Under the pieces are notes generated by a model. The model did not search any database. It was not told the DNA's origin and saw only the letters and a program-made list of their open reading frames with translations. Of a stretch of 64,000 nt of DNA, positions 1-64,000 are shown one piece after another. The position numbers were made by a program, and so were the translations under genes. The DNA lies in NCBI GenBank assembly GCA_963716025.1, contig CAVQSY010000071.1, positions 16,643 to 80,642 on the forward strand, read 5' to 3'. The DNA comes from an uncultured Chloroflexia bacterium. GTDB lineage: Bacteria > Chloroflexota > Limnocylindria > Limnocylindrales > CSP1-4. Numbering within the stretch: position 1 is the stretch's first letter; the number at the start of each line of letters is the position of its first letter.

Positions 1-1311
1 GGGCTCGCGGGTGGGATACCGCACGTCCGGCGTGAAGAGCCCGCGCCCGATGTCACGCTCGTTGACCAGGGCGCCGGCGAGCATCCCGAGCTCGACGGGC
101 CGGCCGGATGAATCCACGGCCCGCGCGCCCCACGTGGGGGTGGCGAGGTGCTCGAAGGCCGAACGGCCGGTCTCCGCGAGGAGCTCAGCCTGCGGGAAGA
201 CCTGGTCGAGATCGATCTTGAACGTGCCTCGGACGCCGGGATCGACGACGACCCGCCAGAAGGCGGCGATTGCCTTGAGGAAGCTGTAGTGGCGGCCGTA
301 GGCGCCGTCGACGCCGAAGACGGCGCGCAGGAGCGCGACGGGGTCTTCGATGCCGGCGTCGGTGCCGCCCGCCGGTCCGGCTGCTCCGGCCGCCGGGGCA
401 AGGACCTCGTCCACCAGGCATGCCGTGTCGGACTCCGTGAAGGCGTGCACGTCGAGATGGCGCAGGCGACCCGAACGCGTGAGCTCCGCCTCCACGTACG
501 GCCGCGCGACGGGGCGAAGCCCGTCGTGCGTGACGGTCACCGAGAGCACGCACGGCACCCGGGCGCTGCCATCCCCGCCGGGGCGGCGGGCGAGCTCGAA
601 GGTGATGGCGTCGTCGAGCCCCCGCAGGCCGTGCAGGAGCTCGTTGCGCGCGGGCTCGACGCCGACCTGGACCGGGTGGTCGAACCACTGCCGCTGCGGC
701 TCCGCGGCCGCGGCCGCGATGTCGCGCACCAGCGCGGGAGGGTAGGGGAGCGCGTCGATGTCGCGGGTCGCCGCCGGGATCGTGAGCAGCACGTTCGAGG
801 TGAAGAGGACCTCCCGTGCCGGGTCGGCGATCGGGTCCGGGTTCAGCTGCTCGATCCGGACGGTCCTCCGATCGCGCAAAGCCGCCTCGCGCGCTTGCTC
901 GTGCCCGAGGATCCCGGTGCCCTCCGGGAAGAAGAGGGTCCAGGCTGCCTCGGCCGTGGCCACTGACCCCTGTCCGGGGCTTTCGAGGCGGCCGGCGGTC
1001 GCCGACAGCCTCGCCGCGACGACCGGGTCGCCGGCGGCAGCCCCCGAAACCTCGTCGCGGACGAGCCCGACGGCCTTCCGGAGGAAGTCGACGACGTCGC
1101 GCTCCTCGCCGTGAGCCGGTCGCTCAAGGACGGCGAGGGCTTGTCCGTGGGCCGGGTGGCCCGGCCCGGCGAGGGCGACGAGGAAGGCCGCACTGAGCGC
1201 GGCGATGCGCTCCTCGGTCTCGAGGAGGGGACCGGGGTCCAGGATCGCGGCGCCGCCCGGCGAGGCGGGCGTGAGCAGGTGGCCCACGATGCGCTCGAAG
1301 GTGCCGGTCAT
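1..1311 (-). CDS. Conserved hypothetical protein with DxD motif; 3' end runs off the window
   Basis: Manual translation from ATG at 1311 (MTGTFERIVGHLL...) stays open to position 1 (437 codons). It contains motif-like blocks WFDHPVQVG, FGVDGAYGRHYSFLKAIA, TFKIDLDQVFPQ and GMLAGALVNERDI. Missing from the ORF track because there is no stop codon inside the window. Confidence 0.8.
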   Translation of the reverse strand, partial: MTGTFERIVGHLLTPASPGGAAILDPGPLLETEERIAALSAAFLVALAGPGHPAHGQALAVLERPAHGEERDVVDFLRKAVGLVRDEVSGAAAGDPVVAARLSATAGRLESPGQGSVATAEAAWTLFFPEGTGILGHEQAREAALRDRRTVRIEQLNPDPIADPAREVLFTSNVLLTIPAATRDIDALPYPPALVRDIAAAAAEPQRQWFDHPVQVGVEPARNELLHGLRGLDDAITFELARRPGGDGSARVPCVLSVTVTHDGLRPVARPYVEAELTRSGRLRHLDVHAFTESDTACLVDEVLAPAAGAAGPAGGTDAGIEDPVALLRAVFGVDGAYGRHYSFLKAIAAFWRVVVDPGVRGTFKIDLDQVFPQAELLAETGRSAFEHLATPTWGARAVDSSGRPVELGMLAGALVNERDIGRGLFTPDVRYPTREP

Positions 1312-1483
1312 CTGCGCACCATACCGCGCGGCCGCGGCCGCGGGTGAGGGATCGGGGCGCATGCCCCGGAACGATCGATGGTCGGGCCGCGCCCAGGCAC
1401 CGAGACAGGTCCGTTTCGCCCGTTGCGGGGGTCCAGGGGTCGAGGTAAATGGGCCTTATGGCATGGCCGCGACGGGTGCATGG

Positions 1484-1492
1484 TGGTAGACT
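1484..1492 (+). promoter_or_regulatory. Extended -10 promoter element (TGgTAGACT) for the amidinotransferase operon
   Basis: TG-n-TAGACT about 220 nt upstream of the GTG at 1711, inside the divergent intergenic region. Confidence 0.45.
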
Positions 1493-1710
1493 TCCGTCAA
1501 GTTGGGACGACGCTGGCCGTCGTTCCCGTTTGCGTTTGTTCCTGAGTGACGTGAGCAGCTGTCCTGCCGCTATGGCCGCAGGGACACGCCGGGGTCACGC
1601 CGCAGGTTGCCCGTGGAATTGCGGGCGACCTGCAGAGAGCGGCTCCCGCGCCAGATCGACTTGGGCTGCCGCGGTCTAGGCCCCACAGGGGCCGGAAAGG
1701 AGCGGGCCAC

Positions 1711-2916
1711 GTGGCCAAGATTGTCAACTGCTGGAACGAGTGGGATCCGCTGAAGCGGGTCATCATCGGCCGGCCGGAGGGGACCAACGTCCCCGCGCCG
1801 GAGCCGGCCTGGTGGTACGACCTGCCCAAGGGTGGGTTCCCGCTCGGTTCGTGGGGCCCCTTCCCTGAGGAGCAGGTGGCTGCCGCCAACGAGCAGATGG
1901 ACTACTTCGTCGCGCAGATCGAGAAGCGCGGCGTGCTCGTCGAGCGGATCGACATCCAGCCGTTCATGTTCAACAAGCCGCTCCACTCGCCGCTTGGCTG
2001 GACGCAGCTGAATGCGCACGGCGTGAACAACGTCCGTGACGTCACCACGATCCACGGCAACTACATCGTCGAGGCGACGACCGTCCGGCGCTCGCGCGTC
2101 TTCGAGCGGTTCAACCTCCGCCCGATCTTCGAGCGGTACGTCAAGGAGGACCCGGAGGCGGTCCACTTCGGCGCGCCCTTCCCGATGCTGACGGACGAGT
2201 CGTACGTCAACATCTCCGGCACCGGCGCCCCGGACTACTACTACTACATGGAGAACGTCTGGACCGACGACGAGAAGCGGGAGCGCCTCTACAACGGCGA
2301 GTTCCAGCTCTCGGAGAAGGAAGCCCTCTGGGATTCCGCGGACTCCATGCGGTTCGGCAAGGACATCTTCCATCAGCTGTCGTGCGTCTCGAACAAGAGC
2401 GGCGTCGACTGGCTGAAGCGCATGTTCGGCTCGCTCGGCATCCGCGTGCACGAGGTCCAGTTCGACTCCCCGCGCGACAAGGGCAAGCCCGACAACTTCC
2501 ACCCGTGGCACATCGACGTGAACTTCGTCCCGCTTCGGGAAGGTCTCGTCATGACCAACCCCGACTGGGCGCCGCGGAACCCGGAGCTCTTCGAGCTCTT
2601 CAAGATCAATGGCTGGGAGATGATCGAGGCCGCGCGGCCGACGCGCGTCCACAAGAACGACGTCTACCTGACGGGGCTCTACGAGGGCAAGTCGTGGATC
2701 TCCATGAACACGTTCTCGATCGACCCCAAGACGGTCTGTGTTGAGGCTGGCGAGACTGCGTACTGCGAGCAGCTCGACAAGCTCGGCTTCGACGTCGTGC
2801 CGATCCCGTACGAGAAGGTCATTCCGTTCGGCGGTGCTCTGCACTGCACCACCCTCGACGTCTATCGCGAGGGCGAGCTGAAGGACTACTTCCCGAAGCA
2901 GATCAAGGGCTACTAG
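1711..2916 (+). CDS. Amidinotransferase (L-arginine:glycine amidinotransferase / StrB1 family)
   Basis: N-terminal [21 protein letters not shown], and catalytic-triad motifs WDSAD (Asp), WHID (His) and [10 protein letters not shown] (Cys). SD AAAGGAG at 1696-1702. Confidence 0.93.
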
Positions 2917-3128
2917 CCCACGTCCAAGGCGGTTCGTCCTGCCCGGCACCCCGAGGGCGTCGCCGGGTAGGATGGATCCAGAGCACATCAAGGTTCGGGT
3001 CGGCGGGTCACGGTTGGCCAGCCGACCCGAACTCCTATGTCATCCGCCACGATGTCGTTCTGCTCCACGGTCGCCTGGCCGTGTTGGCCGCGACCGGGCT
3101 GGCGAGCTTCCAGGGAGAACCATCGAAC

Positions 3129-4130
3129 ATGGCCGTCAATCTGCGCAACAGGAGCTTCCTCAAGGAGCTCGACTTCACGCCACAGGAGCTTCGCTTCCTG
3201 CTCGACCTCTCGCTCGACCTCAAGAAGGCGCGGTACGCAGGGACGGAGCAGCAGCGACTCAAGGGCAAGAACATCGCCCTGATCTTCGAGAAGGACTCGA
3301 CGCGGACGCGCTGCGCCTTCGAGGTCGCGGCCTACGACCAGGGAGCCCACGTGACCTATCTCGGCCCCACGGGGAGCCAGATGGGCAAGAAGGAGACCAT
3401 CCGGGACACGGCCCGCGTGCTGGGTCGGTACTACGAGGGGATCGAGTACCGCGGCTACGGGCAGGAGATCGTCGAGGAGCTCGCCAAGTACGCGGGCGTG
3501 CCGGTGTGGAACGGCCTCACGAACGAGTTCCACCCCACCCAGCTGCTGGCTGACTTCCTCACCATGATGGAGCACAGCGACAAGCCGCTTCACGCCCTCA
3601 AGTTCGCGTACCTGGGCGATGCGCGGTTCAACATGGGCAACTCGTACCTCATCGGCTCGGCCAAGATGGGGCTGGACTTCCGCGTCGTCGCGCCGAGCAG
3701 CCTCCACCCGAACGCCGACCTGGTGAAGCAGGCGCGCGAGATCGCGGCGAGCACGGGGGCCAAGATCACCCTCACCGAGGATGTCGACGAGGGCGTCAAG
3801 GGCTGCGACTTCATCGCCACCGACGTGTGGGTCTCGATGGGCGAGGCCGCGGAGGTCTGGGAGGAGCGGATCAAGCTGCTCAAGCCCTACCAGGTCAACG
3901 CCGATGTCATGCGCAAGACCGGCAACCCCCGGACCAAGTTCCTCCACTGCCTGCCGTCGTTCCACAACACCGGGACGACGATCGGCAAGGAGATCGGGCA
4001 GAAGTTCGGCCTCGACGCGATGGAGGTCACCGACGACGTCTTCGAGTCCGATGCGTCCGTCGTGTTCGACGAGGCCGAGAACCGGTCTCACACGATCAAG
4101 GCCGTGATGGTGGCCACCCTGGGGAGCTAG
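3129..4130 (+). CDS. argF: Ornithine carbamoyltransferase (ArgF/ArcB)
   Basis: FEKDSTRTR carbamoyl-phosphate motif, HPTQ, DVWVSMG (the OTC-type loop rather than the putrescine-type), FLHCLP. Start moved to ATG 3129 after GGGAG. Confidence 0.95.
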
Positions 4131-4338
4131 CCCCGGGAACACGCGTGGATCCCGGGCCGACCCGGGGCATAGACCGAGCGTCGCGAGTGGGTTCGGCGAG
4201 GCTGCCGAGCACCATCGCCGACGAATCGACAGGCGGCGCTGACCGGCGAACATGCACCGAGAGCGGTGGGTAGTCCCGCCGGATATTGACTCGAGCGAGA
4301 CGTCGGCTCGCAACAACGCAACCAGGAGGTAGCGATCA

Positions 4339-5688
4339 ATGGCGACGAAGGCGCGGAAGAACGTCCTGATCATCGGATCCGGTGGACGTGACTTCCACAA
4401 CTTCAACACGTACTACCGGGACAACGAGGCGTACAACGTCGTCGGGTTCACGGCAGGGACGCAGATCCCGGGCATCATCGGCCGGAAGTATCCGCCCGAG
4501 CTGGCCGGGTCCCTCTATCCGAACGGGATCCCCGTCTACAACGAGGCCGACCTGTCGACGCTCATCCCCGAGCTCAAGATCGACGACGCGGTCTTCTCGT
4601 ACAGCGACGTGTCGTTCCAGCACGTCCTGACCCTCGGGGCGATCGCCCAGGCGGCGGGCGCGAACTACGTGCTCCTCGGCCCCGGCGACACCCAGATCAA
4701 GAGCAACAAGCCGGTCATCGCTGTCGGCGCGGTCCGCACCGGCGCCGGCAAGAGCCAGACCTCCCGCGCGATCATCGAGTTCCTGATGGCCCGCGGCCTG
4801 AAGGTCGTGGCTGTCCGGCACCCGATGCCGTACGGCGACCTCAACTCGCAGGTGTCGATGCGCTTCGCCGAGATCTCCGATCTCACGAAGCACAACTGCA
4901 CCGTCGAGGAGATGGAGGAGTTCGAGCCGCACGTGGCTCGCGGGAACGTCATCTACTGCGGCGTCGACTACGGGAAGATCCTGAACGACGCCGAAAACGA
5001 TCCGAACGGCTGCGACGTCATCCTCTGGGACGGCGGGAACAACGACTTCGCGTTCTTCAAGCCGGACCTCATGGTGACCGTCGTCGACCCGCTGCGGGCC
5101 GGCCATGAGCTCACCTACTGGCCGGGCGCCGTGACCCTCCGGGTCGCCGACGCCGTGGTCATCAACAAGATCGACAGCGCGACCCCCGACGAGATCGCGA
5201 TTGTCCGCAAGAACATCGAGAAGGTCGCCCCGAAGGCTACCGTCATCGACGCGGCCTCCCCGCTCACCGTGGACGACCCCTCGCTCATCAAGGGCAAGCG
5301 CGTCCTCGTGATCGAGGACGGCCCCACGGTCACCCACGGCGACATGACGACCGGTGCGGCGAAGGTCGCAGCCATCAAGTACGGCGCGGCCGAGATCGTC
5401 GACCCGCGTCCGTTCCTGAAGGGCAGCCTCGTCGGCATGTTCGAGCTCTACCCGCACGTGACGGACATGCTTCCGGCCGAGGGGTACGGCGGCCCGATGC
5501 TGAAGGACATGGAGGACACGGTCAACGCGGTTGACTGTGACGCCGTGATCGTCGGCACGCCGATCGACCTGGCCCGGATCATCAACATCAAGAAGCCGAA
5601 CACCCGCGTCTACTACGACCTCCAGACGATCGGCACCCCGAATCTCGACGGCGTCCTCGGCGACTTCGTCAAGAAGCACGGGCTGTAG
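4339..5688 (+). CDS. arcE: COG2403 P-loop protein (cyclic 2,3-diphosphoglycerate synthase-like); probable arginine synthetase ArcE
   Basis: GGRDFHNFN, TQIPGI-GRKYPPELAG, Walker A RTGAGKSQTSR, RHPMPYG, WDGGNND and EDGPTVTHG are typical of this family. It is adjacent to OTC, as in the arginine synthetase pathway. SD CAGGAGG. Confidence 0.8.
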   Translation: MATKARKNVLIIGSGGRDFHNFNTYYRDNEAYNVVGFTAGTQIPGIIGRKYPPELAGSLYPNGIPVYNEADLSTLIPELKIDDAVFSYSDVSFQHVLTLGAIAQAAGANYVLLGPGDTQIKSNKPVIAVGAVRTGAGKSQTSRAIIEFLMARGLKVVAVRHPMPYGDLNSQVSMRFAEISDLTKHNCTVEEMEEFEPHVARGNVIYCGVDYGKILNDAENDPNGCDVILWDGGNNDFAFFKPDLMVTVVDPLRAGHELTYWPGAVTLRVADAVVINKIDSATPDEIAIVRKNIEKVAPKATVIDAASPLTVDDPSLIKGKRVLVIEDGPTVTHGDMTTGAAKVAAIKYGAAEIVDPRPFLKGSLVGMFELYPHVTDMLPAEGYGGPMLKDMEDTVNAVDCDAVIVGTPIDLARIINIKKPNTRVYYDLQTIGTPNLDGVLGDFVKKHGL

Positions 5689-5866
5689 GTCCAGTCAGCA
5701 CCGATCCAGCACGCGGAGACCATCGGGCACCACCCGGCGGTCTCCGCGGAACAGCGCGGCGGTCAACCGCACGTCGATGATCGCCGGCCGGACGAGACCG
5801 TGATCTCGGGGCCCGCGAGGCGGGCTGCGGCCGTGGAGCGCGTCAGCAGCTGATCACGGAAGCACA

Positions 5867-5900
5867 AGAGAGGCCCTCGGGGTGACCCGAGGGCCTCTCT
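5867..5900 (+). terminator. Stem-loop terminator after the three-gene operon
   Basis: Perfect 15-bp stem AGAGAGGCCCTCGGG-GTGA-CCCGAGGGCCTCTCT. Confidence 0.7.
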
Positions 5901-6451
5901 CCGTGTCCGGGGTTGGGAAGGGCGGGAAAGGGGAGTCACATGTCTCCCACGACGGCCGGGCCGTCAGCTCCACCGCCTCCCGCGGCTCGACCAGCCCGGG
6001 GCGCGCGTCGGACCGCGCACGTGAGGGCAGGCTGGACCGTCGAGAGGCGCCCTGGGCCCGAGGGTTGCCCCCCGGCGCGCGGTGGCGCCACGCCCGCGCG
6101 GCGCGCGGTCCGCGCTACGCTCATCGGCGCGCTGTCGCCGCCAAGCGGCGCGGTCGCGCTACGCCCATCGGCGCGCGGTCGGCGCCCGATCGCGTGCGGC
6201 CGCGCTGGGGCCGTGAGCAAGCGTGGCCTTCACGTCATCCCCGCGCCGTGGACGAGGAACCGACGGTGCGGCGAACCCGACGATGGCCGCCACCCCGGTC
6301 CCTCGACCGGGAGATCGACGAAGCGCTTGTCGGGGCCGCGTGGCAGCGCAGCAGGGCCCAGCTGAGCCGAGCCACAGCTCGAGAGACCTCGTGCCCGCTC
6401 GGCCCGGAGCATGGTCGCTGCCTCAGGGGATCAGGTGATGATCGGGCAGCG

Positions 6452-6495
6452 CGGCAGGCACCGGGGACGCCGCAGCCCGGCAGGCACCGGGGACG
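6452..6495. repeat. 18-bp direct repeat, 2 copies (CGGCAGGCACCGGGGACG)
   Basis: Exact copies at 6452-6469 and 6478-6495. Confidence 0.7.
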
Positions 6496-6689
6496 GCGGT
6501 CGCGCGAGTCCTCCTCACCCGGGCCTCGGCGTTGCGCCCGCACGACGTGCTGGGACTTGCCCTCGCGCCACCCGCGCCTCGCGCGTCCCTCCCGCACGTC
6601 GCGGCGCGCCTCCGTCCCGCGCAGGGCCGGGGCCACGGGCGGTCCACTCCCGCGCCGGGGGTGCTCGCGGCGTCGATGCGCAGGAACGA

Positions 6690-6720
6690 GAAGAGCCCGG
6701 CGCTCGGCGCCGGGCTCTTC
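6690..6720 (-). terminator. Stem-loop terminator downstream of the SSS transporter (possibly bidirectional)
   Basis: GAAGAGCCCGGCGC-TCG-GCGCCGGGCTCTTC: 14-bp perfect stem 50 nt past the stop codon. Confidence 0.7.
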
Positions 6721-6770
6721 TTCGAGCGTAGAACCGGAGGGAAAGCCCCGCCGGTCCGGGCTTGTGGGTT

Positions 6771-8285
6771 CTAGGCGAGGCCGCGAGCGACGTTCTCGTC
6801 GGTCGCGACTTCCGTGATCACGTGGTGCTTCGGCACGTCCGTCTTGTACGTCGCGGACGAGACCGCCACCATCGCGATGAGCGAGACGACCGGCGGGATC
6901 AACGTGTCCAGGCCGGGCTCCAGGGCGGGGATGCCGAGGAAGAACAGGAGGCGCAGGCCGGAGCCAATGATGATGGACGCCAGCGCCCCACTGGTGTTGG
7001 CCTTGCTCCAGTAGATGCCCAGCACGAGGGGCACGAGGCACCCCGCAAAGACCACGTCGAACGCGAGGACGAGCATGACTCCCGGCTCGGGCCGAACGAT
7101 GGCGAGCCACAGGCGACCGGAAGACGGGGATGAGCATGAGCCGGGCGTACGTGAGCAGCCGCTGGTCAAGCATGTGCCAGTCGAGGTTGAGCTCCTCGAG
7201 CGTCTTGCCCATCGACGCGGCCTTGCGGCGCTCGTACGGGAAGAATGATGTTCCGGTGGAGGATGTTGCGCCCGAAGACGGCCGACACGGCGAGTGCGCC
7301 ACCGTTCGCGGTGGACAGACCCTGCGCCGAGGACACCGCCCAGGACGAACAGACCGACGATGAAGGGCAGCTCGTTCGTGGCGATCAGGCCCAGCGCATC
7401 CCGCGGGTCGTCGAGGACCGGGAACAGCGCGAAGGTCATGAGGCCGAGGACCGTGGCGCCGAGCCCGGCGATGATCGTGAAGATTGCGCCGTAGTAGCAG
7501 GCAGCCTGGGCCGTCTTCTCGTCCTTGGCGGCAAAGACGCGCTCCATGAAGTCAAGGGCGACGATGTCACCCAAGGCGAGCGCGAGAATACCCGCCCAGT
7601 TGATGAGGGCTCCGCTCTCGATGCTTGTCAGTCCGCTGAGGTCGGCGTAGCCGGCCGGGATCGCAGCGGCGAAGAAGTCGATGCCGTAGTTCCCGATCAG
7701 GATCAACGGCGCGGCGATGAAGGCGATCAGCGCCGGGTACAGCTGGACGATGTCCGTCGCCGCCGACGAGAACAGCCCGCCGCTGAACGTGTACAGCAGG
7801 ACGAGCCCCGTGACGACGACGAGCGCCGGGACGTACTCGATGCCGAAGACCGTCTTCACGATCCAGCCACAGCCGGCCAGGTTGCCCGCGACCAGGATGA
7901 TGAAGCTGATCGCCATGATGAAGGTGACCGGGATCTCGACCCTGTTGCTGTAGCGCCGATAGTAGAAGTCGGCCAGGGTGAGCATGTTCATCCGGTTCAG
8001 CGGCTTCGCGAACCACGTCCCGGTCACGACCAGGCACAGGGCCAGCCCGAGCGGGAAGGTGAAGCCCGTCCAGAACCCGCCGGCCTGAACGGCGCCCGCG
8101 GAACCCACCGTGGAGTTCGCATCGAGCGCCTGGGCGAAGAGCATCGTGCCCACGATGAGCAACGGCAGCCGCTTACCGGCGATGATGAAGCGCTTGCCGC
8201 TCTTCTGGACCAGAAAGGCCATCGACACGCCGATGGCGGTGTAGCTCGCCAGGAGTACGGCAATGCCGAGTCCTAGATCATTCAC
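6771..8285 (-). CDS. Sodium:solute symporter (SSS/SLC5 family), with compensating frameshifts at about 7120-7325
   Basis: About 13 hydrophobic segments, FIIAGKRLP, TLADFYYRRYS, YTFSGGLFSSAATDIVQ, MERVFAAKD. GTG at 8285 follows GGGAGG. The segment GLSTANGGALAVSAVFGRNI...LDWHMLDQRLLTYARLML is spread over other frames. Confidence 0.88.
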   Translation of the reverse strand: MNDLGLGIAVLLASYTAIGVSMAFLVQKSGKRFIIAGKRLPLLIVGTMLFAQALDANSTVGSAGAVQAGGFWTGFTFPLGLALCLVVTGTWFAKPLNRMNMLTLADFYYRRYSNRVEIPVTFIMAISFIILVAGNLAGCGWIVKTVFGIEYVPALVVVTGLVLLYTFSGGLFSSAATDIVQLYPALIAFIAAPLILIGNYGIDFFAAAIPAGYADLSGLTSIESGALINWAGILALALGDIVALDFMERVFAAKDEKTAQAACYYGAIFTIIAGLGATVLGLMTFALFPVLDDPRDALGLIATNELPFIVGLFVLGGVLGAGSVHRERWRTRRVGRLRAQHPPPEHHSSRTSAARPRRWARRSRSSTSTGTCLTSGCSRTPGSCSSPSSGRLWLAIVRPEPGVMLVLAFDVVFAGCLVPLVLGIYWSKANTSGALASIIIGSGLRLLFFLGIPALEPGLDTLIPPVVSLIAMVAVSSATYKTDVPKHHVITEVATDENVARGLA

Positions 8286-8380
8286 GTACAAGAACCTCCC
8301 TGAACCCTCGTTCCCCCTCCTGCCCCTCGATTGGTGGTAGCGGGAGCCCGGTGCCGGGGTCACCGTGGTCGGTCGTTGAC

Positions 8381-8493
8381 ATCCCCGGGCTGCATAGGAG
8401 GGCAGTCCTCGCGACCGCCTCGGCGGTAGATGTCGAGAGTGGTGAAGTGCTGCACGCGACCAATCGCGATGGCCTTGTCACAGGGATCGGCAT
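8381..8493 (-). pseudogene. Decayed 3' fragment of a second amidinotransferase gene
   Basis: Translates to PCDKAIAIGRVQHFTTLDIYRRGGREDCPPMQ, versus [32 protein letters not shown] in the intact gene (15/32 identical, ungapped). The DNA aligns to 2797-2916 with a 1-nt deletion after the P-I-P codons. Confidence 0.8.
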
Positions 8494-8796
8494 GATTTAA
8501 CGTGGACCGCAGGGCGGCCAGGCCGTTGCGAGACGGCGGGCTACACGCCCCGGTGTGTGTACGGCCTCGGTCACCGATCGCCTGACGCCACCCCCACCGC
8601 TGAGGCGATGGACGCGGCCCGGCAACTTGAACGGGATCGACAGCTACCGTCGCTTGTGCTGCTGGCCGGCGAACATGCCTGGCCTGTTCCTCCTTCCCTC
8701 CACCCAGCAATCTGCGTCGAAACCGTGTCTCCCTCTTGCCCTTCGACGCAGGCTGAACAAGACGGTGCCTTCCGTCTCGACGGGCAAGTGGGCAGG

Positions 8797-8826
8797 AGGT
8801 TAGTCGCTCGTCGCGGGCCGCGTCAA
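8797..8826 (-). promoter_or_regulatory. Sigma70-type promoter for the SSS transcript
   Basis: Minus strand TTGACG (8826-8821)-N18-TAACCT (8802-8797). Confidence 0.55.
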
Positions 8827-9096
8827 TGGCCGATCCTCACGTCTTTCGGGCGAATGTATCTGCCGCAGAACCCGCCCCAATGGGGCCGTTTGACCCTACC
8901 GACCCGCCTCGTGTCGGCTGTCGCCGGCGCGCCGACCGAGGTTCCGGGAGGCGCTGGCGCACACCGGTGCCCTGAACGCCGGAGCCCGACCGACACGCGC
9001 TGATCCAGTGAGCCCGCGACAGGCGGGGCAGCCTCCGGGGAGCAGCGGACCGTACAATGGCCCTCCGCCACCACTCCCGAGGAGGGGATCACGTCC

Positions 9097-9486
9097 GTGC
9101 CGCCGATCACCGAGCTGACGAGGATCGAGCCGATCCATCTCCGGCGACTCGAGCGCCAGGGGGTCTTCACCACGGGGCTTCTGCTCGAGGTCTCCGAGAC
9201 CGTCACGCGCCGCCAGACGCTGGCGGACCAGGTGGCCGCGACGACGAACGACATCCTGGCGTGGCGTGACGAGGCGCTCATGCTGAACCTTGCCGGCTTC
9301 GGGCCGGCCGAGCACGACCTCTTCCGCTACGCGGGGTACGACGGTCTACGGTCGCTTCTCACCGTCGACCTGGACACATTTCGCGCGGCGATCGCGCGTG
9401 CGGCGCTGCGGCTCCACGTCGAGCCGCCGTCCGACCTCATGATCGAAACCTGGCTGGAGCAGGCCCCCACGCTCCAGGACGAGTGA
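9097..9486 (+). CDS. DUF4332-like (helix-hairpin-helix) protein
   Basis: Pattern LRRLERQGVFTT-LL...RQTLA...ILAW...L-NLAGFGP...LFRYAG...PPS-MIETWLEQA. SD GAGGAGG; TACAAT at 9053-9058. Confidence 0.7.
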   Translation: MPPITELTRIEPIHLRRLERQGVFTTGLLLEVSETVTRRQTLADQVAATTNDILAWRDEALMLNLAGFGPAEHDLFRYAGYDGLRSLLTVDLDTFRAAIARAALRLHVEPPSDLMIETWLEQAPTLQDE

Positions 9487-10202
9487 GCGTGCCGGATCCC
9501 GGACCGAGCATCCCCGGGAGGAGCCTCGCGGGCGTCGCGGTCGCGCTCTCGACTGCCCTCGTCGTGGTGGGCGTCGCCGTCGCGGTCTTCTTCAACCCGG
9601 TGTGGGTCTCCTTCGCGCAGGCTCGCGCCGACGCGGCGGCCTGGACCGGCTGGGCCGCGGAGGAGGTCGATGGGGTGACCCGCGACGTCGTGCTGGAGGT
9701 GTGGCTCGGGCCCGGCACGTTCGAGCAGGCGGTTGCCGGCAAACCGGTGTTCGACGAGCGCGAGCGCTCGCACATGGCCGACGTCCGACGCGTCGTCCTC
9801 GCGTTCTACGGCATCGTGCTCCTCGGGGCGGTCGCCCTCCTCGTCGCCGGCACGGCGTCGCGCGGCTCGCGCCGGTTCTGGGGTGCGGTGGCCGGGGGCG
9901 CTGCCGGTCTCGCGCTCGGCGCCGTCGCGGTCGGAGGCGCCTTCCTCCTCGTCTTCGACACGGCCTTCAGCCTGTTCCACCAGCTCCTCTTCGCCGAGGG
10001 AACGTGGTCGTTCGACCCCGCGCGAGACCGGCTGGTCCAGCTGTTCCCGTACCAGTTCTGGACCGAGACGACGGTCGCGATCGCGGTCGTCGGCCTGGCG
10101 CTCACGATCGCGGTGTGGGCGGTGGCGCGCCGGCTCGCCCGACCGCGAGGAGGGCCCTCCGCGCCGGCCGGAGCCGTGACGACCGGTGGCGACGTCTCCT
10201 GA
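9483..10202 (+). CDS. DUF1461/TIGR01906 integral membrane protein (lipoprotein intramolecular transacylase Lit family)
   Basis: Four TM segments with ERSHMADVR and FSLFHQLLF-EGTWSFDPARDRLVQLFPYQFW motifs. GTGA overlap with the upstream gene. Confidence 0.82.
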   Translation: MSVPDPGPSIPGRSLAGVAVALSTALVVVGVAVAVFFNPVWVSFAQARADAAAWTGWAAEEVDGVTRDVVLEVWLGPGTFEQAVAGKPVFDERERSHMADVRRVVLAFYGIVLLGAVALLVAGTASRGSRRFWGAVAGGAAGLALGAVAVGGAFLLVFDTAFSLFHQLLFAEGTWSFDPARDRLVQLFPYQFWTETTVAIAVVGLALTIAVWAVARRLARPRGGPSAPAGAVTTGGDVS

Positions 10203-10369
10203 GGGACTGCGCCATGAGCCCACCGCGGGACATGGCTGCCGGCGGGCTCGTGGTCGTGCCAGAATCGGCAGGCTCGCTCCGGCCCGGCGAGCCCATCGAG
10301 CCGGGGTGGCGCGACCGACCCTGAGTGTCCGGCCGGTTCGCCGGTCCGCCTGGACGACGTGGAGGAGCC

Positions 10370-10981
10370 ATGGACGACCGCTCGCAGCCCCGGGCGGCGC
10401 GCCGCCGCCTCAGCCACGTCGACCGTGGCGGCCGGCCCCGCATGGTTGACGTGTCCGGCAAGGCGCCGACCGCACGGCGGGCGATCGCCGAGGGCGAAGT
10501 CGCATGCTCGCAGGAGACGCTGACCCTCGTGATCGACGGGGGCGGGCCCAAGGGTGACGTCCTCACCGTGGCCGAGCTGGCGGGCGTCATGGCGGCGAAG
10601 CGGACGGCGGAGCTGATCCCGCTCTGCCACCCGCTTCCGCTGACCGATGTCGTGGTCCGGATCACGCCCGACCGGGCGGCCTCGGCCTTCCGCGTTCGTG
10701 CCGAGGCGGCCACGACGGGACCGACCGGCGTCGAGATGGAGGCGCTCACGGCGGTGAGCGTGGCCGCGCTGACCATCTATGACATGGTGAAGGGCGTCGA
10801 GAGGGGCGTCGTGATCCGCTCCATCCATCTCCTGGCGAAGAGCGGGGGCGCGTCCGGCGACTGGCAGCGCGAGCGCGAGCCGGTCGAGACCGTCGCCCCG
10901 CGCGCCCCGCGCTCCAGGCCCGTGGGTGGGCCCGGTCGTGCCGGTGGCATCAGGCGCGCGCCGAAGCGCCAGGGGGGCTGA
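10370..10981 (+). CDS. moaC: Cyclic pyranopterin monophosphate synthase MoaC
   Basis: [67 protein letters not shown]. Confidence 0.95.
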
Positions 10982-10985
10982 CAGC

Positions 10986-11507
10986 GTGCCCGGCTCCTCC
11001 TCCGCACTCGTCCTCACCGTCTCCACCCGCGGCTTCGCCGGCGAGCGCCCCGACAAATCGGGCGCGGCCGTCGCGGAGCGGCTGGCAGGCCTCGGTCTCG
11101 AGGTGGAGCGGGGGATCGTGCCGGACGACCAGCCGCTGATCCAGGCGGCGCTCGTGGAGGCGGCTGGACGCCATGCCCTCGTGGTCACGACCGGCGGGAC
11201 CGGGCTCACCCCTCACGATGTCACGCCGCAGGCAACGCGAGCAGTGATCGACTACGAGGTCCCCGGGTTCGCCGAGGCGATGCGCGCCGACGGTCGGGCC
11301 AGGACGCCGCTGGCGATCCTGTCGCGGGCCGTCGTCGGCGTGCGCGGGCGGACGCTCATCGTGAACCTGCCGGGGAGCCCGCGCGGCGCGACGGAGTCGC
11401 TCGACGCCATCGAGCCGGTGCTTGGGCATGCGCTGGAGACCCTCGCCGGCCCCTTCGACCACGCAGGCTGGCCGGGGTCGGGCGCCATGACCCCCACGAA
11501 GACGTGA
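10986..11507 (+). CDS. mog: MogA/MoaB family molybdopterin adenylyltransferase
   Basis: LTVSTR...DKSG, TTGGTGLTPHDVTPQAT, PGFAEAMR, NLPGSPRG. Confidence 0.88.
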   Translation: MPGSSSALVLTVSTRGFAGERPDKSGAAVAERLAGLGLEVERGIVPDDQPLIQAALVEAAGRHALVVTTGGTGLTPHDVTPQATRAVIDYEVPGFAEAMRADGRARTPLAILSRAVVGVRGRTLIVNLPGSPRGATESLDAIEPVLGHALETLAGPFDHAGWPGSGAMTPTKT

Positions 11508-11574
11508 CGGGCGCGCGTCTGCGGGCCACGGGGTCGGGCGGACGCGGTGGGGTGACGGGATCGGGAGTCCAGGG

Positions 11575-13722
11575 ATGACCGAGTCGCTTTCCCATGTCCC
11601 CGGGTACTTCCTGGTCTTTCCGCTCTTCTACGGCGCGCTCGCGGTCTTCGCCCTCCTCATGGCTCGCCACCTCCGGGTTCTCGGGGCCGTGCGCCCCGCG
11701 GCCCGGTTCAGCGACGTGCCGCGCCGTGCGGCCGGCCTCGTGCGCTTCGCGTTCCTGCAGTCCCGGGTGTTCCGCGACCCTGCAGCAGGTCTCATGCACT
11801 ACGCGATCTTCGCCGCGTTCGTGCTGCTCTCGGTCGGCGTGGCGAGCACCGTCACCGGTGGGCTCGTGGAGGCGGTGCTGGCCGCGCCCGGCGGCGGGGC
11901 GGCCTGGGCGGCCGTGCTCCTGCTGCGGAACGTTGCCGCGGTGGGCGCCCTGGCCGGGATCGCCTACTTCGTCGGCCGCCGGCTCGTCGCGCGCCCCGCC
12001 CGCCTCACCCTCTCGCGTTCGAGCGTCGCCGTCCTCCTGCTGATCGGCGGGATCGTGGCAGCGGAGCTGGGAGCCCTTGCCTACGAGGCCGCGGTGTGGG
12101 GCCCGCTGCCCGGAGCCGTCCTCACGAACGCCGTCGGCGCCCGGATCGCTGGGGTCGACCGGGCGCTGCTCGAGCTCCTGTTCGCGGTCCACTGGTGGGC
12201 CCACATCGCCCTGGTCGCGACGTTCCTGGTCTGGCTCCCGCGGACGAAGCACCTCCACGTCGTCACGAGCTTCTTCAATGTCTACCTCCGCAAGCTCGAG
12301 CCGCGCGGCGCGCTCCCCGCGATGGATCTCGAGGCGGCGGACGCGACGTATGGCCTGCGGAACCTCTCGGACCTTGCCTGGAAGGACGTCCTGGACGGGC
12401 TGACCTGCACCGAGTGCGGGCGCTGCCAGGATGCCTGCCCGGCGCACTTCACCGGCAAGCCCCTCAATCCGAAGGAGCTGGTGATGGGAATCCGCCACGT
12501 CTCCGACGATGCCGAGCGCGCGCTCCACCTGGTCGAGGGCCGCATGGGTGTGCAGGCGCGCGGCGGGGACCGCACGGGAGCGCAGGCCCGGGGCGGAGCC
12601 CGCGACGGCGCGCCCACTCCGGCTGCCCTCGCGCTCCCGCTGGTGCCCGCGGCGATCAGCGAGGACGCGGTCTGGGACTGCGTGACCTGCGGGGCATGCG
12701 TCGAGGCGTGCCCGGTCCTCATCGAGCATGTCGACAAGATCGTCGGGCTCCGCCGCAACCTGGTCCTCGAGGAGAGCCGCTTCCCCGCTGAGCTGATCCC
12801 CACGTTCCGGGCGATGGAGTCGGCCCAGAACCCGTGGGGTCAGCCGCGGAGTGCGCGTCTCGACTGGACCAGGGGTCTTCCGTTCGAGGTGCCGCTGGCC
12901 GCCGACGTCGCCCGCGACGACGGGCTGGCAGGACTCGAGCTCCTGTACTGGGTCGGTTGCGCCGCCGCGTTCGACGAGCGCAGCCGTCGGGTCGCCCGGG
13001 CGTTCGCGACATGTCTCGACGCAGCCGGCGTGTCCTACGCGATCCTGGGCCAGGAGGAGGCGTGCAGCGGCGACCCGGCCCGGCGGATGGGCAACGACTA
13101 CGTGTTCCAGCTCCTGGCAGCGGCGAACGTCGAGACGCTCAGGCGCTACGGGCCGCCGCGGATCGTCACTGCCTGCCCGCACTGCTTCAACACGCTCGCC
13201 CACGAGTACCCGCAGCTGGGCGGCGAGTTCGACGTGGTCCACCACTCCGCGTTCCTGGCGGAGCTCCTCGAGGCGGGCCGCCTGGCGACGCTCGTGGGGA
13301 CGGACGGGGCGGCCGCCCGGCGGGTGACCTTCCACGACGCGTGCTATCTGGCGCGCTACAACGGGGTGATCGCCGCCCCGCGGGAGGTGCTGGGGGCTGT
13401 CCCGGGTCTCCAGCTGGTCGAGATGGATCGCCGGGGGCGGGACAGCTTCTGCTGTGGGGCCGGGGGCGGGCGGATGTGGATGGAGGAGAGCCGCGGGTCC
13501 CGGATCAACGCCGAGCGCGCCCGCGAGGCGCTCGCCACGGGTGCCGATGCCGTCGCGGTTGGCTGCCCCTTCTGCGCGACGATGCTCGGGGACGGGCTCG
13601 CGGCGGACGCGGGCAACACCGCCGGGGTCACGACCCTCGACCTCGCCGAGATCCTCGCCCCGGTTGCCGTCGCGGGGCCGGCCGCCGGCCGGAGCCAGCG
13701 GGAGCTGCCCGTGCTCCAGTAG
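11575..13722 (+). CDS. Membrane-bound (Fe-S)-binding oxidoreductase, FadF/EtfD-like (TM domain, 2x[4Fe-4S], two CCG domains)
   Basis: Five N-terminal TM segments with conserved His (GLMH, HWWAH, KHLH), CTECGRCQDACP, CVTCGACVEACP, ACSGDPARR-G, ACPHC, FHDACYL-RYN, FCCGAGGG, GCPFC. Confidence 0.88.
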   Translation: MTESLSHVPGYFLVFPLFYGALAVFALLMARHLRVLGAVRPAARFSDVPRRAAGLVRFAFLQSRVFRDPAAGLMHYAIFAAFVLLSVGVASTVTGGLVEAVLAAPGGGAAWAAVLLLRNVAAVGALAGIAYFVGRRLVARPARLTLSRSSVAVLLLIGGIVAAELGALAYEAAVWGPLPGAVLTNAVGARIAGVDRALLELLFAVHWWAHIALVATFLVWLPRTKHLHVVTSFFNVYLRKLEPRGALPAMDLEAADATYGLRNLSDLAWKDVLDGLTCTECGRCQDACPAHFTGKPLNPKELVMGIRHVSDDAERALHLVEGRMGVQARGGDRTGAQARGGARDGAPTPAALALPLVPAAISEDAVWDCVTCGACVEACPVLIEHVDKIVGLRRNLVLEESRFPAELIPTFRAMESAQNPWGQPRSARLDWTRGLPFEVPLAADVARDDGLAGLELLYWVGCAAAFDERSRRVARAFATCLDAAGVSYAILGQEEACSGDPARRMGNDYVFQLLAAANVETLRRYGPPRIVTACPHCFNTLAHEYPQLGGEFDVVHHSAFLAELLEAGRLATLVGTDGAAARRVTFHDACYLARYNGVIAAPREVLGAVPGLQLVEMDRRGRDSFCCGAGGGRMWMEESRGSRINAERAREALATGADAVAVGCPFCATMLGDGLAADAGNTAGVTTLDLAEILAPVAVAGPAAGRSQRELPVLQ

Positions 13723-13824
13723 CGAGCCGCGTCCCGCCGCGTGTGCGAGCCGCGTCCGCCGCGTGTGCGCCCGGCGTCCCGCCGCGTGTGCGCCCGGCGT
13801 CCCGCCGCGTGTGCGCCCGGCGTC
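13723..13824. repeat. Tandem repeat, about 4.5 copies of a 22-23 bp unit (CGCCCGGCGTCCCGCCGCGTGTG)
   Basis: Directly abutting units between two convergent stop codons; no spacers. Confidence 0.85.
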
Positions 13825-13847
13825 GATCGCCGCCCGCGGGGCGGCTG

Positions 13848-14090
13848 CTACCAGCCCTGGGCCTGGGCGTCGGGCAGGTGCTTGCCGCACGCGACACAGC
13901 GCGTGTCGGTCCAGAGGTTCTCCGTCGCGCACGACGGGCAGAGCTTCACGCCCTCGGACGACATCGCGATCGGGCTCTCGCGGGTGGCGTCGGCGCGCTC
14001 GCCGCGCTCGCGCCCGATCCTGACGAGGAGGGCGACGAGGGCGACGATCGACGCGGCAAGGAGTGCGAGGAGCAGGAACGGCAGATCCAT
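13848..14090 (-). CDS. Small membrane-anchored zinc-ribbon protein (80 aa)
   Basis: N-terminal TM segment, then CPSC...CVAC. GGAG SD upstream of ATG 14090. Confidence 0.75.
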   Translation of the reverse strand: MDLPFLLLALLAASIVALVALLVRIGRERGERADATRESPIAMSSEGVKLCPSCATENLWTDTRCVACGKHLPDAQAQGW

Positions 14091-14278
14091 CACACACTCC
14101 GGGTTGGCCGCCGGTACGCCGGCCACGGGCGGGTCCCCCACGGCCCGCCGCCTCGAGCGTACACCTCCCGCACGCGTCTGCAACCACCCAGGCTGCCTCG
14201 GGATCCGTTCGGTGTGTACACTCGGCAGCGCCGAGCGCGAGAGGGACCTCGCCGGCCCGGGAAGGAGGCGCGCCCCCC

Positions 14279-15061
14279 GTGCGGATCGTCGTGCTCGCGA
14301 AACCGGTTCCCGACGCCACGGGCCAGGAGCGACTCCGCCCGGACGGCCGGCTGGACCGGACCGCCGCGCCCCCGGTGCTCAACGGCAACGACGAGTACAC
14401 GCTCGAGGCCGCCCTCCAGCTCGTGGAGGCCGTGGGCGGCGAGGTGACCCTCATCGCCATGGCGCCCGACAGCAGTCGCGAGGCGCTGCGCAAGGGGCTC
14501 GCGATGGGCGCGGCCCGCGCCGTCCTCGTCACGGACGACACGCTCGAGGGCTGCTGTGCCCTCGGAACGATGCGGGTCCTCGCGGCGGCCCTGCGGGGCC
14601 TCGAGTACGACCTGCTGCTCGCCGGTGCCGACAGCGCCGACGGCGGCGGTGGCGTCGTGGGATCGGGGATCGCCGAGCTCCTGGGGCTCCCGCTCATCTC
14701 CGGCGCGGCCGCGCTCGAGGCGGCCGGGGAGGGCGCCATCCGCGTCCGGCGCGTGGTCGACGCCGGGGAGGAGACCGTCGAGGCTTCGCTGCCGGCCGTG
14801 GTCGTCGGGACCCAGCTCCTGGGCGAGCCGCGCTACCCGACACTCCGGGGGATCATGGGCGCCCGCGTGAAGGAGGTCGCCGTCCGGACCCTGGCCGATC
14901 TCGACCTTGATGGAGCCAGCGTCGGGGGCGGTGCCGCGACGACGGTGCTCCTCGAGCAGCGGACGCCCCCATCCCGCCCTGCGACGCGGGTCGTCCGCGA
15001 GTCGCCGGACGTCGCCGCCCGGGAGATCGTCGACCTCCTCGCCGAACGGAGGGTCATCTGA
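14279..15061 (+). CDS. etfB: Electron transfer flavoprotein beta subunit
   Basis: VRIVVLAKPVPD, LNGNDEYTLEAALQL, ALRKGLAMGA, DLLLAGADSADG, EPRYPTLRGIMGA. SD AAGGAGG. Confidence 0.92.
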   Translation: MRIVVLAKPVPDATGQERLRPDGRLDRTAAPPVLNGNDEYTLEAALQLVEAVGGEVTLIAMAPDSSREALRKGLAMGAARAVLVTDDTLEGCCALGTMRVLAAALRGLEYDLLLAGADSADGGGGVVGSGIAELLGLPLISGAAALEAAGEGAIRVRRVVDAGEETVEASLPAVVVGTQLLGEPRYPTLRGIMGARVKEVAVRTLADLDLDGASVGGGAATTVLLEQRTPPSRPATRVVRESPDVAAREIVDLLAERRVI

Positions 15062-16054
15062 TGGGCGGCGCGGTCTGGGCGGTCGCGGAGGTGGGGTCCG
15101 ACGGGCTCCCGACGCGGCTGTCCGCTGGAGACCGCCACGGCCGCCCGCCAGCTCGCGACGGCCGCCGGGTCCGACGCCTTCGGCATCGTCGTCGGCGCCG
15201 AGCCGGAGCGGGCCGCGGAGGCGCTCGCCGACTACGTCCCGCGGGTCATCGCCGCGCGGCGGGAGCCGGACGCCTGGCCTCCCGCGGCGCTGGCTGCCGC
15301 CCTGGCGGGCCAGGCTGCCGCGGCGGGCACCCCCGGCGTCCTCCTGCTGGGGGCCACTCCCGACGGGCGCGAGGCGGCCGGGGCCCTGGCGGCGCGCCTG
15401 GGCCTTGGGGTCCTGGGGAACGCGACATCGCTCACCTGGGGCGACGGGGACGACGGGGCTCCGGCGGGTCCCCGCGTCGAGATGAGCGTTCTCGGGGGAC
15501 GCGCCCTCACGACGTCGGCGTTCTCGAACGGACGCGGCATCGTCACCCTCCGCCCGAACGCGGTCGCTGCGGCGCCCGCCGCGACCGCGGGCGCGGTGGA
15601 GTCGGTCCCGGCTCCCCAGAATGCGGCGCCCGCGGTCCGTGTCGTCAGCCGCGCCGATGCCGCGACGCGCCCGGCAAGCATCGAGGAGGCCCGGATCGTC
15701 GTCGCCGGCGGCCGTGGCCTCGGCGGCCCCGAAGGTGTGAGGCTCCTCGAGGAGCTCGCCGCGGCGCTCGGCGGCGCTGTTGCCGCCACGCGCGCGGCGG
15801 TGGACGCCGGGTGGCTCCCCTACGCGGTCCAGGTCGGGCAGACCGGCAAGACGATCCGTCCGTCGGTGTACGTCGCCGCCGGCATCTCCGGGGCAATCCA
15901 GCACCGTGTCGGCGTGCAGGGTGCGGAGACGATCGTGGCGATCAACCGCGACCCCGACGCCCCGCTCGCCGAGGACGCGGACCTGTACGTCGTCGGCGAC
16001 CTCTTCGAGGTGATCCCAGCGCTCGTGGCGGCCCTCCGCGCTCGGACGGCCTGA
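15061..16054 (+). CDS. etfA: Electron transfer flavoprotein alpha subunit (frameshift near 15123)
   Basis: N-terminus MGGAVWAVAE continues in another frame to IEEARIVVAGGRGLG, ATRAAVDAGW, QVGQTGKTIRP, GISGAIQHRVG, AINRDPDAP. TGATG coupling with etfB. Confidence 0.9.
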
Positions 16055-16064
16055 GGGAGCGCCG

Positions 16065-16622
16065 GTGGAGCAGATCCTCGTCGTCCTCTCGCTCGGCCTC
16101 TTCGTCCTCCTGCTCATGGCCTTCCTCGTCGTCCTCCGCCGCGCCTCGCGCGTGGTTGCCGGCACGCGCGAGGAGGACGCATTCCGGCGCGGGGGGGCCG
16201 CGGTGGCCGACCATGTGTCGCTCGCGATCACGGACGCCGCCCTGGCAATCGATCAAGTTCGGCGTCGCCACGAATCGCCGGCGTCGCTCGAGCAGGTACT
16301 GCCTGCGACGCTGGCGGCTCTCGAGGTGCGGCGCGCGGAGGCGGAGGCGCTCGCCGCGCCGGCCCCGCTGGTGGAGCTCCGCAAGCGCGTCGTCGACGAG
16401 ATCGAGCGAGCGGGTCGTGCGATCGAGATGGTCCAGCACGGCTGCGCCCTCATGGGCGTGACGGCGGGGCGTCCACGGGAGCAGGAGGGCGAGACGTCGA
16501 TCAAGCGGGGCTACCTGAACCTGCTGCACGCGCGCGAGGCACTCCTGTCGCTCGGCGTCGACCTGCGCTCGGGTCGCGTCGACGCCAGCCGCTGGTTCAG
16601 CGATCGCCTGCGCCCGGAGTGA
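16065..16622 (+). CDS. Hypothetical protein with N-terminal TM segment and helical domain
   Basis: GGGAG SD, typical codon bias, fills the gap between etfA and nrdR. Confidence 0.75.
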   Translation: MEQILVVLSLGLFVLLLMAFLVVLRRASRVVAGTREEDAFRRGGAAVADHVSLAITDAALAIDQVRRRHESPASLEQVLPATLAALEVRRAEAEALAAPAPLVELRKRVVDEIERAGRAIEMVQHGCALMGVTAGRPREQEGETSIKRGYLNLLHAREALLSLGVDLRSGRVDASRWFSDRLRPE

Positions 16623-16652
16623 CGGCGCCGGCTGCGACGAGCACCCACCTGG

Positions 16653-16699
16653 ATACCGTATGTCGTGGTATCGTCCGGGTCCACCACAACATGTAGTGG
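16653..16699 (+). promoter_or_regulatory. Tandem NrdR boxes upstream of nrdR
   Basis: ATACCGTATGTCGTGG (16653-16668) and CCACAACATGTAGTGG (16684-16699) match the 16-bp NrdR-box palindrome and are spaced 31 bp apart. A TGgTATCGT extended -10 lies between them. Confidence 0.75.
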
Positions 16700-16721
16700 T
16701 CGCGGAACGCGGGAGGACCGG

Positions 16722-17204
16722 ATGCGCTGTCCGACGTGCGAGGAACGGGACACCCGCGTCATCGACTCCCGCGACCTCGACGAAGCCGCCACCATCCGGC
16801 GGCGCCGCGAATGCCAGACCTGCGGGGCGCGGTTCACGACGTACGAGCGGGTCGAGGCGGCCCGGCTGGTCGTGGTCAAGCGTGACGGGTCGCGGCAGGA
16901 GTTCGATCGCGACAAGCTCGCCGCGGGGATCCACAAGTCGCTCACCCGACGTCCGGTGCCGGACGGCGCGGCCGACCGGGCCGCCGACGAGATCGAGGCG
17001 ACGCTGCGGGCGGCCGGTGCCACGGAGGTGGACTCGTCGCGGATCGGCGAGCTCGCGATGGAGCACCTGCGGGCGCTCGACCAGATCGCCTTCATCCGCT
17101 TTGCCAGCGTCTACCAGTCGTTCGAGGACCTCGAGACGCTGAAACGGGAGGTCGACTCTCTCTACGCCGAGCGCGGCCCGGCCGTGGTGGAGCCGCGGGC
17201 GTGA
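16722..17204 (+). CDS. nrdR: Transcriptional repressor NrdR
   Basis: MRCPTC...TRVIDSR...[22 protein letters not shown] cone VVKRDG...[21 protein letters not shown]. Confidence 0.96.
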
Positions 17205-17794
17205 GCGTCCTCGCCGACCGGGACATCCGGGCTGAGCTGGAGAGCGGTCGCATCCGCATCGAGCCGTACGACGCCGACGACCTCCAGCCGTCGTCGGTCG
17301 ACCTCCACCTGGACCGGGCGTTCCGGGTCTTCCGCAACAACCGCTACGCGTTCATCGATCCCCGGGAGGCGCAGCCGGACCTGACGGAGCTCCTGGAGAT
17401 CCGCGACGAGGAGCCGTTCATCCTCCACCCGGGCGAGTTCGTGCTGGGCCAGACTCTCGAGTGGGTCGAGCTGCCGGACGACCTCGTGGCCCGGCTGGAG
17501 GGCAAGTCGAGCCTTGGCCGCCTGGGCCTGCTCATCCACTCGACCGCCGGCTATGTCGACCCCGGCTGGAGGGGGACGCTGACCCTCGAGCTCAGCAACG
17601 TCGCGAACCTGCCGATCGCGCTCTACGCGGGGATGAGGATCGGGCAGATCAGCTTCTTCCGCATGTCGAGCCCCGTGGAGCGCCCATATGGCAGCGCCGA
17701 CCTGGGATCGAAGTACCAGGGCCAGAGCCAGCCGACGGCGTCGGCCTTCCACCGCGACTTCGACGCCCGCCGCCGGAAGCCCGGGACACCCTGA
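17201..17794 (+). CDS. dcd: dCTP deaminase
   Basis: [58 protein letters not shown]. Confidence 0.95.
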
Positions 17795-17799
17795 TCGGG

Positions 17800-18661
17800 A
17801 TGGGACTCAAGGACGCGGTCCACTGGTCTGCGGACCTCGGCGGTGGCACCCGGGTCGCGCTCGTCCAGGCGGGCACGTTCCGCTCCGACGCGGGGGCTCT
17901 CTTCGGTCCGGCCCCGCGGGTCCTGTGGGACCGCCTCGTGACCGACGAGATCGACGACCAGCACCGCCTCCTGCAGGCGCTGAACTGCCTCATCGTGGAG
18001 ACGCCGGCCGGGCGGGTCCTCGTCGAGACGGGGATCGGTGAGCGCCTCGACGAGCGGGGACGGGCCTGGCGAGGCCTCGCCGGAGAGCCGATCGTCCCGG
18101 CCCTGGCGCGGGCCGGCTGCGACCCTGCGAGCGTCGACGTCGTCGCGATGAGCCACCTCCACTACGACCATGCCGGGGGCCTCCTGCGGGCCGACGGGTC
18201 GCGTGCGTTCCCGCGGGCCCGCATCGTCGCCCAGCGGGCAGAGTGGGAGATGGCCCTCTCCGACAACCCGCGCGTCGTCGCCTCCTACGACCAGCCGGAG
18301 CTGCGGCTCGTGCGTGCCTGGGGTGCCGAGGGCGCAGTCGACGGCGAGGTGGAGCTGGTCCCCGGCGTCACCGTGCGTGCCGACCGGCGGTCACACGGCC
18401 GGCCACCAGGCGATCCTGGTCCGGGCGCCGGGCGCCACGCTCGCGTTCTTCGGCGACATCGCGATGCGGCCGTGGTCGGCGAACCCTCGCTGGATCCCTG
18501 CCTTCGACGACTTCCCGCTCGATTCCGTGGCTCTCAAGGCGTCGCTCTTCGCCCGGGCCGCAGAGGAGCGCTGGACCGTGGTCCTGTCCCACGAGCTGCG
18601 CAAACCGGTCGGGCGACTCGTTCCCGACCGGGACCGCTTTGCATGGGAGCCGACCGCCTGA
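17800..18661 (+). CDS. MBL-fold metallo-hydrolase (YtnP-like), frameshift near 18376
   Basis: DAGALFGPAPRVLW, VLVETGIG, SHLHYDHAGG; continues in another frame as TGGHTAGHQ, FGDI, WIPAFDDFP, LSHE. Confidence 0.85.
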
Positions 18662-18836
18662 GGGACGCCTGACCGGCGCGCCCCGCCGCCGGTTTGACCC
18701 GGCTCGACGGCGCAGGTGTAGGTTGACGACAGCTCCGCGCTCGAACCGCCGTCGACGACCGCTGATCGGCCGGGCCGGTCACGCCCAACCCGACGCACTG
18801 ATCGGTTCGACGCCGCATCTTGGACGGAGGGATCGA

Positions 18837-21800
18837 ATGGTTCGGAGGCTGGCCGGCCTGTTGGTCGCCGGCGCACTTGTTGCTGCGCTGCTCCCGGGCA
18901 GCGCGGTGGCGGTCGACCCGTGAAACGGCCGGCGACGCCGCTCCCGGACAACGTCACCCAACTGAAGCTCCGCGCGCCGGTGAGCCTCTCGGGGAAGGCC
19001 GCCGCGGCGCTGAAGATCGACCAGCGCCTGAACGCGGCAACCGGAAAGCAGCGCGTCATCGTCCGCCTCTCGGCACCCCCCGCGGTCGAGTACGTCGATC
19101 TTGGAGGGGCCGCCCAGGGGGCGGCGTTCAAGACGGCGCGCGCCCAGCAGTCTCGCGTCATCGCGAGGGCCACGCAGCTCGACCCGACAGCCCGCGTGCT
19201 CGGGCGGACCGGCAAGGCGTCCAACGTCGTGATGCTGAAGGTTCGTGCCGCGAGCCTCGCGGAGCTTGCCAAGGAGCGGTCGGTCGTCTCGATCGCACCG
19301 GTGAAGGACTACACCCTCGACCTCTCGGCCACGGTGCCGTACGTCGGGGGCACGAAGGTCCAGGCCATGGGTTACCGGGGCAAGGGCGTCAAGGTCGCGA
19401 TCCTCGACTCGGGGATCGACTACACGCACGCTGCGCTCGGTGGCCCGGGCACGCTCGACGCGTTCGAGGCTGCCTATGGCGTCGCCACCGATGATCCGGC
19501 CAACACCACGCTCGACGGCCTCTTCCCGACGGCACGCGTCAAGGGAGGCTACGACTTCGTCGGCGAGTCCTGGCCCGACACGGACGAGATGCCCGACCCG
19601 GATCCGATCGACTCGCCCGATTTCGGGCACCCCGCTCGGCATCTCGATGGGCACCGACGGGGGGCACGGCACCCACGTGGCCGACATCATCGGCGGGATC
19701 CAGGGCATGGCCCCAGAAGCGAGCCTCTATGCGGTGAAGGTTTGCTCGTCCATCTCGACGTCCTGCAGCGGCGTCGCGCTCATGGAGGGCATGGACTGGG
19801 CGATGGACCCGAACGCCGACGGGTACCTCGACGACCATGTCGACATCATCAACTTGTCGCTCGGCAGCGACTACGGCACGGCCTACGACGACGACCTCTC
19901 GCTTGCTGTCGAGCGCGCCACGCACTATGCGGGGATCCTGACCGTCGCCTCCGCGGGCAATGGCGCCAACAAGCCCTATATCGTCGGGACGCCCTCCGCA
20001 GCGCCGAGCGCCCTCTCGGTTGCCCAGACTCAGGTCCCCAGCGCCAGGACGTACCCGCTCGTGGTCACGGCGCCGGCGGCCATCGCCGGCACGTATCCCA
20101 ACACTGAGACCGTCGACTGGGCGCCGGTCGGCGACGGCTTCACCGGCGATGTCGTCGCGGTCGGCCGGGGCTGCCCCGCCGGCTCGATCGACGACACGAA
20201 CCCGGACGATGCGTACCTCGCGGACCCGGCCGGCAAGGTCGCCCTTATCGACCGCGGCGCGTGCGCCATCAGCCTGAAGGTCGACCGCGCCGCCAAGGCG
20301 GGCGCGACGGCCGTCCTCCTCGGCCTCGTCGCTCCCGGCGACGCGGTGACCTTCTCGTTCGGCGGCGGCGACACGTTCGTCCCGACCGTCGTGATCCAGC
20401 AGTCCCTCTCCAGCGCTATCAAGGCCCAGCTCGCCATCCCGGCGACGGTGTCGGTGAGGATCTCGGATGCCACGTATGTGGCGCTGGCTCGCAGCCTGGC
20501 CGGCTCGTCATCGCGCGGGCCGTCGTCCGCCAATACGATCAAGCCGGAGATCGGCGCGCCCGGCGCGTCCGTCTCGGCCGTCAGCGGCAGCGGCGACGAG
20601 ACCCAGGCGTTCGGCGGCACGTCCGGCGCGGCCCCGATGGTGACCGGCGCGGCGGCGCTCCTGAAGGACGCCTTCCCGAAGCGCAGTGCGCTCGAGATCA
20701 AGGCCGTGCTCATGAACACGGCCGAGACGACCATCCACACCAACCCGGCGCTCGCACCGGGCGTCGTCGCCCCGATCACCCAGATCGGCGGGGGCGAGCT
20801 CCGCGTCAACCGCGCCCTCAAGTCGAAGATCGCGGTCTGGGATGCATCCGCCCAGAGCGCGGCCCTGTCCTTCGGGTTCGTTGACGGCTCGAAGAGCGTG
20901 ACGATCACCCGCACGCTCACGATCAAGAGCTACGTGAAGAAGGCTTGGACCATCAGGATCAAGCCGAAGTTCCGCTACGCCAACGACAAGTCCAATGGGG
21001 CGGTCACCTTCATCGCGCCCGACACCATCCGCCTGAAGGGCAAGGCGACGAAGACCGTCACGATCAAGGCCACGATCGACGCCAGCAAGCTCCGCGACTG
21101 GTCGCTCGACGGCGGGGCGAACGGCGTCAATCCCGTCCCGCTCGACCTCCTCGAGTACGACGGGTATGTCGAGTTCAATCGCCTCGGCACGAAGGCCGAC
21201 AACAAGAACCCCGTCCACGTGCCATGGCAGGTCCTGCCCCGCAAGTCGGGCGACGTCCGCGTCCCCGGCGGCACGGACGTCGCGGTCGGAGACGACGTCG
21301 CCCTCCAGAACGTGGGCGTCAACACCGCGGCCGTGGACGTCTACTCGCTCGTCGGCACCAGCCCCGATAAGCCGTCGCCGCGGCGCGGGTCGAACGCGCC
21401 CGTGATCGACCTCAAGGCCGTGGGGGTGCAGACGTATCCCGTCGACGCGGGCGACTGCGGACCCGCGAATTCCTTCATCTACCGCATCGCGGTCTCCACG
21501 TGGGACCGCCAGACCACGGCGATCGTCCCCGGCGAGATCGACGTCTACCTCGACGTCAACGAGGACGGTGATCCCGACTTCGACATCTTCTCGGCGCCGC
21601 TTTCCGCGCCCGGCCTGGGCGATGGCCGCGCCCTGACCTGGGTGTACGACTTCGCAGCGGACACGCTCGATGCGTGGTTCTTCACGGACCACGGCACGAA
21701 CGACTCCAACACGATCCTCACCTTCTGCGGCGACCAGCTCGGGCTGGACGCCGCGGCCTTCGGCTCGCCCTGGACCATGGACGTGGTGGCCTTCGACTGG

Positions 21801-22073
21801 TACTACCGCGACTACGCAGTCACCGACGTGATCGAGGGCGTCGAGGTCGCCCCGTATGCCGAGCACTTCGGCGGTGCCATCGACACCATCGACGGCGACA
21901 TCGCCGGGTCGACCACGGCCGTTCTCCCCATCGAGGACTGGAGCGGCTACCCGTACGACGTGAACCCGTCGGAGACCGGGCTGCTCCTCGTCACCAATGC
22001 CGATCGCGGCGACTACCGCGGCGGTGCTCCCAACGGACGCGAATCGATCCTGCTGACCGTCAGCGGGCGCTGA
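18837..22073 (+). CDS. Secreted S8 serine peptidase with PA domain (Vpr-like), frameshifts near 18919 and 19627
   Basis: Signal peptide MVRRLAGLLVAGALVAALLPGSAVA; VAILDSGIDY (Asp), GHGTHVADII (His), SAGN, PA domain IDRGAC, KPEIGAPG, GTSGAAPMVTG (Ser). Confidence 0.88.
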
Positions 22074-22093
22074 CCTCACGTCCCACCGACGCT

Positions 22094-22125
22094 GCGAAGG
22101 CCGGGGCCCACGCCCCGGCCTTCGC
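22094..22125. terminator. Stem-loop terminator between convergent genes
   Basis: GCGAAGGCCGGGGC-CCAC-GCCCCGGCCTTCGC, 14-bp perfect stem. Confidence 0.7.
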
Positions 22126-22198
22126 GATTCCACGTGCCGGGGCGTCCGGCGCGCCCCGGGCTTCGCGATCCCCCGCCCGGGTCCCGGCGATGTGCCGG

Positions 22199-22894
22199 TC
22201 AGGGAAGGCTGGTCGGGGGCGCCTCGGGCGCATCCAAACCGAGGAGGGCGAGGTTCGCGGCGGCGCTCTCGGGCGTGACCGGTCCCTGGACGATCGCCCG
22301 GATCACGCCGTCCCCGTCGAGGAAGTACTGCGTGGGGAGCCCGTAGACGCGGTACCGGCGGAAGACGTCGCCGGTCAGGTCTGCCGCAACCGTATAGGCG
22401 AGGGCGTACCGCTCGGCATAGGCGCGGACATCCTCCTCGGTTGCCTCCTGCACGCTGATCCCCACCACCTCCAGGCCCTGCGGCGCGTAGGCTTCCGCGA
22501 CGTCGCGGAGCGTCGGCGTCTCCGCCTGGCAGGGCGGGCACCAGCTGGCCCAGAAGTTGACCCAAACCGGGCGGCCGCGCAGGTCGGCGAGCCGGACCGG
22601 GATCCCGTCGAGGTCCCGGAGGGGCGCCGGCGCGCCGTCCGGCCCGACGATCTCGAGCTCCGGGGCGCGCTCGCCGACGCGGAGGCCCTCGCCGGGGTCC
22701 CCGACGACGTACTGGGTCGCGCGCGGGTCGCGTGGCGGCGGCGTCGCGCCGGACGGGACCAGCGGCTGGGTGGCCACCGCGAGGACGAGCGATGCGCCGA
22801 CGACCGCGACGAGCAGCGCTGCCAGCTGGCGGCCGGTGAACGGGCCGACGAGCCCGCGTCGCGTCTCGGGCGGGTCGGAGTGGGGGAGGGTCAT
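22199..22894 (-). CDS. TlpA/ResA-like thiol-disulfide oxidoreductase
   Basis: N-terminal TM segment, VWVNFWASWCPPCQAETP, YGLPTQYFLD-DG. Confidence 0.9.
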   Translation of the reverse strand: MTLPHSDPPETRRGLVGPFTGRQLAALLVAVVGASLVLAVATQPLVPSGATPPPRDPRATQYVVGDPGEGLRVGERAPELEIVGPDGAPAPLRDLDGIPVRLADLRGRPVWVNFWASWCPPCQAETPTLRDVAEAYAPQGLEVVGISVQEATEEDVRAYAERYALAYTVAADLTGDVFRRYRVYGLPTQYFLDGDGVIRAIVQGPVTPESAAANLALLGLDAPEAPPTSLP

Positions 22895-22897
22895 GCG

Positions 22898-23710
22898 CTA
22901 GATCCCGGGGGCCAGGCGCGCAAACCATGTCAGCCAGTCCATCAGCATGAAGACGCCCAGGACCGCCACGAGGACCCCGCCGATGAGGCTGACGGCGCGG
23001 CCGTGCCGGACGAGCGGCCGTACGAGAGCGGGAGCACGGTCGTAGACGGCCCCGAGGGCGAGGAAGGGGACGCCGAGGCCCAGCGTATAGGCGACGAGGA
23101 GCAGGCCGCCCTGGAGCGTCGTTCCCGACGACGCCGCAACGGTCAGGATCCCGCCGAGGATGATCCCGATGCAGGGCGTCCAGCCGACCGCGAACACGAC
23201 CCCGAGGCCGAACGAGGCGAGGATGCCGCCCCGCCGGCCGACGATCCGCCCCCCGAGGCGCCGGCCGACATCCCGTCCTCCCTCGGTCCCGGCCGCCGCG
23301 AGGGCGACCGTTCCGGACCGTTGCGCGACCGCCCCGGCTGCCCCCGCCTCCAGGGGCCTCCACGTTCGTGCGAGGACGGGGACGGGGAGGATCCCGGCGA
23401 GGTTGAGGCCGAGGAAGACGAGGAGGATGCCGCCGGCGATGCGGAGCGCGGGAAGGTGCTCGGCCAGCGGACCGCCCACGAACGTGGCCGTCACCCCAAG
23501 GGCCGTGAAGACCGCCCCGAAGCCCACGACGTAGGCGATCGCGTGACGAACCGCCAGCCAACGCGATGGCGTGGCCTGGGTGCGGCCCACCACGGCGACG
23601 ACCGTGAGCTGGCCGAGGTACGCCGGAACGAGCGGCAGCACGCACGGCGACAGGAAGCTGATGACGCCCGCGCCGAAGGCGAGGAGGAGCGTGAGCTCCG
23701 ACGAGTCCAT
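22898..23710 (-). CDS. ccdA: Cytochrome c biogenesis protein CcdA
   Basis: AGVISFLSPCVLPLVPAYL and AVGWTPCIG motifs; six TM segments. Confidence 0.9.
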   Translation of the reverse strand: MDSSELTLLLAFGAGVISFLSPCVLPLVPAYLGQLTVVAVVGRTQATPSRWLAVRHAIAYVVGFGAVFTALGVTATFVGGPLAEHLPALRIAGGILLVFLGLNLAGILPVPVLARTWRPLEAGAAGAVAQRSGTVALAAAGTEGGRDVGRRLGGRIVGRRGGILASFGLGVVFAVGWTPCIGIILGGILTVAASSGTTLQGGLLLVAYTLGLGVPFLALGAVYDRAPALVRPLVRHGRAVSLIGGVLVAVLGVFMLMDWLTWFARLAPGI

Positions 23711-23991
23711 CAGGGGTACGCCTCGTCGAGGAAGTCACGGACCGGCCCGAGGCGGAACGCGAGCGGGAGCCTCCGACCTGCGACCTCGAGAACCGGCACC
23801 TGCTCGGCGAGCTCCCGGTGCGCGAGGGGGTCGTCGGCGATCCGCCGCACGACGAGCCGCGGGACCGGCTGCCCGGAGGCGGTGCGCTCGGCGAGCAGCT
23901 GGTTCACGAGGGCCGCCGTGTCCTCGCACAGGTGGCAGCCGTCGGAGCGCCACAGCACGAGGTCGGGGAGGGGGATCGAGGACCGCTCCAT
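23710..23991 (-). CDS. Glutaredoxin-like protein (DUF836 family), probably leaderless
   Basis: LVLWRSDGCHLCED...QVPVL. TACAAT lies 6 nt before ATG 23991. Confidence 0.78.
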   Translation of the reverse strand: MERSSIPLPDLVLWRSDGCHLCEDTAALVNQLLAERTASGQPVPRLVVRRIADDPLAHRELAEQVPVLEVAGRRLPLAFRLGPVRDFLDEAYP

Positions 23992-24081
23992 CGATCGATT
24001 GTAGGGTGAGTCGTCGCGGGAGCCGCCGGCGTGGGCAACGGAAGCGGGCGGGTGAGCCGTCGCTGCGAGGAGTGCCGGCGC

Positions 24082-24109
24082 TTGCCGCGTCACCTCGACC
24101 GGGTACGAT
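24082..24109 (+). promoter_or_regulatory. tRNA promoter TTGCCG-N16-TACGAT
   Basis: Hexamers at 24082-24087 and 24104-24109, directly upstream of the tRNA. Confidence 0.55.
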
Positions 24110-24118
24110 GAGGGCCGC

Positions 24119-24194
24119 GCCCCCGTAGCTCAGTGGATAGAGCGCAGCCGTCCTAAGGCTGGCGTCGGCGGTTCGAATCCGTCCGGGGGCGCCA
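24119..24194 (+). tRNA. tRNA-Arg (anticodon CCT)
   Basis: Acceptor GCCCCCG/CGGGGGC plus G-CCA, D-arm GCTC-AGTGGATA-GAGC with A20, anticodon arm CAGCC-GTCCTAA-GGCTG, T-loop TTCGAAT. Confidence 0.95.
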
Positions 24195-24219
24195 GAACGC
24201 CGCGCCCGACATCGCGACT

Positions 24220-24705
24220 TCAGGTGGCGGCGGACCCGTCTCGCCCGGCCGGCTCACGCTCCGCGTATGTAACGCTCTCGAAGGGCCACTCGGCCTCGAG
24301 CCAGGCGCTGACGGCGCGCCACAGCGGGACGTCGAGCTCGGCGCGGCTGGCGCGCACCCACGACAGGACCATTGCGCTGCGCGGCGCATCTGGGATGGCG
24401 TAGATGTACACGCAGCCGATGACGTCGGCCGTGACCGGATCGAGCACGGTGTAGGTGAACCCGCGCCTGCTCTCGAAGTCATCCGCGTGACGGCGGAGAT
24501 CGCGCATGTTGTCGGTGGCGGAGCGCCCGTCCGGCCACCGTTCGTCCGCCCATCCCGGCGTACGGTGGATGTGCTCGACCGACGAGGTCCAGGCCGTGTA
24601 GTCGGCGTCGTTGTGTTGGGGCCCGAGCGGCTCAAGATGGAAGAGCGGCGTCTCGAGGGACGACGGCGCGACGAAGTCCGGCGGCACGAAGGAGGCGGGA
24701 TTCAC
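24220..24705 (-). CDS. GNAT (RimJ/L-like) N-acetyltransferase
   Basis: FVPPDFVAP-LET-FHLEPLGPQHN-ADY-AWTSS...RRGFTYTVLD...GCVYIY...WLEAEWPF. Confidence 0.75.
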   Translation of the reverse strand: MNPASFVPPDFVAPSSLETPLFHLEPLGPQHNDADYTAWTSSVEHIHRTPGWADERWPDGRSATDNMRDLRRHADDFESRRGFTYTVLDPVTADVIGCVYIYAIPDAPRSAMVLSWVRASRAELDVPLWRAVSAWLEAEWPFESVTYAEREPAGRDGSAAT

Positions 24706-24868
24706 GGCGGGATCATGGCAGCCCGCCGACGATGCCGCAATTCGGCTGAGCGGCTGGTCGTCGGTCGTCCCGGGGGTGCCAGCCCGTGCTCCCGGAGCCG
24801 CTCGTCCCGGCGCCCAGCACGGCATGCAGTAGCCTTCAGCGTCGGCTGACAGGCTGAGGGGAACGGAC

Positions 24869-25828
24869 ATGCGCGCATCGGTCGCGGTCGAGGACGGCCA
24901 CGTCCCGGAGCTGCTCGAGGCGTTTCGGCTGGGCAGGACGGGCCGCCTCTCCGACGGCCCGGTGGCAGAGGGTCGCGTCGGATCCATCTGGCGCCTGGAC
25001 ACGGAGCTCGGCAGCTGGGTGGTCAAGCCCGTGGCCGGCGATCTCGGCCCGGAGGGCCAGGCGGCGCTCGAGGAGACCAGCGCGTTCCAGGAGGCCGCCT
25101 GGCGCGACGGGGTCCCGACACCCGAGGTCCGCCGGACGCAAGCCGGGGAGGTGGTCGGGGACCTGGGCGACCTCCGGGTGACCGTCCTGTCCTGGGTGGA
25201 CCTGGCGGGGCCGGATCGAAGCCTGGACCCGGTGGCGCTGGGGAGCCTGCTCGCCCGACTCCACCAGGTCGATTACGCGGGAACGCGCGGGCTCCACCCG
25301 TGGTACTCGGATCCGGTGGGCGCGACGACGTGGCATGCGCTCGTCGACGAGCTGCGCCGCCGGGCCGCGCCGTTCGGGGACGAGATCGCGGCCCTGGTGC
25401 CGGAGTTGATCGCGATGGAGTCGCTGCTGGGCCGGCCGCCGCGGTCGACGCGGACGTCCCACAGGGACCTGTGGGCCGACAACCTGCGGGCCACGCCGGA
25501 CGGCGGGCTGTGCCTCATCGACTTCGACGACGCCGGCCTCGCGGACCCGAGCCAGGAGCTCGCCCTCATCCTCGTGGAGTTCGCAGGCGATGACGCCGCT
25601 CGGGCCCGTGCGATCCGCGAGGCCTATGCCGAGGCCGGGGGTCCGGGTCGGATCCTGGGGCCGACCGACTTCGCCATGCCGGTCGCCGCCCTGTGCCACA
25701 TCCTGGAGACGGGCTGCAGCCGGTGGCTGGCTGCGACGACGGACGACGAGCGGGCCGACAACGAGGGCTGGGTGCGGGACTTCCTCGACGAGCCTCTGAC
25801 CCGGGACGCGATCGAGCGCCTGCTCTGA
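24869..25828 (+). CDS. Aminoglycoside-phosphotransferase-like (APH/ChoK) kinase
   Basis: WVVK, LARLH, SHRDLWADNL, LIDFDDAG-ADP-QELA. Confidence 0.8.
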   Translation: MRASVAVEDGHVPELLEAFRLGRTGRLSDGPVAEGRVGSIWRLDTELGSWVVKPVAGDLGPEGQAALEETSAFQEAAWRDGVPTPEVRRTQAGEVVGDLGDLRVTVLSWVDLAGPDRSLDPVALGSLLARLHQVDYAGTRGLHPWYSDPVGATTWHALVDELRRRAAPFGDEIAALVPELIAMESLLGRPPRSTRTSHRDLWADNLRATPDGGLCLIDFDDAGLADPSQELALILVEFAGDDAARARAIREAYAEAGGPGRILGPTDFAMPVAALCHILETGCSRWLAATTDDERADNEGWVRDFLDEPLTRDAIERLL

Positions 25829-25979
25829 GGGCATCCCGGGGCCCCAGGGTGGCGTGAGCCGGATCCGGCTCCCAGGCAACGCACCCCCGTCGTCGAGGAC
25901 GCCTCCGGGCGATTCTGCCGCCGACGGAGAGGGTGGATCGACCGCGGGGCCAGGGAGCCTGCGTCGTCGCCCTGCCGGG

Positions 25980-26741
25980 CTAGGGCCCGGGAGTGTCGCC
26001 GGAGGGGCGGGAGAAGGCCAGGAGCAGGCCGGGGAGGATGGCGCCGGCCATCTCGTTGGGGTCCCCGTCCCCTTCATCGAGAAGGGCCCGGCGGACGCTG
26101 TGCCGGGTGATCCCGAGGATCGCGTCGGTCAGGATCGACGGCTCGACGAGGATTTCCCGCCCGTTCCGCCGCATCGCGTGCGTGATGAACGCCGTGACCC
26201 GCTGGCGGAGTCGCTCGTTGATCGAGAGGAATCGTCCGGCGAGGTCCGGACGGCGGATGGCATAGATCTCGAGCTCGGCCTGGATGAGCGACAGCTCGCG
26301 ATCGATGGGCACGGCAAGGAGCACCCGGTCGATGATGGCCTGCAGGACCGTCGCCAGGTCCACCGCGGCCGCGATCTCGGCCTCCACCCCGGCGAACATC
26401 GCGTCGAGCCCATCCAGGAGCCGGTTCTGCTCTCGCTCGACGAGCGCGCCGATCACGTCCTCCTTGTCCGCGAAGTTGGAGTAGAACGCCCCCCGCGTGT
26501 AGCCGGCGCGCTCGCAGATGTCCTCGACGGTCCCGCCGATCACGCCACGCTCGGCGAACACCTCCCGTGCCGCGTCCAGCACCCGCTGGCGGGTCGCCTC
26601 CCGCCGCGGGCTCCGAGCGGCGTCGCCGCCCGCGGGCGCCGGGGTGGCCCCGGACGCCGGGTCGGCCCCGGGCGCCGGGGGCGTCGGCTCCAGCTCCATC
26701 GTCGACACCGCCCGGCCGCCGGGATGCTGCTCTCGCCCCAT
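25980..26741 (-). CDS. TetR/AcrR family transcriptional regulator
   Basis: TRQRVLDAAREVFAERG...TVEDICERAGYTRGAFYSNFADKE. Start is 26741 or 26699. Confidence 0.9.
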   Translation of the reverse strand: MGREQHPGGRAVSTMELEPTPPAPGADPASGATPAPAGGDAARSPRREATRQRVLDAAREVFAERGVIGGTVEDICERAGYTRGAFYSNFADKEDVIGALVEREQNRLLDGLDAMFAGVEAEIAAAVDLATVLQAIIDRVLLAVPIDRELSLIQAELEIYAIRRPDLAGRFLSINERLRQRVTAFITHAMRRNGREILVEPSILTDAILGITRHSVRRALLDEGDGDPNEMAGAILPGLLLAFSRPSGDTPGP

Positions 26742-26762
26742 CCGCTCCGGACCTCCGATCCC

Positions 26763-26814
26763 GATACATGGGCGTATCCGATACGTTGACGTATCGGATA
26801 CGTGATCGTACCGT
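26763..26814. promoter_or_regulatory. Triple TetR-type operator array overlapping the MMPL promoter
   Basis: GATAC-N6-GTA(T/C)C at 26763, 26780 and 26797 (17-bp period), including a perfect 14-bp-arm inverted repeat at 26773-26802. TTGACG (26786)-N17-TACCGT (26809). Confidence 0.8.
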
Positions 26815-26898
26815 ACTGGGTGCTGCGGGCTGCCGCAACCCAGCGTCCCATCCGATACCACGCCGGGCCCGCCGCGCGCTCGGCCGGGAGAGGGACCG

Positions 26899-27684
26899 AT
26901 GTTCGAGCGCCTGGGATCCGCCACGTACCGCTTCCGCTTCCTGATCGTCGCCGGATGGGTCGCAGGCGGTCTCGCGTGCGCGTTGCTCGCGCCGTCGCTG
27001 GCGGGCTCCGGATCCACGGACCAGGCCTCGTTCCTGCCCGCGTCGGCCCCGTCCGTCCAGGCTCGCGACGCGCTGGAGCGGGCGTTCCCCGGCAGCACCT
27101 CGGCCTCGTCGGCCACGGTCACCTTCGAGCGGCCCGGCGGGCTCACCGACGCGGACCGCGCGTTCCGGGATGTGTTTGCCGCGTGGACCACGAGCGCAGA
27201 GGCCCCGGGCGAGCTCCGGGTTGCCGTCACCGGCACCGAGACGGCGGACTCACGCCCGGAGCTCGTGTCCATGCTCCGCAGCGAGGATGGCCAGCTCGAG
27301 CTGCTGGTCGTGAACCTGGATGTCGAGAGCGCGGGAGATGCGGCCGGCATCGTCGTGGAGCAGCTGCGCGAGCAGCTCGCCGCCACCGCGCCGGCGGGCC
27401 TCGAGATGCACGTCACCGGAACGGCCGCGATCAGCGCGGACTATCTCGAGGCAGTCCGGGCCGGCACGGACAGCACGACGCTGGTCACGGTCCTCCTCGT
27501 CCTGGTCATCCTGCTGGCGATCTACCGCGCCCCGCTCGCGGCGCTGGTCCCGCTCGTCACCATCGGGTCGGCGTTCGTCGTCTCGCGGGGGGTCCTCGGC
27601 TTCCTGGCCATGCTCGGCTGGCAGGTCTCGTCGCTCCTCGACACGTTCCTCGTCGTGCTCGTGTTCGGCGTCGGGACGGACTAA
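26899..27684 (+). pseudogene. MMPL family transporter, N-terminal part (truncated at the GVGTD motif)
   Basis: MFERLGSATYRFRFLIVAGW, HVTGTAAISAD, LLAIYRAPLAALVPL, VFGVGTD then stop where Y-x-x-F-L-x-x-R-x-x-E-E is expected. Confidence 0.75.
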
Positions 27685-27695
27685 TCGCCGACGAG

Positions 27696-30600
27696 ATGGC
27701 CGGCGAGGACGGCGCGGACGGGTCGGACACCGCCTCGCTGCTCGATGCCTCGGTCTCGGACGGCCTGGACAGTGCCCTGGCCTACGTGGACGGCCTCGGC
27801 GTGGCGTTCCCGGACGTGGCCGCCGGCACCCAGATGCGCGAGCTCAAGGCAGGCCTGGCGCACGCGCAGGACATCGTCGAGCGCGCGCGCACCAATGCAG
27901 TCCTGTCGACGCAGCTGCGGACGCTCGCCTCGTCGATCACCTCGCCGTCGGCCGCCGCCGGCGGACTGGACGGGGCGGGCGGCTCCTCCGACGCGATGAT
28001 GACCGACTACCTCGCCGAGCTGGCCGGCGCCTTCCCGGAGGTCCGCGCCCTCGACCCCTGGAAGGACGGCGTCGCGGCGGCCCGTTCGCTCGAGAAAGAC
28101 GCGTCGATCAGCGCTGCGCTCGATCTCGCCGGCGCGTTCAATGCGCTCGCGGACCACTTCGACGGACGCCCCGATGCCACGCTGTCCCCCGAGAGCCTCG
28201 CCGACACCCCGAGCGCCAGGGAGATCAGGCGGGAGGCCCAGGACACGTTCGATGCCCTGCCGGGCCAGTCGAGGGCCCTCGGCGCGGTCTTCGCGACGCG
28301 GCCGGACGACATCTGGATCCCCACCACGCTGGCCGGCACGGACGCGGACGACCTGCGCGAGGCGATCGACGCGTTCGTGTCCGCCGGCCAGTCCGCGACC
28401 CGCTTCTACGTCACCAGCTCCAATGATCCGTACTCGGGCGGTGCGTTCGCCATCGTGCGTGGCGCCCAGGAGGTGCTGGCCGCCGGCGCCCCGGCGTTCG
28501 GCCCGTCGGCATCTGCGACGCTCGGCGGTCCCACCGCGCAGTTCGCCGACGTGCAGGACACGCTCGCGGCGGACTTCGGCCGGGTCGGCATCATCACGGT
28601 CGTCGGCATCCTGATGGTGCTGGTGCTCCTGCTGCGCTCCGTGGTTGCGCCGCTCTACCTCGTGGGGACGGTCCGCGTCTCCTACGGCTCCGCCGTCGGC
28701 CTCTGCATTCCTGTTCCAGGATGTCCTGGGGCACCCGGGCATCTCGTTCTACCTGCCGCTGATGGTCTTCGTGCTCCTGGTGGCGCTCGGGTCCGACTAC
28801 AACATCTTCCTGATGAGCCGCGTCCGCGAGGAGAGCGAGCACCGGCCGATCAGGGACGGCATCCGGATCGCCTCGGGCCACACCGGCGCCGTCATCACCT
28901 CGGCCGGCCTGATCCTCGCGGGCACCTTCGGCTCCATGGCGACGGCGCCGCTCATCGTCCTGTTCCAGGTTGGCGTCGCGGTGGCGATCGGCGTGCTCAT
29001 CGACACGTTCATCATCCGCTCGATCCTCGTGCCCGCGATCACGACGCTGGCGGGCGACCGGGCGTGGTGGCCGTCGGGCTCCGCCGGTGTCGGAATGCTC
29101 GGGCGGGTTCCGCTCGTGCCCGCAGGCGCTGGAGCGCTGCTGGCGAGCACGGCCGGGGGCGCCAGGGCAGGCGTGTCGCGCAGGCGGCTCGTCGTGGCGC
29201 TGGCCCTGGTGGCGCTCGTGCCGCTCACCGTGGCCGGACTCCTCACGTGGTCGGTCGGCGCCTCGCCGGCCAACCTCGGGGCCGTGCGGGCTGCCGTGGT
29301 GAACCTCGACCAGGGCGGGACCGTGCCAACGCCTGACGGCGCAGTGGAGACGCTCTCCCTGGGCGCCGACCTGTCGGCGGCGCTGGCGGGCGGCATCGAC
29401 GACGGGGGCTTCACGTGGGTGGAAGCCGATGCCGCCGGCGCGAAGCTCGCGCTGGATGACGGGCGCTACGCGGCCGTGCTGACGATCCCGGCGGACTTCT
29501 CGCGGACCGTGGCTGCCATCCGTGCCGACGCGACCGGCACCGCGCCGCGGGCCACCCTGCGCCTGGTCACGAACGACACCGCGGGATACGCCCTCGGCAC
29601 CGTCGCGCGGGACGTCGCACGCGCGATCGGGACCGCGACCGGGGACGAGGTCACGGCCTCCTATGTCGACGGCGTGCTGCTTGCGGTGACGCGGGCCCAC
29701 GACACCCTTGCCACGGCTGCGGACGACGTGGGCTCGGTCGCCACCTCCACCACGAAGCTTGCCGACGACGCGGCCGGAGCCGAGACGTTCGCCGGGCAGC
29801 TCGTCGGCGGCCTGCAGGAGTTCATCGACCAGGCCGAGGACGCGGCGAGCGGGACGGACGAGCTGGTGAGCAGCACCCGCGCGCTCGCCGACGGGTCGGT
29901 GGAGCTCAAGGCGGGCGCCCGCCAGCTCGCTCGCGGAGTCGGCGCCTCTGCCGATGGGGCGGCGGCGCTGGCCGACGGGGCGTTGGATCTCGCGGATGGG
30001 CTGGGAGCCCTCGACCGGCAGGTCGCCGCGCTCCCGTCCCAGGGGGAGTCGCTCGCCTCCGCTGCCGACTGGGTCGCAGCCGGAGCCGCGGACGTTGCCG
30101 ACGGGGCGACCCGGCTTGCCGATGGCCTGGCCAGCGTGCAGGCGCAGACGACGGGGCTCGGCGCCCAGGGCCAGGCCCTCGCCGACGGGGCGGCCGCGCT
30201 GCGCGGGGGGGCGGTCGCGCTCTCGGATGGCGCGCACCAGGCGGACGCCGGTGCGTCGAGCCTCGCCGTGGGCGCCGGGCAGCTCGCGACCGGCGTCGCC
30301 GACTACGCGGGCGCCGTCGGGGCGCTCGCTGCCGGCTGTGCCGGGCTGGGGGGCTCGCCCGCCATCTGCGCCGCCCTCGACGACCTCGCCAGCCAGGGGA
30401 GCCTGCTCGTGGCCGGCGCCAACGACACGGCCTCGGGGGCGGCCGACCTCGGCGCGGCGATCGCCGGGATCGCCGCGGGCGCCACGGACCTCCGCGCCGG
30501 CGCCACCGACCTGCGAGACGGCACCGCGCTGCTCGCCGCCGGGCTGAGCCCGCTCGAGGCGGGGATCGCAGACTCGGCTGCCGGGGCCGCGGATCTCGCC

Positions 30601-31692
30601 GTCGGCGCGAGCCGGCTCAGCGATGGGACGGACCAGCTCGCTGCCGGCACACGTGCGCTCGCGGACGGCATGCCCGCGCTCGCCCGCGGAGTGGCCAGGT
30701 TGGCGGACGGCGGCGCGGGGGTGTCGACAGGAGCAGCGCTCCTCGCATCGGGCCTGGGCGACCTGGCCGACGGCGCCTACGCGCTCGCGGGGGGCGCGAA
30801 GCTGTCTGCGCAGGGCGCCCGGGCGCTGGCTGCGGGAACCGCCGACGCGGTTGCCGGCCTGGGCGACCTCACCGGGTCGATGCAGGCGGCCGCCGACGCG
30901 GGCTCGCTCGTGGAGGTGCAGGCACGGGGACTGGCCGCCCAGGGCACCGCGCTCGCGGACGAGGCCGACGGACTCGCGTCACGGCTCCGGACCTCGGCCG
31001 ACGGCACCGCGACGTACTCGGACGAGGCGCGCACGCGGGTCGGGCTCCTGGCCGCGAACCCGGTCGGCGTGGAGGCGACCCGCGTCAACCCGGTCGGTGG
31101 TCCCGAGAGCGGCCTCGCACCGTTCCTCATGGCGCTTGCGACCTGGCTCGGGGCCCTTGCGGCGTTCCTCGTCCTGCCGGGCCTGTGGGGCAGCGAAGGC
31201 CGGCGCTGGTGGCGCTCAGTGCTCGTCGCGTACGGCGCGGCGGGGGCCGTGGCGGTCGTGGGCGGGCTGCTCATGGTGGTCGGCATGCGGTTCCTGCTGG
31301 GCGTGGAGCCGGCCGAGCCCGGGAGCCTGGTCGCGTTCGCCCTGCTCGCGACGCTGGCGTTCACGGCGCTGATCCAGGCGCTGGTCGCGATCATCGGCAG
31401 CCGCGGCGTGCTCGTGGGGCTCCTGCTCCTCGTGGTCCAGGTGGCGGCAGCCGGGATCCCCCTCGGCGCGTCCGCCGTGCCCGGGCCGCTCGCCGCGCTG
31501 CAGCCGTTCCTCCCCCTGACGTACGCCGCCGACGCCTTCATGGGCGCGATCGCCGGCGGGGGGTCGTCGGCGGCCGTGGACGCCGTGGCGCTCGGGGCGT
31601 TCCTCCTCGCCGGCGCGCTCGCCACGCTCGGGTATGCCGCGCGCGCGGGGCGCGGCGCGCGACCGGGCGAAGCGGTGACGGAGGCCGCCTGA
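27696..31692 (+). CDS. MMPL C-terminal half fused to a YhgE/Pip-like domain (frameshift near 28703)
   Basis: LLLRSVVAPLYL, VALGSDYNIFLMSRVREE, TGAVITSAGLILAGTF, IDTFIIRSILVPA; then in frame AAVVNLDQG, GRYAAVLTIPADFS, long A-x-x-L-A-D-G heptad repeats, GLAPFLMALATWLG and PFLPLTYA. Confidence 0.75.
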
Positions 31693-31843
31693 CGGCCGGG
31701 CGCGGGGCGCGACGGCCGGGAGAGCCCCCGTCCGACGATAATGGGTCGCCGCGACCGGCGGGCCGCGTCGACGACGATCCGTGTCCTCGAGCGGGCGCAG
31801 GCCCGCGCGTCCGACCAGCCGGCTACGACAGCGCGGAGGCCTC

Positions 31844-34624
31844 ATGACCCAGCCGACGAGCCTCGAGGTGGTGGTGAACGGCGCCGCGCGTCGGCTGGAC
31901 GCCCCGACCGGGTGGCGGCTGCTGGACCTCCTCCGGGAGGGCCTCGGCCTCACGGGGACGAAGGAGGGATGCGACGACGGCACGTGCGGCACGTGCAGCG
32001 TCATGGTCGACGGGAGGCTGGTGCGCGCCTGCCGGATGGCCGCCGGCGAGGCTGCCGGGCGGGAGGTTCGGACCATCGAGGGGCTCGGGAGCCCCGCGAG
32101 CCCTCACCCGCTGCAGGTGGCGTTCGCGGCCGCGGACGCGGTCCAGTGCGGGTTCTGCACGCCCGGGATGATCATGGCGGCCGCGGCGCTGTGCGAGCGC
32201 AACCCCAGGCCCAGTCGGGACGAGATCTCCCGCTGGCTGGGCAGCAACCTCTGCCGCTGCACGGGATACCAGGGGATCGTTGACGCGATCGAGTGGGTGG
32301 TGGACGGGCAGCAGGGGCCCCCGCGCCGCTGGCCGCCCGCGCCTGGTCACGGCGACGTCGTGCCCCCCAGGGCGCACGCAGTGGTGCGCCCGGACGCGCT
32401 CGAGAAGGCGACCGGCCGCGCGCTCTACGCGGCCGACCTCGCGACGGACGGGATGCTGCACGCCCGGGCCCTGCGGAGCCCCCACGCCCACGCAGAGATC
32501 GTGCGGATCGCCACCGGGCGCGCGTGCCGTCTCCCGGGCGTCGAGGCGGTCCTGACCGCCGCCGACGTCCCCGGCGAGAACACGTACGGGCGCAAGCTCA
32601 AAGATCAGCCCGTGCTGGCCGAGAAGGTGGTTCGCCAGGTCGGCGACCCGGTCGCCCTCGTCGTGGCGACCTCGCCCGAGGTGGCAGCCGCGGCGCTCTC
32701 GGCGATCGAGGTGGAGTACCGCCTCCTCCCGGCCGTCTTCACGCCCGAGGATGCCCTCGCCGACGATGCGCCGCGCATCCATCCCGGTGGCAACCTGCTG
32801 GCGGAGAACTGGCTGCGGTCGGGCGACGTCGCGGAGGCGTTCGCCCGCGCCGACGTGGTGGTCGAGGAGACGTACGCGACCCCGTGGAACGAGCACGCCT
32901 ACCTGGAGCCCGAGGCAGCGCTGGCCTACCGGGACGGCGAGACGCTGGTCGTGCGGACCGCGACGCAGTACTCCCACTATCACCGGGCCGAGGTCGCGCG
33001 GACGCTGGGCCTGCCGGCCGAGCGGGTCCGGGTGGTTCCCACGGTCGTCGGGGGTGCCTTCGGCGGGAAGACGGACATCTCATGCCAGTGCCTGGCGGCG
33101 CTCGCGGCGCACCGGACGGGCCGGCCGGTCCGGATCGTGTACAGCCGGGCCGAGTCGTTCGAGTCGACGACGAAGCGGCACCCGTACCGGATCCGGTGCC
33201 GGAGCGGCGCGACGCGCGACGGCGACCTCATGGCGCTGCAGGTCGACATTGTTGCCGACACCGGCGCGTACGCCTCGTTCGGGCCCGGGCTCATGGTCAA
33301 GACGTTCGCCTCCGCAGGCGGCCCGTACCGCTGGCCGCACCTCGAGCTCCACGGGCGGGTCGTCTTCACGAACAACCCGACGGCCGGCTGCATGCGCGGC
33401 CCGGGCACCACGCAGGTTGCCTTCGCGGTCGAGTCGCAGATGGACCTGCTGGCGGCCCGGCTCGGCATGGATCCCCTCGAGCTCCGGATGCGGAACCGCC
33501 TCCGGCAGGGCGACCGGCTCCTGTCCGGCGAGGTCCTGGATCGCGACCCGGCCTACCGGGCGACGCTCGAGGCCATCCAGCCGCACTGGCTCGAGGCGCT
33601 GGAACGATGCGCGGCGCCCGAAGCTCGGTCGGGCCCACGACGGCGAGGGGTGGGGCTCGCGTCGATCTGGTACGGCATCGGAGGCGGGGGAGGGGGACCC
33701 ACGCCGGGCCAGGACCCCGCCCTGACGGTCGGCCGGGGACCGGGGCGGGCTGCCGTGGATCTCCGCCCCGACGGGTCCATCACGCTGCGCACCGGGGCGA
33801 TGGACCTCGGCCAGGGGACCGCGACCGCCATGGGCCTGATCGCCGCCGAGGAGCTCGGCGTGCCATTCGAGCGCATCCTGGTCCAGACCGGCGACACCGG
33901 CCTCTGCCCCGATGCCGGCCCCGCGGTGGGCAGCCGGGTGACGTTCTTCGTCGGCAACGCCGTGAGGAACGCGGCGGCCGACCTCCGGGAGGCGATCCTG
34001 GGAACGGCCGGAGGCCTCCTGGCCCGGCCGGTCGGCGAGCTCGAGCTCGGTGACGGGGAGGTCCGGGTCCGCGGGGAGCCGCACGATGGGGTCTCGCTGG
34101 CCGAGATCGCCCGAATCCGGGCCGCCGGACGCCTGTCCACGACGTTCGACGGATCCTTCGACGCGAGCGTCCCGGCCTACACCGTGGGCACCGAGCGGGG
34201 CGAGCCCTACGCGATGTACGTCAGCGGCACGCAGCTGGCGGAAGTGGAGGTCGACACGTCGACCGGGGCGGTGAGAGTCCTGCGCGTCGTCGCCGCCCAC
34301 GACGTCGGGAAGCCGGTCTTCGTCGAGGGCGTGGTAGGCCAGATCGAGGGCGGCATCGCGATGGGAGTGGGCTTCGCCCTCCACGAGGAATTCGTCCCGG
34401 GCGAGACCCGCGGGTTCAAGGCATACCGGATCCCCCGCACCAGGGATGTCCCGGTGATGGTCACCCTCCTCGTTGGCGGAGGCGACGACCCGCCGGAGCT
34501 GGAGGCGAAGGGCGTCGCGGAGTGCTCCAACATGGTCGCGGCCCCGGCCATCGCGAACGCCATCGCGCACGCGACGGGGGAGCGGGTCGTTCGGCTCCCG
34601 GTGCGGCTGCAGGGTCGCGCCTGA
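31844..34624 (+). CDS. Xanthine oxidase family molybdoenzyme, fused 2x[2Fe-2S] + molybdopterin subunit (aldehyde oxidoreductase-like)
   Basis: LTGTKEGCDDGTCGTC, QCGFCTPG, NLCRCTGY, EKATGRALYAADL, EHAYLEPE, GGAFGGK, MRGPG, DLGQG, GQIEGG, AKGVAE. SD CGGAGG. Confidence 0.92.
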   Translation: MTQPTSLEVVVNGAARRLDAPTGWRLLDLLREGLGLTGTKEGCDDGTCGTCSVMVDGRLVRACRMAAGEAAGREVRTIEGLGSPASPHPLQVAFAAADAVQCGFCTPGMIMAAAALCERNPRPSRDEISRWLGSNLCRCTGYQGIVDAIEWVVDGQQGPPRRWPPAPGHGDVVPPRAHAVVRPDALEKATGRALYAADLATDGMLHARALRSPHAHAEIVRIATGRACRLPGVEAVLTAADVPGENTYGRKLKDQPVLAEKVVRQVGDPVALVVATSPEVAAAALSAIEVEYRLLPAVFTPEDALADDAPRIHPGGNLLAENWLRSGDVAEAFARADVVVEETYATPWNEHAYLEPEAALAYRDGETLVVRTATQYSHYHRAEVARTLGLPAERVRVVPTVVGGAFGGKTDISCQCLAALAAHRTGRPVRIVYSRAESFESTTKRHPYRIRCRSGATRDGDLMALQVDIVADTGAYASFGPGLMVKTFASAGGPYRWPHLELHGRVVFTNNPTAGCMRGPGTTQVAFAVESQMDLLAARLGMDPLELRMRNRLRQGDRLLSGEVLDRDPAYRATLEAIQPHWLEALERCAAPEARSGPRRRGVGLASIWYGIGGGGGGPTPGQDPALTVGRGPGRAAVDLRPDGSITLRTGAMDLGQGTATAMGLIAAEELGVPFERILVQTGDTGLCPDAGPAVGSRVTFFVGNAVRNAAADLREAILGTAGGLLARPVGELELGDGEVRVRGEPHDGVSLAEIARIRAAGRLSTTFDGSFDASVPAYTVGTERGEPYAMYVSGTQLAEVEVDTSTGAVRVLRVVAAHDVGKPVFVEGVVGQIEGGIAMGVGFALHEEFVPGETRGFKAYRIPRTRDVPVMVTLLVGGGDDPPELEAKGVAECSNMVAAPAIANAIAHATGERVVRLPVRLQGRA

Positions 34625-34651
34625 GGCGCCCCGGGCCGCGGTGACGTGCGG

Positions 34652-35341
34652 TCAGCCGGCCAGCGACGCCGGCGGCGTCCGGATCTCGAAGGCACGCGGC
34701 TCCGGCTGATCGGGCAGGCCGCCGTACAGGAGACCGGCCACCTGGACTGCGACCGCGTCGGCGCCCGGGTGGGCCTCCACGTCGAGGGAGATGGCGCCGA
34801 CGACGCCGGGCGCGATCACCGCGCGACGGCGCAGGCCGCCGAGCCCGACTGCCTCGCCGGTGACGAACCCGACCTCCAGGGGCGGCAGCTCCCGCCAGGC
34901 CACCTCGCGGCCGTCCCGTGCGAAGTGGAGGGCGGACCCGCCCGCGCTGAGCTCGAGCTGCACCGGCTCCGTTCCGCCCCCGGTCACCACGAGCGCGACA
35001 CGAACGCGGTCCGCGCCGCTCGCACCGATGGGCCGCACGGCAAACGTGGCGGTCGCGAGCGGTCGCTCCCGCGCCGCCGCCGCGACGCGCTCGGCGGACT
35101 CGACAAGCCGGGTGGCGTCTGCGCCGGCGGGTGCCAGGAGGTCGATGTCCAGGGTCCCGCGGTCCCCGAGGGCCCGCGCGTCGGAGGCATCCACGGCCGC
35201 CGCGAAGGCCCCGACGGTCGCGCCACCGTCGCGGGGTCTTGCCACGAGGAGCCGAGCTCTTCCGTCGGCAAAGATGGCCAGCTCCTCGTCTACGGACGTG
35301 GGAGCCGGGGTGTGCCAGCGAACCGTGGCGATGCGCTCCAT
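34652..35341 (-). CDS. Hypothetical protein, translationally coupled to the upstream metalloprotease-like gene
   Basis: ATG directly abuts the TAG of the upstream gene; typical codon bias; converges on the molybdoenzyme gene. Confidence 0.7.
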   Translation of the reverse strand: MERIATVRWHTPAPTSVDEELAIFADGRARLLVARPRDGGATVGAFAAAVDASDARALGDRGTLDIDLLAPAGADATRLVESAERVAAAARERPLATATFAVRPIGASGADRVRVALVVTGGGTEPVQLELSAGGSALHFARDGREVAWRELPPLEVGFVTGEAVGLGGLRRRAVIAPGVVGAISLDVEAHPGADAVAVQVAGLLYGGLPDQPEPRAFEIRTPPASLAG

Positions 35342-37462
35342 CTAGCGCACCCGCGCCGTGAACACGCGCTCGAAGGTCGTCCGCAGCCGGTCGTTGAACG
35401 CCTGCACGAGGGACGCGAACTGGTCGGCGCGGAGGGCCGTGGTCCGGTTCGATCCCATGAGCCCCTGGTAGCTGTACGTCACGTCCTGATCGGGCGCGGT
35501 GCCGCCGGCGGCACCGAGTGGATCCCGGCCGGTCCCCCGGGTCGCCGCCTTGGCGGTGTCGAGGCGGCTCTTCATGGCATTGACGACGGCGGCCATGTTG
35601 GGGTCGGCCGGAGCTGCGGCCAGAGCGGAGGGTGACGCCGACGTCACGCGTCCGACCTCCGTGGCGATGGAGCCCTGGAGCGCCGTGACGCTCGACGTGA
35701 GGGTCGGGGTGATCGTGGACGTCACGAGGTCCGTGGCGACCTGCGTGGACGCCTCCCGTGCTGCGTTCCCGACGAGGTCGCGCGCCAGGACGTACAGGGC
35801 CCTGGTCGACGCCGCGCGGTCCGGCGTGGCGCCGGGCGGCAGCGCCGCGGCGGCCGCCGCCCGGGCGGCCCCGGCCCCTTCGAGCGATGCTGCCATCTTC
35901 GCCGCGAACGTCGCCGGCGTGACGGCGCTCTCCAGGGTCGAGCCGGCCGCGTCCCACGTCGCCGGCAGGCCGGCGAGCTGGTCGGCCAGGGTGGCCGATG
36001 GGGCGACGGCGGGGAGGCCCGGCGCCGCGCCCGTGCCGACCGCGGAGGTCGCGACGGCCGCCGCGTTCCCGGCCGTCGGCGTCCCGGCCCCCGACGCCCC
36101 GTAGACCGAGCTGTGTACGTTGATCCCCACGTCGCCCAGGCCCCGCACCGCGACCGTGGGGTCCTGGGCCCCAAGGAGGGCGCTCCAGTACGCGTCGCCG
36201 ATCCGGTCGCTCAGCGCCCGAGCGGAGAACCCGGCCTCGACCCCGGCGGACGCCAGCGTCCGGTTGCTGAAGTTGGAGGTCGTCTGGAACGCGACCACTG
36301 CGGGGATCCTCGGCGCGAGCGCCCCCGCGCTTCCGGCCTCGAGCACGAGCCGCAGCGCATCGCGCACCGCGCCCGACGCGGCACCTCCGCGGGCCGCGAT
36401 CGCCATCGCGGCCTTGACCTGCGGGCGCTTCGCCCGGATTGCGTTCGTGACCTGGGGCATGGCCGCGCCAAGCTGCGCCGAGAGCGGCCGCGAGAGGGCG
36501 GCCAGCGTCATTCGCTCGATCGTCGCCCGGTCGAGCGCCGCCATCGCGCTCGCGGCATTGCCGGGCGCCGCCTCGTGGAGCAGCGCGTTCATCTGCTCGT
36601 TGCTCTGCGAGTACTCGTCGGCGATGCCCAGGAGGTGGCCGTATTCGTGGGCGTAGATGATCGCGTCGTTGGCCGGGTAGACCTCGTCGTTCTTGCGCTG
36701 GTACCAGTTGCCCGCGTCGATCGGGTGGCCGGTCGATCCGCCGACGGCCGCCGGCGGATGGACGATGACGGTGGCATGAGCTTCGTCGTCTGCGCCGAAC
36801 CGCGGCTCTGCAACGAAGGTGACGGGCAGCCGCTTGCTCGTGTTCGGGGAGAAGGCGTTCCATTCCTCTCCCACGAGGGTCAGCCTGCCGTTCCAGCTCG
36901 TGACGGCGGTGCCGGCCATGCCCGTGGCCCAGCCACGCCGCTCGTCGCCCGCGGGGATCTCGGTCGGCGACCCGATCAGCTGGCCCAGGCGGGGCGTTCC
37001 CGCGGGGGCACCCGGCGGCGGAGGGACCGTGTTGCGGGCCTGGCTCAGGAACTTGATCTTCACGGTCGCCGTGACGCCGGTGTCGCCGTTACGGGTGAGA
37101 TCGTATGTCCGCGTCGAGCCGCCGTAGTGGGCTGCCCCGGCCGTGCCCCCGGCCCCCGCCTGGTTGTAGAGGGTCTCGCCGGTGGCGACGTTGACGGGCA
37201 CCCGCTGGAGCATGTCCCGCACGGCGGCCGACACGGCCCGGTTCCCGGCCTTCCGCTGGAGGTCGAGGAGGTCGTCCGGCCGAAGCACCGCGGGATCGGC
37301 GACGCTGCCGTCGGGAACGAGAATCTGGGCACTCTCGGGTGTTGCCACGGGCGCCGCGCCAACGACGCCGGGGCCCGCGCCGGAGGTGCCCCGCCCCCGG
37401 GCACCCTGTGCAGAGCCTGGCGTCCGTGAGCGTGCAGCGACGCGAGCGCGACCTTCGCCCAT
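35342..37462 (-). CDS. Hypothetical protein with LQRxAGNxAV motif and HExxH zinc-metalloprotease motif
   Basis: LLDLQRKAGNRAV...LQR, YAHEYGHLLGIADEY, C-terminal YQGLMGS. ATG 37462 lies 6 nt after TGgTACGGT. Confidence 0.75.
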   Translation of the reverse strand: MGEGRARVAARSRTPGSAQGARGRGTSGAGPGVVGAAPVATPESAQILVPDGSVADPAVLRPDDLLDLQRKAGNRAVSAAVRDMLQRVPVNVATGETLYNQAGAGGTAGAAHYGGSTRTYDLTRNGDTGVTATVKIKFLSQARNTVPPPPGAPAGTPRLGQLIGSPTEIPAGDERRGWATGMAGTAVTSWNGRLTLVGEEWNAFSPNTSKRLPVTFVAEPRFGADDEAHATVIVHPPAAVGGSTGHPIDAGNWYQRKNDEVYPANDAIIYAHEYGHLLGIADEYSQSNEQMNALLHEAAPGNAASAMAALDRATIERMTLAALSRPLSAQLGAAMPQVTNAIRAKRPQVKAAMAIAARGGAASGAVRDALRLVLEAGSAGALAPRIPAVVAFQTTSNFSNRTLASAGVEAGFSARALSDRIGDAYWSALLGAQDPTVAVRGLGDVGINVHSSVYGASGAGTPTAGNAAAVATSAVGTGAAPGLPAVAPSATLADQLAGLPATWDAAGSTLESAVTPATFAAKMAASLEGAGAARAAAAAALPPGATPDRAASTRALYVLARDLVGNAAREASTQVATDLVTSTITPTLTSSVTALQGSIATEVGRVTSASPSALAAAPADPNMAAVVNAMKSRLDTAKAATRGTGRDPLGAAGGTAPDQDVTYSYQGLMGSNRTTALRADQFASLVQAFNDRLRTTFERVFTARVR

Positions 37463-37583
37463 GCATCGACCGTACCAGATGCTGCTGCAGACACGGATTC
37501 CCCTTTGGGCAGATCCGTCGCCCCATCGGGGCGCCTCGACGTCCCCCGACGAGGGTTGCGACGGGCATCCGACCCCGGCGGAG

Positions 37584-39625
37584 CTACATGTAGTAGTCGA
37601 AGTCCTGCTCGGTGCGGATGCGACGGCGGATCGCGAAGACATTGGCCTGGCGCACGTCGGGGTTCAGCTCGACGTAGTTGCGGGGCCCGTGCCACAGGTA
37701 GCGGTCATCGGTCAGGAGGTCGTGGACCTGGTAGGGCTGGCGGGCGTCGAGCCTGAGCTCGTCGAGCGGCAGCTCCACGAACCCGGCCTGCACGTGGTGC
37801 GGGTCAAGGTTGACCACCACGAGGACCTGGCTGGCCAGGTCGGCCGAGCTCTTGGAGTAGGCGATGAGCTGCTCGTTGTCGACATGGTGGAAGCGCAGGT
37901 TCGTGTTCGCGTGAAACGCCGGATGCTCGCGCCGGATCCGGTTCATCCGGCCGATCAGGCCGGCGAGGGTCTTCGTCCGGTCCGGGTTCCACGGCCTGAT
38001 CTCGAACTTCTCCGAGTCGAGGTACTCCTCCTTGCCGGGTCCCAGGGGAACCCCGACGGCCTGCTCGAAGACGGGCCCGTAGATGCCGTAGCTGGGCCCC
38101 AGGGTCGCGGCGAGGATGAGGCGGGTCTCGAACGCGGCGCGCCCGCCGTACTGCAGGTACTCCGGCAGGATGTCCGGGGTGTTCGGCCAGAGGTTCGGCC
38201 GGAAGAACTCGCGCACCCGGGACTGCGTGACCTCGCGGAAGAAGTCGGTCAGCTCGGGCTTCGTGTTGCGCCAGGGGAAGTAGTTGTAGGACTGGGTGAA
38301 GCCGATCTTCGCCAGGCGATACAGCACGTTCGGACGGGTGAAGGCCTCCGCGAGGAAGATCGCGTCCGGGTGGACGCGCGGTCACCTCCGCGATGAGCCA
38401 CTCCCAGAACGCGAAGCGGTTTGGTGTGCGGGTTGTCGATCCGGAAGATCCGGATCCCCTCCGCGAGCCAGAAGTCGACGACGCCCTTGAGCGCGTCCCA
38501 CAGCTCGCGCCACTGGTCGGTCTCGAAGTCGAAGGGGTAGATGTCCTGGTACTTCTTGGGCGGGTTCTCCGCGTACTGGATGGTCCCGTCCGGACGGAGC
38601 CGGAACCACTCCGGGTGCTCCGCGGCCCACGGGTGGTCGGGCGAGCACTGGAACGCGATGTCGAGCGCCATCTCGATCCCGTGCTCCCCGGCCCGCCGGA
38701 CGAGGTGCCGGAAGTCCTCCAGCGTGCCGAGCTCCGGGTGGATGGCGGTGTGCCCGCCCTCCGCGGCGCCGATCGCCCAGGGGCTGCCGGGATCGTCCGG
38801 GCCCGCGACCGTGCTGTTGTTGGGGCCCTTGCGAAAGGTCCGTCCGATCGGGTGGATCGGGGGCAGGTAGAGGATGTCGAACCCCATCTCCGCGATGTCC
38901 GTGAGCCGTTCCTCCACGTCGCGGAAGGTGCCGTGGCGGCCGGGCTCGGTGGCCGCGGACCGCGGGAAGAGCTCGTACCACGCTCCGAAGCGGGCCAGCG
39001 GGCGGTCGACGATGACCGTCAGCTCCGGCACGGTCATGGCGAACGGGCGCTCGGCGTGGCGCGCCATCAGCTCGGCAAGCTCGTCCGACACGGCGGTGCG
39101 CGCGGCCCGGGCTCCGCCTGCCCGCAGCTCCGCGGCAATCGCCGCGAGGCGCGCGGCATCGCCCCGCGCGGCAGCAGCATCGCCCCGCGCCGCAGCAGCA
39201 TCGCTTCCGGCTGCAGCGGAAGCGGACGCGCGGGCTGCGGCGGCCTCCACCAGGCCGGCGCCGATCTGGATGTCGACGGTCACGTCGGTGGCCGCCTCGA
39301 GCCGCTTCGCCATGTCATGGGCCCAGGTCCCGAAGCGGTCGATCCAGGCGGAGGCCGTGTAGCGGTAGCGGCCGATCTCGTCGACCGTGAACGACGCCTC
39401 CCAGCGGTCGTTGACGTGGTGGCGCATGGGCGTCTCGTGCCACGCCTGCTCGCCCTCGCGGCGGTGGAGGAGCACGCAGCCGAGAACGTCGTGCCCGTCG
39501 GCGTAGGCGACGGCCTCGACCACGACGAGATCGCCGGCCACCCGCTTGATCGGCCACTCCCCGGAGTCGACCCGAGGGCCGACGGATTCGATGACGACGC
39601 GACTGCGGCCGTCGCTGCTGCTCAC
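37584..39625 (-). CDS. glgE: Alpha-1,4-glucan:maltose-1-phosphate maltosyltransferase GlgE (frameshifts near 38378 and 38418)
   Basis: ADGHD, AWYELFPRS, YLPPIHPIG, GSPWAIG, QCSPDHPW, YAENPPKKYQDIYP, FRIDNPHTKP, FLAEAFTRP, RPNLWPNTPDIL, EEYLDSEK. Confidence 0.93.
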
Positions 39626-39691
39626 GCTGTTCCCTCCAGGCGATGTGCTGGCTCGATCCGGGCGCCGAGCCGCGACGTGCCGCGCCGACGG

Positions 39692-40912
39692 TCAGGCATC
39701 GGCGACGAGCGATCGGTACAGGTCCACGGTCCGGCTCGCGATCGTGGCCCAGCTGAAGTGGTCCTCGACGCGCTGCCTCCCTGCCCGGCCCATCCGATCG
39801 CGGAGGGTGGCGTCGAGCGCGACCCGGTCGATGGCCTCCGCCAGGTCGGCGGAGAAGCGCGGCGGATCGACGGGGTCGAACGTTCCCGGCCGGATCGCGA
39901 GGTCCACGAGCAGCCCCGTCTCGCCCGGGACGACGACCTCCGGGATCCCCCCGACGGCCGAGGCGACGACCGCGGTCCCGCAGGCCATCGCCTCCAGGTT
40001 GATGATCCCGAACGGCTCGTAGACGGACGGGCAGCAGAAGACGGCGGCGTGCGAGTAGAGCTGGATCGCGTGCGGCCGTGGCACCATCTCGCGGATCCAG
40101 ATGACGTCCGCGCGGTCCGCGGCGACCTCGGCAACCCGCTGGGCCATCTCGTCGCCGATCTCCTTCGTGTCGGGCGCCCCGGCGCAGAGCACCACCTGGA
40201 GCGAAGGGTCGATCCGCGGGATCGCGTTGACGAGGTGGATGATCCCCTTCTGGCGGGTGATGCGGCCGACGAAGAGGACATAGGGGCGGTCCGGGTCGAC
40301 CCCGTACGCGCGCAGGGCATCGACCGCGGGATCGGGTCGGTATTCCTCCAAGTCGATCCCGTTGTGGATCACGTGCACCCGCTCCGGGGCGATGTCGAAG
40401 TGGCGCAGCACGTCGCTGCGGGTCTCCTGCGAGACGGCGATGATGGCGTCGGCGTCCTCGATTGCCGTGCGCTCCATCCATGCCGACAGCCCGTACGCGT
40501 TCCCCAGCTGCTCGACCTTCCACGGCCGGAGCGGCTCCAGCGAATGGGTCGTGATGACGAGCGGAACGCCCCATAGCTTCTTGGCCAGGAAGCCCCCCAT
40601 CTGGGTGTACCAGGTGTGGCAGTGCACGACGTCGGCGCGGAGGGTGTCCTTCGCCATGGCCAGGCTTCGCTGGAACGCGTCGAGGGCGCTCCCGAAGCGT
40701 GCGTCGGTGTCCTCCCGCGCGGCGGCCCAGGGGCCGTACCCTCGGACCCGCAGGCTCGGCCCGTCCACTTCCTGCTCTCCGAAGCAACGGATCTCGACCG
40801 GGACGAGGCGGGCCAGCTCGCGGCTCAGGTACTCGACGTGGACGCCGGCCCCGCCGTACACGTGCGGCGGGTACTCGTTCGTGAACAGGGCCACCCTGCT
40901 GAGGCTCGGCAT
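39692..40912 (-). CDS. glgA: GT4 glycogen synthase of the actinobacterial type (GlgM, maltose-1-phosphate synthase family)
   Basis: TNEYPPHVYGGAGVHVEYL, HCHTWY, HSLEPLRPWK-EQLG, FVGRITRQKG, CPSVYEPFGIINLEAMAC. SD GGGAGG. Confidence 0.9.
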   Translation of the reverse strand: MPSLSRVALFTNEYPPHVYGGAGVHVEYLSRELARLVPVEIRCFGEQEVDGPSLRVRGYGPWAAAREDTDARFGSALDAFQRSLAMAKDTLRADVVHCHTWYTQMGGFLAKKLWGVPLVITTHSLEPLRPWKVEQLGNAYGLSAWMERTAIEDADAIIAVSQETRSDVLRHFDIAPERVHVIHNGIDLEEYRPDPAVDALRAYGVDPDRPYVLFVGRITRQKGIIHLVNAIPRIDPSLQVVLCAGAPDTKEIGDEMAQRVAEVAADRADVIWIREMVPRPHAIQLYSHAAVFCCPSVYEPFGIINLEAMACGTAVVASAVGGIPEVVVPGETGLLVDLAIRPGTFDPVDPPRFSADLAEAIDRVALDATLRDRMGRAGRQRVEDHFSWATIASRTVDLYRSLVADA

Positions 40913-41311
40913 GGAGACGCTCCTCCCTGCGGCGTGGCCGGGGCCGGGTGCGTGGCCCGCGACCGATCCCCCCAAGGCTAGCCGGTTCCGCGCGGTGGCG
41001 GGGCGCATCACCGGGGATTGGCCCATCTCAGCATGATGCCCGTGGCAGCATCAGGGGGGCATCAACCGGCCGGGCGGTCCGCGCCCGATGGCTGGTCGAC
41101 CACGGCCTGCGCGATGCGTGGGGGATGCGGCCAGGGGCATCAGCGCAAGGGGGGGTGACTCCAGCAGAACACCGGGCACCCGGACGGCATGCCAACACGC
41201 CGAGGACTCGTGTCCGGGGGTCGGCACGAGCAGCGCGACGCGCTCTGCGCCCGGCTTCGGTACGATCGCGGCCCCGGGCGGACGCATGCACGCACTCACG
41301 CAGGAGGACCG

Positions 41312-42970
41312 GTGACCCTGCCGCCCTTTCGCTCCCCACACGCTGCAGACGTGGGCGAGCTGCCGCGCGCTGCGCGCCTCGCGGACCTGGCCGCTCCGCC
41401 GCACCGGGACCGCCTGGCTGCCGTCCTCGGGTCGTGGGCGATGGAGCGGCGCTGGTTCCGCAGCAAGGCACGGCGGCTGCGCGCGGTCGACGTCCGCGAC
41501 GTCATCCCCCTCGGTGCGGCGGAGCCCGACGTCGTGCTCGTGGTGCTCGAGGCACGCTACGAGGAGGGTGACCCCGAGGAGTACGCGGTGCCCCTGGCGC
41601 GCCTCCCCGCGCCGGAGATGGCGCAGCTGGCCGGAATGACCGACGCGCTCGTGGGCCGCCTCGGCTCCGGCGACGAGGTGCTCGTCGATGCCATGCGGGT
41701 CCCCGCGACGACGGAGCTGCTCTGCGAGGCCATCGGCGAGGACCGCACCTGGCAGGGAGCATCCGGATGCGTCGTTGCGCGGCCGACCGGCGCATTCGAG
41801 ACGCTGCGGGGTGACCGGAGCCGACGCCTCGTCGCCACGCCGTCGCACGCCGAGCAGAGCAACACCTCGGTCGTGGCGGGGGAACGGCTGATCTTGAAGC
41901 TCTATCGACGTCTCGAATCGGGTCTGAACCCGGAGCTGGAGGTTGGGAGCTTCCTCACCGCGCGGAGATTCCCGCACGTGCCGCGGGTCGCAGGGTCGCT
42001 GGACTACGAGCGCCCGGGCGCACCGCCGGCGACGCTCGCCGTGCTGCAGGAGTACCGGGCAAGCCTGGGCGACGCCTGGTCGTACACGCTCGGCGTCCTC
42101 GGCGACTACCTGGACGCGGTCCAGGGGGAGCTGCCGCCGGCAGTCGTGGTGTCGACGACGGGCCTTCTCGCCCTGTCGGCCGATCCTGTGTCCGGCGGGG
42201 CTCGCGGCGCCATGGGCGGCTACCTCGACCAGGCGCGGCTGCTCGGCGAGCGCACCGCGGCGCTGCATCTCGCTCTCGGCTCGGATCGGGCGGACTCCGC
42301 GTTTGCCCCCGAGCCGGCGGACGCGTCGTACCTGCGGTCCGTGCACTCCGGGATCCTGGCGGCGGCCCGGCTGCAGCTCGACCTCCTGGAGAAGCGTGTG
42401 GCGACGCTGCCCCACGGTGTGCGGGCCGACGCGGAGGAGGTCCTCCGGCGTCGCTCCCAGGTTGACGCCACGCTGGCCCGGCTTGCGGGGCACCATCTGG
42501 ATGGTCTCCGGATCCGGGTACATGGCGACTACCACCTGGGCCAGGTGCTCTACACGGGGGGTGACTTCGTCATCATCGACTTCGAGGGCGAGCCCGGGAG
42601 ACCCTTGCGTGAGCGCCGGCTGAAGGCGTCGCCGCTCGTCGACGTGGCGGGCATGTTGCGTTCCTTCTCATATGCGGCCAGCAGCGCGCTGATCCAGCGC
42701 GGAAGCGGACGGACACAGGGGTCGGGTGCCGCATCCCTGGAGCCGTGGGCGCAGGCCTGGACCGCGTGGGCATCAGGCGCATTCCTGGCCGGATATCGCG
42801 CGGTCGCGGCCGGCGCCGAGATCCTCCCGGCCGACGATTTCCGCTGGGCGGCGCTCCTCGACGCCTTCATGCTGCAGAAGGCCGTCTACGAGCTCGAGTA
42901 CGAGCTCAACAATCGTCCCGCCTGGGTCGGCATCCCGCTCAGGGGCATCGTCGGGTTGCTCGAAGCGTAG
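41312..42970 (+). CDS. mak: Maltokinase (Mak/Pep2; TreS C-terminal-like)
   Basis: RRWFRSKAR, AEQSNTSVV, LKLYRRLE-G-NPELE, IRVHGDYHLGQVL, IIDFEGEP, DVAGMLRSFSYA, KAVYELEYELNNRP-W. SD CAGGAGG. Confidence 0.88.
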   Translation: MTLPPFRSPHAADVGELPRAARLADLAAPPHRDRLAAVLGSWAMERRWFRSKARRLRAVDVRDVIPLGAAEPDVVLVVLEARYEEGDPEEYAVPLARLPAPEMAQLAGMTDALVGRLGSGDEVLVDAMRVPATTELLCEAIGEDRTWQGASGCVVARPTGAFETLRGDRSRRLVATPSHAEQSNTSVVAGERLILKLYRRLESGLNPELEVGSFLTARRFPHVPRVAGSLDYERPGAPPATLAVLQEYRASLGDAWSYTLGVLGDYLDAVQGELPPAVVVSTTGLLALSADPVSGGARGAMGGYLDQARLLGERTAALHLALGSDRADSAFAPEPADASYLRSVHSGILAAARLQLDLLEKRVATLPHGVRADAEEVLRRRSQVDATLARLAGHHLDGLRIRVHGDYHLGQVLYTGGDFVIIDFEGEPGRPLRERRLKASPLVDVAGMLRSFSYAASSALIQRGSGRTQGSGAASLEPWAQAWTAWASGAFLAGYRAVAAGAEILPADDFRWAALLDAFMLQKAVYELEYELNNRPAWVGIPLRGIVGLLEA

Positions 42971-43284
42971 GGGCCCCTCGCCGGTGGCTCGACGTGCCCC
43001 GGGAGCCGGCGCAGCCCGTTGCCCTGGGAGCCGATGCCATACTTGGTGGACCACGGGAACCGCGGGGCCCGCGTCCACCGGCGGCGCGCGCCGACCATCA
43101 TGGGAGGACGGCGGATGCACGGCCACGAGTCGGCGGTCCGCAACCTCGGTGCCCAGCGCGCCATCGCGATCGCCGCGGCGCCGGGACCGTCTGGACGGCG
43201 GACGCCGCACGACTCACGCCGACGCTCGTCCGCGTGGCAGGTCTTGCGGAGTAGGGGGCCGGCCGTCCGGGGCCCGGTCAGGTC

Positions 43285-43650
43285 GTGAGCGGACCCTCGA
43301 CGGTCATCATCACCCTCGCGCTCGTCTTCTACTCCATCGGCGTCTGGAGCGAGCGTTTCGCGGGCCGGCTGAAGCCGTGGCACCTCGCCTTCTTCTGGGC
43401 CGGGCTGGCCTGCGACACCGTGGGAACCGGGATGATGCTCGACATGGCTGGCGGCCTTACCTTCGACGTCCACGGCCTGACGGGCCTCCTCGCCATCCTG
43501 CTGATGCTCATCCACGCTGGCTGGGCGACGGTGGTCCTGGCTCGTCGCGACGAGCGCTGGATCACGCGCTTCCACCGGTTCAGCGTCGTGGTCTGGGGGA
43601 TCTGGCTGGTCCCGTATTTCAGCCCGATGTTGCTGGCGATCGGACGCTAG
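43285..43650 (+). CDS. HsmA/TIGR03987 family membrane protein (putative heme-binding)
   Basis: ITLALVFYSIGVWSE...LKPWHL-FFW-GL-CDT-GT...HGLTGLLAILLMLIHAGWA...FHRFSVVVW-IWLVPY. Confidence 0.8.
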   Translation: MSGPSTVIITLALVFYSIGVWSERFAGRLKPWHLAFFWAGLACDTVGTGMMLDMAGGLTFDVHGLTGLLAILLMLIHAGWATVVLARRDERWITRFHRFSVVVWGIWLVPYFSPMLLAIGR

Positions 43651-43757
43651 TCGCCGGCCGGACGGAAGCCGGTTGGCGTACCGTGAGGCGGCCGGGGAGC
43701 GGTACGTGCGTGAACCGGCTGCCGTCGAACGCTCCCGCGCATGGAGGTACGCGTCCC

Positions 43758-44669
43758 ATGATCGATCGGCGCGCGCAGCTACGCGAGCGACTCGGGCGCG
43801 TCGGCGTCTGGAGCTTCGCCCTCCAGGCGCACGGGGCCGCTGCGGAGCGCAACGCCGTGGGCAGGTACGAGGCCCTGGGCTACACCTCGACCTGGTTTCC
43901 CGAGAGCATCGGGAGCAAGGAGGCCTTCGCCCACGCGGCGGTGCTCCTGGGCGGGAGCTCCCGGATGATCGTCGCCACCGGCATCGCCAGCATCTATGTC
44001 CGCGACCCGATGGCGATGATGAACGGGGCGCGGACGCTGGCCGAGGCGTATCCGGGCCGCTTCATCCTGGGGATCGGCGTCAGCCACGCTCCGGCCGTCG
44101 CCAGCCGCGGAGCGGTCTACGAGCGGCCGATCGAGCGGATGACCTCCTACCTCGACGCGATGGACGCGGCCGGCTACGCGGCGCCGCCGCCTCCCGAGCC
44201 GGTTCCCGTCGTGCTTGCCGCGCTCGGGCCCCGGATGCTGGAGCTCGCCGCCGCGCGGACCGACGGCGCGCACCCGTACTTCGTGCCGGTGGAGCACACC
44301 GCCTCCGCGCGCGGGCGGATCGGCCGGGAGCCGCTTCTCGTCGTCGAGCAGGCCGCCGTCCTCGACAGCGACCCGCACCGTGCTCGCGAGACGGCGCGGG
44401 CTTTCGCCGCGCGGTACCTCGCCGCGGAGAACTACGCGAACAACCTGCGCCGCATGGGCTGGGCTGACGAGGACCTCGTCCACGGCGGGAGCGACCGGCT
44501 CCTCGACGCGGTCGTCGTCCAGGGCGACGCGGCCGCCATTGCCGCCCGGGTCCGCGAGCACCTCGACGCCGGGGCCGATCACGTCTGCGTCCAGCTGCGG
44601 GCTCCCGATCCGGCCGACCTGTGCATGTCGGGCTTCGCCGAGCTTCGCCAGGCGCTGGGAGATCTCTGA
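43758..44669 (+). CDS. LLM class (probably F420-dependent, TIGR03620-like) oxidoreductase
   Basis: LGRVGVW, VATGIASIY-RD, PGRFILGIGVSH, AALGPRMLELAA-RTDGAHPY-VPVEHT, HLDAGADHVCVQ. SD GGAGG. Confidence 0.88.
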   Translation: MIDRRAQLRERLGRVGVWSFALQAHGAAAERNAVGRYEALGYTSTWFPESIGSKEAFAHAAVLLGGSSRMIVATGIASIYVRDPMAMMNGARTLAEAYPGRFILGIGVSHAPAVASRGAVYERPIERMTSYLDAMDAAGYAAPPPPEPVPVVLAALGPRMLELAAARTDGAHPYFVPVEHTASARGRIGREPLLVVEQAAVLDSDPHRARETARAFAARYLAAENYANNLRRMGWADEDLVHGGSDRLLDAVVVQGDAAAIAARVREHLDAGADHVCVQLRAPDPADLCMSGFAELRQALGDL

Positions 44670-44912
44670 GAGGTCTGCGCGAGCGCGGATCGACCGGGGA
44701 CCGGGGGCTCACGACGGCCTCGCCGCGGGCGATCACAACGGGATGGCTGCGCGGACACGCGGGAAGGCTGCCCGGTGACGTAACAATCGGCCGTCTCGGT
44801 CGTTGCTGCTCCCGAGCGGGAGGCGACGACGCGCGATCCGAGCCACGGCCGCCTTGATTGCGCTGAGCCACTGGCGAGACCGACCCGCGCCCGACGTGTC
44901 AGGAGGCTCCCG

Positions 44913-46097
44913 GTGCACAGGACCCACCCAATCCCTCGAGGTGTCTTGGCCCTCGCGGTCGCCAGCATCATCGTCGCAGGTCCCTGCGGTCCTCCCCTGG
45001 TCGCGGCGGTCGCACCGCGGCCGGAGGCGGTCATCGTGGTGTTCGTCGACAGCATCGCCGACCCGGGCTCGACGACGGCTCAACTGGCCCGGGACCACGG
45101 GTTCGTAGCGGATCATGTCTACCGTCACGCGCTCCGGGGGTTCTCGGCAACGCTCCCGGCCCAGACGCGGCTGGCGCTGCTCCACAACCCGCGCGTGGCG
45201 TACATCGCGCCCGACACCATGGCGACGCTTGCGGAGACCCAGCCGGATGCCACCTGGGGGCTGGACAGGATCGATCAGCGTTCACGCAGCCTGGACGGCA
45301 TCTATGGCTACACGGCGACCGGCGCTGGCGTCACCGCGTACGTCATCGACACGGGCATCCGCCTCACGCACGTCGAGTTCGATGGCCGGGCCTCCACCGG
45401 GTGGAACGCCTTCGCGGAGTTGGGCGACGAGTGCAACGGTCACGGGACGCACGTGGCGGCCACGATCGGCGGGGAGACGTACGGCGTGGCCAAGGACGTC
45501 ACGCTGGTTTCGGTGCGGGTGTTCCCCTGCGTCGGCGAGACCCCAGACAGCGTGATCATCGAAGGGCTGGACTGGATGATCGAAGACCACGACGAGGGCG
45601 ACCCGGCGGTTGCCAACATGAGCCTCAGCGGGCCGATCAACGAGGCGCTCGACGATGCCGTGCGAAGCGCCATCGCCGATGGCATCAGTGTCGTCATCGC
45701 GGCCGGAAACGGGACCGACAACGACTTCAGGGCGGCTGATGCCTGCAGCTTCTCGCCCGGTCGCGTCGCGGAGGCGATGACCATGGGTGCCACCACGAGC
45801 AAGGACCTCAAGGCCTCGTTCTCCAACTACGGCCCCTGTGTGGACTGGTTTGCCCCCGGGGCCTCGATCACGTCGGCGTACGACTGGACCGACACGGCCA
45901 GCGCGACCATGAACGGCACGTCCATGGCAACGCCGCACACCGCAGGGGTGGCCGCCCTCTATCTCGAGAGGTATTCGACCGCCGCACCGACTGCTGTGCG
46001 CAACGCGCTCTACGCGGCGACCACGAAGGGCATCGTCAAGGCGTCCAGGTCCACCAACAACCACCTCCTCTACAGCCTCGTCGACGCTCCAAGCTGA
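44913..46097 (+). CDS. Secreted S8 peptidase (aqualysin/proteinase K-like) with I9 propeptide
   Basis: Signal peptide, ATWGLDRIDQR, YVIDTGI, NGHGTHVA, ANMSL, AAGN, GTSMATPHTAGVAALYL. Confidence 0.92.
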   Translation: MHRTHPIPRGVLALAVASIIVAGPCGPPLVAAVAPRPEAVIVVFVDSIADPGSTTAQLARDHGFVADHVYRHALRGFSATLPAQTRLALLHNPRVAYIAPDTMATLAETQPDATWGLDRIDQRSRSLDGIYGYTATGAGVTAYVIDTGIRLTHVEFDGRASTGWNAFAELGDECNGHGTHVAATIGGETYGVAKDVTLVSVRVFPCVGETPDSVIIEGLDWMIEDHDEGDPAVANMSLSGPINEALDDAVRSAIADGISVVIAAGNGTDNDFRAADACSFSPGRVAEAMTMGATTSKDLKASFSNYGPCVDWFAPGASITSAYDWTDTASATMNGTSMATPHTAGVAALYLERYSTAAPTAVRNALYAATTKGIVKASRSTNNHLLYSLVDAPS

Positions 46098-46174
46098 CCC
46101 AGGTGGCGAACGAGCGACGCGGACCCACCCGACAGCTCGGGCGTCGGGCGCCCCCTTCTTCGGAGGACGGGACG

Positions 46175-46252
46175 AGCGGCGGGTGTCCCGGCACCACGCT
46201 CAGGCATGCAGCGGCGGGTGTCCCGGCACCACGCTCCGGCATGCAGCCGCGG
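46175..46252. repeat. 35-bp tandem repeat (about 2.2 copies) between convergent genes
   Basis: AGCGGCGGGTGTCCCGGCACCACGCTC(A/C)GGCATGC at 46175 and 46210; each unit can form a small hairpin. Confidence 0.8.
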
Positions 46253-46257
46253 AGCTC

Positions 46258-46962
46258 CTACCGCTCGTACGGGCTCAGCAGGTCCTTCGACGGTGCCTGG
46301 ACGTCGCCATCGTCGGTGGCCCAGCTGATGTCGGCCTCGACCGCCACCACGCCGGGGACCGTACGGATGAAACGCGGCAGCATCGCCGCGGTCGAGCGCC
46401 GGTCGACCCGCCCGCGCACCGTGACGATCCCCTCGTTGACGGCGATCTCGAAGGCGCCGGGGTCCACCCACAGGGTGCGGAGGAGGATGTCGCGACGAAT
46501 GGCCTCGGCGAGGTCCTCGTCCGACCGCAGGAAGGCGCGGACCAGGTCGGCGCGGGTCACGATGCCAACGAGCGCCCCGTCCCGGGTGACAGGGAGACGC
46601 TTGACGCGCTTCCCGACCATGAGCGTGGCTGCTGCCTGGAGCGGCGCAGCGGCATCGATGGTGATCGCCGGGGAGCTCATGGCATCGGCCGCCGTCCGAG
46701 CCTCCACCCGGGCGAGTGCCTGCTGCGTCTCGCGCGACTCGCCGAACAGACGGGCGAGCGGACGGTGCGGGATGGCCCTGGGGCCGCTCTCCTTGACGAG
46801 GAGATCGCCCTCGGAGACTACGCCGAGCACCCTGCCTCCGGCGTCGACGACCGGGAGCCCGCTGATCCTGCGCTCCACGAGCAGCAGCGCGACGTCTCGG
46901 ATCGGCGTAGTGGGCTCGACGGAGATGACCGGCTGGGTCATCACGTCGCTGACCGTCTGCAT
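46258..46962 (-). CDS. CBS-pair + BON domain protein
   Basis: VSDVMT, ISGLPVVD...GVVSEGDLL, VKRLPV...GIVTRADLV, C-terminal VNEGIVTVRGRV...VPGVVAV. Confidence 0.9.
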   Translation of the reverse strand: MQTVSDVMTQPVISVEPTTPIRDVALLLVERRISGLPVVDAGGRVLGVVSEGDLLVKESGPRAIPHRPLARLFGESRETQQALARVEARTAADAMSSPAITIDAAAPLQAAATLMVGKRVKRLPVTRDGALVGIVTRADLVRAFLRSDEDLAEAIRRDILLRTLWVDPGAFEIAVNEGIVTVRGRVDRRSTAAMLPRFIRTVPGVVAVEADISWATDDGDVQAPSKDLLSPYER

Positions 46963-47150
46963 GTCGCTCACCTCAGCTGCGGGGACGAGCGGAACATGGT
47001 ACGACGTGGTGCGAGGCGGGAACAGCCTGAGCCGGCCGCGTGCTCGACGAGGCAGGCCCGCGTCGCGTGCCCGGAGCGCGGCCGCGGCCCGCCCCAGCCG
47101 CGCGAGCTGGCGGCCGCCCGGGAGCGGCCTCTCCGACGTAGGATCGTCGC

Positions 47151-48029
47151 GTGCACGCCGCGACGACCGAGTATGCGCTCCTGGATGCCGGCGCAGGGCG
47201 CCGGCTGGAGCGGTTCGGCTCGATCGTCGTCGACCGTCCGGCCCCCGGCGCGGACGAGGTGCCGGGGGCGCCGGCTGGCAGATGGGCGACGGCCACCGCG
47301 CGGTACGAGCGGACCTCCGGCGGGGCGGGCGCCTGGCATCCCGGCGGCGCGCTCCCGGCCGCGTGGAACGCCATGTTCGACGATCTCATGCTCGAGCTGC
47401 GCCCGACGCCCGCCGGCCAGGTTGGGGTCTTCCCGGAGCACCTGCCGGTCGCCTCGTGGGCCGCCGACCAGGTCCGCGCGCTGGCGACCGAGCTCGGCCG
47501 CCCGGCGGTGGTCCTCAACCTCTTTGCCTACACGGGCTTGACCACGCTGGTCCTCGCGCGGGCAGGAGCGGAGGTGGCCCACGTCGACGCCTCGCGCCCC
47601 GCGGTTGCCTGGGCGCGTCGAAACGCCGGTCTCTCGGGCCTCGCGCATCTGCCGATCCGGTGGCTCGTGGAGGACGCCTCGCGGTTCGTCGCCCGCGAGG
47701 TGCGCCGTGGTCGTCGGTACGATGGCATCGTGCTCGATCCGCCCACCTACGGCCACGGCACGCGGGGCGCGGCCTGGCAGCTCGACGTCGATCTCGCACC
47801 CCTTCTCGGGGCGCTGCGATCGCTCCTCGCCCCGGGTCCGTGGTTCCTCGCCTGCACGGCGCACGCGACGGGGCTCGCGCCTGTCGACCTCGGCGCGATC
47901 GTCGACGCCGCGCTGCCGGGGGAGGGGACCGCCGGGGTCCGCGCCCTCGTGCTCCGCTCCGAGGAAGGGACGCGCCTCGCGGCTGGCAGCGCCGTCTTCG
48001 TGCACCACGCCGCGGACGCCAGGCGGTGA
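47151..48029 (+). CDS. Class I SAM-dependent methyltransferase (COG1092, RlmI/K-like)
   Basis: LLDAG-GRRLERFG, GVFPEH, VLNLFAYTG, HVDAS, YDGIVLDPPTYG. Confidence 0.88.
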   Translation: MHAATTEYALLDAGAGRRLERFGSIVVDRPAPGADEVPGAPAGRWATATARYERTSGGAGAWHPGGALPAAWNAMFDDLMLELRPTPAGQVGVFPEHLPVASWAADQVRALATELGRPAVVLNLFAYTGLTTLVLARAGAEVAHVDASRPAVAWARRNAGLSGLAHLPIRWLVEDASRFVAREVRRGRRYDGIVLDPPTYGHGTRGAAWQLDVDLAPLLGALRSLLAPGPWFLACTAHATGLAPVDLGAIVDAALPGEGTAGVRALVLRSEEGTRLAAGSAVFVHHAADARR

Positions 48030-48886
48030 TGGGCGCCGGAGGCGCGCGGGACCCGATCACGAGCGCCGCGAACCCGCGCGTCCGGGCGGCGCTCGAGCTG
48101 CGCTCGCGGCGGGGGCGCGAGCAGATTGGACGGCTGCTGGTCGACGGCCCTCGCGAGGTGGGACATGCCCTCGATGGCGGCGTAGAGGTCGTCGAGGTGT
48201 TCGTCGATGCCGCGGGGCCACGAGACGAGGAGAGCGCGACGGCGCGACGTCGCCTCGCGGCGCTGGGCGTCGAGGCCGTGTCCCTCGCCGGGCCCGCGCT
48301 CTCGAGGCTTGCCTACGGTGACCGGGCAAGCGACGTCGTCGCGGTCGTCGCGGCCCCACGCACGGACCTGGCGCGGCTGGACGCCGTGCTGGAAGGATCG
48401 CCGGAGCCGCTCGTGATCGTCGTCGAGGACGCCGAGAAGCCCGGAAACCTGGGGGCGATCGCGAGGAGCGCCGACGGGGCCGGCGTCGCCGCCCTCATCG
48501 CGGCGACGGGTCGCGGCCCGGCGGCGGACCCCTGGAACCCGAACGCCGTGCGAGCCAGCCTCGGGACCGTTCTCACCCTTCCGATCGCGGTGGCCGCGAC
48601 CGGCGAGGTGCTGGCCTGGCTGCGGGCACGAAGGCTCCGGCTTGTCGCCGCCCGGGTGCAGGCCGCCCTGCCGCACGATCGGGCGGACCTGTGCGGCCCG
48701 GTCGCGATCGTGGTCGGCAGCGAGGCCCGCGGCCTGGGCCCCGACTGGCTTGCGCCCGACGTCGTCGGGGTGCGTCTCCCGATGCTGGGACACGCGGACT
48801 CGCTGAACGTGGCGACCGCCGCCGGGATCCTGCTGTACGAGTCCCGCCGCCAACGGGATCTCGAACGCGCCGCCCGGCAGACCTGA
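48029..48886 (+). CDS. TrmH/SpoU family RNA methyltransferase
   Basis: ITSAANPRVR, EKPGNLGAIARSADGAG, VRASLG, VVGSEARGL, LPMLGHADSLNVATAAGILLYE. TGATG coupling. Confidence 0.9.
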   Translation: MGAGGARDPITSAANPRVRAALELRSRRGREQIGRLLVDGPREVGHALDGGVEVVEVFVDAAGPRDEESATARRRLAALGVEAVSLAGPALSRLAYGDRASDVVAVVAAPRTDLARLDAVLEGSPEPLVIVVEDAEKPGNLGAIARSADGAGVAALIAATGRGPAADPWNPNAVRASLGTVLTLPIAVAATGEVLAWLRARRLRLVAARVQAALPHDRADLCGPVAIVVGSEARGLGPDWLAPDVVGVRLPMLGHADSLNVATAAGILLYESRRQRDLERAARQT

Positions 48887-48935
48887 CGAGGAAGCTGGCC
48901 GGGGCCGGCCGCGACCTCGACCTATACTCCGGGGC

Positions 48936-50540
48936 ATGATCCCCCAGGCGCCGCCGCGCTCGCCCTCGCGCAGCCGCCGGGCGGCCACCATCGCGGCGCT
49001 CGTCGTGGCCGTCCTGGTCGGTGGCGCGGCCCTCGCGCTGCCCCGGACCGCGGCGGCGGAGCGGGGCGCCCGCATCTTCATGGGCGAGCCGGCGACGCTC
49101 GACCCGGCGGCCGCGGGGGATGCCGGCAGTGCCGCGGTCATTGCCCAGCTCTTCGAGGGCCTGGCCGCCATCGACCCGACGCGGACGGCGCGACCGGCCC
49201 TCGCCGAGCGCTGGGAGCTCGGGGCCGACGGTCGGTCGATCGTGTTCACCCTGCGTCCCGACCTCGTGTTCTCCGACGGCACGCCGCTCACGGCGGAGGA
49301 CGTCAGGCGCAGCTGGCTCCGCGTCATCGACCCCGCGACACCGTCGCCGCTCGCCTCGCTCCTCTTCGACGTCGAGGGAGCCCGGGAGTACGTGACCGGC
49401 CGGGGGACGGCGGACGGAGTGGCGATCCGCGCCGAGGGGCGGACCCTGGAGGTCAGCCTGTCGCGTCCGGCCGGCGACTTCCCTGCGGTCGTGGCCAGCC
49501 CGACGCTGGCGGTCGTCCCGCCGGGCGTGGGGCGGGACGCGGCGGCCCTGGCGCCCGGTGCGGCGTTCGTCGGGTCGGGCGCCTACCTGCTGGCCGCGAC
49601 GGAGGCGGACGGGCTGCGCCTCGCCGCGAACGACCGCTACTGGGCGGGCACACCGGCGATCGCGGACATCACCCTCGTGTCGGACATCGGCGGGCAGAGC
49701 CCGGTCGACGTCTTCTCGGCCGGCGACCTCGACTGGGCGCCGGTGGGCCCGTTCGACGCATCCTGGCTCGCCTTCGACCCGGACCTCGGGGCCAGCCTCC
49801 GAGAGTGGGCGGACCTGGCCGTCACCTACTACGGCTTCGAGACGCGGCGAGCGCCGTTCGACGACACTCGCGTGCGACGAGCCTTCGGCGAGGCCGTCGA
49901 CTGGACGCGGATCGCCGAGCTGGCGGACGGTGCGTCGGCCCTGCCGGCCACGTCGATGGTGCCACCGGGGATCCCAGGTCGAAGCGACGAGCGCTTCCTG
50001 CCGACCTTCGACCCCGTGAATGCCCGGCGACTCCTCGCGGATGCCGGGTATGCCGACCCGGCGTCCTTCCCGGTCGTCACCCTCGTGACCGGGGGCAGCG
50101 GCTACGACGAAGCCATCATCACCCAGCTCCGTGACAACCTGGGGGTCGACGTCCGTTTCGAGGCGCTCGAGTTCGGCACGCTCTTCGGGCGCCTCGGCAC
50201 CGAGGATTCGCCCGACATGTGGGCGCTCTCCTGGATCGCCGACTATCCCTCGCCGAACGACTTCCTGGGGATCCTCCTGGGCACCGGGCAGCCCAACAAC
50301 TACGGCGGCTGGTCGAGCACGGCGTTCGATGCCGCGATCGCGCGGGCCGTGGGCACCGACGATCCCGACGCCGCGAGGGCCGGGTACGACGCGGCCGAGA
50401 CGATCGTTCGCGACGAGGTCCCCGTCGTGCCGGTGAGCTACGGGACGTCTGCGGCGCTCGCGCGCGACGGCCTCCTGGGGGCGACGACGAACGGCCTCGG
50501 GATCCTGCGCCTCGCCGGTCTCGCCTGGGCCGACCAGTGA
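48936..50540 (+). CDS. Family 5 (peptide/nickel) ABC substrate-binding protein
   Basis: EPATLDPA, QLFEGL, PALAERWE, FSDGTPLTAEDVRRSW, PFDDTRVRRAF, WIADYPSPNDFL. TATACT lies 7 nt before the ATG. Confidence 0.9.
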   Translation: MIPQAPPRSPSRSRRAATIAALVVAVLVGGAALALPRTAAAERGARIFMGEPATLDPAAAGDAGSAAVIAQLFEGLAAIDPTRTARPALAERWELGADGRSIVFTLRPDLVFSDGTPLTAEDVRRSWLRVIDPATPSPLASLLFDVEGAREYVTGRGTADGVAIRAEGRTLEVSLSRPAGDFPAVVASPTLAVVPPGVGRDAAALAPGAAFVGSGAYLLAATEADGLRLAANDRYWAGTPAIADITLVSDIGGQSPVDVFSAGDLDWAPVGPFDASWLAFDPDLGASLREWADLAVTYYGFETRRAPFDDTRVRRAFGEAVDWTRIAELADGASALPATSMVPPGIPGRSDERFLPTFDPVNARRLLADAGYADPASFPVVTLVTGGSGYDEAIITQLRDNLGVDVRFEALEFGTLFGRLGTEDSPDMWALSWIADYPSPNDFLGILLGTGQPNNYGGWSSTAFDAAIARAVGTDDPDAARAGYDAAETIVRDEVPVVPVSYGTSAALARDGLLGATTNGLGILRLAGLAWADQ

Positions 50541-51916
50541 AGCGCCGAACCGCCGCTGCGCTCCTGGGCCTCCTCGGCCTCCTGCTCCTCCCGGCGCGGG
50601 TGGGTGCGGCGGCTCCCACGTTCGAGACCCCATCCGCCGAGGCGACGTTCGGGACCGGGATCGTCTTCAGCCAGGCCTTCACGAGCCCGGTGGCGCTGGC
50701 CCGCGTCGAGCTCCTCCTCGAGTACCCCGAGAGCCTGGGCCCCCTCGTCGTGGAGGTCGCCGGCGCCACGCCCGCCGGGCGGCGGGACGTGGTGCATCGG
50801 CGCTCGATCGCCGAGGATGGCCACATCGCCCCGAACACGCTGATCACGGCCCGCTGGCGCCTGGTGCCGGCAGACCGGTCGAGCACGCCCTCCGTGGGCC
50901 CACCGGTCCGTGTCGTGTACGCGGACACGCGCTTTGCCTGGCGCACGCTGAAGGGCCCGCTCGTGAGGATCCACTGGTACGAAGGGTCGGAAGCCTTCGG
51001 GCGGCGGGCGCTGGAGATCGGCGAGCGCGGGGTGCGCGAGGCATCCGACTTCCTGGGCGTGACCGAGACCGACCCCGTCGACTTCTTCGTGTATGCCGAC
51101 CAGGGGGCCTTCTACGACGCGCTCGGCCCGGGCACCCGGGAGAGCGTGGGCGGCCAGGCCCGGTCGGACATCCGGACGATGTTCGCGCTCATCGGCCCTG
51201 GCGACGTCACGGATCCCTGGGTCGGCATCGTCATTCCCCACGAGCTGACACACCTGGTCTTCGACACCGCCGTTCGCAACCCGTACCACTTCCCGCCTCG
51301 CTGGCTCAACGAGGGCGTTGCGAGGTACCTCTCCGAGGGGTACACGTCGTCCGACCGGTCGACAGTCGCGGCGGCTGCCGGGGCGGACCGCCTCATGCCT
51401 CTGAACGCACTCGGCGGACAGTTCCCGACCACCACGAGTCGCTTCTACCTGGCGTACGCCGAGAGCGCTTCCGCCGTCGACTTCCTCATCCGCGAGAAGG
51501 GCGCCGATGCCCTCGTGCGGCTCATCCGCGGGTACGCCGACGGCGTGACCGATGACGAGGCATTCATGGCTGCGATCGGCCTCGACCTCGCGGGCTTGGA
51601 GCAGGCTTGGCTCGACGACCTCGGCGCGGCTTCTCCCACGCGGTATGGTCCCCAGCCTGCGCCGGCGGGCGCGCTCCCGCCGAGCTGGGCGGACGGTGCC
51701 GGCCCGTCGCCCGCGGCCACGTCCGGCGCCGAGGGCTCTCCCGGGCCGGACGACACCGCGTCGCCGGCCCCTGCCGGGGGCGCCGCGACCGGGTCTCCGA
51801 TGGGACAGGGCGGCGTCCTCGTGCTGGTGGCGGCGTCCGGGTTGATCCTCGGCGGCGGGATCGCGTACGCGCGACGGCGCCGAAGCGGCGGATCGGCCGC
51901 CGGGCCAAGGCCATGA
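50537..51916 (+). CDS. Peptidase MA family metallohydrolase, secreted and C-terminally anchored
   Basis: Signal peptide, IPHELTH...PRWLNEGVA, LAYAES, Pro/Ala linker and C-terminal TM followed by RRRR. GTGA overlap. Confidence 0.85.
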   Translation: MKRRTAAALLGLLGLLLLPARVGAAAPTFETPSAEATFGTGIVFSQAFTSPVALARVELLLEYPESLGPLVVEVAGATPAGRRDVVHRRSIAEDGHIAPNTLITARWRLVPADRSSTPSVGPPVRVVYADTRFAWRTLKGPLVRIHWYEGSEAFGRRALEIGERGVREASDFLGVTETDPVDFFVYADQGAFYDALGPGTRESVGGQARSDIRTMFALIGPGDVTDPWVGIVIPHELTHLVFDTAVRNPYHFPPRWLNEGVARYLSEGYTSSDRSTVAAAAGADRLMPLNALGGQFPTTTSRFYLAYAESASAVDFLIREKGADALVRLIRGYADGVTDDEAFMAAIGLDLAGLEQAWLDDLGAASPTRYGPQPAPAGALPPSWADGAGPSPAATSGAEGSPGPDDTASPAPAGGAATGSPMGQGGVLVLVAASGLILGGGIAYARRRRSGGSAAGPRP

Positions 51917-52671
51917 GCACGCTCGGCTCCCGCGTCCGTTCCGTCCCTTCGTGGCAGATCACCCTGTTCCTCGCCCTCGTGGCGCTCGGGTTCCTCATCG
52001 CCGCGCAGGTGCGCAGCGAGGCGCCCCGGGTTCGCTACACGACCCAGGAGCGTCAGCCCCTCGTCCAGGCCGTGCTCACGCTCCAGACGCAGCAGGACGT
52101 TCTGAAGGAGCAGATCCTGGAGCTCCGCGGGCAGATCACGGCGGCCGAGGAGACAGCGGCCGGGAGCGACCTCCTCGTCCGGCAGCTGAACGACGCCCTC
52201 CTCGCCGCGCGCGTGGCGGCCGGGATCGTCGCCCTCGAGGGACCGGGGATCGTCCTGCAGCTCGAGGACTCTCAGGTCCCCGTGCCCCGAGACCAGCCCA
52301 GCGCCGAGTATCGCGTGACCGGCCGCGACGTCCGGACCGTCGTCGAGCAGCTCTCGCTCGCGGGAGCGGAGGCCGTGGCCGTCAACGGCGAACGGATCGT
52401 CTCGTCGACCGCGATCCTCGACATCGGCGGGACCGTGCTCGTCAACTCGGCGTACCTCGCGCCCCCCTACCAGATCAGTGCGATCGGGCCGTCCGACATG
52501 TACGACGTGCTCGCCGCGTCGCCGGGGTTCGTGGAGCTCATCCAGGCCCGCGCCGACCGCTTCGGCATCCGGTTCTCCTTCGCGGAGCCCGAGCGCGTGA
52601 TCGTGCCCGCATACGCCGGCTCGGTCACGCTCCGCTACGCGCGGCTGCCGGCGCCGAGCCCGGAGCCCTGA
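51913..52671 (+). CDS. DUF881 domain protein
   Basis: TM segment, coiled coil, AG-VALEGPGI-LQLED, AGAEAVAVNGERIV, PPYQISAIG. Confidence 0.88.
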   Translation: MSTLGSRVRSVPSWQITLFLALVALGFLIAAQVRSEAPRVRYTTQERQPLVQAVLTLQTQQDVLKEQILELRGQITAAEETAAGSDLLVRQLNDALLAARVAAGIVALEGPGIVLQLEDSQVPVPRDQPSAEYRVTGRDVRTVVEQLSLAGAEAVAVNGERIVSSTAILDIGGTVLVNSAYLAPPYQISAIGPSDMYDVLAASPGFVELIQARADRFGIRFSFAEPERVIVPAYAGSVTLRYARLPAPSPEP

Positions 52672-52673
52672 CG

Positions 52674-53348
52674 GTGCGCAGCTCGCGGAACCGGATCGCG
52701 GTCGGCGCCGTCGCCCTCCTCCTGGGGTTTCTCGGCGTCGTCCAGCTTCGCTCCCAGACGGCCGGCACGGGCCTGGAGCAGCAGTCGTCCCAGGGCCTGA
52801 CCCAGCTCATCACCAACCTGACCACGCGCAATGACCAGCTGCGCGCCGAGGCGTCGGACCTGCAACGGCAGATCACGTCGCTCGCCGCGGCAAGAGCCCG
52901 CGGCGAGACATCGGTCGGGCAGCTCCACGGTGATCTCGAGCGTGTCCGGGTATGGGCCGGGCTCGAGGTCGCGAGCGGCCCCGGGATCCGTGTCGTGATC
53001 GTGGGGGGGCCGCCGGCCCGCGGTATCTCGGACCTGCTGAACGAGCTGCGGAACGCCGGCGCCGAGGCGCTCGCCGTGGGCAGTGTGCGCGTCGTGGCCG
53101 CGACCGTCGTGGCGGGCTTTCCGGGGAGCCTCTCGGTCGAGAACGTGGCGCTGGGCCCGCGGATCGAGGTCCGTGCGATCGGGAACCCGGCCTCCCTCAC
53201 GGGGGCGCTCACCCGGGCTGGCGGGCTCGTGGCCCAGCTCGAGGCGAGCTACCCGGAGGTGTCCGTCGAGGTGACCCCGATCGACGCGATGGAGCTGCCG
53301 GCGACGGAGCGGACGCTCGTGCCGGCGATGGGTCGGCCGCGGCCGTAG
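52674..53348 (+). CDS. DUF881 domain protein (second paralog)
   Basis: TM segment, coiled coil, AGLEVASGPGI, LLNELRNAGAEALAV, VRAIGNP-SL-GAL-RAGG. Confidence 0.88.
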   Translation: MRSSRNRIAVGAVALLLGFLGVVQLRSQTAGTGLEQQSSQGLTQLITNLTTRNDQLRAEASDLQRQITSLAAARARGETSVGQLHGDLERVRVWAGLEVASGPGIRVVIVGGPPARGISDLLNELRNAGAEALAVGSVRVVAATVVAGFPGSLSVENVALGPRIEVRAIGNPASLTGALTRAGGLVAQLEASYPEVSVEVTPIDAMELPATERTLVPAMGRPRP

Positions 53349-53415
53349 CGGAGGGGGCCCCGGCGCCCGTCCATGGGGTGCTACCCTCGGCGGCGATGCC
53401 ATGCCGTCTATCCCC

Positions 53416-53628
53416 ATGAGCGGACCTGTCCCGTTTCGGGTAGGCGACCGCGTCGAGCTTCGCCGGCCCCACCCGTGCGGCAGCCGCACCTGGGACGTCG
53501 ACCGCCTCGGCGCCGACATCGGGCTTCGCTGCGTGGCGTGCGGACGTCACGTGCTCGTCGCACGCCGCGCCCTCGAACGCCGTCTGGTCGCGTTCGTCGA
53601 GCGGGGCCCCGCGGAGACGGAGCCATGA
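53416..53628 (+). CDS. DUF951 domain protein
   Basis: [43 protein letters not shown]. Start is 53401 or 53416. Confidence 0.88.
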   Translation: [70 protein letters not shown]

Positions 53629-55121
53629 CGGCACCCCGGGGCACGCTCCCCGCCGACCGCGCCGACGTGGTCGTGGGGGAGGAGGCACGGGCGATCGCCG
53701 TCTTCGCGAACCGGCCCTTCCTCCTCCTGTGGCTGTCGCAGGTCGCCACGCAGGTCGGCGGCAACATGGTCCTGTACGGCCTGACGGTGCTCGTCTACGG
53801 CGCAACCAGCTCCAACAGCGCCGTCTCGCTCCTGATCCTCACGTTCCTGACGCCCGCGGTCCTGTTCAGCGCCCTGGCCGGCGTCTACGTCGACCGGTTC
53901 GACCGCCGGGCCGTCCTCGTCGTCACGAACCTTGCCCGCGCCGGGCTCTTCGTCGCCCTTGCCGTATTCGACGCGAACATCGGGGTCGTCTTCGTCCTCA
54001 ACGCGATGATCTCGATCGCCACCACGTTCTTCGCGCCCGCCGAGCTCTCGATGATCCCGATCGTCGTGCCGCGCTCGCAGCTCACGGCGGCGAACGGCAT
54101 CTTCATGCTCACCCTCAACGCGGCCTTCGCCCTCGGCTTCACCGTCCTCGGGCCGCTCGTCGTCACGATCGCGAACCCGACGGTGCTCATCGTCATCGTC
54201 GCCGGGCTGTATCTCGTCGCAGCCGCGTTCTGCTGGACCCTGCCGCCCGCCCCTCCGGGGACCCGGCCCCACGACGCCGCGCTGCACGAGGCCGAGGAGG
54301 CGGTCGGCTCGTTCGTCCAGCAGTTCCGGGAGGGGATTGCGTACGTCCGGGCGCACCCGATCGTGCGCTGGGGTCTCACGTACCTCGGGATCTCCGCCTC
54401 CATCGTCGGCATCCTCGGGGTCCTGGGGCCCGGCTTTGCCGAGAACGTGCTCGGCCTGCGCCCGAAGGACTTCGTCGTGGTGGTCCTGCCGCTCGGCGTC
54501 GGCGTCGTGGCCGGGGCGATCCTGGTCAACGCCCTGCAGGGCGTGGTCCGGCGCCGGCGCCTCATCGAGACGGGTCTCCTGGTCCTCGGCGTCAGCCTTG
54601 CCCTCATCACGATCGCGGGACCCATCGCCCAGATCCTGCGTGACGTGAACGACGCGGTCCCCGGCCCCGACGTCTCGGCGTTCGTGAGCATCCTGACCGT
54701 CGTCATCGTCATCGCCTTCGTCGCGGGGGTCGCGTATGCGGCCATCGCGATCCCCGCCCAGACCGAGCTCCAGGCGGAGATCCCGCAGGCGGTCCGGGGG
54801 CGGGTGTTCGGGATCCTCAACATGCTGGTCTCGATCGGGAGCTTCCTCCCGATCATCGTCGTCGGTCCCATCTCGGACGCGATCGGCACGATGCCGGTCC
54901 TCCTGGTCGCGGCGAGCGGCATCTTCCTCGTCGGCCTCGTCTCCGTGCGGACGCGGAAATGGCCGGCGCGGGTGCGCCCCGCGAGGATCCCCGAGGAGCC
55001 GCTGGAGGCGGCGGCCGACGCGCCCGTCCCCGGCACGGCCGACGTGCCCGTCCCCGGCACGGCCGACGCGCCCGGCGGCACGGCCGACGCGCCCGCCGGC
55101 CCATCGCCAGATGAGCCGTGA
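53625..55121 (+). CDS. MFS transporter (12 TM) with a repetitive C-terminal tail
   Basis: FLLLWLSQ, AGVYVDRFDRR (motif A), FFAPAE, VRGRVFG; VPGTAD repeats near 55015-55095. Confidence 0.9.
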   Translation: MTAPRGTLPADRADVVVGEEARAIAVFANRPFLLLWLSQVATQVGGNMVLYGLTVLVYGATSSNSAVSLLILTFLTPAVLFSALAGVYVDRFDRRAVLVVTNLARAGLFVALAVFDANIGVVFVLNAMISIATTFFAPAELSMIPIVVPRSQLTAANGIFMLTLNAAFALGFTVLGPLVVTIANPTVLIVIVAGLYLVAAAFCWTLPPAPPGTRPHDAALHEAEEAVGSFVQQFREGIAYVRAHPIVRWGLTYLGISASIVGILGVLGPGFAENVLGLRPKDFVVVVLPLGVGVVAGAILVNALQGVVRRRRLIETGLLVLGVSLALITIAGPIAQILRDVNDAVPGPDVSAFVSILTVVIVIAFVAGVAYAAIAIPAQTELQAEIPQAVRGRVFGILNMLVSIGSFLPIIVVGPISDAIGTMPVLLVAASGIFLVGLVSVRTRKWPARVRPARIPEEPLEAAADAPVPGTADVPVPGTADAPGGTADAPAGPSPDEP

Positions 55122-56115
55122 GCCGGCTCCCGCGAGTGGCGGTCGTCTTCACGGGGGGGACCATCAGCATGACGGTCGACCCGGTCGCCGGGGGTGCGGT
55201 GCCCACCCTCGGCGGCGCCGAGCTGCTGGCGTCCGTGCCGGACCTCGCACGCCGCGCGGAGATCGTCCCGATCGACCTCGGGCGAACCCCCGCCAGCCAC
55301 TTCTCGTTCGCCAACGTGCTCGACATCCGGCGCGTCGTCGACGATGCGCTCGGCGACCCGCGGATCACCGGCGTCGTCGTGGTGCAGGGCACCGACACCC
55401 TCGAGGAGACCTCGTTCGCGTGGGACCTCTGCCATGCGGACCCGCGGCCGCTCGTCGTCACGGGGGCGATGCGCAACGCCACCGAAGCCGGCTGGACGGG
55501 CCCGCGAACCTGCTCGGCGCGGTGCGCGTGGCCGCGGCGCCGGCGGCGTACGGCGGGGGCGTCCTCGTGAGCCTCGCCGGCCGCGTTCACGCGGCCGATG
55601 CGGTGGCGAAGCGCCACGCCTCGGCCCTGGAGGCCTTCGCAACCCGCGAGGGTCGCCCCCTCGGACGGGTGGGCCACGGCGGCGTCCGGCTCCGCGCCCG
55701 TGGCGCCCGGCGGCGGCTTCCCGCTGTTCCCGCGGTCGCGGCCCTGCCGATCCCGATCGTGACAGCGGCGCTCGACACGGACGGCGCGCTCGTCCAGGCT
55801 GCCGTCCATGCCGGCTCGCGCGGGATCGTCATCGCGGCCACCGGGGCCGGCAACACCCACCCAGACGTGCTGCGGGCCGCCGTCGAGGCGCAGGCTCGCG
55901 GCGTCCCGGTCGCCCTCGCGAGCCGGACCGGCGCCGGGTCGGTGGGCCCGTTCTACGCATTCCCCGGGGGCGGGGCCACGTGGCTCGGCGCTGGGATCCT
56001 CTCGGCCGGTGCCCTGACGCCGGTGCAGGCGCGCGTGGCTCTCTCGCTCGCCCTGGGGTGCGGCCTCGCGGGCGCGGCGCTCGCGGAGCTCCTGGCGGGC
56101 GCGCCGGCAGGCTAG
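55118..56115 (+). CDS. L-asparaginase family protein (frameshift near 55497)
   Basis: VFTGGTISM, VQGTDTLEET, VVTGAMR; continues in another frame as DGPANL, K-HA...AF, ATGAGN, ASRTGAG. Confidence 0.88.
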
Positions 56116-56224
56116 CTCCGAGCACCCGCGCGGTCGGCGCCTTGGCCCGGGGGCGGGGGCCCGTGCCGGGCCCGGCGAGTGGCTATCCTGTGGGTGCCGA
56201 CTCGCCCCACGGAGGTTCACCCGG

Positions 56225-56561
56225 ATGTCGATGCCCGACGCGGCGCGCAAGAAGGACCTGAACAGGCGCCTCGAGACCGTCGAGCTGGGGCCTCTTCCTG
56301 ATCATGCTCGGGGGATTCGCCCTCGTGCGGGGCGTCCCGGAGGGCACCTGGCTGATCGGGGCCGGGGTGATCATGCTCGGGCTGAACGCTGCGCGCCTCC
56401 TCGCGGGGATCCGCGTGAGCTGGTTCACCCTCATCCTGGGGACGATCGCGCTCCTCTCCGGGCTCAGCAGCGTTCTCGGCGTGAACATCCCGGTCGGGCC
56501 GCTCCTCATCATCCTCATCGGCCTCGCGATCATCGTCCGAGCGCTCCAGCCGCGCTGGTAG
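56225..56561 (+). CDS. Small integral membrane protein (frameshift near 56282)
   Basis: GGAGG SD; RRLETV-SWGLFLIMLGG...WLIGAGVIMLGLNAAR...PLLIILIGLAII. Confidence 0.7.
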
Positions 56562-56641
56562 GCGCGGTCGCCGCCCCGCCGGTCGGCGCGCGAGCGACCG
56601 CAACTCCGCCATCGTCGGCACCCGGCGAGATCGGCCCCGCG

Positions 56642-56704
56642 GGCCACACCCAGCCGTCGACCGGCCGCACCCGGCCGTCGACCGGCCACACCCGGCCGTT
56701 GACC
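56642..56704. repeat. 21-bp tandem repeat, 3 copies
   Basis: GGCC(A/G)CACCC(A/G)GCCGT(C/T)GACC at 56642, 56663 and 56684. Confidence 0.8.
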
Positions 56705-56752
56705 CGCCGGGTCACCGCCGAGAGGCTGGACGCCCCGCCGATAATCGGGCAT

Positions 56753-57393
56753 GTGACCGAGGCGTATGCCCAAGAGCCTCCGCCGGCGACGGACGGTTCG
56801 CCGGCCGCCGGGGGGCGCGCTGCGGGGCGTGGGGCCGCGACGAGGGTCCGCCTCCTCGCCGCGGCGGCGCAGCTGATCGCCGAGCGCGGCTGGGGCGGGG
56901 TGACGACCCGCCTGGTGGCCCAGCGAGCCGGAGTGAACGGCGCGCTCGTGCACTACCACTTCGGCTCGATGGAGACGCTCCTCCGGGAGGCCGCCCTGGG
57001 GAGCCTGGTCCCGGGGACGGCCAGGGCGCTGGGGACGCCGGCGGACGCGCGCCCGCTCGAGGACGTGCTGGTCGGGGCCGGCGTCGGGCCTCGACCGATT
57101 CGACCTGGCTCCTGGCCGGGCCTCCTCGTGGCCGAGGTTCTGCTGCGGGCCACGCGCGACGCCGACCTCGCCCGGGCGATGGGGGAGGGGATCCGGGGGT
57201 ACCGACTCGCCCTGGAGGAGCGCCTGTCGGCCGCGGCCCAGCGGGGCGAGGTCCGCGACGACGTGCAGCCCGACGTGATCGCGATGGTCATCGCCGCGAC
57301 GCTCGACGGGCTGCTCCTGCAGCGCCTGGCCGATCCACACCTCGACTCGGCGGCCGTGGCGGCCGGCCTCGCCCGCCTGCTCGCCCGAAGGGA

Positions 57394-57397
<4 letters not shown>
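56753..57397 (+). CDS. TetR/AcrR family transcriptional regulator
   Basis: TRVRLLAAAAQLIAERGWGGVTTRLVAQRAGVNGALVHYHFGSME. GATAAT lies 7 nt before the GTG. Confidence 0.88.
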
Positions 57398-58148
<751 letters not shown>

Positions 58149-58155
<7 letters not shown>

Positions 58156-60539
58156 GCATCCTCACGCGGGCCCTCTGGCGGGACATCGGGCGCCGGCCAG
58201 GGCAGGTCTTCTCCGTGGTCGTGGTCATCGCCCTCGGGGTGGCGCTGTTCGCGGCGTCGTACGACGCCTTCCTCAACCTGACCGCCTCGTACGAGAAGGT
58301 CTACCGCGACCAGCGGCTGGCGAACGTCACGGCCATCGGCGGCCCGACGGCCGAGATCGCCGCCGCGGGGGCGGCCATCCCGGGCGTCGAGGCAGTGGCG
58401 ACCAGGACCGTGGCCGACGTCCCCCTCGAGCCCCGCGCCGGCCACGTGCTCCTCGGGCGCGTCGTCGGCATGCCACCCGACGGGCGGGCGGACGTCAACG
58501 GGGTCATCATCCTCGAGGGGCAGACGCTCGACCCGGCGCGCCCCGATGCCGTGCTCGTCGAGCGCCACATGGCGAGCCACTTCGACCTGGGGCCCGGGAC
58601 GACGATCCGGGTTTCGACGCCGTCGGGATGGCGCACGCTCGACGTCATCGGGATCGCGGCATCGCCCGAGTACATCTGGGCCGCCCGGAGTCGGCAGGAA
58701 CCGCTGGTCCTCCCGGACGACTTCGGTGTCGTCTTCGCGCCCGAGACGCTCGTCGAGGGCCTGGCGCCCGACGCACTCCGGCGCGAGGCCCTGTTCCGAC
58801 TCGCGGACGCTGCCCCGCCGGGAGCCATGGGGGATCTCCAGGCCGCTGTCCGGCAGGCCGGCGCGGCCGATCTCTTCACCATCGACGAGCAGCCCTCCAA
58901 CGCCGCCCTCCAGGAGGACGTGTCAGCCTTCGCCGAGCTGTCCATCATGTTCCCGGCCCTCTTCCTCCTCGCGGCCGCGTTTGCGACCTACGTGATGCTG
59001 GGCCGGATGGTGGCGGCGCAGCAGGCGCACATCGGGACCCTGCGCGCATCCGGCTTCACGGGGCGCTCCATCCTGGTCCGCTACGTGGCGATCGGCGTGA
59101 TCATCGGTTCGGTCGGGTCGCTCGTGGGGGTCATCGGAGGCGCGTTGCTCGCGGAGGTCGTGACGCGCCTCTACACCGGGATGCTGGGCATCCCGGCCGA
59201 CGTGGTCGAGGTCCGGCCCGCGACCATCGGCGTGGGGTTGCTGACCGGGATCCTGACGGGGATCCTGGCGGCCGCCCTGCCGGCGCGGCAGGCCAGCCGG
59301 ATCAACCCGGCCGCCGCCATGCGCGGCCCGATGCCGCCCGGAGTCGGGGGCCGCAGCCTTCTCGAACGGGTCATCCCGCCCCTCGGCCGGCTGCCCGTCC
59401 GCTGGCTGGCGGCCATCCGCGGCCTGGGCCGTGCCCGCCGGCGCAGCGCGGCCACCGTCGTCGGGGTCGTGCTGGCCACGATGCTCGTGCTCGTCTCGTG
59501 GGGCATGGTCGACACGGTGCAGATCCTCCTCGACCAGCAGTTCGTCCGGATCCAGCGCAACGACGCGGTCGTGTACGTGGCCGGTCGCCCGGCGTCCCAG
59601 GTGCGGAACGACGTCCTTGCCCTCGACGGCGTCGCCGCCGCCGAGGAGGCGCTCAGCGTTCCGGTCTCGCTCGGGACGGCCGCCGGAAGCTACACGACGA
59701 CGCTGACCGCGCTCCAGCCTGGAACGCAGATGCACGAGCTCGTGGGCAGCGACGGCTCGAGCCTGCCCGTTCCGGACGACGGGCTCGTCGTCGGCTCGGC
59801 GCTGCGGGACCTGCTGGGCGTCTCGGCGGGAGACGCGGTCGACGTCGATGTCACGGGGCTCGGCACGATCGCCGGCGTCCCCGTGGTCGGCTTCGTCGAC
59901 GAGCCGCTTGGGACCTACGCCTACACGTCACTGGCGTATGCGGCCGAGGTGCTCGCGGGCCGGGTGGGTGGCCTCGTGCCCGCGGGGGCCGACCTCGCCA
60001 ACACGGTCTTCGTGGCCTTCGCTCCGGGCGCGGACCGGGCTGCGATGCGGACGAGCCTCAGCATGGTTGCCGGGGTCGAAGCCTACGTCGACGCCCGCGG
60101 CCTGTACCAGCTGTCACAGGAGTACATGGGCCTGTTCTACGCGTTCATCGGCGTCATGATCGTCCTCGGCGGCCTCCTGGCCTTCGCGCTCATCTACAAC
60201 ACGATGTCCGCGAACGTGACCGAGCGGGCCGCCGAGCTGGCCGTGCTGCGCACCCTCGGACTGTCCCGGCGGTCCATCGGCAGCCTCGTGACCGGCCAGA
60301 ACATGCTCCTCACGGCCATCGGCCTCGTCCCCGGGCTCGCGGCGGGCTGGTTGATGGCGGCCGTCTTCATGGCCTCCTTCAGCTCCGACATGTTCACCTT
60401 CGACCTCCGCGTGCGCCCGACGACGTTCCTCTTCACGGCCGTCGCGATCCTGACCGTCGGCATGCTCTCGCAGTACCCGGCCCTGCGGTCCGTTGGCCAC
60501 CTCGACCTGGGCCGGATCGTCCGCGACCGCTCGTTCTGA
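58149..60539 (+). CDS. ABC transporter permease (duplicated FtsX/MacB-like)
   Basis: Two FtsX-type halves: [13 protein letters not shown] and [15 protein letters not shown], with large extracellular domains. Confidence 0.88.
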
Positions 60540-60618
60540 CGGCGGCGTCGCTGCCGTCCCCCTGCCTCTTGGCGTAGAATGCGGCCCGGCAGCGTGCTCG
60601 AAGCGAGCACCAACCGAT

Positions 60619-60695
60619 GGGCGGTTAGCTCAGTTGGTTAGAGCGCATGCTTGACATGCATGAGGTCAGAGGTTCAAGTCCTCTACCGCCCACCA
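60619..60695 (+). tRNA. tRNA-Val (anticodon GAC)
   Basis: GGGCGGT/ACCGCCC plus A-CCA, D-arm GCTC...GAGC, anticodon arm CATGC-TTGACAT-GCATG, T-loop TTCAAGT. TAGAAT at 60575-60580. Confidence 0.96.
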
Positions 60696-60703
60696 GATCC
60701 TGA

Positions 60704-60947
60704 ACGCGTCGACCGGGACGCGCTGCGCCGGCAGACCGGAGCACCAGAGAGCAGCGGGCATCGGCTGAGACCCGCGGCGGCGACGGACGGCGCAGCACCA
60801 CCCGCGAGCGGCCGGCGAACCGGCCCGGGATCCGCCCGTTAGCGCGGCCACGAGAGCGCTCCGCCGGCAGATGCCGGGCCGCGGGCGAAGGCGGGTGGAA
60901 CCGCGGGAGGCCAGACCTCTCGTCCTGTCGGGCGAGAGGTCTTGTCG
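60704..60947 (+). promoter_or_regulatory. T-box riboswitch (Thr specifier ACC) upstream of thrS
   Basis: Stem I AG-bulge AGAGA (60746), apical GGCTGAGA (60763-60770), specifier ACC (60797-60799), CCGTTA box, T-box AAGGCGGGTGGAACCGCG (60888-60905), terminator hairpin AGACCTCTCGTCC/GGGCGAGAGGTCT. Confidence 0.88.
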
Positions 60948-60966
60948 TATCTGGGGAGCGAACACC

Positions 60967-62817
60967 ATGGTCGACGATCAGCAGCAGCACCCGCTACCGG
61001 TCCCGGAGGACGAAGCGGTGCTCGAGGCACCCGCACGGGGCTCCGCAGAGGAGATGCTGGATGCGGGCGCGCACGACCCGATCGACGCGATGCGCCACTC
61101 CGCGGCGCACGTCATGGCGGAGGCGGTCCTCGACCTCTTCCCCGGCGCGCGGCTCGGGATCGGGCCCGCAATCGCGGACGGCTTCTACTACGACTTCGAG
61201 CTGCCCCGCCCCCTCACGCCCGACGATCTCGCCGCCGTCGAGGGACGGATGCGGGAGACGGTCGCCGCTGGCCATTCGTTTGTGCGACGCGAGCTACCGT
61301 TCGCCGAGGCGCACGCGCTGGTGAAGGCCCAGGACCAGCCCTACAAGGTCGAGATCCTCGACGACCTCGCGGCCCGGGCGGCCGCAGCCGGGGATCCGCC
61401 GCCGGCCGCAAGCTTCTATGAGCACGGGGCGTTCTCCGATCTCTGCAAGGGCCCGCACGTGGAGACGACGGCCGACATCGGGCCGTTCAGGCTCCTGTCG
61501 GTGGCGGGTGCGTACTGGCGTGGCGACGAGAAGCGCCCGATGCTGCAGCGGATCTACGGCACGGTCTGGGAGGACCAGGCACAGCTCGACCAGTTCCTGT
61601 GGCGGCGCGAGGAGGCGAAGAAGCGCGACCACCGGCGCCTGGGTGTCCAGCTCGACCTCTTCAGCTTCCACGACGTGAGCCCGGGTGCCGCCTTCTGGCA
61701 CCCCAAGGGCTGGCGCCTCTACCAGATTCTCCTGGGCGCGATGCGCGAGCTCCAGGAGCGCCGCGGCTACGACGAGATCAGCACCCCGCCGCTCGTTCAC
61801 CAGAAGCTGTGGGAGCAGTCCGGCCACTGGGCCCACTACCGCGACAACATGTTCCTCGTGCAGGCGGAGGAGCAGACCTTCAGCCTCAAGCCGATGAACT
61901 GCCCGGAGTCGTCGTTCATCTACCGCAGCCGGCTCCGCTCGTACCGAGACCTGCCCCTGCGCGTCGCGGAGTACGGCGTGCTCCATCGGTACGAGCTGTC
62001 CGGCGTCCTCTCGGGCCTCACCCGGGTCCGGAACTTCGTGACCGACGACGCCCACATCTTCGTCCGGCCCGACCAGATCGGGGCCGAGATCGAGGGCCTC
62101 ATGGGAGAGGTCCGGGAAGCCTATTCGTGGTTCGGCCTGGAGCCCAGGCTCACCTTCGGCACGCGGCCCGACAACGCCCTGGGGGACGTGGCGACGTGGG
62201 AGGAGACCGAGGCCGTGATGCTCGCGGAGCTCGAGCGCTCCGGCCTCGAGTTCCGGGTGAAGCCGAAGGACGGGGCGTTCTACGCGCCGAAGATCGACAT
62301 CCAGATCACGGACGCGCTGGGGCGCGAATGGCAGACCGCCACGATCCAGGTCGACCGGGTCATGCTCCCGGAGCGGTTCGACCTGTGGTACGTCGACGAC
62401 ACCGGGCAGCAGCAGCGCCCCGTGGCGATCCATCGGGCCATCTACGGCTCCCTGGAGCGCTTCATCGGCGTCCTCACCGAGCACTTCGCCGGGGCATTTC
62501 CGCTGTGGTGCGCACCGGTGCAGGCGGTCGTGATCCCGATCGCCGACCGCCACGTGGAGCCGGCTCGCGAGCTGGCCGCCGTCCTGCGGGGGTCCCGTCT
62601 CCGGGTGGAGGTCGATGCCTCCGACGGCCGCATGCAGAACAAGATCCGCCTGGCGCAGGAGCAGAAAGTGCCGTACATGCTCGTGCTCGGAGATCGCGAG
62701 GTCGAGGCGCGGACGGCCGCGCCTCGAACGCGGGCGGGCGAGCAGCTCCCCGCGGAGGGCTGGGAGGAGCTGGCGACGCGGCTCGCGGAGGAGGCTGCCG
62801 CCCGGCGCCCGGGATGA
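60967..62817 (+). CDS. thrS: Threonyl-tRNA synthetase
   Basis: RHSAAHVMAEAV, DLCKGPHV, RDHRRLG, LKPMNCP, GLTRVR-F-TDDAH, GAFYAPKID, HRAIYGSLERF. SD GGGGAG. Confidence 0.97.
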   Translation: MVDDQQQHPLPVPEDEAVLEAPARGSAEEMLDAGAHDPIDAMRHSAAHVMAEAVLDLFPGARLGIGPAIADGFYYDFELPRPLTPDDLAAVEGRMRETVAAGHSFVRRELPFAEAHALVKAQDQPYKVEILDDLAARAAAAGDPPPAASFYEHGAFSDLCKGPHVETTADIGPFRLLSVAGAYWRGDEKRPMLQRIYGTVWEDQAQLDQFLWRREEAKKRDHRRLGVQLDLFSFHDVSPGAAFWHPKGWRLYQILLGAMRELQERRGYDEISTPPLVHQKLWEQSGHWAHYRDNMFLVQAEEQTFSLKPMNCPESSFIYRSRLRSYRDLPLRVAEYGVLHRYELSGVLSGLTRVRNFVTDDAHIFVRPDQIGAEIEGLMGEVREAYSWFGLEPRLTFGTRPDNALGDVATWEETEAVMLAELERSGLEFRVKPKDGAFYAPKIDIQITDALGREWQTATIQVDRVMLPERFDLWYVDDTGQQQRPVAIHRAIYGSLERFIGVLTEHFAGAFPLWCAPVQAVVIPIADRHVEPARELAAVLRGSRLRVEVDASDGRMQNKIRLAQEQKVPYMLVLGDREVEARTAAPRTRAGEQLPAEGWEELATRLAEEAAARRPG

Positions 62818-62968
62818 CGAGCCCGGGAGCCCCCCGTCGGCGGGCCGTCACCGTCCTCGGGCGAGGTGATTGTGCTATCCTCCGCCGGCGAACCGCGTCC
62901 GGCTCGCGCGTGCACCGGCACGCCGTCCGCGGACGCTCGAAGACCTCGAAAGCGCGAAGGGGCCGACC

Positions 62969-63610
62969 ATAAGCCGAGAGCTGCGTGTCAACCAGATGAT
63001 CCGGATCGCACAGGTTCGGGTGATCGACGAGGATGGGAACCAGATGGGCGTCATGCCCACACCGGATGCCCTCCGGATGGCACAGGAGCGCGGCTACGAC
63101 CTCGTCGAGGTGGCGCCGACGGCCTCGCCGCCCGTGACCCGACTGCTCGACTACGGCCAGTACAAGTACGAGCTGGCGAAGCGCGAGAAGGAAGCGAAAC
63201 GGAAGTCCCGGTCCGTCGAGTTCAAGGAGATCCGCCTGAAGCCGAAGATCGGCCAGGGCGACTTCGACACGAAGGTGCGCCGGGCGATCGAGTTCCTCGA
63301 GGAGGGCGACCGCATCAAGGTCGCCGTCCAGTTCCGCGGCCGGGAGCTGACTCACCCGCACCTGGGGCGTGAGCTGCTCGGCAAGTTCGCAGACCTGATC
63401 AAGGACCATGGGGTCCTCGAGCGAGCGCCGCTCCTCGAGGGCAAGTCGATGCACATCACGATCGCGTCGACCCACAAGCCGAAGCCGCGTGAGGCCGGGG
63501 CAGGGGAGAGATCCCCGGCCGAGGCGTCCGAGGCGGACGAGGCCGAGGGTGCCGCTCCGGCGGTCGCGGTCGACGCGGCGGGCCCAGTGCCCGCGACGAC
63601 GGGAGAGTGA
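62969..63610 (+). CDS. infC: Translation initiation factor IF-3 (non-canonical ATA start)
   Basis: ISRELRVNQMIRIAQVRVID, DLVEVAP-A-PPV, DYGQYKYE, KEIRLKPKI, FRGRE. AAGGGG SD 6 nt before ATA. Confidence 0.94.
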   Translation: MSRELRVNQMIRIAQVRVIDEDGNQMGVMPTPDALRMAQERGYDLVEVAPTASPPVTRLLDYGQYKYELAKREKEAKRKSRSVEFKEIRLKPKIGQGDFDTKVRRAIEFLEEGDRIKVAVQFRGRELTHPHLGRELLGKFADLIKDHGVLERAPLLEGKSMHITIASTHKPKPREAGAGERSPAEASEADEAEGAAPAVAVDAAGPVPATTGE

Positions 63611-63617
63611 GGCCGGC

Positions 63618-63824
63618 GTGCCGAAGATGAAGTCCCACAAGGGCAGCCAGAAGCGAATCGGGATCACCGGGAGCGGGAAGCCGATCCGGGTCAAGTCCTG
63701 GCGGGGCCACCACCTCGAGCTCAAGTCGTCGCGGCGGACGCGGCGCTACGCCGGCAAGGCGATCATCGGCCGCGTGCACGCCGAACAGGTGGCGCGGCTG
63801 CTGCCGTACCTGAAGAAGGGCTGA
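63618..63824 (+). CDS. rpmI: 50S ribosomal protein L35
   Basis: MPKMKSHKGSQKRIGITGSGK...HHLELKSSRRTRR...LLPY. Confidence 0.94.
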   Translation: MPKMKSHKGSQKRIGITGSGKPIRVKSWRGHHLELKSSRRTRRYAGKAIIGRVHAEQVARLLPYLKKG

Positions 63825-63828
63825 CTCG

Positions 63829-64000
63829 ATGGCACGCGTCAAGCGGGGCGTCACGTCCCACCGCCGCCACAAGCGGCTCCTCAACGCGGCCGAGGGTCGC
63901 AAGGGCACGCGAAGCCGGCTGGTCAAGCCCGCGCGCGAGGCCCTTCTCCATGCCCTCGCCTACGCCACTCGCGACCGCAAGGTGCGCAAGCGCGAGATGC
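63829..64000 (+). CDS. rplT: 50S ribosomal protein L20 (partial)
   Basis: MARVKRGVTSHRRHKRLL-AAEG...ALAYATRDRKVRKREM; canonical infC-rpmI-rplT order. Confidence 0.95.
   Translation, partial: MARVKRGVTSHRRHKRLLNAAEGRKGTRSRLVKPAREALLHALAYATRDRKVRKREM

Follow-up and report, generated by a model that had tools for sequence, protein, structure and literature searches.

An amidinotransferase and a sodium-coupled importer joined to an arginine synthetase pathway in a laterally acquired bacterial island suggest an undescribed guanidino route

Introduction

The arginine synthetase ArcE of Thermococcus kodakarensis (TK2200) is a reversible enzyme with the capacity to sustain arginine production in vivo (Michimori et al., 2024; PMC11032458). 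It is specific for L-arginine; agmatine, guanidine and D-arginine are not substrates. The same source notes that TK2200p was structurally matched to LpxK (PDB entry 4EHY), with low similarity to cyclic 2,3-diphosphoglycerate (cDPG) synthetase, and that its homologues are annotated as 'predicted GTPase'. According to a 2026 paper, ArcE and ArcB supply carbamoyl phosphate for pyrimidine synthesis in T. kodakarensis (PMC13260591). Amidinotransferases are absent from the main texts of both papers, and passages of a 2025 review of guanidine metabolism treat them solely as producers of guanidino compounds (PMC12623156).

The window considered here is a stretch of 64,000 nucleotides from an uncultured Chloroflexia bacterium (contig CAVQSY010000071.1). 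A preliminary description proposed that three of its genes, encoding an amidinotransferase (AMT), an ornithine carbamoyltransferase (OTC) and an ArcE-type enzyme, close an ATP-conserving cycle for guanidino compounds, and its author was not aware that either this cycle or its reverse had been described for the trio. Our literature search likewise found no paper joining an amidinotransferase with arginine synthetase. Such a route, if it operates, would allow bacteria to convert imported guanidino compounds to arginine, carbamoyl phosphate, ammonia and ATP.

Results

Three enzymes and a symporter

Three intact, co-oriented open reading frames are present at 1711–2916 (AMT), 3129–4130 (OTC) and 4339–5688 (ArcE-type) on the forward strand, as first described, and the Shine–Dalgarno sites claimed for them are AAGGAG, GGGAGA and AGGAGG, respectively. 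The identities originally given to the three products hold on the evidence of profiles, PDB searches and structure matches.

The GTG start of AMT (401 residues) at 1711 has its AAGGAG 7 nt upstream and agrees with the N-terminus of 24 homologues. A phmmer search of the PDB placed the protein in the AGAT/SxtG/HsvA/StrB1 family (SxtG, 4.8e-42; HsvA, 9.4e-41; human AGAT, 1.4e-37; StrB1, 6.4e-29); SxtG, HsvA and AGAT align over residues 5–394, and the best StrB1 stretch is 199–393. In Foldseek the AF2 model (pLDDT 77, pTM 0.84) matched the same four enzymes at E values of 5e-32 to 8.5e-26, with target-normalised TM-scores of 0.82–0.86, compared with 1e-11 to 1e-8 for the hydrolases ADI, DDAH, ArgZ and NnhA. 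Identity is 27–30% to the transferases over the full length versus 11–14% to the superfamily hydrolases. In both sequence and predicted fold AMT groups with the transferases and is remote from the hydrolases. The membership of PF02274 previously assigned to it was not borne out: the 401 residues matched no Pfam-A family at E ≤ 0.01, PF02274 included, and no NCBIfam model, and the identity rests instead on solved structures.

Five residues of AMT (D110, D208, H267, D269 and C379) are invariant across 25 homologues. C379, H267 and D208 align with C407, H303 and D254, the catalytic Cys-His-Asp triad of human AGAT, and D110 and D269 align with its guanidino-binding D170 and D305. At the substrate site N300, M302 and R322 of AGAT are replaced by H264, W266 and W286, and a nine-residue insert (255–263) lies ahead of the active-site histidine. 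On these grounds AMT was rejected as an orthologue of AGAT while remaining a member of its family, and with the site so altered the binding of ornithine or arginine is an assumption. Homologues from many phyla are 61–95% identical, and several genomes carry two or three AMT paralogues, some of them in tandem.

The OTC reading frame opens at 3081, but the family profile begins at residue 17–19 of this long form and GGGAGA precedes the ATG at 3129, so 3129–4130 (333 residues, ArcB-like) is the more likely gene. Both Pfam domains, OTCace_N and OTCace, were matched, as were NF003286 (569 bits, cut-off 515) and TIGR00658 (419 bits, cut-off 281). Putrescine, N-acetylornithine, aspartate and YgeW carbamoyltransferases were rejected, all falling far under the model cut-offs, and by its sequence the product is a true ornithine carbamoyltransferase.

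The third gene, with AGGAGG before its ATG at 4339, encodes a P-loop protein of 449 residues that has more than 8000 homologues, named 'predicted GTPase' by JGI and 'cyclic 2,3-diphosphoglycerate synthase' by NCBI. Its P-loop, T134-G135-x-G137-K138-S139 (GxGKS), is invariant in 24 sequences. The best solved fold for the AF2 model (pLDDT 89) in Foldseek is cDPG synthetase (E = 1.2e-15, 15% identity), followed by LpxK 4EHY (1.6e-8); in sequence the solved cDPG synthetase matches residues 225–329 only, a local match of about 100 residues with an E value of 1.2e-3. The low identity, the local nature of the match and the context of arginine metabolism led us to reject a cDPG synthetase, and for this clade the name used by NCBI is very probably a misannotation. 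The gene adjoins that for OTC, and relatives carry carbamate kinase and OTC inside the cassette. Fold, homologue names and gene context point indirectly to a putative arginine synthetase, ArcE.

A sodium:solute symporter (SSF) of 530 residues is encoded on the opposite strand to the trio (6771–8363, reverse; Pfam SSF, 3.2e-27) and scores under the cut-offs of both the PutP and the PanF equivalogs. A small frame of 116 residues (8360–8710, reverse) overlaps the symporter start by 4 nt. Its membership of the island is uncertain: it has no Pfam match and no homologue across the 78 loci described below, and the DNA that the window has in common with L001, the closest related locus, does not include it.

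Leader and hairpins

The DNA homology with L001 starts at 1406, ahead of AMT. This 5' leader (1406–1710, forward strand) is 82% identical to L001 column by column, with conserved blocks that include TGGTGGTAGACT and GGAGCGGCTCCCGCGCCAGATC, and probably serves as promoter or operator. There is no support for a riboswitch: an Rfam search of the leader gave no match, and its fold does not surpass that of shuffled sequences (z = -0.7).

The gap between AMT and OTC holds a GC-rich hairpin (2993–3032, forward) with 18-nt arms, 89% complementary, and a 4-nt loop, a putative intercistronic stabiliser or weak terminator. Further GC-rich hairpins follow OTC (4130–4157 and 4193–4221), another with 16-nt arms, 88% complementary, lies 24 nt 3' of the ArcE stop (5712–5748, forward), and a perfect 15-bp hairpin (5867–5900) separates the convergent ArcE and symporter genes. 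The last was also picked up by Rfam as a miRNA-like match at chance level. None of the five has a T run and none was listed by a consensus terminator scan. The earlier view that one terminator closes the trio is only partly right: there are hairpins 3' of ArcE, but hairpins follow every gene and all lack T runs. The spacing of 208–212 nt between the genes, with hairpins in the gaps, weighs against claiming one single operon.

The island and its host

Homology between the window and L001 at the DNA level is limited to 1406–4133, 4340–5691 and 6756–8368, the last covering the symporter, and the flanks differ. This restriction to three blocks set within different flanks marks the island, as judged from sequence, as foreign to the host's family. 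AMT was found in none of 23 same-family genomes searched; ArcE occurs in 17 of 30, at 50–54% identity.

The preliminary description had noted that the trio is less skewed towards alanine and arginine than its neighbours, which is so (Ala+Arg fraction 0.10–0.15 versus 0.18–0.29 in eight other window genes, six of them at 0.22 or above), and had ascribed this to high expression, an explanation that is not supported. GC contents by codon position are 0.59–0.62 (GC1), 0.38–0.39 (GC2) and 0.94–0.96 (GC3); the last value indicates native-like codon usage, so that the amino acids carry the difference. Identity to homologues from other phyla is high (AMT, 77–81%; OTC, 72–80%; ArcE, 63–68%). For such an island, foreign to the host's family, conservation after transfer accounts for the composition without invoking expression.

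The absence of arginine deiminase from the window was confirmed and extended: a search of the window's genome, which is about 70% complete, for the arcA family (TIGR01078) gave nothing at E ≤ 0.001, and arcA was above the cut-off in none of five cassette genomes tested. Carbamate kinase is not part of this island. The genome carries arcC on contig C42 (TIGR00746, 369 bits, cut-off 358), adjoining a second OTC, and therefore holds ArcE, ArcB and ArcC together. Besides this second arcB–arcC pair it has argG, pieces of argH, carB and a second ArcE.

Conservation of the cassette

We compared 78 public loci with AMT (81 copies), 46 of them at least 12 kb long. ArcE is present in 46 of the 78 loci, carbamate kinase in 37, SSF in 34 and OTC in 33, a conserved linkage that supports the trio as a functional unit and clearly fails to bear out the refuting condition set in the preliminary description, absence of the trio from every other genome; the carbamate kinase that had been assumed to complete it is supplied by these 37 loci and by the separate contig noted above. 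The cassette kinase is a true arcC (TIGR00746, 392 bits, cut-off 358). Among the 46 longer loci, 34 have ArcE, 21 have ArcE, OTC and carbamate kinase, and 15 have SSF as well; 36 have at least one of the three enzymes. Recurrent gene orders are OTC-CK-ArcE-AMT-SSF (CK, carbamate kinase), ArcE-AMT-SSF-CK and AMT-PyrR-CK-ArcE-HAD-OTC-SSF. In gene content the first of these, the usual form, adds an amidino-transfer step and an importer to a complete arginine synthetase pathway.

The record titles of loci with both AMT and ArcE name at least nine phyla, the topology of the AMT tree does not match taxonomy, and linkage to AMT extends over three or more well-supported lineages of ArcE. The dependence is one-sided, ArcE being common without AMT: among 151 genomes of one phylum, ArcE occurs in 81 and AMT in one. 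Often argB and an N-acetyltransferase of arginine biosynthesis flank the cassette; ornithine aminotransferase and agmatinase lie near seven and six of the 81 AMT copies, respectively. PyrR is within the cassette in six loci, and carB was not found in three single-chromosome genomes with a cassette of this type, which agrees with the carbamoyl-phosphate role of the T. kodakarensis enzymes described in PMC13260591.

Of the 57 AMT copies with enough flank, 24 have SSF as the next gene 3' in the same orientation, and this adjacency is kept without ArcE in view at L008, L013, L051, L054, L065 and L075. In basal AMT clades the neighbour is an ABC system of the NitT/TauT type whose binding protein is NMT1-like. 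Arginine deiminase operons typically include an arginine/ornithine antiporter; an ArcD-type antiporter was not found among the recurrent neighbours of the 78 loci. Importers beside AMT, and no antiporter, suit net import of a donor by a cell that retains its ornithine.

Discussion

A possible amidino cycle

We give an even chance to a cycle in which the amidino group of an imported donor passes to ornithine, and ArcE, OTC and carbamate kinase return the arginine to ornithine with the release of carbamoyl phosphate, NH3 and up to two ATP. The symporter would import a guanidino compound, and AMT would transfer its amidino group to ornithine to give L-arginine and a free amine; both the donor and this direction are our supposition. 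By analogy with the Thermococcus enzyme, ArcE would then convert arginine, ADP and Pi to citrulline, NH3 and ATP, and the citrulline could be phosphorolysed by OTC to ornithine and carbamoyl phosphate. The latter might enter pyrimidine synthesis or yield a second ATP through carbamate kinase, the gene for which is on another contig here and inside the cassette in the 37 loci already mentioned. Since ornithine would be regenerated, it would act as a catalyst. The specificity of ArcE for L-arginine means that other guanidino compounds would enter through a transferase that makes L-arginine first.

The gene identities, their linkage and carbamate kinase speak for the cycle as originally proposed; the argument from composition does not. 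AMT without ArcE in 12 of the 46 longer loci counts against it; ArcE is elsewhere in the genome in four of five genomes whose AMT locus shows none. From the free energies given in PMC11032458 we infer that a route with two ATP per amidino group is close to equilibrium. Since each of ArcE, OTC and carbamate kinase can run in either direction, together they can also make arginine out of CO2, NH3 and two ATP; the direction of net flux probably depends on organism and supply. Here the host has argG, argH and carB, and the island is accordingly most likely a scavenging and catabolic add-on by which a guanidino donor supplies nitrogen, carbamoyl phosphate and energy.

The reverse direction, which the preliminary description also named, we consider unlikely, a one-in-four prospect. 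Carbamate kinase (or carbamoyl-phosphate synthetase), OTC and ArcE would make arginine and AMT would amidinate an imported or internal amine, with ornithine recycled; from ornithine, CO2, two NH3 and two ATP a guanidino osmolyte, nitrogen store or signalling molecule would result. Known members of the family take arginine as donor and are biosynthetic, in accord with their PDB titles, which is opposite to the step proposed for AMT. Besides the reversibility of ArcE and the frequent proximity of argB and the N-acetyltransferase, argG and argH were both unfound in 20 of 39 cassette genomes and carB in 19, against 37 with argS, used as the control, so that ArcE would have to make arginine in many hosts; in those without argG and argH the three enzymes may run mainly towards arginine. 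Against a synthetic cycle, the transporters adjacent to AMT are importers (SSF or binding-protein-dependent ABC systems), not exporters, and tailoring, kinase and export genes are not recurrent companions of the cassette. Multiple AMT paralogues fit multiple substrates better than multiple products, the window's genome acquired the island although it already had canonical arginine synthesis, and we know of no widespread guanidino product in the phyla concerned.

It is improbable that the genes form a plain operon for arginine catabolism or homeostasis, with AMT either hydrolysing arginine or detoxifying its analogues and the symporter carrying arginine, citrulline or ornithine. ArcE, OTC and carbamate kinase are a complete known pathway by themselves, ornithine aminotransferase and agmatinase are sometimes nearby, and the substrate-site residues of AMT are unlike those of AGAT. 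The Foldseek matches, however, place AMT with the transferases, a second destroyer of arginine beside ArcE would forfeit the ATP gained through that enzyme, and the AMT–SSF pair persists at the six loci where ArcE is not visible. As for a secondary-metabolite module in which AMT begins a guanidino natural product, like StrB1, SxtG or AmtA, and OTC provides resistance or supply, the kinship with SxtG and StrB1 and the pairing of an amidinotransferase with a resistant OTC in phaseolotoxin clusters recommend it, but it is very improbable given that the 78 loci show no recurrent PKS, NRPS or tailoring genes, that AMT is conserved over many phyla, unlike pathway-specific biosynthetic enzymes, and that its partners are arc-type energy genes.

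Comparison with known systems

The amidino cycle, our preferred reading, resembles several described systems in part. It shares with the T. kodakarensis pathway (TK2200, ArcB, ArcC; PMC11032458, PMC13260591) a P-loop enzyme with a fold like cDPG synthetase and LpxK encoded beside OTC and carbamate kinase, the lack of arginine deiminase, reversibility, two ATP per arginine and a possible source of carbamoyl phosphate. It differs in that an AGAT-family transferase is joined to the pathway and a symporter frequently accompanies it, and in that the cassette has spread laterally among bacteria, with the window's carbamate kinase elsewhere in the genome. To the P-loop fold of cDPG synthetase the 449-residue protein is distantly related.

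The arginine deiminase pathway (arcABC and ArcD) also leads from arginine through citrulline and carbamoyl phosphate to ornithine, by way of OTC and carbamate kinase and with substrate-level formation of ATP. The cassette has instead an ArcE-type first step, no arcA found and no recurrent ArcD-type antiporter, and its symporter and transferase suggest that something other than arginine is the substrate. AMT shares its fold, its Cys-His-Asp triad and both guanidino-binding aspartates with AGAT, StrB1, SxtG and HsvA; unlike theirs, its context is catabolic or central-metabolic and the proposed direction is from donor to ornithine. Like the creatinase, guanidinobutyrase/agmatinase-family, guanidinase and guanidine carboxylase routes, the cycle would use guanidino compounds as a nitrogen source; those hydrolytic or carboxylating routes release urea or spend ATP, whereas the proposed one would retain the energy of group transfer in carbamoyl phosphate and ATP.

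Identity of the three enzymes

The first gene of the trio encodes a 401-aa amidinotransferase (AMT; ORF 1711–2916, plus strand), which is matched by no Pfam and no NCBIfam model. The protein is similar over its full length to the solved structures of SxtG (4.8e-42), HsvA (9.4e-41) and human AGAT (1.4e-37), while StrB1 matches its C-terminal half (6.4e-29). Alignment with AGAT (1jdw numbering) places C379, H267 and D208 at the positions of the catalytic residues C407, H303 and D254, and D110 and D269 at those of the guanidino-binding aspartates D170 and D305; all five are invariant among 25 homologues. The catalytic, guanidino-binding and pocket roles of the AGAT residues are those of the AGAT literature. 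The pocket differs from that of AGAT in having H264, W266 and W286 in place of N300, M302 and R322, and AMT carries a 9-residue insert ahead of the active-site histidine. The AlphaFold model (pLDDT 77, pTM 0.84) matches four solved amidinotransferases with E values of 5e-32 to 8.5e-26, and superfamily hydrolases (arginine deiminase, DDAH, ArgZ/AgrE and NnhA) at 1e-11 to 1e-8 with 11–14% identity. Several homologues that are 67–80% identical (P0154, P0160, P0172, P0180, P0187, P0205 and P0231) bear the NCBI name 'serine/threonine protein kinase', which looks like a propagated misannotation; the JGI name for them is glycine amidinotransferase.

The second gene (ORF 3081–4130, plus strand; likely start ATG 3129, preceded by GGGAGA) scores 419 bits against TIGR00658 (cut-off 281) and 569 against NF003286 (cut-off 515); judged by these profiles, it encodes a true ornithine carbamoyltransferase (OTC).

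The product of the third gene (ORF 4339–5688, plus strand) is a 449-aa P-loop protein, a putative arginine synthetase (ArcE type), whose family is named 'predicted GTPase' by JGI and 'cyclic 2,3-diphosphoglycerate synthase' by NCBI. By sequence, similarity to the solved cDPG synthetase covers 100 residues only (E = 1.2e-3); searched with the model (pLDDT 89), cDPG synthetase comes first at 15% identity, with LpxK (4EHY) next. TK2200p, the characterised arginine synthetase of Thermococcus kodakarensis, is described as having homologues annotated as putative GTPases, 4EHY as a structural match and low similarity to cDPG synthetase, and genes of its type as lying near arcB/arcC (PMC11032458). The 449-aa protein resembles it in all of these features, and we infer that the two are orthologous. 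An attempt to tie it to TK2200 through an archaeon-labelled AMT locus (L063) was abandoned: full-length ArcE homologues occur in 81 of the 151 genomes of that phylum, nearly all 47–58% identical, and do not link the protein to the characterised enzyme.

Gene organization and the acquired island

As the preliminary description stated, the three ORFs are co-oriented, each start is preceded by a Shine–Dalgarno site and the trio has a low Ala/Arg skew (Ala+Arg 0.10–0.15, versus 0.18–0.29 in eight other window genes, six of them at 0.22 or more). GC3 in the trio is 0.94–0.96. High expression, offered there as the cause of this composition, gives way to conservation after lateral transfer, which accounts for the un-actinobacterial amino-acid make-up of the proteins and makes high expression needless. 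The single terminator said to close the trio was too simple a picture, since GC-rich hairpins that lack T runs follow every gene; a single operon is therefore putative. A riboswitch in the leader of about 350 nt was considered and rejected. Rfam gave nothing beyond three chance-level matches (window 1–12000, E<=1), the fold is no better than those of shuffled sequences, and the hairpin found at 1504–1526 by a consensus scan is not kept, as read from the alignment, in L001, the closest public relative.

The AMT of L001 is 95% identical, and the DNA that the window has in common with this locus is confined to 1406–4133, 4340–5691 and 6756–8368, with different flanks. The last of these stretches is a sodium:solute symporter gene on the minus strand (6771–8363). 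The trio belongs to an acquired island. The stretch that separates the symporter from ArcE (5692–6755) has a GC content of 76–77% and no DNA homology to L001, which is otherwise collinear; the ORF at 5882–6817 is without a Pfam match, and neither the window's genome nor the 78 loci described below yielded a homologue of it. Further downstream (9097–13722) lie genes unrelated to the island, for a DUF4332 protein, MoaC (10325–10981) and a 715-aa protein with CCG and 4Fe-4S domains.

AMT was not found in the three same-genus and 23 same-family genomes searched, and 400 genomes of the phylum gave a single match, 36% identical. An ArcE homologue is present in 17 of 30 family genomes at 50–54% identity. 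The island proteins are 66–81% identical overall to those of Desulfobacterales and Dehalococcoidia metagenome-assembled genomes (MAGs); protein by protein, the values are 77–81% for AMT, 72–80% for OTC and 63–68% for ArcE.

The window's genome comprises 3.2 Mb in 90 contigs and is about 70% complete. The preliminary description saw no arginine deiminase gene in the window, and arcA was likewise not found across this incomplete genome. The host has a second ArcE (46–47% identity) and a second OTC beside a true carbamate kinase on contig C42 (paralogue and arcB–arcC pair at L082:4826-11106 and L083:2587-7489, stretches of that contig). The pair is flanked by genes for a Rieske ring-hydroxylating oxygenase subunit and a homocysteine S-methyltransferase, and the ArcE paralogue adjoins an MTHFR-like gene, a GMC oxidoreductase and an ABC ATPase; these neighbours suggest methylated-amine metabolism of the betaine or choline type. 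The host also carries argG, carB and argH, the last at a contig end (C3:58-1456) in three pieces in different frames, which may reflect frameshifts or assembly errors.

Conservation of the cassette

An AMT search covering one genome per prokaryotic species gave 120 stretches with a relative, the best 80 of which form 78 loci, all from MAGs. The preliminary description proposed looking for co-localisation, and this was found: by tblastn, with at least half of the query covered, ArcE is present in 46 of the 78 loci, carbamate kinase (CK, arcC) in 37, the symporter in 34 and OTC in 33. Among the 46 loci of at least 12 kb the corresponding counts are 34, 28, 24 and 26; ArcE, OTC and CK occur together in 21, accompanied by the symporter in 15, and at least one of the three is present in 36. 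The cassette kinase is a true arcC (TIGR00746, 392 bits, cut-off 358). Recurring gene orders are OTC-CK-ArcE-AMT-symporter, ArcE-AMT-symporter-CK and AMT-PyrR-CK-ArcE-HAD-OTC-symporter. Where the flank suffices, ArcE lies immediately upstream of AMT in 27/64 copies and the symporter immediately downstream in 24/57.

By record titles, loci with AMT and ArcE span nine phyla, which are interleaved in the AMT tree, and at least three well supported ArcE lineages are linked to AMT. L023 and L024, two loci in MAGs assigned to different phyla (Desulfatiglandales and Sedimentisphaerales), do not differ in gene map or in the sequences of their AMT and ArcE proteins; they are likely to be one contig binned twice and are therefore not independent. 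In L010 (OZ251221.1, 4028456-4049403 of 4049403) an AMT-PyrR-CK cassette reaches the last base of the chromosome record, and the remainder is probably at the start of this circular record.

Neighbours were tallied either within 6 kb of each of 81 AMT copies or by locus. They include HAD-IIA hydrolases (17/81), ornithine aminotransferase (7/81), agmatinase (6/81), PyrR (6/81), N-acetyltransferases (12 loci), argB-like genes (seven loci) and sigma-54 activators (four loci). In the basal AMT clades a NitT/TauT-type ABC importer is adjacent in the symporter's stead.

The dependence of AMT on ArcE is one-sided: within the phylum to which one cassette genome belongs, ArcE occurs in 81 of 151 genomes and AMT in that genome only; where an AMT locus is without ArcE, the enzyme is encoded elsewhere in four of five genomes. 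In none of five cassette genomes was arcA found above its cut-off.

Proposed pathway and direction of flux

AMT would transfer an amidino group from a guanidino donor to ornithine, releasing the amine and arginine; ArcE would then act as assigned to TK2200p (Arg + ADP + Pi <-> Cit + NH3 + ATP), and OTC would convert citrulline and Pi to carbamoyl phosphate and ornithine. The carbamoyl phosphate could yield ATP through CK or enter pyrimidines. The best reading of these genes, on which we are evenly divided, is an amidino-harvesting hub, with net ATP-yielding catabolism as one mode. Rather more tentatively, we propose that the mobile five-gene cassette (importer, AMT, ArcE, OTC and CK) constitutes an undescribed energy-conserving pathway in which catalytic ornithine strips amidino groups off an imported guanidino compound, with a return of up to two ATP, carbamoyl phosphate and ammonia per group. 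Candidate donors are guanidinoacetate or creatine, 4-guanidinobutyrate, taurocyamine and free guanidine. In the many anaerobes that seemingly lack carbamoyl-phosphate synthetase, ArgG and ArgH, both arginine and carbamoyl phosphate would be obtained chiefly through this cassette.

The main rival is an anabolic guanidinylation cycle, which we regard as unlikely. A search of 39 cassette genomes tells against reading the route as catabolic alone: argG was found in 16, argH in 18 and carB in 20, against 37 for the control argS; neither argG nor argH was found in 20, and all three were unfound in 12, one of which also lacked argS. [quoted passage not shown] The harvesting direction of AMT is favoured because the adjacent transporters are importers, because the characterised ArcE takes L-arginine only, rejecting agmatine, guanidine and D-arginine (PMC11032458), and because a host with argG, argH and carB still acquired the island. 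A deimination energy of -37.7 kJ/mol and an equilibrium constant near 10 are reported (PMC11032458), so the route should be near equilibrium, its direction set by supply. PyrR lies within the cassette in some loci, and carB was not seen in three single-chromosome genomes of that form; this fits the supply of carbamoyl phosphate by ArcE and ArcB described for T. kodakarensis in 2026 (PMC13260591). A secondary-metabolite role was dismissed, as the AMT loci have no biosynthetic neighbours.

Hints on the donor are weak: a glycine riboswitch, the NitT/TauT-type importer and M24-like arrays. The riboswitch, on the minus strand of a locus from an Actinomycetes MAG (L003:18308-18419), scores 57.5 bits (gathering score 32) and is found 7 kb downstream of the cassette; it was the sole gathering-level match in nine of the 78 loci (146,582 bases), where no guanidine riboswitch was found near the cassette. 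At L061:11218-18340, L062, L066, L069, L070 and L072, divergent AMT copies (61–65% identical) stand beside tandem arrays in which there are as many as five paralogues, each about 450 aa long and with a weak Peptidase_M24 match (1e-8); in L061 the array is followed by a large outer-membrane beta-barrel protein. The array protein U451 was considered as a creatinase-like hydrolase, and its matches (Peptidase_M24, 1e-8; aminopeptidase P in the PDB, E = 0.0019) are too weak to name a substrate.

Comparison with known systems

Known routes for guanidino compounds such as creatine, guanidinoacetate, guanidinobutyrate and guanidine either break them down hydrolytically to urea or consume ATP. If the proposed pathway is correct, the group-transfer energy would be kept, and anaerobes short of energy would have substrate-level phosphorylation of a new kind; the record titles name sediment and groundwater lineages, for example Desulfobacterales, Dehalococcoidia, Peptococcaceae and Aminicenantes. 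The physiological role of arginine synthetase would extend beyond arginine catabolism, and the supply of carbamoyl phosphate and arginine without carbamoyl-phosphate synthetase and argininosuccinate synthetase/lyase could be explained. Two widespread database names would be corrected, 'serine/threonine protein kinase' for AMT homologues and 'cyclic 2,3-diphosphoglycerate synthase' for those of ArcE type.

The preliminary description knew of no account of this gene trio, and full-text searches agree: they gave no relevant paper that joins an amidinotransferase with arginine synthetase, ArcE, cDPG synthetase, COG2403 or a predicted GTPase, and arginine synthetase together with guanidin* returns the discovery paper alone. 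Amidinotransferases go unmentioned in the main text of both ArcE papers (PMC11032458, PMC13260591), and the passages of a 2025 review of guanidine that concern them present them as producers only (PMC12623156). The enzyme families and the arginine synthetase pathway are known; what would be new is the addition to that pathway of an importer and an amidino-transfer step.
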